A DNA stretch of 42,891 nucleotides from a virus, in the IMG/VR virus record IMGVR_UViG_3300045988_056259; one strand, given 5' to 3'. Positions 1 through 42,891 of the stretch are shown here, piece after piece (the stretch's first letter is position 1; the number at the start of each line of letters is the position of its first letter). The position numbers and the translations under genes were made by a program. Below the pieces are notes generated by a model that worked only from the letters and a program-made list of their open reading frames with translations, did no database searches and was not told the origin of the DNA.

Positions 1-95
1 AGAAAAAGAGAAAGCCGCACAAGTATTCCTTTTTTCAAGAAGTCATAAAGCGCGACGAGGTGGACAGTCTGCCGCCGATACGCCGCAAAAAAAAG
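1..95. repeat. Direct terminal repeat identical to 42797-42891. This is the assembly overlap of a circular or circularly permuted genome with a 42796-bp unit.
   Basis: The first 95 nt (agaaaaagagaaagccgcac...cgccgcaaaaaaaag) recur exactly as the last 95 nt. An ORF crosses the junction in frame. Confidence 0.9.
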
Positions 96-206
96 AAGAG
101 CCTGCCCGTGCGCCAACACGGACAAGCCAAAAGGGTGATGAGTCTCGCCGCCCATCACCACAAAAATACCACAACATGCGGCAAACCGCAAGGAGGTAAA
201 ACGTGA
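1..206 (+). CDS. 3' part of the junction-spanning ORF, with TGA at 204-206.
   Basis: Frame continuity across the repeat (codon aag = 42796-42798 = 0-2). The tail reads ...RRKKKKSLPVRQHGQAKRVMSLAAHHHKNTTTCGKPQGGKT*. Confidence 0.5.
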   Translation, partial: KKRKPHKYSFFQEVIKRDEVDSLPPIRRKKKKSLPVRQHGQAKRVMSLAAHHHKNTTTCGKPQGGKT

Positions 207-283
207 AAACCTTAATTTTTATCGTTCTGTGCGCAAATCTTGGGTATATCGCTCTTGGCTGGCGGCACAACAACAGGAGGTGA
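203..283 (+). CDS. Small hydrophobic peptide of 26 aa, VKTLIFIVLCANLGYIALGWRHNNRR.
   Basis: AGGAGG at 191-196 sits 6 nt before GTG 203. There is a single predicted TM segment. It is too short for the ORF track. Confidence 0.35.
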   Translation: MKTLIFIVLCANLGYIALGWRHNNRR

Positions 284-287
284 GCAC

Positions 288-464
288 ATGGCACTTTTAA
301 AGGTCTATGATGTGACCAAAAAGCAGTCGGATGACCTTGTTTCAGCGCAGAATATCGCAGACGTTTCGGACGCGATCATTATTGCTGACGAACTTGTAAA
401 GCGAGAGCCCGCCTATTTGTACAAGGTATTTGATTCCAGCATGAATGTTGTTTATATGAGGTGA
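288..464 (+). CDS. Hypothetical protein (58 aa).
   Basis: AGGAGG at 275-280 then ATG 288. This is the internal start of track ORF 240..464. Confidence 0.6.
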   Translation: MALLKVYDVTKKQSDDLVSAQNIADVSDAIIIADELVKREPAYLYKVFDSSMNVVYMR

Positions 465-470
465 ATTTTT

Positions 471-1097
471 ATGCAAAGCGATTCACAAAAGCGCCTTGCA
501 AGGCGTGCCAGTATCAAGGAACTTTCCAACAAGGCCGAGGGCATCTATTACTACATCAAGCCGCAAAATATGCTGTTCAGGCTTATCAGTGCTGGCAATG
601 AACTTGCCAGCTCAATCAACGGCGCAGTGGCGTATTTCACGCATTTTGCACAGAACGGCAGCATGGATGATACTGCGAGCCGCGAGGTCATAGACCGCAT
701 CTATCGCAAGGTGGGCAGCATGATGTGCGATATTGACATCATCCACGCTGCAGGCGGTGCAGAAATCATGCCTGAACCGTATGAAAGCATAGATTTTTGT
801 TACATGATTGAGTTTCGCACCCTTCTGCGGGAAGCAGTTATCAATGGTCTGCCGGATGATTACAAAGGCGTGCAGCAGAACCCGACACAAATCCGGCTCA
901 TGAAGCCCGGCGTTGCATATCATGCCACGATTCCAGACGAGTATGATGACCCGTTTTTTGACCAGTTTGTCCGCAAAGAAGAGCAGCGAGACCGGAAAAT
1001 CGTATTCCGGTGCACAAAGTCAGAGCTTGACGCCATCAAGCGTTATGCACATATCATCGATGTAAAATACACTGAGGAGGAGATTCATCATGCCTGA
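471..1097 (+). CDS. Hypothetical early protein (208 aa), immediately upstream of the RecT-like gene.
   Basis: Long ORF, tightly packed, overlapping the next gene. No motif recognised. Confidence 0.7.
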   Translation: MQSDSQKRLARRASIKELSNKAEGIYYYIKPQNMLFRLISAGNELASSINGAVAYFTHFAQNGSMDDTASREVIDRIYRKVGSMMCDIDIIHAAGGAEIMPEPYESIDFCYMIEFRTLLREAVINGLPDDYKGVQQNPTQIRLMKPGVAYHATIPDEYDDPFFDQFVRKEEQRDRKIVFRCTKSELDAIKRYAHIIDVKYTEEEIHHA

Positions 1098-1782
1098 TAT
1101 CAAAATCGAAAAGACCCCTGTTGAGCAGCTTCAGAAGCCCGCAGCGCCCGCAGAAACCCTTACTCCTGTCAATCCCCCTGCCGCACCCGCACATCGCGCC
1201 CTCTCCTATGCTGAGAAAGTGCAGGGATTGACCGCAGACGAACGGATCTGGCAGCTGGCAAAGTCCAAGGCCGTTGCACTGTCCAACCTGCCTGACGGCT
1301 GGCTTCCCAAGACCTACGCCGGAAACGTTGGTGCTTGCGCCATCGCCTGCGACATGGCACAGCGCATGGGAACCACCGAACTGTTTGTGATGCAGAACCT
1401 TTACGTCGTCTACGGTCAGCCTACTTGGAGCGGCAAAAGCTGCAAGGCACTTATCGACAACAGCGGCCAGTTTGCAGGGCGCTCCCGCTATCGCATGGAA
1501 GGTCAAGAGGGCGCGGACACATGGGGCTGCCGCCTGATTGCCGTGGACAAGTTGACCGGCGAAAAGGTAGAAGGACCGAAGGTCACGGTGCAGATGGCAA
1601 AGGATGCAGGCTGGTGGAACAAAAACGGCAGCTACTGGCCTAAGATGACCGAGATGATGCTCAAGTACCGAGCAGCCGCCTATTTTGCCCGCGCTGAGTG
1701 CCCGGAAGTTCTGATGGGCGCAAACATCGACTACGAGGCCGGTGCTGGTGACAGCGCAGATGAGGAGCCGAACCATGCTTAA
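1090..1782 (+). CDS. recT: RecT-family single-strand annealing protein (putative).
   Basis: GAGGAGG RBS. Motifs QNLYVVYGQPTWSGKSCKALI and MAKDAGWWNKNGSYWPKMTEMMLKYRAAAYFAR resemble RecT. It lies adjacent to ssb. Confidence 0.55.
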   Translation: MPDIKIEKTPVEQLQKPAAPAETLTPVNPPAAPAHRALSYAEKVQGLTADERIWQLAKSKAVALSNLPDGWLPKTYAGNVGACAIACDMAQRMGTTELFVMQNLYVVYGQPTWSGKSCKALIDNSGQFAGRSRYRMEGQEGADTWGCRLIAVDKLTGEKVEGPKVTVQMAKDAGWWNKNGSYWPKMTEMMLKYRAAAYFARAECPEVLMGANIDYEAGAGDSADEEPNHA

Positions 1783-2248
1783 CGTTGTAGCAATCATGGG
1801 TCGCCTTGTGGCAGACCCGGAACTCCGCACCACCCAGCAGGGCACCAACGTGTGCACCTTCCGCATTGCTTGCGAGCGTAGCTATACCCCGAAAGGCCAG
1901 CAGCGTCAGGCTGATTTTGTGGATATCGTGGCATGGGGCAAGACCGCCGAATTTATCTGCAAGTTCTTCTAGATGGGCAGCATGATCGCCGTTGAGGGCA
2001 GCTTGCAGACCAGGAATTATCAGGACAAGCAGGGCAACAAGCGCACGGCGGTGGAGGTTCTTGCAAACAATATCAGCTTTGCAGGCGCTAAGGCGGCAGA
2101 TAAGCCCGCTGCGCGAGATTTCGACCAGCAGACGCAAAACTACACCCACGAAGCAAAATCCGCACAGAACGCCCCGCAGCCCGACTACACGCAGGGCAGC
2201 ATGGACGATTTCGCCGTGATAAACGACACCGACGACATGCCGTTCTGA
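1775..2248 (+). CDS. ssb: Single-stranded DNA-binding protein interrupted by one in-frame TAG (1970-1972).
   Basis: MLNVVAIMGRLVADPELR...DFVDIVAWGKTAEFICKFF[TAG]MGSMIAVEGSLQTRNYQDKQGNKRTAVEV...DDMPF. The OB fold is split across two same-frame track ORFs (1742..1972 and 1973..2248). The acidic DDMPF tail is typical of SSB. Confidence 0.85.
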
Positions 2249-2263
2249 AGGAGGAGATAAACA

Positions 2264-3124
2264 ATGAGCGTAAAAGGATATAAAGTTTTTAATTCTGACT
2301 GGACGTGTCGCGGCAAACAGTATTCTTGCCCGGGAACCTTTGAAGAATTTGTAAGTCCGTCTGTCTGCAATGTGGGTATGCACTTCTGCAAGAATGCCGC
2401 CGACTGTTTCCGTTACTATGATTTTGACCCGAATAACCACGTTGCTGAAGTGATCGCCCACGGCACGGTTGCAGAGGGCGGTAACAAGTGTGCAACGAAC
2501 AAGCTGGAAATCGTGCGAGAAATCCCTTGGGCTGAAGTCCTTGAGATCGTGAACACGGGAAAGGCTTGCACTGGACGTTGCAACAGCGGCGACTGGAACA
2601 GCGGCGACCGGAACAGCGGCGACCGGAACAGCGGCAACCGGAACAGCGGCAACCGGAACAGCGGCAACTGGAACAGCGGCGACTGGAACAGCGGCAACCG
2701 GAACAGCGGCAACCGGAACAGCGGCAACCGGAACAGCGGCAACTGTAACAGCGGCGACTGGAACACTACATCCTTTTCCAATGGCTGTTTCAATACGGTA
2801 TCGCCCAAAATCTATATGTTCAACAAGCCTACTGACTGGACGTTTGAGCAGTGGTTTAGCTGCCGTGCCCGGCGTTTGCTGAACGAAATTGACGATTGCC
2901 CGCTTGAGTACGTCTATCTGTCTGATATGACCGATGAGGAAAAGGCGGCGCACCCTGAAGCTGAAACGACTTGCGGTTATTTGAAGGAGCGCACCACAGC
3001 GGACAACGCCCGGAAGTGGTGGGCGGGGCTCAGTGCCGATGATCGAAACGTTATTTTCGGGTTGCCGAACTTCGACGCGGCGATTTTCAAAGAAATCACG
3101 GGGATTGACGTAATCAAAGACTGA
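2264..3124 (+). CDS. Pentapeptide-repeat protein: Cys-rich N-domain, 12 x NSG[DN][WRC], then a C-terminal domain.
   Basis: GGAGGAG RBS. 12 consecutive NSGxx pentapeptides are encoded by a 15-bp tandem repeat. Confidence 0.8.
   Translation: MSVKGYKVFNSDWTCRGKQYSCPGTFEEFVSPSVCNVGMHFCKNAADCFRYYDFDPNNHVAEVIAHGTVAEGGNKCATNKLEIVREIPWAEVLEIVNTGKACTGRCNSGDWNSGDRNSGDRNSGNRNSGNRNSGNWNSGDWNSGNRNSGNRNSGNRNSGNCNSGDWNTTSFSNGCFNTVSPKIYMFNKPTDWTFEQWFSCRARRLLNEIDDCPLEYVYLSDMTDEEKAAHPEAETTCGYLKERTTADNARKWWAGLSADDRNVIFGLPNFDAAIFKEITGIDVIKD
2582..2761 (+). repeat. 15-bp tandem repeat x12 (aacagcggcgactgg-like) encoding the pentapeptide repeats.
   Basis: Read directly from the sequence, in frame with CDS 2264..3124. 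Confidence 0.9.
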
Positions 3125-3253
3125 TACACTTCAAGAGCTGCGCTATCGGGCTATACGGGCGTGCAAGGAAGGAGGTGAGCCGAAACGAAAGAGATAGAAA
3201 AAAAGAGTCTAATTCTCTACAAGTCATGGAAAAAACCGCTGCGTCGACTATCC

Positions 3254-4093
3254 TTGGAACAAAAAGGCCGCATTTTTGAGGCGCTGCTCGATTTTCCTGA
3301 ACAGCCGGAATTTGAAGACCCGATGCTTGTGATGGCATGGGACTTTATGGCTGACGCTCTGGAAGAAAACGATAAAAAGTGGGATGAAATGCGAGAAAAG
3401 CGTTCCGCTGCAGGGCGAAAAGGTGCAGAAGCAACAAACGTCAAACGTCAGCAAAACGCTGCAAATCCGGCAAATGCCGATTTTGCCGGGCAAAAGCAGC
3501 AAAACGCTGCAAATCCGGCAAATGCCGATTTTGCCGGGCAAAAGCAGCAAAACGCGGCAAATACGGCAAATGCCGATTTTGCCGGGCAAAAGCAGCAAAA
3601 CGCGGCAAATACGGCTGTATCTGTTAATGTTAATGGTAATGATACTGTTAATGTTAATGGTAATGATACTGTTAATGTTAATGGTAATGATACTGTTAAT
3701 GCTATATCACCTAACGGTGGTGTATATAATAGCGCCGCCCCCGCCGCAGTTGACGTAGAACTTTCTAAAATCGTCCAGCATTATCAGCAGGCCGTTGGGG
3801 ACTTCCCACGCTCTGCACAGGACAAGCTGCAAAAGTGGCGGCAGGAGTATAGCACAGAGATGATCCTGCTGGCCATCGACAAAGCCGCAGAAGCTGGGAA
3901 GAGGTCATGGAACTACATAAACGGCATTCTTTCCGGGTGGCAGCGGGATGGCATTCAAACGCCGGGGGACGTTTTGGCAAATGAACAGAACAGGCAGAAC
4001 CGGCCGAACCGTAAGCAACCGGCTGAAACGGTTGACGACCAGCTTGCCCGGGTACTGGCAAAAATGGATCGAGAAAGAGGGTTTGAGACATGA
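3254..4093 (+). CDS. DnaD-domain replication initiation protein with an N-terminal LYKSW...LSLEQKGRIFEALL domain. The true 5' end is probably upstream of 3254.
   Basis: The C-terminus KRSWNYINGILSGWQRDGIQTPGDV is DnaD-like. The frame is open back to 3179 and encodes conserved-looking KKSLILYKSWKKPLRRLSLEQKG, but has no ATG/GTG/TTG there. Confidence 0.7.
   Translation: MEQKGRIFEALLDFPEQPEFEDPMLVMAWDFMADALEENDKKWDEMREKRSAAGRKGAEATNVKRQQNAANPANADFAGQKQQNAANPANADFAGQKQQNAANTANADFAGQKQQNAANTAVSVNVNGNDTVNVNGNDTVNVNGNDTVNAISPNGGVYNSAAPAAVDVELSKIVQHYQQAVGDFPRSAQDKLQKWRQEYSTEMILLAIDKAAEAGKRSWNYINGILSGWQRDGIQTPGDVLANEQNRQNRPNRKQPAETVDDQLARVLAKMDRERGFET
3449..3613 (+). repeat. 48-bp tandem repeat, about 3.4 copies (QQNAANPANADFAGQK units), inside the DnaD-like CDS.
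   Basis: Near-identical copies at 3449, 3497 and 3545, plus a partial fourth. Confidence 0.85.
3623..3700 (+). repeat. 24-bp AT-rich tandem repeat x3 plus a partial copy (VNVNGNDT units), inside the DnaD-like CDS.
   Basis: gttaatgttaatggtaatgatact is repeated exactly three times. Confidence 0.9.
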
Positions 4094-4659
4094 CACGGGA
4101 GGACGTGGCAAAGCTGATCCGAATGAATTTCACGCTGTATAAGCTTGGTGCAAAGCCTCTGACCGACGAGGAGATGGAAACCACCATTGACGTGTGGGCT
4201 TACCAGTTTGGCGATTATGACGGCGATACTGTCAAGAGGGCTTTTCTGGCTGCAAACCGGGTGTGCGTCTACCCTATTACGGTAGCTGACATCTTTAAGC
4301 AGCTTTCCCAGAGCCTTGACCCTTCTGCCGAGTGGGATGCTCTGGCCGCTGCCGCGCATAAAGCACAGACGTTTTTGAGCTGGCGCAAGTTCCCTATGGT
4401 CATTGGCATTGACGAAAAGGGCGGTCTGTTGCGCAGCGATGGGCAGAAAGAGCTGCAAGCCCTGTATGACCAACTCCCCCCGGCGGCAAAATCCTATGCC
4501 GGGAGCGTTGGAGGGCTTGCAGAGCTGGCTGAAATGCCAGACCTTACATACCGCCGTGCCGAATTTTTGAAGCAGGCGCAGGCCGATATCACTACCGCCC
4601 CGCGTGAAGCTGCAAGGCTGCGGGCGAGTGAGCCGCTAAGGAAGGAGATTGAAAAATGA
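4090..4659 (+). CDS. Replication-module protein, possibly a G39P-like helicase loader.
   Basis: ATGA overlap with the DnaD-like gene. The position and the motif WAYQFGDYDGDTVKRAFLAANRVCVYPITVADIFKQL suggest a loader, but the similarity is weak. Confidence 0.4.
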   Translation: MTREDVAKLIRMNFTLYKLGAKPLTDEEMETTIDVWAYQFGDYDGDTVKRAFLAANRVCVYPITVADIFKQLSQSLDPSAEWDALAAAAHKAQTFLSWRKFPMVIGIDEKGGLLRSDGQKELQALYDQLPPAAKSYAGSVGGLAELAEMPDLTYRRAEFLKQAQADITTAPREAARLRASEPLRKEIEK

Positions 4660-4994
4660 GCGAATTTATCGACCGTGAAAAAGCCATCGCAAACATCAAA
4701 GCGGCATATTGCTGTGGTTGCGAAAATTACAACGGCGTAAGATGCCGCGCATGTCAGATTATGGACGCGATGGATGTGCTGGAAGATGAACCGGCAGTCG
4801 TCCCGGACGTCCAGCGCTGGCGCAAGACCGCAGAAGAGCCGCCGGCTGAAAAAGATTCTGCGCACGGAAATGTTCTCGTGAAGTACATGGATGCGACTTT
4901 TGCTCAATCAGCAACGTGGGACACCGTGGCAAGTGCGCCAGATCTTTTCACGCTTTGGATGCCGATGCCTAAGCCGCCGGAGGCACTCAGATGA
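4656..4994 (+). CDS. Hypothetical protein with a Cys cluster (CCGCENYNGVRCRAC).
   Basis: GGAAGGAG RBS and overlapping stop/start on both sides. Confidence 0.6.
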   Translation: MSEFIDREKAIANIKAAYCCGCENYNGVRCRACQIMDAMDVLEDEPAVVPDVQRWRKTAEEPPAEKDSAHGNVLVKYMDATFAQSATWDTVASAPDLFTLWMPMPKPPEALR

Positions 4995-5206
4995 CGTGCA
5001 AGACCTGCAAAGACTGCCCCGCCCGGTATCCTGCCTGCCATGACCACTGTCCGCAGTTTACCGCTTGGCGCATAGAACACGCAAAAGAGACGGACTATAA
5101 CCGGCAAATGACCGTGTCAGGCAGGGTCTATCACTACGGCTACGAGGACAAGCACCGGGAGAAGGGCAAGAAAAAATATTTGGGCAAAAACGGAGGAGAC
5201 AAATGA
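4991..5206 (+). CDS. Small Cys-rich hypothetical protein (71 aa).
   Basis: ATGA overlap. Sequence CKTCKDCPARYPACHDHC. Confidence 0.55.
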   Translation: MTCKTCKDCPARYPACHDHCPQFTAWRIEHAKETDYNRQMTVSGRVYHYGYEDKHREKGKKKYLGKNGGDK

Positions 5207-6363
5207 AAACCGTACAGGAAATTATGGCTGAAAACGGTTCCTTAGCGAACATCGAGCGTTTTCAGACAATGCAGAAGTGGAATTACAAGCGCAAGGTTGC
5301 GCACGCACAGGAAATGGCAGAAGCGTTCTATTGCTGGGCTAAGGATCACGACAAGGGCGTTCATCTGTCAGTGGGCGGTCTGGATTCCATCACGCTGCAT
5401 TACTTTTTGGAGAGCATCGGGCTTCCCGTCACCTGTGTGTCCTGCTCATCGCTGGAGGGCAAGGGCGTGCAGCAGGTGCATAAGAAGATTGCAGCAGAGA
5501 TGGAATCCGAATACCAAAACTGGATGGGCGATGGTGAGGCTCCATCCTTCGTTTTCCTGAAGCCGCTGAAAAGCAAGGTGCAGGTCTTACAGGAGTTTGG
5601 ATGGCCGGTCATCAGCAAAGAAAAGGCGGGCAAGATCATGCTGTTGCAAAACCCGACAGAGCAAAACGCCACCGTGCGCCATGCAATCATTACCGGGGAG
5701 ACCGGAGAATATGGCGGATGGCAGAAAAAAAGCCGGATGAAGCTGCCGCAGAAGTGGCTTGACTTGTTTGGTGGCGCAGATGCAGAAGGTGCAGCGCTTG
5801 GATATCAGGCAGCGCCGTTCAAAGTGTCAGACCGGTGCTGCTACTACCTCAAGGAAAAGCCGTGTAACGACTGGGCAAGGGAGCATAACAGCGTTCCATA
5901 CATGGGGCTTATGGCAAGCGAGGGGGGGCGGCGCGAGAAAAGCCTGAAGATGCACGGCTGCAACTATTTCGGCAAGACCACCACACGCAGCGCACCCTTT
6001 GCCATATTTGACCGACAAGACGTCTTGCAGCTTGCGCTTGACCTTGACGTGCCCGTGCCTGCCGAATACGGCGAGATCGCAAAAGACAGAGACGGCAAGC
6101 TATACACCACAAAGGCACAGCGTACTGGCTGTACTATGTGCGGGTTTGGCATCCACATCGAGGGCAGACCACACCGGTTCGATGTTCTGCGCGAGACGAA
6201 CCCCAAAGAATGGGAGTTTTGGATGAAGCACGTCTGCCGGGATGAAAACGGAAATTGGTACGGCTGGGGGCGCGTTCTGGACTACATCGGCATCGGCTGG
6301 GAAGATGTGCCGGAACAGGCAGTGCAAATGCACATTGATGATCTGATGGAGGATGTGAAGTGA
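5203..6363 (+). CDS. PAPS-reductase/ATP-pyrophosphatase family protein, phage type.
   Basis: The N-terminal segment GVHLSVGGLDSITLHYF resembles the SGGKDS PP-loop. The size and Cys-rich C-terminus (GCTMCGFG) fit phage PAPS-reductase-like proteins. Confidence 0.55.
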   Translation: MKTVQEIMAENGSLANIERFQTMQKWNYKRKVAHAQEMAEAFYCWAKDHDKGVHLSVGGLDSITLHYFLESIGLPVTCVSCSSLEGKGVQQVHKKIAAEMESEYQNWMGDGEAPSFVFLKPLKSKVQVLQEFGWPVISKEKAGKIMLLQNPTEQNATVRHAIITGETGEYGGWQKKSRMKLPQKWLDLFGGADAEGAALGYQAAPFKVSDRCCYYLKEKPCNDWAREHNSVPYMGLMASEGGRREKSLKMHGCNYFGKTTTRSAPFAIFDRQDVLQLALDLDVPVPAEYGEIAKDRDGKLYTTKAQRTGCTMCGFGIHIEGRPHRFDVLRETNPKEWEFWMKHVCRDENGNWYGWGRVLDYIGIGWEDVPEQAVQMHIDDLMEDVK

Positions 6364-6559
6364 TAAAAAATCATACACTGTTCTTCCTTGCCCAAAATGT
6401 GGAAGTGGATTTCTTGCGTGGGGAAAGAAAATCAAGACCAGCAATCCGAAGATAACAGTGTTGTCAGCCCCGGGGACTGAAATTTGTTGCCTGATGTGCG
6501 GTCATTACGCACCAACACTCAAGCAGTGGAACGGCGAGGAACGAAAGAAATGCACTTAA
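6359..6559 (+). pseudogene. Lar-like zinc-ribbon ORF with no in-frame start codon, so either frame-disrupted or recoded.
   Basis: Frame 2 reads SDKKSYTVLPCPKCGSGFLAWGKK...CCLMCGHYAPTLKQWNGEERKKCT*. This is the same CPxCG...CxxCG...WN layout as the Lar-like gene at 40186. The only nearby start is GTG 6360, in the +1-offset frame just before an A6 run. Confidence 0.45.
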
Positions 6560-6921
6560 CCCTTTACGGTGACCCACGCACCAAGAAAAACAGCGCCCGC
6601 ATCCTGCAAGGGCGCGGAGGGCGGCGCTTTGTAGCCCCAAGCGCGGCGTTTGAGGAATACCAGACAAAGTGCCTATGGTGGATAAAAGCCCCGCCTGAGC
6701 CTATTTCTGCCCGCGTGAACGTGCGGTGCGTATACTACATGGCTACCCGGCGCAAGGTTGACCTTGCAAACCTGATCGAGGCCACCTGCGACATACTGGT
6801 AAAGGCCGGTGTGCTGGCAGATGACAACAGCCGCATCGTTGCCGCCCACGATGGCAGCCGGGTGGACTACGACAAGCAAAACCCCAGAGTGGAGATCTGG
6901 ATTGAGGAAATGGAGGAGTAA
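6550..6921 (+). CDS. rusA: RusA-family Holliday junction resolvase.
   Basis: MHLTLYGDPRTKKNS...DLANLIEATCDILVKAGVLADDNSRIV...NPRVEIWIEE matches the RusA pattern. Confidence 0.75.
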   Translation: MHLTLYGDPRTKKNSARILQGRGGRRFVAPSAAFEEYQTKCLWWIKAPPEPISARVNVRCVYYMATRRKVDLANLIEATCDILVKAGVLADDNSRIVAAHDGSRVDYDKQNPRVEIWIEEMEE

Positions 6922-6922
6922 A

Positions 6923-7222
6923 ATGCTTGATATGCTATTTGAAGTTGCAAGCACGCTGTTCATGGCAACACTTGCAGGATTTTTCATCTGGTTTGTTCTT
7001 AGCGATGGCAACCCAATTGAATATTTCAAGCGGTGGCTCAACCGCAACAAACCTTGCCTTTGCGACCGGTGCGTTTTCTTAAATCAAAAATTTGGGGCGT
7101 CAGAATCCGGATATCACTATATCTGCCGGAGAAGTGACAAAGACGAAGGATACATAAATCCGCCCGAATATTGCCACGATTTTGAAGAAAGGAGCAACAA
7201 TGACCCGCACATGGACACCTGA
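6923..7222 (+). CDS. Small membrane-anchored protein (99 aa).
   Basis: GGAGGAG RBS, ATG 6923, N-terminal TM segment FEVASTLFMATLAGFFIWFVL. Confidence 0.55.
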   Translation: MLDMLFEVASTLFMATLAGFFIWFVLSDGNPIEYFKRWLNRNKPCLCDRCVFLNQKFGASESGYHYICRRSDKDEGYINPPEYCHDFEERSNNDPHMDT

Positions 7223-7721
7223 AAACGAACAGCCAAAGCCGCGAACCGGCGTGGACTACCACACGGTCAAGGCGTGGTTCCAGCAGTGCCGGGATATGGC
7301 AGCGGCGGTTGAAGCCCAAAAGCAGAAGATCCAGCGCATCCGGGAAGTTGCCGAAAAGACCACCCCAAGCCTGAACGGGATGCCCGGCGGCGGTGGTGCC
7401 GGTGACAAGGTGGGACTTGCTGCAACGGATATCACGGACGAGCAGCGCCGTCTGCAGCAGATGGAAACAGACCTGTGCCTGCTGCGCATTGAAGCCACCC
7501 GGAGGGCGTACTGTATCACGGCAAGCAAATCCAGCAAAAAGCAGGCTGACTGCCTGTGCCTGTACTACGTCAAGAACAAAAAGCAGCGTGAGGTCTGCGA
7601 GGAACTGGGGCTTTCGGAAGAAAACCAGGTCTCCATCTACATCAAGTGGGGCAGCATCTATCTGGCAGAGATTTGGGACAGCTTCGGCAATGTTGCACAA
7701 ACCGCACAAAGCCCGCCCTGA
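7200..7721 (+). CDS. Sigma-70 region-4-like / ArpU-RinA-DUF1492-like late transcription regulator (putative).
   Basis: The C-terminal segment DCLCLYYVKNKKQREVCEELGLSEENQVSIYIKWGSIYL is an r4-type HTH. It is the last early gene before the tRNA block and terminase. Confidence 0.45.
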   Translation: MTRTWTPENEQPKPRTGVDYHTVKAWFQQCRDMAAAVEAQKQKIQRIREVAEKTTPSLNGMPGGGGAGDKVGLAATDITDEQRRLQQMETDLCLLRIEATRRAYCITASKSSKKQADCLCLYYVKNKKQREVCEELGLSEENQVSIYIKWGSIYLAEIWDSFGNVAQTAQSPP

Positions 7722-7912
7722 TTTTTTGCAATGCACCTTCATACTGCAAATATCCAACTAAAACAGGCATTGTGCTAAAATTGGTATAAGCGGAACCGCC
7801 GAAAGCGGTGAGACGCTTGCCACGCAGTCTCCGAAACGAATCCCCCCAAAATGCTTTCCTCCCAAGGCTTGACAGGCATTTTTCTCCCTCTCGTTTCGCG
7901 GGCTGCTTCTAT

Positions 7913-15708: not shown

Positions 15709-16161
15709 ATGAAATTTGACTACAACATCAAAGTCACCGACAACACCCCGCAGCTGCATGAAGCGCTGGAAGCGTGGGCTGAGCGGGTGCTGACCATCTG
15801 GGGCATGAAGGTGCAGGACTATGCCCAGCTGCTTGTGCCAACCGGAACGGCAGACAGCACCGGCATAGAGGGCTATGTGGGCGGTGCGCTGAAAGCATCC
15901 CTTACCTACGTTGTCTCTGCGGCGCAAAAGACCGTGACCATCGGCTCAAACCTGTTTTACAGCGTCTATGTGGAGTTGGGCACCGGTATTTTTGCCGAGA
16001 AGGGCAACGGACGCAAAACGCCGTGGGTTTGGCAAGACATCAACGGCAAATGGCACTTTACCCGGGGCATGGCTCCCCGCCCCTTCCTGCGCCCGGCGGT
16101 GGAAGATCATATCAAAGAACTGCAAGAGATTGCAGTAGAGGAAGGAAACAAGGAGGCATAA
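15709..16161 (+). CDS. HK97 gp10-like neck/tail-completion family protein, in an unusual position upstream of the scaffold gene.
   Basis: Motifs FYSVYVELGTG and RPFLRPAVEDH resemble the HK97 gp10 family. Confidence 0.45.
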   Translation: MKFDYNIKVTDNTPQLHEALEAWAERVLTIWGMKVQDYAQLLVPTGTADSTGIEGYVGGALKASLTYVVSAAQKTVTIGSNLFYSVYVELGTGIFAEKGNGRKTPWVWQDINGKWHFTRGMAPRPFLRPAVEDHIKELQEIAVEEGNKEA

Positions 16162-16165
16162 AAGC

Positions 16166-16351
16166 ATGACAGAACTTGAAACTTTGAGCGCACGACTTGA
16201 AGAGGCCGTGAAAAAGCAGATAGAAGCTGATGAAGCATATCACAAAGCCGCCGAAGAGGTGGAAAGCATAAAGGCAGAAATGGTGAGAGTAAAAAACAAG
16301 CGAGAAAAAGAACTTCATACAATTTGCTTGGGGTATCTTCTCTACCTCTAA
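16166..16351 (+). CDS. Small coiled-coil protein (61 aa).
   Basis: AAGGAGG RBS. Charged heptad-like sequence. Confidence 0.5.
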   Translation: MTELETLSARLEEAVKKQIEADEAYHKAAEEVESIKAEMVRVKNKREKELHTICLGYLLYL

Positions 16352-16363
16352 AATTTAATATCC

Positions 16364-16395
16364 AGCGGTTGGCGCACAGCGTCAGCCGCTTTTTT
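16364..16395 (+). terminator. Strong rho-independent terminator.
   Basis: 12-bp stem agcggttggcgc / gcgtcagccgct (2 G:U pairs), loop aca, followed by TTTTT. Confidence 0.75.
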
Positions 16396-16397
16396 AT

Positions 16398-16473
16398 GCC
16401 GTTTTCGCACAACTGGCAGTGCTCCCGGCTCATAACCGGGGAGTTGCAGGTTCGACCCCTGCAAGCGGCACCA
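16398..16473 (+). tRNA. Second tRNA with a CAU anticodon (Met or Ile2), with encoded CCA. It sits between head genes.
   Basis: gccgttt-tc-gcac aactggca gtgc-t-cccgg CTCATAA ccggg-gagtt-gcagg ttcgacc cctgc-aagcggc-a-cca. Confidence 0.85.
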
Positions 16474-16549
16474 CACCGGCAGCACGTCCGGCAAATTAAA
16501 CCTTATTGCCAAGCATGGCAGCCCAAGCAAGGGCAGAAAGGACACACAC

Positions 16550-17137
16550 ATGGCACTCGAACGAAAGACTCTCCGGGCGATTCTGGAAGATGAAACGACC
16601 GACACCAGCGGCAAGCTCAAGAAAATTCTGGACGTGCTGCATGAGGAAACGGACGCCTTGCAGAACCAACTCGAGGAGAAGGACGCAGCTATCGCCAAAG
16701 CGGAAAAGGAACGGGACGCAGCCAACAGCGGTAAGCAGACCGCGGAGCAGGCGCTGACCGACTACAAGACCCAGCAGACCGCAAAGGAATCCAGAGCCGC
16801 AAAGGAATCCAAGTTCCGGGAGCAGCTCAAGGCCGCAGGTGTGCTGGAAAAGTACTTTGACCGCATCGTGCGCTTGTCTGGCGAGGACATCGACAAGATG
16901 GAACTGGACAGCAAGGGCAATGTAAAGAACGCGGACAAGCTGGCTGAGAGCCTGAAAACCGATTGGAGCGACTATGTGGGCAGCACATCCACCAAGGGCG
17001 CACCGGTGGACAACCCGCCCGCAAACACCGGCTCCAAAATGACCAAAGACCAGATTTTTGCAATCAAGGACGCGGGCGAGCGTCAGGCCGCGATTGCAGC
17101 AAATGCCGACCTGTTTACAGGCGGCGGGAAGGAATAA
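16550..17137 (+). CDS. Scaffolding protein (GP20-like).
   Basis: Coiled-coil, charged, 195 aa, directly upstream of the major capsid gene. Confidence 0.6.
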   Translation: MALERKTLRAILEDETTDTSGKLKKILDVLHEETDALQNQLEEKDAAIAKAEKERDAANSGKQTAEQALTDYKTQQTAKESRAAKESKFREQLKAAGVLEKYFDRIVRLSGEDIDKMELDSKGNVKNADKLAESLKTDWSDYVGSTSTKGAPVDNPPANTGSKMTKDQIFAIKDAGERQAAIAANADLFTGGGKE

Positions 17138-17140
17138 TCT

Positions 17141-18040
17141 ATGGCAGCAAAAGAAAATCTGATTACCACCACTGAAATCACCGTCAACCCCCGCGAGATC
17201 GACTTCGTGACCCGTTTCCAGCGCAACTGGGATCATCTGAGGGAGATCATGGGCATCATGCGCCCCATCCGTATGCAGCCCGGCACTGTGCTGAAGAGCA
17301 AGTATGCACAGGGGACCCTGCAGAGCGGCACCGTGGCAGAGGGCGAGGAGATTCCCTACAGCCAGTACACCGTCAAAGAGAAGGACTACGGCAAGATCAC
17401 CATCGAGAAGTACGCCAAGGCCGTCTCCCTTGAGGCTATCCAGAATTACGGCTACGAGGTTGCCGTGCAGAAGACCGATGACGAGTTCCTGTACGACCTG
17501 ACCGCAAAGGTGACCGACAAGTTCTACAAGTACCTGAACACCGGCAGCCTGAAGGGCACCCCCAAGACCTTCCAGATGGCTCTGGCAATGGCAAAGGGCA
17601 GCGTGGAGAACAAGTTCAAGAATATGCACCGCACCGTCACCGGCGTTGTGGGCTTTGCAAACGTTCTGGACGTGGCCGAGTATCTGGGCACCGCAAACAT
17701 CACCATCCAGAACCAGTACGGCTTCCAGTACATCAAGGACTTCATGGGCTACAACACCATTTTCCTGCTGTCCGATGGTGAGATCGCAAAGGGCAAGGTC
17801 ATTGCCACCCCCGTGGACAACATCGTGATGTACTATGTTGACCCTTCCGACAGCGACTACGCCAAGGCTGGTCTGGTGTACACCACCGCAGGCGAGGCAA
17901 GCAACCTGATCGGCTTCCATACGCAGGGCAACTACACCACCGCCGTGTCCGAAAGCTTTGCCATCACCGGCGTGACCCTGTTTGCCGAGTATCTGGACGG
18001 CATCTCTGTCCAGACCATCACCCCGGGCGAATCGGTCTAA
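17141..18040 (+). CDS. Major capsid protein.
   Basis: 299 aa after the scaffold gene, with strongly biased high-expression codon usage. Sequence MAAKENLITTTEITVNPREIDFVTRFQRNW... Confidence 0.8.
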   Translation: MAAKENLITTTEITVNPREIDFVTRFQRNWDHLREIMGIMRPIRMQPGTVLKSKYAQGTLQSGTVAEGEEIPYSQYTVKEKDYGKITIEKYAKAVSLEAIQNYGYEVAVQKTDDEFLYDLTAKVTDKFYKYLNTGSLKGTPKTFQMALAMAKGSVENKFKNMHRTVTGVVGFANVLDVAEYLGTANITIQNQYGFQYIKDFMGYNTIFLLSDGEIAKGKVIATPVDNIVMYYVDPSDSDYAKAGLVYTTAGEASNLIGFHTQGNYTTAVSESFAITGVTLFAEYLDGISVQTITPGESV

Positions 18041-18062
18041 TCTACAAAGGAGGTGACCCCAC

Positions 18063-18473
18063 GTGACCGTGCAAGAGTTGTGCGTTTACACGCACAATTT
18101 TTTTGATCGGTACGATGACCCCACCGCCGGTGAATTTACCTTTACGGCAGATACTGTCCCAGCCGGGGTGTCCGCCGGGCAGTATTTCCTTGTGTGCGGG
18201 TCTATCTTTAACGACGGCGTGCACAAGGCGGGAGACGGAGACCTTACCCCGGAAACTTTTACCGGCACGGTACAGCCTATGCGCGTCCCTCCTGATTTTG
18301 TGGCGCTTGTCCAGAAGATCACCGAATACGATGCAGCCACGCCCGGCGGCGGGCGCTATGTTTCCCAGTCTTTCAACGGATGGAGCGGCGCCATGGCCAC
18401 CGGCACGGATGGCTTGCCCGCAGACGGCTGCACCCACTACCGCCGGGAGATCAACCAATGGAGGAAACTGTAA
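18063..18473 (+). CDS. Head-tail connector protein (called from position).
   Basis: AAAGGAGG 8 nt before GTG 18063. It lies between the capsid and tail genes. Confidence 0.4.
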   Translation: MTVQELCVYTHNFFDRYDDPTAGEFTFTADTVPAGVSAGQYFLVCGSIFNDGVHKAGDGDLTPETFTGTVQPMRVPPDFVALVQKITEYDAATPGGGRYVSQSFNGWSGAMATGTDGLPADGCTHYRREINQWRKL

Positions 18474-18844
18474 TGCCCGTAAACGATTTCACTAAATTCA
18501 CCGTGATGGAGAATTTTACAAAAAAGTTCTGCTTCATGGAAAAAAAGCTGGTTTCGGATGGGCTTTTTGGATCTACCACCACATGGGAGGACGGCATGGA
18601 GTTCCTTGCCATCGAGCGGCATGACCAGACCATTGAAGCACAGCAGGCAGAGCAGCAGGGCACGGCATCCACCTACTCCCTCTATGTGGATAAGGGCATC
18701 AAGCTGTCCCCCTTCGACCGCATCAAGCGGCTGGACGATGGGCAGACCTATGAGGTGACCACCGCGAGCAGCGACAAGATTTCGCCCGCCGAAAGCCAGA
18801 TGAATCTTGCAGTTGTGCAGTGCAAAAAGGTGGTGCTTTCCTGA
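18473..18844 (+). CDS. Head closure / head-tail adaptor protein (called from position).
   Basis: TAATG overlap with the upstream gene. About 123 aa. Confidence 0.4.
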   Translation: MPVNDFTKFTVMENFTKKFCFMEKKLVSDGLFGSTTTWEDGMEFLAIERHDQTIEAQQAEQQGTASTYSLYVDKGIKLSPFDRIKRLDDGQTYEVTTASSDKISPAESQMNLAVVQCKKVVLS

Positions 18845-19221
18845 TGGGCGCAGCAGAAGCCGTTACCACGGCGCTGAACAGCTATTTTACGCTGTTCAAG
18901 ATTCCGGTATACCCGGAGGATTTTGTGCCGCAGGGCACTTCCCTGCCCTATATCACGGTGCTGCCGGTCATTCCCAAGGGATTTGACGAGAGCAGCACCT
19001 TCCATGCGCGGCTGTGGTATCCGGTGGACAGCGGCAAGCTGCCCATCATCCGCAAAACAGACGAGATGCGCGCTGCCCTTGGTGATGGGCTTACCATCGA
19101 GTGCGAGGGCGGCGCAATTCTTTTATGCGCAGGCAATCCGTGGGCGCAGTCTATGGACAACCCGCCGGAAAAATACCTGTGCACATACCTTACTTTTGAC
19201 GTCACATCTTTTGTGGTGTGA
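18844..19221 (+). CDS. Tail completion / neck protein (called from position).
   Basis: TGATG overlap. 125 aa. Confidence 0.35.
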   Translation: MGAAEAVTTALNSYFTLFKIPVYPEDFVPQGTSLPYITVLPVIPKGFDESSTFHARLWYPVDSGKLPIIRKTDEMRAALGDGLTIECEGGAILLCAGNPWAQSMDNPPEKYLCTYLTFDVTSFVV

Positions 19222-19234
19222 GAAAGGATAACGC

Positions 19235-19795
19235 ATGAACAAAATGTATCACGCCATTTCGGCAGATGCTTTCAAAAAGCTTCAGTTTCAGGCTGGCGCA
19301 CTGCTGAAGAAGTTCGACCCGGCGGGCACTACCCCCATTGCAGCGGAGGATATGATCTGCCTGACTTCCGGCGGCATCACCGTCAGCTGCAAGCCCAACA
19401 CTATTGATCTGGGCGAGAATCTGGACGAAGTGCCCGAGAACACCTACCAGCTCAAGCACATTACCAGCTGGGATTGCGGCATGTCTACCACCTGCATGAC
19501 CGTGAGCGCCGACACCATCAAGCTGGAACTGGGCGCTGCAGACGTGGAAACCAACAAGATCACCGTGCGCGAGGACTACGAAAACACGGACTTCCAGGAT
19601 ATCTGGTGGCATGGCAATCTGATCGGCGGCGGCTATGCTGCGGTCAAGCTGATGAAGGCCGTGAGCGACGGCGGCCTTGAGCTGAAAACCACCAAGGACG
19701 GCAAGGGCAACATCAACCTGAGCCTGAAGGGCCACTACGACATGACCGACACCAGCAAGGTGCCTATGGAGTTCTACGTCAAGGAGGCAGAGTAA
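19235..19795 (+). CDS. Major tail protein.
   Basis: 186 aa immediately upstream of the chaperone pair and tape measure gene. Confidence 0.7.
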   Translation: MNKMYHAISADAFKKLQFQAGALLKKFDPAGTTPIAAEDMICLTSGGITVSCKPNTIDLGENLDEVPENTYQLKHITSWDCGMSTTCMTVSADTIKLELGAADVETNKITVREDYENTDFQDIWWHGNLIGGGYAAVKLMKAVSDGGLELKTTKDGKGNINLSLKGHYDMTDTSKVPMEFYVKEAE

Positions 19796-19796
19796 T

Positions 19797-20270
19797 ATGA
19801 TCCTTACCATCAATCTTGACCCCGTGGAAGCCCTGCCCAAACTGTATGACGCGGTGGACGGTATCACCCACATGATCATGGACGCAAAGGACAACGTGGA
19901 CAACCCGGAGACCAAAGCCGCCCGGGAGACCATTGTTGCCAACGCCATGAAGCTGCTGGGTGCAGAGCCTGCCGAAACCGCAGAGGGCAAGAAGAAGCTG
20001 ACCCCGCGCGAGTTTGCGCTGGCTGCGCTGGACTTTATCAAGCCCCTGATGAAGCTTGACCCGCAGCGCACCATGAACGCCCTGCACCAGCTGTACACGC
20101 TGGAAAAGGGCGAGAAAGACACCCTGCCCAAGGCGTTCACCGCGCTTACCAAGTCCGTGATGCAGGAGGATATGCAGGATTTTTTGTCATCGCTGGCCGA
20201 CTTGAACGGCCTGAGTTTTGGCACTACCTCTGCCGCGCCGACCTCCAGCATCTCCGCGCCTACGGAATAA
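19797..20270 (+). CDS. Tail assembly chaperone (G-like).
   Basis: Position before the tape measure gene. It contains the slip site T_TTT_TTG. Confidence 0.7.
   Translation: MILTINLDPVEALPKLYDAVDGITHMIMDAKDNVDNPETKAARETIVANAMKLLGAEPAETAEGKKKLTPREFALAALDFIKPLMKLDPQRTMNALHQLYTLEKGEKDTLPKAFTALTKSVMQEDMQDFLSSLADLNGLSFGTTSAAPTSSISAPTE
20180..20186 (+). promoter_or_regulatory. -1 programmed frameshift slippery heptamer T TTT TTG.
   Basis: The zero-frame codons are gat ttt ttg. The -1 frame stays open from here to 20539. Confidence 0.6.
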
Positions 20271-20539
20271 AGTATTTCGTCTGGTTCGTCATTAGCGAGA
20301 TGCGCGAACGCCACCGCACAAAGGCATACCAGCTGTACACGGCTGATATGCTTTTTCTTTGTGCTGTATCGCTGGGGCAGCAGGTGGAGCAGTCCTTCAG
20401 CGAGATCATGGCAGAGTACGACAAGCCGCTATCCCAGCGCCGACACGAGACCACGCTGGAAGAAGCGCAGGCGTGCTGGGAAAAGACGCTTGCAGACAGT
20501 AAAAAAGCCGCAGCGCAGAACGGAGGTGGTGAGACCTGA
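20186..20539 (+). CDS. -1 frame extension giving the GT-like chaperone fusion (19797..20186 joined to 20186..20539).
   Basis: The -1 frame has no stops from well upstream of the slip site to TGA 20537-20539. This is the canonical G/GT arrangement. Confidence 0.6.
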   Translation, partial: VIAGRLERPEFWHYLCRADLQHLRAYGIKYFVWFVISEMRERHRTKAYQLYTADMLFLCAVSLGQQVEQSFSEIMAEYDKPLSQRRHETTLEEAQACWEKTLADSKKAAAQNGGGET

Positions 20540-20553
20540 ATATTTTCAATTTG

Positions 20554-23238
20554 ATGGCCACTTTGGGGCTTGATACCTCTGAGTATGAGCAGGGCATCGA
20601 GCAGGCCCAAAAAGAGACGCAAAGCGCCGCAAACTCGCTGAACCGCAGCGCAAACACCGCCGGGAGCGGCGTTTCGGGCATGGCAAGCCAGTTTGCAGCA
20701 GCCAGCGCAAAAGCGACTGTCCTTGCAAATATGCTTACATCGCTTGGGACAAAAGCGGTAGGCCTTGCAAAGGGCTTTGTGGAGATGGGCATTTCATACA
20801 ATGCCCAGATAGAAAAGTACACCACCGGCTTTACCAATATGTTGGGCAGCGCACAGGCCGCGCAGGAAGCCATGAAGGCCATTCAGGAGGACGCAGCCCG
20901 CACCCCGTTTGACGTGGCATCGCTGACGCAGGCAAACCAGCTGCTTATCAGCGCAGGCGAAAATGCTGCGTATTCCCGCAAGGTCATCAATGCGCTGGGT
21001 GATGCAGTTTCCGCAACAGGCGGCGGCAACGCAGAACTGTCCCGCATGGCTGCAAACCTGCAGCAGATTGCAAACGTGGGCAAGGCTGCAGCAATCGACA
21101 TCAAGCAGTTTGCCTATGCGGGCATCAATATCTATCAGATCTTGGCAGACTACACCGGCAAATCGGTGCAGGAAGTCCAGAGCATGACCATCAGCTACGA
21201 CCTTCTTTCGCAGGCGCTCATAGCCGCCAGCGAGGAGGGCGGGCGTTACTATAACGCCATGGACACCCAGAGCCAGACCATGAACGGGCGTATATCCACC
21301 CTGAAGGATAACGTCAGCCAGCTGGCCGGACTTATGACCGGCGACCTTTCCTCCGGCATCGGCGTTGTAATAGGCCACCTGAACGACATGGTTGTCGCAG
21401 CACAGGAAGCCTACAAAGAGGACGGCTGGAAGGGTCTCGGGAACGCAATTCTTGAGCTGGATAATCCAATCAGTGCCATCATCAAAAAGTTTGGGCAGCT
21501 TGGCAGCGCGGCTGTTAGTGCACTGGATAAGGCAAGCTACTATCTTAACAAGGCACTTGGAAAAAATGCTTACGCAGGGTACGACAACTACGACGACTAC
21601 AAGTCAGACAAGCAAAAGCAAAGCAACAGGGACCGGCTACGGCAGAATGCTCTTTCCGGCAAAAGCGTAAGCAACAAAAGTTGGTCTGAGCGTCAGGCAG
21701 AAGCAGCGGCCGCGAGTGGAAGCGGCGGCAGCTCCATCGTTACAAGTCCTTCCAGTTCCTCCGGCAAGAGCGCCGGCGCAAAATCCAAAACCGAAACCGT
21801 CATAGCGTCCGTGACGCACACCGCAACCACCACCGCACAGAACGCGCTGGGCGCGGTGACTACAAGCGTTGAGACCCTGCAGGAGAAGGTCAAGGACGCA
21901 GCGGGCAAAATCAAAGACCGCGTGACCGAGACCACTACCGAGACCGGCAAAGAGATGGTCAACGGCGTTGCTACCACCTATACGCTTGTGACCAAGAAAG
22001 TTACGGACGCAAACGGCAAGATAAGCACAACGACCAAGAAGGTCTACGCCGATATGTCCAAGACCCTGCTTGGCACCCTGACCACCATTGCAGAAAAGAC
22101 CTTCAACGGCATCACAACCACTACGCAACAGGCCGTGGAAACCTACGCGGACGGCAGCCAGCATATCAAGACCACCGCCACCGAGACCGGCGAGCGCATT
22201 GTGGACGGCGTGCGGCAGACCTACACCAAGGTCATCAGCTACGTTGACGGCGTGCAGGACAAGGTAACAGAGACCGCGCAGAACATCGACAAGAGCATCA
22301 AGGCGACCCAAAAACGCATTGAGGAGAACCTGAGCAAGGCACAGCAGCAGTTCAACAGCGGGATCTTCAAGCTGGGTAAAAACCTGTACACCGACCTCAA
22401 AAATCAGGACTGGGCGGCGCTTGGTCTGGATATCGTCAACATGATGTGGGGCGAGGTGTCACAGGAGCAGCGCGAAGTCCTGTCCGACTGGGCAAACAAG
22501 GCGCTGGAAGCCATCAACGAGGCGTATTCCGGCGGCGGTCTGAGCGAGGCGTTCAACGCTTTTAAGCAGATCATGTCCAACGGCATCAAAGCAGATGCAG
22601 ACGGCGTTACAACGGACGTTAAGGGCTTGAGCAATGTATTTCAGGAGCTGGGCATCAACGTTTCCAACGTTGGCAGCAAGATCATGGGCGTGCTGGGCAC
22701 CATGGGTACCGGCATGGGCACCTTTGTCTCCAACGCAGGCACTGGTATTGCAAAACTTGCCGGGAGCATGGGCAGTCTTGGTACGCTTGCGCAGGGCGCA
22801 GGCGGACTGATCGCAAAGATTGGCGGTCTGATCATCTCGAACCCGGAGGTTGCCGCGATCATCGCTATTGTGGCCGGTGTGGCGGCGCTAGGCGCTGCAC
22901 TGTTTGCAAAGTTCGGCAAGGGCAAGAGCAGCGGCGGGCAGGCTGTGAGCCACTACGAAAGCCCCTTTGCCGGGCATGACGTGTACGACAGCCTGACCGA
23001 GTTTTCAACCCGGGCAGCCATGCAGCACCGCTACATAGAAAAGACCACCGGCACGGATGCACAGCTGGGCATTTTGCAGCAGATCCGCGATATGCTGGAC
23101 GAGCATCTGCCGGACATCGGCACCGGACAGCTTGTCATGGACGGCGAAAAGGTTGCCGATATGCTCACACCGCGCCTTGCGACCAACATGGATACCAGCA
23201 TGGGCGTGTATACCCTGCGGGCAGAAAGGGGTGTTTAA
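20554..23238 (+). CDS. Tape measure protein.
   Basis: About 894 aa, Ala/Gly/Thr-rich and helical, with a C-terminal hydrophobic glycine-rich segment. The position is canonical. Confidence 0.85.
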   Translation: MATLGLDTSEYEQGIEQAQKETQSAANSLNRSANTAGSGVSGMASQFAAASAKATVLANMLTSLGTKAVGLAKGFVEMGISYNAQIEKYTTGFTNMLGSAQAAQEAMKAIQEDAARTPFDVASLTQANQLLISAGENAAYSRKVINALGDAVSATGGGNAELSRMAANLQQIANVGKAAAIDIKQFAYAGINIYQILADYTGKSVQEVQSMTISYDLLSQALIAASEEGGRYYNAMDTQSQTMNGRISTLKDNVSQLAGLMTGDLSSGIGVVIGHLNDMVVAAQEAYKEDGWKGLGNAILELDNPISAIIKKFGQLGSAAVSALDKASYYLNKALGKNAYAGYDNYDDYKSDKQKQSNRDRLRQNALSGKSVSNKSWSERQAEAAAASGSGGSSIVTSPSSSSGKSAGAKSKTETVIASVTHTATTTAQNALGAVTTSVETLQEKVKDAAGKIKDRVTETTTETGKEMVNGVATTYTLVTKKVTDANGKISTTTKKVYADMSKTLLGTLTTIAEKTFNGITTTTQQAVETYADGSQHIKTTATETGERIVDGVRQTYTKVISYVDGVQDKVTETAQNIDKSIKATQKRIEENLSKAQQQFNSGIFKLGKNLYTDLKNQDWAALGLDIVNMMWGEVSQEQREVLSDWANKALEAINEAYSGGGLSEAFNAFKQIMSNGIKADADGVTTDVKGLSNVFQELGINVSNVGSKIMGVLGTMGTGMGTFVSNAGTGIAKLAGSMGSLGTLAQGAGGLIAKIGGLIISNPEVAAIIAIVAGVAALGAALFAKFGKGKSSGGQAVSHYESPFAGHDVYDSLTEFSTRAAMQHRYIEKTTGTDAQLGILQQIRDMLDEHLPDIGTGQLVMDGEKVADMLTPRLATNMDTSMGVYTLRAERGV

Positions 23239-23976
23239 ATGGCAATCCACAGCGCAAAGCTGGGCAATTACAACACCCTTGCAACGTGGGGGCTGTACAT
23301 GAAGGTGGGCAGCCCGAACATCGGCGAGCCTGAACCGGACGAGACCCTTGTGCAGATACCCGGATCTGACACGCTGCTCAACCTTACTACCTCGCTGGAC
23401 GGCAAGGCGCACTACAAAAAACGCACTATTACCATGGAACTGCTTTGCCCCGCACCGAAAAAGCTGTGGAAGGTACTGCAAAGCCGTCTGCACAATGCCC
23501 TTGAGGGCAAGTGGCTGCAATGCGTGTTTGACGATGATCCATCGTGGTACTGGGAGGGGCTGTGGCACGTCAAGTTCGTGCCGGGGCGGCTCTCCGCTAC
23601 GGTCACCATCACCGGCAGCTGCAATCCGTACAAGTACAACGTTTACGACGGCACACAGGATATCCGGTGGGACGACATCAACTTTGAAACGGACATCCTG
23701 CGGGACTACCGCAGCATTGCGCTGCCAGCCGATACGCCGGTGGATGTGGTCATCTACGGCGCACCGCACACCGCGGCTGTCTATTTCCAGCGCGGCGAAA
23801 GCGAGGCAAATGTGTCGTTGCAGGTCAACAAGGCCTATGCGGGCAGCCTTGCCAAAACGACCGAATGGCAGTATCTGGAGGGGCTGGATATCCCGGATGG
23901 TGAAACCGTCACCATGACCTTTACCGCTACTGCTGCAAGCAGCATCACCATCAAGTATCTGGGGGCAAGCCTATGA
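23239..23976 (+). CDS. Distal tail protein (Dit-like).
   Basis: 245 aa directly after the tape measure gene. Confidence 0.65.
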   Translation: MAIHSAKLGNYNTLATWGLYMKVGSPNIGEPEPDETLVQIPGSDTLLNLTTSLDGKAHYKKRTITMELLCPAPKKLWKVLQSRLHNALEGKWLQCVFDDDPSWYWEGLWHVKFVPGRLSATVTITGSCNPYKYNVYDGTQDIRWDDINFETDILRDYRSIALPADTPVDVVIYGAPHTAAVYFQRGESEANVSLQVNKAYAGSLAKTTEWQYLEGLDIPDGETVTMTFTATAASSITIKYLGASL

Positions 23977-25706
23977 GTTACAAGATCTATGCCGGCACGC
24001 AGAACGGCGTGGACAGCTGGGAAAACCGGGTCTGTATCTATGCGCCCGGCTCTGCGTTGGAGACCACGAAGCTGATCAGCCCCACCCTGACCCGGGAATT
24101 TGGAAAGGCCGGAAATCTGGAATTTACCATCCCGCTGGGCAACGTGGCGCACAGCGCGCTGCAAAAGCTGAAAACGGTGGTGTCCGTGGAGCAGGACGGC
24201 AAGGAGATCTGGCAAGGCAGGGTCATGAGCCATGAGCAGGATTTTCTGCTGCGGCAGAAGGTGTACTGTGAGGGCGAGCTTGCCTACCTCAACGACACCG
24301 ATGTACCACCCTACACCGCCAAGGATGTGACCATCCGGCAGTTTCTGGACTTTCTCTGCAAGAATCACACCAGCCTGACCGACAGCTATAAAAGCTTCCG
24401 CATCGGAAACGTCACGGTGGAGGAGCAAAAGCGGTATGTTCCGGTAGCCGAAAAGTGCTATCTGAAGCTGGACTATGCCGCCAGCAGCCCGGACGAGCAG
24501 GGCGACTATTACCAAGAATGGGGTCTGTACTCCCAAAACGGGAACCGACTTGAAGAGAGTTTTTCCTACATTTTCTCCGACTATGAGGACGTGCAGACCC
24601 CACCAGCACAAAACTGGCCGCTGAACGAGATCGTAACCGGAAAGGAGTACCTTGCCTGGCGCACGGGAGACAACCAGTTTACCCTCCGCCGGAACGCGAT
24701 CTCTCAGGGCAGCAAGACCTATGATGCAGAGCATACCATTGTTACCCCGTCCATCACTACGCCGATAGAGACCTATAAGTTTGACGCCACCATAAAGGTG
24801 GCAAAAAAGGACACCGAATCCACAACGTACAGCATCAAAACGGAAAAAGACGGCACGGTCAACGTGTACGTCAACGGGGAAAAGTCCGCAGACTACACCC
24901 CGCAGCTTGTGGAGGAGCTGCACGAGTTCGGCGATGGTAAGAACTACGGCAAAACGTGGGACATCTTGCAAAGCGAGCTTGTGGACGTGTACGGCGGCTA
25001 TCTGGCAACCCGGCACGAAACGATTCATTATCCCCCCTTGTTCCCCGGTCTGAACAAGAGAGCACGCTATCTGGACTATGTACAGGACGCGACCGAGCGC
25101 AACGTGCAGGGCATCACCTTCGGCACAAACCTGCTTGACCTGACCAGCTACGTCAAGGCCGAGGATATCGTCACCCGGGTAATCGCCATCGGCAAGAAAA
25201 AAAGCGGCTGGTTTTTGTGGGAGACCACCAACACCCTGACCGCCACTGCCAACGATGAAACCGCCCAGAAGCTGTACGGCCTTATCACCCGGTATCTGGT
25301 GCTGGACGGCACGGCCAACACACAGCAGTCCCTGCAGGACGAGGCAGACATGGAGCTTGGCAAGCATCTGCGCCTTGCGGACGGCATCACGGTGAAAGCC
25401 GTAGACCTGAAGGACGCGGGCGTGGACGTGGACAGGATCGCTTTCGGAAAGCTGACGCACATTATTTCCGCGCCCCACGGCATTGATGTGTGGATCAATT
25501 GCAACAAGCTCGTAGAGCCGTTGGACAAGCCCGCAAAGAAGGAGTTCACCTTCGGCAAAAAGTTTTCCAGCATATCCGACCTGCAGGCGCTCAGCGCCCG
25601 CAAAGCAACCACCGCGTATGACCTGAGCCGCACGCTCAAGGGGTACGCATCTGATGTGCAGTCTTATGCGCTGAAAACGATGGAGGCAGACAATGAAACC
25701 GTTTAA
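23973..25706 (+). CDS. Tail-associated protein (Tal / prophage-tail N-terminal family).
   Basis: 577 aa after Dit. N-terminus MSYKIYAGTQNGVDSWENRVCIY...LEFTIPLGN...VEQDGKEIWQGRV. Confidence 0.65.
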   Translation: MSYKIYAGTQNGVDSWENRVCIYAPGSALETTKLISPTLTREFGKAGNLEFTIPLGNVAHSALQKLKTVVSVEQDGKEIWQGRVMSHEQDFLLRQKVYCEGELAYLNDTDVPPYTAKDVTIRQFLDFLCKNHTSLTDSYKSFRIGNVTVEEQKRYVPVAEKCYLKLDYAASSPDEQGDYYQEWGLYSQNGNRLEESFSYIFSDYEDVQTPPAQNWPLNEIVTGKEYLAWRTGDNQFTLRRNAISQGSKTYDAEHTIVTPSITTPIETYKFDATIKVAKKDTESTTYSIKTEKDGTVNVYVNGEKSADYTPQLVEELHEFGDGKNYGKTWDILQSELVDVYGGYLATRHETIHYPPLFPGLNKRARYLDYVQDATERNVQGITFGTNLLDLTSYVKAEDIVTRVIAIGKKKSGWFLWETTNTLTATANDETAQKLYGLITRYLVLDGTANTQQSLQDEADMELGKHLRLADGITVKAVDLKDAGVDVDRIAFGKLTHIISAPHGIDVWINCNKLVEPLDKPAKKEFTFGKKFSSISDLQALSARKATTAYDLSRTLKGYASDVQSYALKTMEADNETV

Positions 25707-27258
25707 AGAAGTAATTGACGGCATCCGCAAAGCCGTCATGGCATCCGAGGTGCGGGAGGATCTCGCCCAGATGGGCGAGTATGTGGAGCAGTTTGCCAAC
25801 ACGGCGGGCGAAAACATCCAGAAAGCCATCGACCCCACCCTCTCCCTCTCCGGCAAGGCTGCGGATGCGAAAGCGACTGGAGATGCGGTTGGTCAGCTAA
25901 AGAGGGCTTTGGCTGATTTTACTGTGGAAAGTGAAGAGAAGAAGACGCGCATGGAGAATCCTGAACATCACGCAGGATATTGGTGGGATGGAGAGCACGC
26001 AAACGATTCGTATTTTTATGTTAAACTATCGGTTAATGCCGGGGATGTAATTTGTGCCATAAACACGCTTAACAACAACATTACCCCAGTACGTTTTGTC
26101 GATGCTTACTCTGGAGCAAATCGTGTTGGTGATGCTAGCAGTAGTACAGACATAACGGAATATACTGTACCCGCCACTATTGATACGTTGTATTTGTCAA
26201 TCAATGTCAGAGAAAGCGAACGAGATTACATTCAAATCAAAATAACTACAACAACAGTAATTAAATCAATTATTGTTCCGTTTAATAAAAATGGAATAAT
26301 GACGAAAATCTCATCGCTTGAAATCGGGTATCTCTTGACTGCGTGTGAAAACTTCGATGTTAAGAAAAATCAGTCATATCGCTTTTATGCCCGTTTTGAT
26401 ACCTTCGACTCTGTGTCTGTATGTCACGGCTACAAAATATATGGTGGGTCATGGATTGAGGTTGGGTCAACAAATATCACTGCTTATTACTATAATGGTT
26501 CTTCTGCTGTACAGATGGGACAGTGGGCACATGGACTTGCCATTTCAGGATTCGTTGAAGTAATTGTAAATGTCGGTAATGTACAAAACCTTAGAGCAAA
26601 AGTTACAGTCATGTCTGAGACTGGTGACTTTACACAAGATGATGTTCCCATGGGCGGCTGCGCTGGCGATGTATCCGCATTCGGTAGACAGAAAATGACA
26701 GATGTATCTCTTTCGTATAGCATCGGGGATTTGAATGCAGATGTTTGGGTGTTTGGTGATAGTTATACATCTCTTGGTGACCCTAATCGTTGGACACACA
26801 AGCTAATGGATTACGGCTATAAAAATCTGCTGATGAGTGGATTCTCCGGCGCGACTAGCGCAGATCAGATTAAATCGTTCAGAAATTTGATTTCAATTGG
26901 AAAGCCGAAATATCTTGTGTGGGCTCTTGGCATGAATGATTCAGATACAGATGCTGCTGTTAATACAAGCTGGAAAGAGAGTTTTGACGAAGTGTCCGCG
27001 TGGTGCAATTTAAACAAGATTCAGTTTGTCGCATGTACAATTCCCAACACGCCGCGAGTGCGAAACGTGGAGAAAAATGAAATCGTCCGGTTAAGCGGGT
27101 ACAGGTACGTTGACTTCGCGAAGGCAGTGAATGCGGAAGAAGTCGGCTCTACATGGTATCCTGGAATGCTTTCTACTGATAATGTCCATCCTATCGAACT
27201 TGGAGCGAAAGCTCTTGCAAACAGGTTCTTGGTGGATGTGCCGGAAGTAATGGGCTAA
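25693..27258 (+). CDS. Receptor-binding / tail fibre protein with a C-terminal SGNH (GDSL) esterase domain.
   Basis: Conserved N-terminal anchor (IDPTLSLSGKAADAKATGDAV). SGNH blocks VWVFGDSYTS, GMNDS and DNVHPIELG. GC drops sharply after about 25900. Confidence 0.7.
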   Translation: MKPFKEVIDGIRKAVMASEVREDLAQMGEYVEQFANTAGENIQKAIDPTLSLSGKAADAKATGDAVGQLKRALADFTVESEEKKTRMENPEHHAGYWWDGEHANDSYFYVKLSVNAGDVICAINTLNNNITPVRFVDAYSGANRVGDASSSTDITEYTVPATIDTLYLSINVRESERDYIQIKITTTTVIKSIIVPFNKNGIMTKISSLEIGYLLTACENFDVKKNQSYRFYARFDTFDSVSVCHGYKIYGGSWIEVGSTNITAYYYNGSSAVQMGQWAHGLAISGFVEVIVNVGNVQNLRAKVTVMSETGDFTQDDVPMGGCAGDVSAFGRQKMTDVSLSYSIGDLNADVWVFGDSYTSLGDPNRWTHKLMDYGYKNLLMSGFSGATSADQIKSFRNLISIGKPKYLVWALGMNDSDTDAAVNTSWKESFDEVSAWCNLNKIQFVACTIPNTPRVRNVEKNEIVRLSGYRYVDFAKAVNAEEVGSTWYPGMLSTDNVHPIELGAKALANRFLVDVPEVMG

Positions 27259-27308
27259 AGGAAGCTTTATTTGACTATTCATCAACATAAAAAGAAAGGA
27301 CTGATATC

Positions 27309-27992
27309 ATGCTCCCCATTATGGACGTTTCCCGCTGGCAAGGCAGCATCAACTGGGACAAGGTCAAGGCAAGCGGCCTTGTCTCCGGTGTGATGCTTAA
27401 AACTGTCAGCACCAACCGCAAGCTGAGCAAGCGCAAGGACGGGCTGTACATCGACCCGACCTTTGAGCACAACTATGCCGAGTGCAAACGGTTGAGGATT
27501 CCGGTGGGAGTGTACTACTACACCTACGCCACCGATAAAGAGATGGCAGACGCAGAGCTTGCCTTGCTCAAGACTGCCTTGACCGGAAAGACCTTTGAGT
27601 TGCCCATCAGCGTGGACGTGGAGGACAACAAAATCAAGAAGCTGTCCACGCAGGCACTAACCGACCTTGCCGCCTATACGCTTGCTACGGTGGAGCACTG
27701 GGGCTTTTATGCCCTGCTGTATGTCGGGCTAAATTTTGCGCAGACGGAGTTGTACATGAATGGCGCGGCGCTGCGCAAGTACGATGTATGGCTGGCAAAA
27801 TATCCCAGAGACAAGAGCAAGACCAAACCGGAGGACAAGCCCAAAACAGACTTTTCCTTTGGGATGTGGCAGTACACCAGCACCGCCAGCGTGCCGGGCA
27901 TCAAGGGCAACGCAGACCTTTCCCACGCTTACAAGGACTACGTCAAAATCATCGCAAAGAAGGGCTTGACCCGTCTCCGGGAGGGCGCATGA
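27309..27992 (+). CDS. Endolysin, GH25 muramidase.
   Basis: Motifs DVSRWQGSINW, VGVYYYTYA, VDVED and MWQYTSTASVPGIKGNADL. Confidence 0.85.
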   Translation: MLPIMDVSRWQGSINWDKVKASGLVSGVMLKTVSTNRKLSKRKDGLYIDPTFEHNYAECKRLRIPVGVYYYTYATDKEMADAELALLKTALTGKTFELPISVDVEDNKIKKLSTQALTDLAAYTLATVEHWGFYALLYVGLNFAQTELYMNGAALRKYDVWLAKYPRDKSKTKPEDKPKTDFSFGMWQYTSTASVPGIKGNADLSHAYKDYVKIIAKKGLTRLREGA

Positions 27993-28378
27993 GCGAAAAA
28001 GAAGCTTTGCTGTGGGTGCTGGGCATCTTGGGCAGCGTGTGCGCCGCCGCGATCACACTGGACAAGGTGCTTGACATTATCCACAAGTACATCAAAAAAG
28101 TCAAAGAGCCGGACGCCGAACAGGACAAGCGTCTGGACGAGATGGACAGGCGTATCAGCACCATCGAACAGGGACAGCTGCAGCATGGTGCTGCCCTGAC
28201 CCGCGACCTTGAGCGATTTACCGAAATTGACGAGGTAAACCGCCTAACGCTTGAAGCTGTCCGCGCCCTGCTGGAATCGCAGCTGACCGGAAACAACGTG
28301 GCAGCCATGCAAGCCAGCAAGGAGAAAATCGATAACTACCTGATGGAAGGAGTAACCAAACATGGAAGCAATTCTTAA
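27989..28378 (+). CDS. Membrane-anchored coiled-coil protein of the lysis cassette.
   Basis: ATGA overlap with the endolysin gene. N-terminal TM segment ALLWVLGILGSVCAAAI. Confidence 0.5.
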   Translation: MSEKEALLWVLGILGSVCAAAITLDKVLDIIHKYIKKVKEPDAEQDKRLDEMDRRISTIEQGQLQHGAALTRDLERFTEIDEVNRLTLEAVRALLESQLTGNNVAAMQASKEKIDNYLMEGVTKHGSNS

Positions 28379-28703
28379 CACCATTCTCACCCCGCTGCCC
28401 TCGTGGCTGGCGCTGGTGCTCATCGTTGTGGGCGCTGTGTCGCTTGCGCTGGGACTTATCCGTCTGGGCTACGGCGCAGCGGTCAAGACGCTGGTGCTTG
28501 ACCTCATCGACCAAGCTGAGAAGGAGATTCAGGGCACTAAGCGCGGCGCAGAGCGCAAGGCGTGGTGCGTCAAGATGCTGCGCACCTATTTGAACAACAG
28601 CCGGTGGGGCAAGCTGGTCTCGTGGGCAATCACTGAAGAGACCATGAGCAAGGTAGTTCAGTTTTTCTTTGACCGGGCACGGTCGGCGCTTAGAAAGGAG
28701 TAA
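28362..28703 (+). CDS. Holin (LL-H-like, putative).
   Basis: N-terminal TM segment LPSWLALVLIVVGAVSLALGLI followed by AEKEIQGTKRGAERKAWCVKML. It lies adjacent to the endolysin gene. Confidence 0.55.
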   Translation: MEAILNTILTPLPSWLALVLIVVGAVSLALGLIRLGYGAAVKTLVLDLIDQAEKEIQGTKRGAERKAWCVKMLRTYLNNSRWGKLVSWAITEETMSKVVQFFFDRARSALRKE

Positions 28704-28707
28704 ATCA

Positions 28708-28902
28708 ATGAGTAAGCTCGATTCGAGAAAAGTAACTGGCGTCCAGCAAGACAAAATGCAGTCTGTCCTTTACAGTGCAAAGCAACTTGAAAAATGTATC
28801 AATGATGTTTGCCATGATGGACGTGAAAAGTCTCTTGCCATGACAAAGCTAGAGGAATGCGTGATGTGGGCAAACAAATCGATTTCGTTTGAAAACGGCT
28901 AA
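28708..28902 (+). CDS. Small hypothetical protein (64 aa) with the motif SLAMTKLEECVMWANKSI.
   Basis: AAAGGAG RBS. This is the internal start of track ORF 28669..28902. Confidence 0.6.
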   Translation: MSKLDSRKVTGVQQDKMQSVLYSAKQLEKCINDVCHDGREKSLAMTKLEECVMWANKSISFENG

Positions 28903-28913
28903 AGGAGGATATC

Positions 28914-29153
28914 ATGGCAAGCACTACATACCGCCATCTCGGCGACGTCACCGAGATGTGCGCCGCACGAGAGCAATTTCGGCACGCCACGAAAATGGTC
29001 AGCGCACGTTTTCGTGACCTCACGAAAACATACCATATTGCCGTGCTTGGCAATATGGTGCGCAACGCCGGACAGCTTCCGCAGCCCTTCTGGCTCGGTG
29101 CTGCCTGTGGCGGCGGCTCGTGTAGTGCTGCCCGCTGCGCTGCGAGGACTTGA
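28914..29153 (+). CDS. Hypothetical protein. Possibly the N-terminal part of a frame-split sigma-r4/ArpU-like regulator.
   Basis: Strong AAAGGAGG RBS. The first ~58 aa look native and the last ~20 aa (FWLGAACGGGSCSAARCAART) look out of frame. Confidence 0.5.
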   Translation: MASTTYRHLGDVTEMCAAREQFRHATKMVSARFRDLTKTYHIAVLGNMVRNAGQLPQPFWLGAACGGGSCSAARCAART

Positions 29154-29163
29154 CCGACAGAGG

Positions 29164-29331
29164 ATGACCGCCGCTATCAAAAGCGCACCGCTTGGGAGGG
29201 TTGACCGTAAGATAGCCTTACTGCGGTACGTTGAGCGGCTTCCACTGCCGGACATTGCAGCACAGACGCATTACAGCCGGACGGCGGTAGGCTACCGGCT
29301 GAAAGGCATTGATAAAATGCTGGATGCGTGA
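29164..29331 (+). CDS. Small HTH protein (sigma-70 region-4-like). The frame is open upstream to 28903.
   Basis: RKIALLRYVERLPLPDIAAQTHYSRTAVGYRLKGIDKML. ATG 29164 is the first ATG in the frame, and the track ORF starts at GTG 29014. Confidence 0.5.
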   Translation: MTAAIKSAPLGRVDRKIALLRYVERLPLPDIAAQTHYSRTAVGYRLKGIDKMLDA

Positions 29332-29376
29332 TATCATAATCTCAATTGGATGCGATTTCCCACGAAACGCATTGAA

Positions 29377-29410
29377 GCGGCAGGCTTTCGGGTCTGCCGC
29401 TTTTCTTTTT
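29377..29410 (+). terminator. Rho-independent terminator ending the late/lysis transcript.
   Basis: gcggcag-gctttcgggt-ctgccgc followed by ttttcttttt. Confidence 0.65.
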
Positions 29411-29420
29411 GCACGATTTG

Positions 29421-29429
29421 TGGTATAAT
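29421..29429 (+). promoter_or_regulatory. Extended -10 promoter element, TGgTATAAT.
   Basis: Consensus TATAAT at 29424-29429 with TG at 29421-29422. Confidence 0.5.
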
Positions 29430-29435
29430 ATTCAC

Positions 29436-29631
29436 AGACAATTCGCCTAATGAGTTGTTGGTGTGGTTCGGTCTAAAGACTTCTGCCGACACGAGCGCAC
29501 AGCTTACGAAGTTTAGTCTCCTGCTCGCCTACTTACAGTGCGTACCATGCGGGAGACGTCTTTAGATTTGAAAGGTTCTGGCCTTTGTAGAGAGCGGCAT
29601 TGCCTGTGGGCAGTTCCGCTCTTGATTTTTT
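29436..29631 (+). ncRNA. Candidate ~190-nt non-coding RNA, from its own promoter to its own terminator. Class unknown.
   Basis: No RBS-preceded ORF. A long-range 10-bp helix pairs gtctaaagac (29471-80) with gtctttagat (29558-67). The competing segment gaagtttagtctcc (29508-21) pairs with ggagac (29552-57). A terminator lies at 29591-29631. Confidence 0.4.
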
Positions 29632-29724
29632 GTCTTATTCGCACTAGTTTTATCGAAACTCTTGTCTTGCAAGTCAAAACGTGATATTTTATTTTTGCTT
29701 CCAATGTGAAGCCCTTAACAGTTA

Positions 29725-29765
29725 AGCACCCACGCGGCTTTGTGCCGTGTGGGTGCTTTTCTTTT
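29725..29765 (+). terminator. Strong hairpin terminator at the convergence point with minus-strand gene 29764..30261.
   Basis: 13-bp stem agcacccacgcgg/ccgtgtgggtgct, loop ctttgtg, followed by tttcttttac. Confidence 0.6.
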
Positions 29766-30261
29766 ACCCTTGCAACTCTTCTGCTGATACGTTACAGGCC
29801 GTTGCAATTTTCTTGAGCGTGGTCATCCGGGTAGGCTTTCCGGCTTCTGCGTGCTGGATAGTTGCAGTGGACAGACCGGTCTTTTCTGACAGCGCCCGGA
29901 TAGTCAGACCGGCGCTTTCTCTGGCGGCTTTGATTTTGGCCGCAGACACGCCAAGCGTCCTGTAATCGGGCGACATATACCCGATTTGGAACACGCCCTG
30001 CTGCTGCATCGACAATGCTTTGAGCGCAAAGCTGCTGTCAATGTCCTCGATGTCAACATCCTTCAGGACGTAAGCGCAGGCATTGTCAAGCTCCGGGGTC
30101 ATCTTGTGGAGCTTGTGCGCCAGCGTGATCTTCATCATAACGCCACGCACGGGAAATCGCGTAGCGTTGCTGAGATCTGCCTGATTTGCATGGTCAGGGG
30201 TGCAGGCTTCGTCCAGCAGGCGGTACAGTTTGCCGAGATTTCGGATAGTGGTGTTTTCCAT
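29764..30261 (-). CDS. Regulator with an unknown N-terminal domain and a C-terminal XRE-type HTH.
   Basis: C-terminus AAKIKAARESAGLTIRALSEKTGLSTATIQHAEAGKPTRMTTLKKIATACNVSAEEL. Confidence 0.65.
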   Translation of the reverse strand: MENTTIRNLGKLYRLLDEACTPDHANQADLSNATRFPVRGVMMKITLAHKLHKMTPELDNACAYVLKDVDIEDIDSSFALKALSMQQQGVFQIGYMSPDYRTLGVSAAKIKAARESAGLTIRALSEKTGLSTATIQHAEAGKPTRMTTLKKIATACNVSAEELQG

Positions 30262-30305
30262 GGTGTCCTCCTAACGCCCGTCCAGCCAGATAGCGCAGCT
30301 TTCAT

Positions 30306-30737
30306 TTAGATTTCGATGCTGGGTGCGGTGGAGATCGGATCCTCGTCCGGGTGCATATTGTTCCATGCCCGGACGATCTCATGCAGTCTTACGACTGCTC
30401 CATGCATATTAACGGATGCGTTCACGTCCAGATCGGTGATGGCGTTAAGCACGCTGACCATCTGGCTTTTGCCGTACTGCTTAGCCCACTGGGCAACTAG
30501 GGCGGTCTTGATGCGGTCTGCCAGATCATCCACGCAAGCGGCGAGCTCCTCCTCGGTGTCGTCCTCTCTCTTTGCGCCGAGGATCATATCCATTGCGCTG
30601 AGACCGGTAAACCGTTCGCCGTCATCCCAGCGGCTCTGATACTCAGCAACAATGCTATTGCGGACGCTATCATCCAGACCGTAGCCTGCTGTTGCAAGCT
30701 CTGCGTAACGGTCGTTCAGCTTCTCATAGATATCCAT
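30306..30737 (-). CDS. Acidic hypothetical protein (143 aa), first gene of the minus-strand two-gene unit.
   Basis: GGAGGAAC RBS on the minus strand. No motif recognised. Confidence 0.6.
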   Translation of the reverse strand: MDIYEKLNDRYAELATAGYGLDDSVRNSIVAEYQSRWDDGERFTGLSAMDMILGAKREDDTEEELAACVDDLADRIKTALVAQWAKQYGKSQMVSVLNAITDLDVNASVNMHGAVVRLHEIVRAWNNMHPDEDPISTAPSIEI

Positions 30738-30795
30738 TTTTTTGTTCCTCCTGCGTTGTTTTTGAGCTCCTCTTTACACTCTTATTATACTACAA

Positions 30796-30864
30796 AACTG
30801 CTACAAGTAATACAAGCGTAATCACTAAACTTTTCCTTATTTTTTTGTTTATTTTGTAGCAGTT
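30796..30864. promoter_or_regulatory. Divergent AT-rich control region with an 11-bp inverted repeat, aactgctacaa ... ttgtagcagtt.
   Basis: Arms at 30796-30806 and 30854-30864. A TATAAT (minus-strand sense) lies at 30784-30789. The region sits between divergent genes 30737(-) and 30955(+). Confidence 0.45.
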
Positions 30865-30954
30865 GTATTAGTTTATATTTGTCCTTCGTTTGGCGTTCGT
30901 TGTCTCTCCCGGCGTGGCATTCTGGTACGATAACCGCAAAAGGAGGGGGCGCTT

Positions 30955-31332
30955 ATGTGGCACAAGTTCAACCCAAACCCGCGCGGCAGCAGCGTCGGTG
31001 ACTGTGCAGTGCGAGCCGTTGCAGCTGCCACCGGGCAAAGCTGGGAGCAGGCGTATGTAGGGCTTGCAATGATGGGTTACGCACTGGGCGATATGCCAAG
31101 CGCCAACCGCACATGGGGCGCGTACCTCCAAAAGCGCGGATTTAAGCGCCGCCTTGTCGAGGCAGACTGCTCCACCTGCTACACCGTGGAGGATTTTGCA
31201 AGGGAGTACCCGCGCGGGATCTATGTTCTTGGCTGCTCTGGCCACGTTCTGGCTGTTATCAATGGCGAGTGGATGGATAGCTGGGACAGTGGCGCAGAGT
31301 GCCCGATATATTACTGGTACAAGGAGGACTAA
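30955..31332 (+). CDS. Hypothetical protein with a possible Cys/His/Asp (papain-like) arrangement.
   Basis: AGGAGGGGG RBS. Motifs VGDCAVRAV, CSGHVLAV and DSWDSG appear in the order C-H-D. Confidence 0.55.
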   Translation: MWHKFNPNPRGSSVGDCAVRAVAAATGQSWEQAYVGLAMMGYALGDMPSANRTWGAYLQKRGFKRRLVEADCSTCYTVEDFAREYPRGIYVLGCSGHVLAVINGEWMDSWDSGAECPIYYWYKED

Positions 31333-31335
31333 GCG

Positions 31336-31776
31336 ATGCCATACATTCCATACGGATACCAGCCCGGCTATTATGGGCAGGCAATGCCGGATCAGCTTGC
31401 ACAACTGCGTCAAAATGCTTATCAGCAGCCTATGATGGGGCAAGCGGCACAGCAGACGCAGGGCACGCCGTCCATCATTTGGGTGCAAGGCGAGGAGGGC
31501 GCAAAGGCATATATGGTTGCTGCCGGGAACAGCGTGCTCCTGATGGACAGCGAAAATAGCGCGTTTTACATCAAAAGCACCGATGCAAGCGGTATGCCGC
31601 TTCCCCTCCGGATGTTTGACTACAAGGAGCGCACCACAGCCGCAAAAACGCCGCCACAAACGGCGCAGCAGCCCGGCGTGGAGTTTGTCACCCGGGCAGA
31701 GTTTAACGCGCTGGCAGCCCGCTGTGCGGCACTTGAGAAGCAAGAGCCTGCAAAGCCTGAAACGGAGGTCAAATAA
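31336..31776 (+). CDS. Gln/Pro-rich hypothetical protein.
   Basis: AAGGAGG RBS. Core sequence PSIIWVQGEEGAKAYMVAAGNSVLLMDSENSAFYIKSTD. Confidence 0.6.
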   Translation: MPYIPYGYQPGYYGQAMPDQLAQLRQNAYQQPMMGQAAQQTQGTPSIIWVQGEEGAKAYMVAAGNSVLLMDSENSAFYIKSTDASGMPLPLRMFDYKERTTAAKTPPQTAQQPGVEFVTRAEFNALAARCAALEKQEPAKPETEVK

Positions 31777-31778
31777 GT

Positions 31779-32006
31779 ATGGCAAACCCTCTTTTTAACG
31801 CACTGGGCGGCGGTATGCCAGCCATGCCAAACCCTATGGGTCAGTTCGGGCAGATGATGCAGCAGTTCCAGCAGTTCCGTGCAAACTTTCAAGGCGACCC
31901 GAAAGCAGAGGTGAAAAAGCTGCTGCAATCCGGCAAAATGTCGCAAAATCAGCTGAACCAGCTGCAGGCGATGGCGCAGCAGTTTCAGCAGTTACTTCAC
32001 CATTAA
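31779..32006 (+). CDS. Small Gln-rich hypothetical protein (75 aa).
   Basis: GGAGG RBS. Sequence FQQFRANFQGDPKAEVKKLLQSGKMSQNQLNQLQ. Confidence 0.55.
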   Translation: MANPLFNALGGGMPAMPNPMGQFGQMMQQFQQFRANFQGDPKAEVKKLLQSGKMSQNQLNQLQAMAQQFQQLLHH

Positions 32007-32545
32007 ACGTCTTTCCAGACAAAGCCTTTACAAGACTTAATCCTACCTTTTGCGCAGTTGATGATTGTACAAGGCTTACATCCGTAAGCTCTGTCAGCTT
32101 CGGAATACCCACTCCACACCTTCATAAATTCACCAGATTTTGTGTATTGGGCAACCGGTTTGCTCAATGGGTTCAAAGACCCAGTTCTACCGCGCATATT
32201 AGAATCGGCACGAAGCCCTTTTGCAATTGCGTGTTGTGTATTCCCCTTGCGAGAAATCCATTCGAGATTTTCAACAAAATTATTGCTCTTGTTTCCGTCA
32301 ATATGATTTACACAAGGCAGATTTTCTGGATTTGGAAGAAATGCACTTGCAACAAGAACGTGAACGGATTTGTTTTTCTTTCCCGATTTATTGCAGAGCA
32401 TTACCGTTTTGTATCCGCTTTTATGGCTTTTGAGAACAAGATTCTTAGATTTTCCGGTGTGGTTATAATTCATGCTTTTTACGTTTCCACAATCGCTCAC
32501 TTCATATAATCCTTCGTATTCAGGAACAGGTAACCAATTCTCCAT
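32003..32545 (-). CDS. HNH homing endonuclease (NUMOD4 plus HNH_3 type).
   Basis: N-terminus MENWLPVPEYEGLYEVSDCGNV and HNH motif VNHIDGNKSNNFVENLEW. The gene is low-GC and antisense to its neighbours. Confidence 0.8.
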   Translation of the reverse strand: MENWLPVPEYEGLYEVSDCGNVKSMNYNHTGKSKNLVLKSHKSGYKTVMLCNKSGKKNKSVHVLVASAFLPNPENLPCVNHIDGNKSNNFVENLEWISRKGNTQHAIAKGLRADSNMRGRTGSLNPLSKPVAQYTKSGEFMKVWSGYSEADRAYGCKPCTIINCAKGRIKSCKGFVWKDV

Positions 32546-32646
32546 AAAAACCTCCTCATAGCATGGTGGATTTATCTGTTTCTATTATACCACAAAAATA
32601 CAATATCTGCGCAGATTTGTATAAAAAATTTTGAAAGGAGCTTACT

Positions 32647-33423
32647 ATGAGCTTATCTACCGATTCTCCTATGATGACTATGCCGGTTCAGCCTGCAAAT
32701 ACCTGTTCTAATGGTGGTTTTGGCTGGGGTGACGGCGGCTTGCTCTGGATCATCATCTTGTTCCTGTTTGCCTTCTGCGGCGGCTGGGGCGGCAACTGGG
32801 GCGGCAATGGCAACACCGGTGCCGGTGTCGTTGACGGCTACGTCCTGACCTCCGATTTTGCCAACATCGAGCGCAAGATGGATGGTATCAACAACGGCAT
32901 GTGTGATGGCTTTTACCAGCAGGCGCAGCTTGTCAACGGCGTTCAGCAGACCGTGAACAACGGCTTTATGTCCGCAGAGATCAGCCGCGCAAACCAGCAG
33001 GCGGCGTTCATGCAGCAGCTGTTTGCCATGCAGATGCAGCAGCAGGAGTGCTGCTGCGAGAACCGCTCTGCCATTCAGGGCGTCAACTACAATCTGGCCA
33101 CCCAGTCCTGCGAGACCCGGAACACGGTGCAGAACACCACCCGTGACATCATCGACAACCAGAACCAGAACGCCCGCGCCATCCTTGACGCCCTGACCGC
33201 ACAGCGCATCGAGGCAAAGGACGCAAAGATTGCTGAGCAGGGTCAGCAGCTGTTCGCAGCACAGCTTGCGGCATCTCAAGCAGCCCAGAACGAAACGCTC
33301 AAGGCCTACATGAGCGGTCAGCTGGCCTACTACAACCCCCGCCCTGTGCCTGCATTCCCGGTTCCTGCACCTTACCAGTACGGTAATTGCGGCACCGGTT
33401 GCGGCTGCAACGGTTGCGCCTAA
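32647..33423 (+). CDS. Membrane-anchored Gln/Cys-rich protein of unknown function.
   Basis: GAAAGGAG RBS. TM segment GLLWIIILFLFAFCGGWGGNWGGNGN, a central ECCCENRS motif and a C-terminal NCGTGCGCNGCA motif. Confidence 0.65.
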   Translation: MSLSTDSPMMTMPVQPANTCSNGGFGWGDGGLLWIIILFLFAFCGGWGGNWGGNGNTGAGVVDGYVLTSDFANIERKMDGINNGMCDGFYQQAQLVNGVQQTVNNGFMSAEISRANQQAAFMQQLFAMQMQQQECCCENRSAIQGVNYNLATQSCETRNTVQNTTRDIIDNQNQNARAILDALTAQRIEAKDAKIAEQGQQLFAAQLAASQAAQNETLKAYMSGQLAYYNPRPVPAFPVPAPYQYGNCGTGCGCNGCA

Positions 33424-33489
33424 CTGAATAACGGCAACTGACTACAATTTGTAGCCTGTTCAGCCCCTGAGCTGATTTTGCAAACCAGA

Positions 33490-33520
33490 GCGCCGGGGCA
33501 GTAGTCCCGGCGCTTTTATT
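33490..33520 (+). terminator. Rho-independent terminator.
   Basis: gcgccggg gcagtagt cccggcgc followed by ttttatt. Confidence 0.65.
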
Positions 33521-33537
33521 ATGAAAGGAGCATTCAA

Positions 33538-33759
33538 ATGACCGTAACAGACTTGAAACAGCAGTTTGTTGACCATCTGGCCAACATGGACAAAAACAAA
33601 ATGAGCATGACGGATCTGAGTTTATACAGTTCTATTTTGCATACTTTGATAGACACAGAACGACCGGACTTTTCAGCTTCCTGCATGGATGTTCTGAAAA
33701 ACATCTACGCAAGTAAAGCGGGGGTCTGCGCAGAAAAGGAGGACGCGAATAATGGCTGA
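33538..33759 (+). CDS. Small hypothetical protein (73 aa).
   Basis: AAAGGAG RBS. Confidence 0.55.
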   Translation: MTVTDLKQQFVDHLANMDKNKMSMTDLSLYSSILHTLIDTERPDFSASCMDVLKNIYASKAGVCAEKEDANNG

Positions 33760-34174
33760 ATTTACCTCTACCACAATCCAGACCGTGGCAGCCGGTCAGA
33801 ATCTTCCCTTGACCGAAACCGCTGTGAAGGGAACGAACTGCATCGTGCACCGCGAAGGTGCTGGCAATGTGACGCTGCGCGGGCTTACAAACCAGTGCAA
33901 GGCCGTATTCAGAGTGAGTTTTGGCGGCAACATCGCCATCCCTACCGGTGGCACTGTGGGCGCTATCTCTGTGGCGCTGGCTGTCGGCGGCGAGGCTCTC
34001 AACAGCGCAACCGCAATCGTCACCCCGGCGGCAGTCGAAAATTACTTCAACGTTTTCGTGGCCGCTTTCATCGAGGTGCCGCGCGGCTGCTGCGTGACCG
34101 TGGCGGTTAAAAACACCAGTGCGCAGGCAGTCAGCATTGCAAACAGCAATCTGACCGTCGAAAGAACCGCATAA
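33752..34174 (+). CDS. Beta-rich protein resembling BclA-C-terminal/TNF-like exosporium-type domains (tentative).
   Basis: AAGGAGG RBS. Alternating hydrophobic beta pattern: FRVSFGGNIAIPTGGTVGAISVALAVGGEAL...VTVAVKNTSAQAVSIANSNLTVERTA. Confidence 0.35.
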   Translation: MAEFTSTTIQTVAAGQNLPLTETAVKGTNCIVHREGAGNVTLRGLTNQCKAVFRVSFGGNIAIPTGGTVGAISVALAVGGEALNSATAIVTPAAVENYFNVFVAAFIEVPRGCCVTVAVKNTSAQAVSIANSNLTVERTA

Positions 34175-34241
34175 GAAACGCATTTGATGTGTTGCCGTTC
34201 GTAATCCTTTGATGTATAATTATATCAAAGGAGTTGATACG

Positions 34242-35033
34242 ATGAAACGCAAAAATTATTCAAAATTCGATTTGACAGGGAAGCAATTTGGAAGGCTTAC
34301 AGTTGTCAAAAAATCTTCTTTTGGGAGATCACAGTGGCATTGTAAATGCACCTGCGGAAATGAGATCGACATCACTTATAGTAAGCTTTTAAATGGTCAA
34401 AAATCGTGCGGATGCTTAGAAAAAGAGTGCCAACAGAAATTTGTGAAAAATCGAACTACGCATGGTTATAGCTATACACATCTTTATAGAACGTGGCAAG
34501 GGATAAAAAGACGTTGCACAAAAACAACGGACTCCAATTACAAGAGCTATGGAGCAAAAGGAATTACCATTTGTAATGAATGGGAAAATTCCTTTGAAGC
34601 GTTTAAGAGATGGGCGTTAGAAAACGGCTATATCGAAGGATTGAATAGAACGCAACAAAGTATCGATAGAATTGACGGAAGCAAAGGCTACTTTCCAGAA
34701 AATTGTAGATGGTCAACAGCAAAAGAACAGGTAGACAACAGAGCAGTAACAACTTTCTATGATTACAAAGGAAAGCCAATTACAGCTTCAGAATTTGCTG
34801 ATATGTACGGCATATACGATAAAAATTTCGTATATAAACGAAAAAAGGCCGGAAAATCTTTTGACGAAATATTAAACGAATGGAACATCAAACACAATAC
34901 GCCCAAAAATCTACAAAAACTTTCCGATTACGCTAAAGAAGAACACATTAGCAGAAATTCCGCACTTCGGAGAATTAAGGTTGGAACTATACAAGGTGTT
35001 CGCGCCGGAAAGTATTGGTATGTGGTACGATAA
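34242..35033 (+). CDS. Low-GC phage DNA-binding/nuclease-like protein (GRLTV...WxCxCxCG...SCGC class).
   Basis: AAGGAG RBS then ATG 34242. Sequence FGRLTVVKKSSFGRSQWHCKCTCGNEIDITYSKLLNGQKSCGC. There is a marked GC drop. Confidence 0.5.
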   Translation: MKRKNYSKFDLTGKQFGRLTVVKKSSFGRSQWHCKCTCGNEIDITYSKLLNGQKSCGCLEKECQQKFVKNRTTHGYSYTHLYRTWQGIKRRCTKTTDSNYKSYGAKGITICNEWENSFEAFKRWALENGYIEGLNRTQQSIDRIDGSKGYFPENCRWSTAKEQVDNRAVTTFYDYKGKPITASEFADMYGIYDKNFVYKRKKAGKSFDEILNEWNIKHNTPKNLQKLSDYAKEEHISRNSALRRIKVGTIQGVRAGKYWYVVR

Positions 35034-35048
35034 AGAAAGGAGTACAAC

Positions 35049-35447
35049 ATGAGTAAGAACCTCTATGATCTGCGGGAAATGCTCTGCGAGGAGCTGGACG
35101 AGTACAACCGCGATGCCAAGAACGGCCTGAACGAGCGTGTGCTGGATACCGTACATAAGCTGACCGACACAATCAAAAATATCGACAAGATCATGATGCT
35201 GGAGGACGGCGATTACAGCCGCGCTGGTGAGTTGGAAGCTGATATGCGCGGCAACTACGGACGTACCGAAAACTATAACCGGGGCAACAGCTACGCAAAC
35301 CGTGGGCGGCATTATGTGCGCGGTCACTACTCGCGCGGCGATGGTCGGGAAAAGATGATCTCTGACATCGAGGACATGATGCAGGACGCCACCGGCGCAG
35401 AGCGTGACGCATACAAGCGTGCTCTGGACATCCTGAACAATATGTGA
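35049..35447 (+). CDS. Hypothetical protein (132 aa).
   Basis: AAAGGAG RBS. Helical ends with a central Arg/Gly/Tyr-rich segment. Confidence 0.6.
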   Translation: MSKNLYDLREMLCEELDEYNRDAKNGLNERVLDTVHKLTDTIKNIDKIMMLEDGDYSRAGELEADMRGNYGRTENYNRGNSYANRGRHYVRGHYSRGDGREKMISDIEDMMQDATGAERDAYKRALDILNNM

Positions 35448-35464
35448 TAAGGGGGGCGGCAGGC

Positions 35465-35797
35465 ATGGACATCGTGGAGATAAACGAGCACATCCGCAAA
35501 CTGAAATGCGAAGAAACAAACTGGCAGAGCGTGGAAAAGCTTGCCGCCCTCTGCACTGTGCGAAATGAGTTGAGCGAAGCGGAAAGCCGGGACAACAGCC
35601 CCGCTCCGCAGCCTGAACCAGTCATGCAGATGGAGTATTCCACAAGACCGCAAGAACCGCAGAGCGAATTTGTAGAGGCTGCAAGCGCTGTGCCGTTCAG
35701 CGGGTTGATGGAGGTACTGGACAGGCACATGAACGCAATAAAAATTGCATACCCAAAGGAATACGAGCTTGTGATGAAAAAGATAGGCAACTTGTAA
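35465..35797 (+). CDS. Hypothetical protein (110 aa).
   Basis: G-rich RBS then ATG 35465. It is the last plus-strand gene before attP. Confidence 0.5.
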   Translation: MDIVEINEHIRKLKCEETNWQSVEKLAALCTVRNELSEAESRDNSPAPQPEPVMQMEYSTRPQEPQSEFVEAASAVPFSGLMEVLDRHMNAIKIAYPKEYELVMKKIGNL

Positions 35798-35911
35798 AGA
35801 TAGGCAAAATGTGCTATTTTTACATAAGCAGTTATATTAGTTTATGTCATTTATAAGCTAACGGTAATCTAACGGTTTAGCAAATTGTTTCGTTGATTCG
35901 CGAAATAAATT

Positions 35912-35959
35912 TGATTTGTAATCAGTGGGTTGCAGGTTCAACTCCTGTCACCAGCTCCA
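35912..35959 (+). other. Probable attP core: the 3' portion of a tRNA-Thr(UGU)-like gene, from the anticodon loop to CCA.
   Basis: tga-TTTGTAA-tcagt-gggtt-gcagg ttcaact cctgt-caccagc-t-cca. There is no matching 5' acceptor or D arm upstream. It lies adjacent to the integrase gene. Confidence 0.6.
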
Positions 35960-35966
35960 AAAAATA

Positions 35967-36009
35967 ACGCACAGACGATAATTCAAGTTCGTCTGTGCGT
36001 TTTATTTTA
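35967..36009. terminator. Bidirectional hairpin terminator.
   Basis: 11-bp stem acgcacagacg/cgtctgtgcgt, with a T-run on the plus strand (tttatttta) and an A-run before it (aaaaataa). Confidence 0.7.
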
Positions 36010-36069
36010 TGCCAAAAAAGTATGAAAACACCCAAAATCATGTTATAATCTAACAAACAATCTAACAAA

Positions 36070-37200
36070 TCAGTACTTCATTTTCTGCATTTCCTGCAAC
36101 AAGTATTCCGGGTCATTGTGGGACACATACTTATTTGCGGTTGTGGAAAAATTCTTGTGCCCCAAAATTGCCTGCACCGCGGTCGTTTCAAGACCGCACT
36201 CCACCATCTTGCTGCTGGCGGTATGGCGCAACGTATGCGGGTGCACGCCCTCTATACCGCATTCCTTCATCAGAGCGCGAAACTTTGTAGCCACGTTGCG
36301 CTTATCCATCTTTGTGCCAGCTTTGGACGGTATCAGCCACTCGCAGCCGCTGTCCAGCATCCAAAAAGCAATGATCTTGTAAATGGGCTCAAGGATGGGG
36401 ATGATTCGGTTCTTGCCCGCTTCCGTTTTCTCGCCGCCCTGCATATAGTGCTCTTTCAAATGCACATCCTCGCAGCGCATAGAAAGCAGCTCGTCTATAC
36501 GCATACCTGTATATAGCAAGACCAGCGATATCTGCGCGATCTGACCAAACTTTGTGTCGTTCTGTTTTTCGGAGATCCGGTCTATCTCCTCGGCGGTAAG
36601 GGTGCGTTCTGCTTTTCCGGGCGCTGCGGGGAGCTGCAGCAACATAGCATAGTTCTTGTTTATAATGTCCTGCGCCATCGCCCAGTCGCAGATCTGGCTA
36701 AATAGCGTGCGCTGCTTCTCGCAGGAGCTTCTGGAAAGTCCTTTTTCAACCATCCGGTCGATGATCTGTTGATAGTCTGCTGCTTTCAGTTCCCGCAATT
36801 GTCGATCATACAGAGGTTCAGACTTTGCGTAAGCCAGCTCATACCCTTTTTTCATGTCGGGGCTCAACTTCTCAAATTTTGGCTGTGCTCTCCACTGCGC
36901 GTAAGCATCCGCAAAGGTGCACTTCAAACGCGCTGCTGGCGTGTTCTGGGCGTTGTATGTATCCAGTGCTTGCACAGCTTCCCCCGCCGTTTCAAACGTG
37001 CCCAGAACCTCCCTATGCGCCGTAAGCGCAACATACGGCTTTGCCCTTGAGCCGTTCAATTTATACACGCTGCCGCTGCCCTTTGGACGGCGGCGCTTTT
37101 TTCTTTGCGCGGGCGGTGCGGTATCCGGCAAGCGCTTGCCACACCATGGGCAGAATGCAGCGCCGTCCGGGATTTCTCGCTTGCATCTGATGCACTGCAT
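36070..37200 (-). CDS. int: Tyrosine integrase with an N-terminal zinc ribbon.
   Basis: N-terminus MQCIRCKREIPDGAAFCPWCGK. Catalytic motifs HPHTLRHTASS and ILGHKNFSTTANKYVSH. Confidence 0.9.
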   Translation of the reverse strand: MQCIRCKREIPDGAAFCPWCGKRLPDTAPPAQRKKRRRPKGSGSVYKLNGSRAKPYVALTAHREVLGTFETAGEAVQALDTYNAQNTPAARLKCTFADAYAQWRAQPKFEKLSPDMKKGYELAYAKSEPLYDRQLRELKAADYQQIIDRMVEKGLSRSSCEKQRTLFSQICDWAMAQDIINKNYAMLLQLPAAPGKAERTLTAEEIDRISEKQNDTKFGQIAQISLVLLYTGMRIDELLSMRCEDVHLKEHYMQGGEKTEAGKNRIIPILEPIYKIIAFWMLDSGCEWLIPSKAGTKMDKRNVATKFRALMKECGIEGVHPHTLRHTASSKMVECGLETTAVQAILGHKNFSTTANKYVSHNDPEYLLQEMQKMKY

Positions 37201-37204
37201 AACC

Positions 37205-37792
37205 TTACTCCTTTCGTCGCCCTATATAGCCAAGAGCGCCGTTTTCAGCTGCAGCGCGCCCGGCTTTGTAATGGATCTTCAGATCGTCAATGGGCGGTTG
37301 AGGGTCGTCCGGGCATGGGTCAAGGCCCGCGATCTGCGCATAGGTATACTGGTCTATGATGGTGCCGCACACGCTGGCCCTGTTGTTGAGCGGGCAGTGC
37401 AGGTTTGCAGCTATCTCCGATATGACAGCAGGCGGGCTGCTGCCATGCTGCCCCTTCAGCACAAAGAGGAGCAGCCGTTTCGTTAGAGGCGGAAGCGCCT
37501 GCACAATAGCGCGCAGCTCCCTATTTATCTCGTCGTCCTGTTTTTGCTGATCCGGCACCGCATACAAGTCCGGGTGCAACACCTCCATAAACACCGTGAT
37601 GGGTGACACCCCGCACGCCGTGCACCAGTCCATGATCTCGTCACTGTCCGGGCTGGTGCATCCTTTTTCCCAGCTCTGCACGGTTCGCTCTCCCTTCTCA
37701 ATACGCCTTGCGATCTCCACTTGGCTCAAGCCCGCAGACACCCGTGCTTTTGCAAGCGCTTTCCCGATTTGGCTCGCCGTAAAATAACTCAT
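37205..37792 (-). CDS. XRE-family HTH protein co-oriented with int.
   Basis: N-terminal HTH LAKARVSAGLSQVEIARRIEKGERTVQSWEKG. ATG 37792 lies 7 nt after GGAAGG; the track start at GTG 37798 is less likely. Confidence 0.65.
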   Translation of the reverse strand: MSYFTASQIGKALAKARVSAGLSQVEIARRIEKGERTVQSWEKGCTSPDSDEIMDWCTACGVSPITVFMEVLHPDLYAVPDQQKQDDEINRELRAIVQALPPLTKRLLLFVLKGQHGSSPPAVISEIAANLHCPLNNRASVCGTIIDQYTYAQIAGLDPCPDDPQPPIDDLKIHYKAGRAAAENGALGYIGRRKE

Positions 37793-37823
37793 ATACACCC
37801 TTCCCCCTCAAATATAATGCGTG

Positions 37824-37862
37824 ATAAAAACAAAAAATGGCGCAGAAAAAATCCGCGCCATT
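37824..37862 (-). terminator. Minus-strand rho-independent terminator.
   Basis: Stem aatggcgc/gcgccatt. On the minus strand it is followed by ttttttgttttt. Confidence 0.55.
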
Positions 37863-37956
37863 CGACAAATTTTATCCGTATTTCATTTTCCTCTTTCTCA
37901 TGGTAGAATTTGGTACATAAGTTGACACAATTACCAAAAATCAGGAGGAAAACAAA

Positions 37957-38067
37957 ATGAAAAACGGTCAAACAAGCAACAAAGACCCGGAAATGACCAT
38001 CATTGACGGAATGCCCGCCAGCGTGCTTACCGGCACAGCCAAAACCCCGCAGCCTTGGGAGGACTGA
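37957..38067 (+). CDS. Small ORF (36 aa).
   Basis: AGGAGGAAAACAAA precedes ATG 37957. It is below the track threshold. Confidence 0.35.
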   Translation: MKNGQTSNKDPEMTIIDGMPASVLTGTAKTPQPWED

Positions 38068-38070
38068 ACC

Positions 38071-38289
38071 ATGACCAACAAAAAGACCGCCTGTTTCTGC
38101 AACCACATCCGCGCCGCGCTTGCCTGTTACGTTGATATGACCCCGGAGCAGCAAGCTCTTGCCGCCATGTACGCCAACCGCAAGATCACCGGCCTGCACA
38201 CCCTGCGCGCCGCAGCGGTAAGCCCCGGCGGGGAGTGCGCCGCCCAGTTGTTGCAAAAAATGCAGCAGCTGGACACCGGCAACCAGTAA
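38071..38289 (+). CDS. Small hypothetical protein (72 aa).
   Basis: GGGAGG RBS. It lies within the lysogeny block. Confidence 0.45.
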   Translation: MTNKKTACFCNHIRAALACYVDMTPEQQALAAMYANRKITGLHTLRAAAVSPGGECAAQLLQKMQQLDTGNQ

Positions 38290-38412
38290 CAACGCGCATA
38301 TTTTGCGCGAAGTCAGCGTAAACCGCGCGTTTTTCGCTTAAAAGTGCGCGTAAATCGCGCGATTCAGCGCAAATCTCAAATTTTTGGCGATTTTTTTCGA
38401 CATTAAAATCGA

Positions 38413-38441
38413 TTGACGATTACGCCAAACTGTTGTAAAAT
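38413..38441 (+). promoter_or_regulatory. Near-consensus sigma-70-type promoter (TTGACG-17-TAAAAT) firing antisense into the SHOCT gene.
   Basis: -35 at 38413-18, 17-nt spacer, -10 at 38436-41. Confidence 0.4.
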
Positions 38442-38457
38442 GCAGTTGTAAACAAGT

Positions 38458-39174
38458 TTACAGGCCAAGCAACTGAGATTTTTTTGCGTTGTACTCCGCT
38501 TCCGTGATGGCCCCCATATCCAGTAGCTGTTTAAACTTCAAAAGCTCATCAGCGGCGCTGGGGGCAACCGGAGCGGCAGCCTGCGGCTTCTCATTGCTGA
38601 CTTTGCAGCTCTTGAGAAACGCAGTCATTCCGCCGGGGTAAACCGTTGCCGGCAAGCTGCTTTTGCCCAGTGGAAGCGCAAAGTGGATAGACACGCTCTC
38701 CTTACTGCGACCCTTGCGGGTCTCTGTTTTGGCGGTGGAAGCGCCCACGATCGCACCCACAGGCCCAGCAACGGCAGCGCCTATCACGGCCCTGCCAATG
38801 CCGCCCTTGGTTTCGGTCACCGTCAGATCGTCAGGCGCATCCGATTCGTACCCTGCGACTTCATCAAAACTGTAAATCATGCGTGGGCCTTTATCACCAC
38901 CGCGGTGCCCAAAGTAAAACAGCCGGTTGACCTTATCGATAGAAACAAAGAGTGCATCGCGGTCAAAGATGGAATCGGTCTCTTTAAATGTTCTGCGGCG
39001 GCTTTCCAGTGTAGCCCAGTATTCCGCAAGTGCAACTGTCGGTTGCTTTGCAGCCCGAAATCCCAGTTTTGAAAAGAAGAAACTGCTACATCCGGCGCAG
39101 ATTAGACCGTCCGCGCTCTTCTCGCGGTTTAGCAGACCCAACTTGCCGCCGCAGACGGGACAGATACTTGCCAT
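38458..39174 (-). CDS. DUF4428 zinc-ribbon / glycine-zipper / SHOCT-domain protein.
   Basis: GAGGTGG RBS. N-terminus MASICPVCGGKLG...CAGC. Glycine zipper GGIGRAVIGAAVAGPVGAIVGAS. C-terminal segment ELLKFKQLLDMGAITEAEYNAKKSQLL is SHOCT-like. Confidence 0.7.
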   Translation of the reverse strand: MASICPVCGGKLGLLNREKSADGLICAGCSSFFFSKLGFRAAKQPTVALAEYWATLESRRRTFKETDSIFDRDALFVSIDKVNRLFYFGHRGGDKGPRMIYSFDEVAGYESDAPDDLTVTETKGGIGRAVIGAAVAGPVGAIVGASTAKTETRKGRSKESVSIHFALPLGKSSLPATVYPGGMTAFLKSCKVSNEKPQAAAPVAPSAADELLKFKQLLDMGAITEAEYNAKKSQLLGL

Positions 39175-39222
39175 GATAACCACCTCACACATATTAAATA
39201 CTGCATCAGATAGGAGGAAACA

Positions 39223-39336
39223 ATGAACGAAACAGACCGGCAAGGCTACATCGACGCTATTATCAAGCTTCTGGAACGCGCAGACCTGCGGGCGCTGCGC
39301 CTGATCTGGATCCACGCAAAAGGCCTTGTAAAATAG
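39223..39336 (+). CDS. Small ORF (37 aa), one of only two candidate ORFs ending in TAG.
   Basis: TAGGAGGAAACA precedes ATG 39223. Sequence MNETDRQGYIDAIIKLLERADLRALRLIWIHAKGLVK. Confidence 0.35.
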   Translation: MNETDRQGYIDAIIKLLERADLRALRLIWIHAKGLVK

Positions 39337-39354
39337 AATCAAGGTAGCAAAAGA

Positions 39355-39387
39355 AGGGAAGCCCTTACGGGTTTCCCTCTTTTTTTT
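39355..39387 (+). terminator. Rho-independent terminator overlapping the 3' end of the repressor gene.
   Basis: 10-bp stem agggaagccc/gggtttccct, loop ttac, followed by c plus T8. Confidence 0.65.
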
Positions 39388-39739
39388 GCAGCTTTTCAGC
39401 CATCCGCTCCAAAAGCTTCCAGTCTTCCGGCTCCAGTTCGGCCAGCATCTCAACAAACCGGCGTTTGAAGTCGTCACCCTCGTCCTCCGTGATCTCGGTA
39501 AGGAAGCTGGTGATCTTCTCCGATCTGGTGATCTGGTTGAACATCTCCCCTTCACCTGTCCGCAGCCACGTCTCGTTGACGTTAAACTCGCGGCAGATAT
39601 CGGAGATCGTTCGGTCGCTGGGGACTCGCGTGCCGCTTTCGATCATCCACATAAAGTTACGGGACAGACCTACTTGCTCTGCAAACTTCTCTTGCGTAAG
39701 GCCTAAGCTCTTGCGGACAAGCGCGATTCGTTCGTTCAT
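39365..39739 (-). CDS. CI-like repressor (XRE-family HTH).
   Basis: MNERIALVRKSLGLTQEKFAEQVGLSRNFMWMIESGTRVPSDRTISDICREF. It is divergent from the early operon. Confidence 0.8.
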   Translation of the reverse strand: MNERIALVRKSLGLTQEKFAEQVGLSRNFMWMIESGTRVPSDRTISDICREFNVNETWLRTGEGEMFNQITRSEKITSFLTEITEDEGDDFKRRFVEMLAELEPEDWKLLERMAEKLQKKEGNP

Positions 39740-39763
39740 TTACTTGCCCTCCTTACGCTTCAT

Positions 39764-39792
39764 ATTATAGTGCAAAAATCTAACTATGTCAA
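39764..39792 (-). promoter_or_regulatory. Consensus promoter for the repressor gene (TTGACA-17-TATAAT on the minus strand).
   Basis: The reverse complement of 39787-92 is TTGACA and of 39764-69 is TATAAT. The spacer is 17 nt. Confidence 0.7.
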
Positions 39793-39841
39793 CTTATTTT
39801 TGATAAATTCTCAAAAAAATGCTTGCAAAATCTAACTATGT
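39775..39841. promoter_or_regulatory. Two direct copies of the 15-bp operator candidate aaaatctaactatgt, one in each promoter spacer.
   Basis: Exact copies at 39775-39789 and 39827-39841. Confidence 0.6.
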
Positions 39842-39851
39842 GTGCTATACT
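39823..39851 (+). promoter_or_regulatory. Early rightward promoter (TTGCAA-17-TATACT).
   Basis: -35 at 39823-28 and -10 at 39846-51. It lies upstream of the first early gene at 39895. Confidence 0.6.
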
Positions 39852-39894
39852 AATCTCACAAGGTTAGCAAACGCAAGCAAACAGGAGGTTTGAC

Positions 39895-40182
39895 ATGGGA
39901 GATATTTATGATCTCGCAATTCACGCAAGACGCAACCGGGAAGTAGCTGATGTGGACGGCGTTAGTTATGTTGTACCCACAAGGGGTTACAACTGGTTCC
40001 ACTGGAAGGGATGCCGCTGGTCTGGCCAATGGATTCACGGCGCGGAAGCCGAGACGCATTTCGACACATTACAAGTATACGACAACGGCACATGGCATCC
40101 AGTCGTTGCTTTTTCTCACGGTTATATGGGCCCGGCGGCGGACTACACCGTGGCCGGCGTGAAGATGTTTAAGGAGATCTGA
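39895..40182 (+). CDS. First early gene, hypothetical (95 aa). It is not an obvious Cro-type HTH.
   Basis: AGGAGG RBS. Confidence 0.6.
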   Translation: MGDIYDLAIHARRNREVADVDGVSYVVPTRGYNWFHWKGCRWSGQWIHGAEAETHFDTLQVYDNGTWHPVVAFSHGYMGPAADYTVAGVKMFKEI

Positions 40183-40185
40183 ACG

Positions 40186-40377
40186 ATGAAAAAGGAAACG
40201 CTGAAGCCTTGCCCTTTCTGCGGGCAGGAGCACACGACCATCACTGAATCTAATACTGAGGGCATTCGGATTAGATGTCCGAAATGCAATATCACATTTA
40301 CCCGCGATTTTTATGAACATCGTGGGGAATTGGGCAGGCAACGAACTATTGAAGCGTGGAATACTCGTCCTGAATAA
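40186..40377 (+). CDS. Lar-family restriction-alleviation-like zinc-ribbon protein.
   Basis: Motifs LKPCPFCGQEH, RCPKCN and TIEAWNTRPE. Confidence 0.65.
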   Translation: MKKETLKPCPFCGQEHTTITESNTEGIRIRCPKCNITFTRDFYEHRGELGRQRTIEAWNTRPE

Positions 40378-40454
40378 CCCCGCCTGATGATGGCTGCATG
40401 GCAGCAGCCGAAACGCTCCACCCGGAGCGTCGCGGGAGCCAACCGCAGAAGGAG

Positions 40455-40673
40455 ATGATAATTTTGGCAAAGACGAAGAAGAACCGCACCGATCTGGCAG
40501 CAGAACGGTACAGCATTCCGGCAGATGGGGCACACGCAGCGGATACGCTCATCAACGTGCTGTTCGACGACTTAGAGCCGCAGGACAAGCTGTCCCTGCT
40601 CTGGATGGGCATGGGCATGGCAGCGGTACGCAAGAACGACAGCCAGAACAACAACCACGACGGGGTGGCGTGA
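40455..40673 (+). CDS. Hypothetical protein. The start is uncertain (ATG 40455, TTG 40464 or ATG 40398).
   Basis: GAAGGAG abuts ATG 40455. Confidence 0.4.
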   Translation: MIILAKTKKNRTDLAAERYSIPADGAHAADTLINVLFDDLEPQDKLSLLWMGMGMAAVRKNDSQNNNHDGVA

Positions 40674-40918
40674 TGACCGAAGAAGAACGCAAGAAAATCG
40701 AGCAGGGATTGAGCTATTACGCTCATCGCCTGAACGTGCTGAATGAATCAATCACAAAGTTCGATGCACCAAGCGGCATTTTCATAGCGCTTAATCGGGA
40801 AACCTACGCTCAAATATGTGACTTGCTCGTTTCTCTTGGAGCAAGGATTGCTCGGTATCCTGATGGTCATCACAAAATCATTTTTCTTGGAATCGAAGTA
40901 GAAAGGAACATTGAATAA
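40673..40918 (+). CDS. Hypothetical protein (81 aa).
   Basis: TGATG overlap with the upstream gene. Confidence 0.5.
   Translation: MTEEERKKIEQGLSYYAHRLNVLNESITKFDAPSGIFIALNRETYAQICDLLVSLGARIARYPDGHHKIIFLGIEVERNIE

Positions 40919-42891: not shown

Follow-up and report, generated by a model that had tools for sequence, protein, structure and literature searches.

The window analysed here is the full 42,891-nt stretch IMGVR_UViG_3300045988_056259, and all the coordinates below are positions on this stretch. Its single-stranded DNA-binding protein (SSB) gene is located on the + strand. Translation of positions 1775–2251 gives MLNV...AEFICKFF, one stop, and then MGSMIAVEG...DTDDMPF followed by a second stop; the sole in-frame TAG occupies positions 1970–1972, it is followed directly by ATG at 1973–1975, and the terminal TGA is at 2246–2248. 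The N-terminal fragment (1775..1972, + strand) is composed of 65 codons and the TAG, and it covers strands β1–β3 and the helix of the OB fold. The C-terminal part (1973..2248, + strand) is composed of 91 codons and the TGA; it contains the β4–β5 hairpin, a disordered linker and the acidic tip DDMPF. In the amber codon (1970..1972, + strand), a T at position 1970 takes the place of the C of CAG (Gln66), which makes a new CTAG and TCTAGA site. The ATG codon (Met67, 1973..1975, + strand) represents one R67M polymorphism (AGG to ATG) that is older than the TAG. ATG 1973, ATG 1982 and TTG 2003 are the candidate restart codons of the C-terminal part. Inspection of the sequence revealed no Shine-Dalgarno motif before ATG 1973, and GAGGG precedes TTG 2003. 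Public gene calls start the C-terminal part at the TTG, giving a product of 81 aa, and the window's own JGI/IMG contig is annotated with products of 58 and 91 aa.

Both parts belong to one SSB. The Pfam SSB profile (PF00436) matches the N-terminal fragment at profile positions 1–64 of 104 (E=4e-17) and the C-terminal fragment at positions 69–103 of 104; the joined protein (P0130) matches positions 1–103 of 104 with 107.6 bits and E=4e-31. The repaired protein falls into PHROG 44, 'single strand DNA binding protein', and its residues 1–106 align to Bacillus subtilis SsbA (PDB 6bhw) with E=8e-25. The D-D-x-P-F acidic tip that follows the disordered linker is also present, as the protein ends in DTDDMPF. 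Among the features of the family, the uninterrupted reading frame is absent in the window and present in all relatives examined. The first-pass annotation had described two SSB halves that share one frame and are separated by one TAG only; both the translation and the two-part PF00436 match bear this out.

To locate the break in the fold, we used the AlphaFold model of one intact relative (P0001). The model contains strands at residues 4–11, 16–19, 25–36 and 48–54, one helix at residues 55–64, and β4 at residues 70–83. Its confidence is moderate, with a mean pLDDT of 55 and values of 57–84 across the OB region, and residues 97–157 are all below 50. In this model, residue 66 is predicted with moderate confidence to sit in a surface loop (residues 65–69) that connects the helix to β4. 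Owing to this position before β4, the N-terminal fragment would be devoid of the β4–β5 hairpin; since two of the five OB-fold strands (β4 and β5) are missing, the fragment is expected to be non-functional.

The SSB gene is a member of one tightly packed early RecT-SSB-replication operon on the + strand. The gene upstream (1090..1782, + strand) encodes a RecT-like ssDNA-annealing protein (phrog_561, E=2e-42), and the last 8 nt of this gene are also the first 8 nt of the SSB gene. The gene downstream (2264..3124, + strand) encodes a protein with DUF7666 and pentapeptide repeats according to Pfam; it possesses its own GGAGGAG ribosome-binding site, and its initiation does not depend on the translation of the SSB gene. 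One DnaD-like replication initiator, recognized with the Pfam and PHROG profiles, is also located downstream of the SSB gene. No promoter-like or terminator-like sites were found within positions 1000–3300.

The window starts and ends with the same 95 bases, which indicates a circular assembly of ∼42.8 kb. The window is 100% identical to one ENA contig of run ERR688604 (PRJEB7774, human gut) and, over the part of the contig covered, to the Logan contig of ERR688604; it is nearly identical to the contig labelled FENG15-1 SAMEA3136683. At the start of the ENA contig, 78 nt of host origin complete a tRNA-Thr(UGU) gene, of which the window has only the 3′ part (∼35912–35959). The 78-nt host part and the 3′ tRNA part indicate that the phage was assembled both in its integrated state, with the prophage junction, and as a circle with attP. 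The phage integrates into the tRNA-Thr(UGU) gene, and it is not inert, as both forms are present in the assemblies of the sample. It carries an integrase gene and a CI-like repressor gene. In species-representative genomes, the great majority of SSB relatives are from Faecalibacterium; more distant ones are found in Gemmiger and Subdoligranulum. The window is the genome of a temperate Faecalibacterium siphovirus. A search of the phage collection for close cultured relatives was negative: at the DNA level a single weak, partial hit was obtained, and among proteins the best hit reaches 65% identity and comes from unannotated faecal contigs.

The TAG allele is on record only in ERZ909693/ERR688604, FENG15-1 SAMEA3136683 (assembly ERZ28576645), the Logan contig of ERR688604, ERZ1742751 (of unknown origin) and the window's own JGI contig. 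No exact match to it was found in IMG/VR or in the JGI metagenome contigs. The 65-aa N-terminal fragment is otherwise recorded only in two contigs, L014 and L015; they were considered as additional TAG carriers and rejected, because both are cut by the contig end at that point and the sequence of L015 continues with AA instead of TA. The Faecalibacterium phages Pioen and Roos, in which the SSB looks split ('hypothetical protein (x2)'), were rejected as well; in each, the SSB is a single intact CDS that overlaps the neighbour gene at its edge. The TAG allele is private to the assemblies of one faecal run or very few samples, as seen in assembled contigs.

With such a narrow distribution, the T at position 1970 might be a sequencing or consensus error in a population that really carries CAG. 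Only one base is involved, the T is seen solely in assemblies that possibly all derive from one read set (two of these assemblies share one run number), the k-mer coverage is as low as ∼7x in one of the TAG-carrying assemblies, and the change produces CTAG, a tetramer that the genome avoids 16-fold. However, a T is called here by no fewer than four or five pipelines (MEGAHIT, SPAdes-type scaffolds, Logan and JGI), and this agreement indicates that the T is not an assembler artefact. In addition, the Logan contig runs through the site unbroken, and none of the contigs returned for the intact allele is an ERR688604 contig with CAG. An error is very unlikely.

The homologues of the SSB number in the thousands, and 157-aa uninterrupted SSBs are abundant among the relatives. 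The best 120 homologues are all uninterrupted and are 156–162 aa in size. In these 120, position 66 is occupied by Gln in ∼88% of cases and by Arg, Lys, His, Ser or Leu in the remainder, whereas position 67 is Lys, Arg or Gln. The first-pass annotation had placed the TAG at a site that is normally Lys, Arg or Gln; the placement holds, with Gln as by far the commonest residue. At the DNA level, all 43 IMG/VR relatives that were collected with one degenerate pattern read CAG at codon 66, followed by AAG in 28 and by AGG in 15. CAG is also read by contigs L001–L010. It had been stated that CAG at this codon in close relatives would argue against a recoded TAG, and this is what the relatives have.

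The origin of the amber codon could be traced to one particular allele. Over the 477 nt of the gene, the DNA of P0001 differs from the window at two positions only, C196T (CAG to TAG) and G200T (AGG to ATG). Two changes that are 4 nt apart might suggest a clustered double mutation, or an ATG acquired as a compensatory restart codon. Both possibilities are ruled out by the presence of the CAG-ATG allele on its own. The corresponding Q66 M67 protein is on public record as P0130, with variants P0133, P0135, P0136 and P0138, and the CAGATG allele is carried by seven contigs (L096–L102) from seven different samples or runs. In three of them (L100–L102), the SSB gene mismatches that of the window at gene position 196 only; for L101 and L102, the C/T difference at position 1970 is the single mismatch over 1,607 and 1,466 nt, respectively. 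A single C to T transition thus separates the window allele from one that other samples contain. As the CAG-ATG allele circulates in those samples, the ATG is older than the TAG and was inherited.

The age of the ATG also bears on the direct junction of stop and start (TAGATG, 1970–1975), from which the first-pass annotation had proposed expression by termination-reinitiation. In such a case, two polypeptides would be made and would reassemble into one working two-piece SSB. The direct junction itself, the full coding potential kept in both halves, and the position of the break in surface loop 65–69 of the modelled intact protein, a kind of loop that sometimes tolerates splitting, are in favor of this proposal, although the structural model is only moderately confident (mean pLDDT 55). 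On the other side, an ATG that predates the stop gives no sign of selection for a restart, it has no Shine-Dalgarno motif, the arrangement is conserved in no relative, and the N-terminal fragment is short of two OB-fold strands. To our knowledge, no split bacterial-type SSB has been described, which also counts against a two-piece protein. We consider a working two-piece SSB very improbable. Reinitiation at ATG 1973 is physically possible, yet it is not an evolved feature; the TAGATG is a coincidence, with the Met67 codon inherited from the older allele.

Another proposal was that TAG is read as sense, through amber suppression or partial use of code 15. The decoded residue would be Gln, inserted either by an amber-suppressor tRNA or under the partial reassignment, and full-length SSB would be made. 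Several observations are in line with this idea. Gln is the ancestral residue at position 66, and TAG is almost absent as terminator. Near-cognate readthrough by tRNA-Gln(CUG) would remake the exact P0130 protein at low level. It has been proposed that recoding is preceded by ancestral depletion of TAG, and prophages with recoded TAG are known, including one that adjoins tRNA-Thr in an Oscillospiraceae genome (bioRxiv 10.1101/2021.08.26.457843). The same report makes outdated the remark of the first-pass annotation that recoding would be unusual in a temperate phage, since TAG-recoded prophages have been described.

We investigated the recoding possibility over the whole window. On both strands, 501 TAGs lie in frame between TAA or TGA stops, and only the one at position 1970 is flanked on either side by sequence with coding potential, with scores of 20.6 and 25.8; the next-best minimum among the 501 is 2.6. 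Likewise, no in-frame TAG with two-sided coding potential was found in 496 kb of related phages. With an ad hoc caller, the coding density is 0.8175 under code 11 and 0.8032 under code 15, and the SSB is the sole gene that becomes merged; the comparison of the two codes, which had been suggested as a check, hence gives no gain. The search for a phage suppressor tRNA gave no better support. ARAGORN and Rfam identified four tRNAs in the window, with anticodons CAU, CCA and CAU and one odd tRNA with an 8-nt anticodon loop (CUAUUGAA); two are Met, one is Trp and one is odd, and none of the four has a CUA anticodon. In recoded clades, 26–71% of genes have in-frame stops, and the published criterion for recoding is a coding-density gain of >10% (bioRxiv 10.1101/2021.08.26.457843). 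Different from these clades, the window has one in-frame TAG in ∼64 genes and gains no density under code 15. It is also devoid of a CUA tRNA, and the TAG is missing from all relatives examined.

The terminator bias was analysed separately. The nine TAG stops given by a naive longest-ORF call were antisense artefacts, as the genome has 53% GC, and the call was replaced by a self-trained codon-usage caller. With this ad hoc caller, which is not a validated tool, 65 ORFs were obtained, 34 ending in TAA, 29 in TGA and two in TAG. The two TAG-ended ORFs are the SSB N-terminal fragment and one 37-aa ORF (39223..39336, + strand); another TAG-ended ORF, 8280–8498, is called by public pipelines too. 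The earlier statement that TAG is nearly unused as stop, two small ORFs excepted, agrees with this count. The 37-aa ORF is also called by public pipelines in the relatives, and both its length and its TAG are kept in 18 related loci. If it is a real gene, TAG works as terminator in this phage group.

Comparison with related genomes revealed how little the bias means. In related phages, whose SSB genes are all intact, nine of 709 genes (1.3%) end in TAG; in 80 loci of Faecalibacterium and allied genomes, 41 of 1,105 genes (3.7%) do. The probability of meeting no TAG stop in 63 genes is 0.09 at the 3.7% rate and 0.45 at the 1.3% rate. The depletion is present out of frame as well: within genes, the two non-coding frames contain 53 and 24 TAGs, compared with 158 and 111 expected. 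CTAG occurs 10 times in the window versus 164 times expected, which corresponds to a 16-fold avoidance. As the depletion is found out of frame and in relatives that use the standard code, the terminator bias does not discriminate for recoding. The scarcity of TAG is a lineage-wide k-mer avoidance, compositional and not a translational signal. The first-pass annotation had itself held that the bias would be uninformative if the host hardly used TAG, and the 3.7% found in Faecalibacterium-lineage loci is such a case.

The residue at the TAG has an equally simple basis. The genome contains 431 CAG codons, 53% of the nonsense substitutions that are possible lead to TAG, and CAG to TAG is the commonest nonsense path; in such a CAG-rich genome, one TAG at a Gln position is the expected look of an ordinary nonsense mutation. 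Some genes of the Faecalibacterium-lineage loci and related phages do end in TAG, ORF 39223–39336 always. The proposal of amber suppression or partial code 15 thus fails on four points: a single in-frame TAG, no density gain, no CUA tRNA and no conservation. Decoding of this TAG as Gln with production of full-length SSB is extremely unlikely.

The amber codon is not the only SSB-null allele in this group. A second one is an out-of-frame deletion of 253 nt, by which window position 1949 is fused to position 2203 and the product is shortened to 67 aa; four contigs (L147–L150) from four assemblies carry it, one of them 41 kb in length. The existence of two independent null alleles, one by an amber codon and one by deletion, indicates that, in the short term at least, the phage can do without its own SSB. 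The host SSB probably stands in for it. Considering the strong conservation of the gene across thousands of relatives, loss of the SSB seems unfavoured in the long term; the loss is probably mildly deleterious instead of neutral.

An alternative cause of the loss is positive selection. Activation by phage SSBs has been reported for Retron-Eco8, AbpAB and Hna, and mutations in the SSB allow escape from Septu (10.1101/2022.08.27.505566, PMC10732053, PMC12184496); a phage that has lost such a trigger might escape an anti-phage system of the local host strain. Besides the several defence systems triggered by phage SSBs, the two independent nulls in one clade and the occurrence of the deletion in four assemblies agree with selection. 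However, such a selection is putative, neutral or slightly deleterious prophage drift explains the data equally well, and the amber allele is limited to one sample or very few. We regard selection of the null allele as unlikely. There is also a slim chance of a more specific scenario, in which the amber allele was selected because it evades an SSB-sensing defence of the local Faecalibacterium strain while a trace of Gln-readthrough SSB or an ATG-restart C-terminal fragment is kept. In an even rarer variant, a co-resident Topaz-type TAG-recoded prophage would supply the CUA tRNA that suppresses the amber codon in trans.

Taken together, these observations point to a recent, private CAG to TAG nonsense mutation. 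Very probably, TAG is a stop here, the SSB is lost or nearly lost, and the loss is tolerated. A nonsense mutation was among the options listed by the first-pass annotation, and it is the one favored by a CAG-ATG allele one base away, a TAG allele that is private, and a genome with no signature of recoding. The ancestor would be the CAG-ATG (Q66 M67) allele, in which a single recent C to T transition at position 1970 would have created the amber codon; the new CTAG, one of only ten in this CTAG-avoiding genome, fits a recent event. Translation would end at the TAG and leave one 65-aa fragment that is presumably unable to close the OB barrel. Restart at ATG 1973, ATG 1982 or TTG 2003 may produce some C-terminal fragment with the acidic tip, and background near-cognate Gln readthrough may produce a trace of the P0130 protein; neither the restart nor the readthrough product is an evolved one. 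Readthrough aside, full-length phage SSB would be lost or nearly so. The phage would survive this loss, as the SSB appears dispensable in its clade and is probably substituted by the SSB of the host.

The amber codon is an ordinary private loss-of-function allele. The case is useful as a negative control for recoding scans, because a lone TAG at a Gln site in a genome with an unused TAG stop mimics incipient code 15. This look results from the CAG-rich, TAG- and CTAG-avoiding composition of the Faecalibacterium lineage plus one private C to T transition. The case also indicates that the phage SSB can be lost in this common gut phage group, which is mildly relevant in view of the reported role of phage SSBs as defence triggers.

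Compared to bacterial-type homotetrameric SSBs such as B. subtilis SsbA, the protein has the same composition of one OB fold, one disordered linker and one C-terminal acidic tip. Different from them, the ORF in the window is cut after residue 65 by the amber codon, and the intact form exists in relatives only. Like translational coupling by termination-reinitiation, the locus has a start codon directly after a stop; however, the TAGATG of the window is a chance product within a single gene, lacks a Shine-Dalgarno motif and is not conserved. With the code-15 crAss-like, Garnet and Topaz phages (10.1101/2021.08.26.457843; PMC9523058), the window phage shares the gut habitat, the TAG-poor stops and a TAG at a Gln position; in addition, Topaz prophages are found next to a tRNA-Thr in Oscillospiraceae, comparable to the tRNA-Thr site of the window phage. 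In code-15 phages, a quarter or more of the genes have in-frame TAGs, whereas the window has one, and it possesses neither a suppressor tRNA, nor a coding-density gain, nor a TAG common to its relatives. The closest parallels are the amber alleles and pseudogenes of temperate-phage accessory genes, with which the SSB gene has in common a private CAG to TAG change, a function that the host can supply, and a deletion null in relatives. There is no difference of substance from such alleles, and the inherited ATG after the stop is the sole curiosity.

Within the SSB gene of related phages, we found one 253-nt deletion, which is out of frame and leaves a product of 67 aa. The deletion corresponds to positions 1950–2202 of the window. 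The affected locus is 3001–3204 in the public contig L147, and the deletion is also present in L148–L150; it was seen in four assemblies, one of them a contig of 41 kb. Besides the in-frame TAG of the window, the deletion is a second, independent SSB-null allele of the clade.

The window contains one tRNA gene (7913–7989, + strand; Rfam 50.9 bits) with an anticodon loop of 8 nt, CUAUUGAA. The anticodon was read as 'attg' by ARAGORN and as UUG (Gln) by Infernal, which places an extra A after U33. The tRNA is not a CUA suppressor, the type of tRNA that would decode TAG. Its anticodon stem contains a mispaired A:A, and its T stem a mispaired U:U. tRNAs with the identical 8-nt loop are present in 8 related loci, phages with intact SSB among them, and the acceptor stem is variable, with either U2-A71 or U2-G71. 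A frameshift-type decoder, an odd tRNA-Gln and a decaying tRNA are all candidate roles. Three more tRNA genes are located at 8591–8745 and 16398–16473 (+ strand); one is tRNA-Trp(CCA), and the other two have CAU anticodons, which may correspond to Met, initiator or, after modification, Ile2. The CAU-Trp tRNA pair is also present in L016, a more distant relative.

The attachment core is formed by the 3′ part of the tRNA-Thr(UGU) gene (window about 35912–35959; L011 1–126). One assembly of the human gut run ERR688604 begins with the host 5′ part of tRNA-Thr(UGU) and represents the integrated form; attP is read through in the window and in another assembly, as in the circular form. The terminal direct overlap in the window is 95 nt.

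The DUF7666 and pentapeptide-repeat gene (2264–3124, + strand) is of variable length: public gene calls in near-identical phages give products of 162 to 321 aa. Because the length differs even among assemblies of one run, the region is either repeat-driven and variable or assembly-ambiguous. The 37-aa ORF MNETDRQGYIDAIIKLLERADLRALRLIWIHAKGLVK (39223–39336, + strand), flanked by the DUF4428/SHOCT gene and the CI-like repressor, is kept in 18 loci and ends in TAG in every one; this ORF is likely a genuine small gene of the lysogeny-switch region. In the early region, one 386-aa protein (5203–6363, + strand) matches phrog_424 (E=2e-27), a family that PHROG annotates as phosphoadenosine phosphosulfate reductase.

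CTAG is 16-fold under-represented in the whole window (10 observed versus 164 expected); depletion is 3- to 4.6-fold for TAG in the non-coding frames and about 2-fold for each of GGCC and TCGA. Such k-mer depletion may reflect restriction avoidance or a repair-driven bias that the phage shares with Faecalibacterium.
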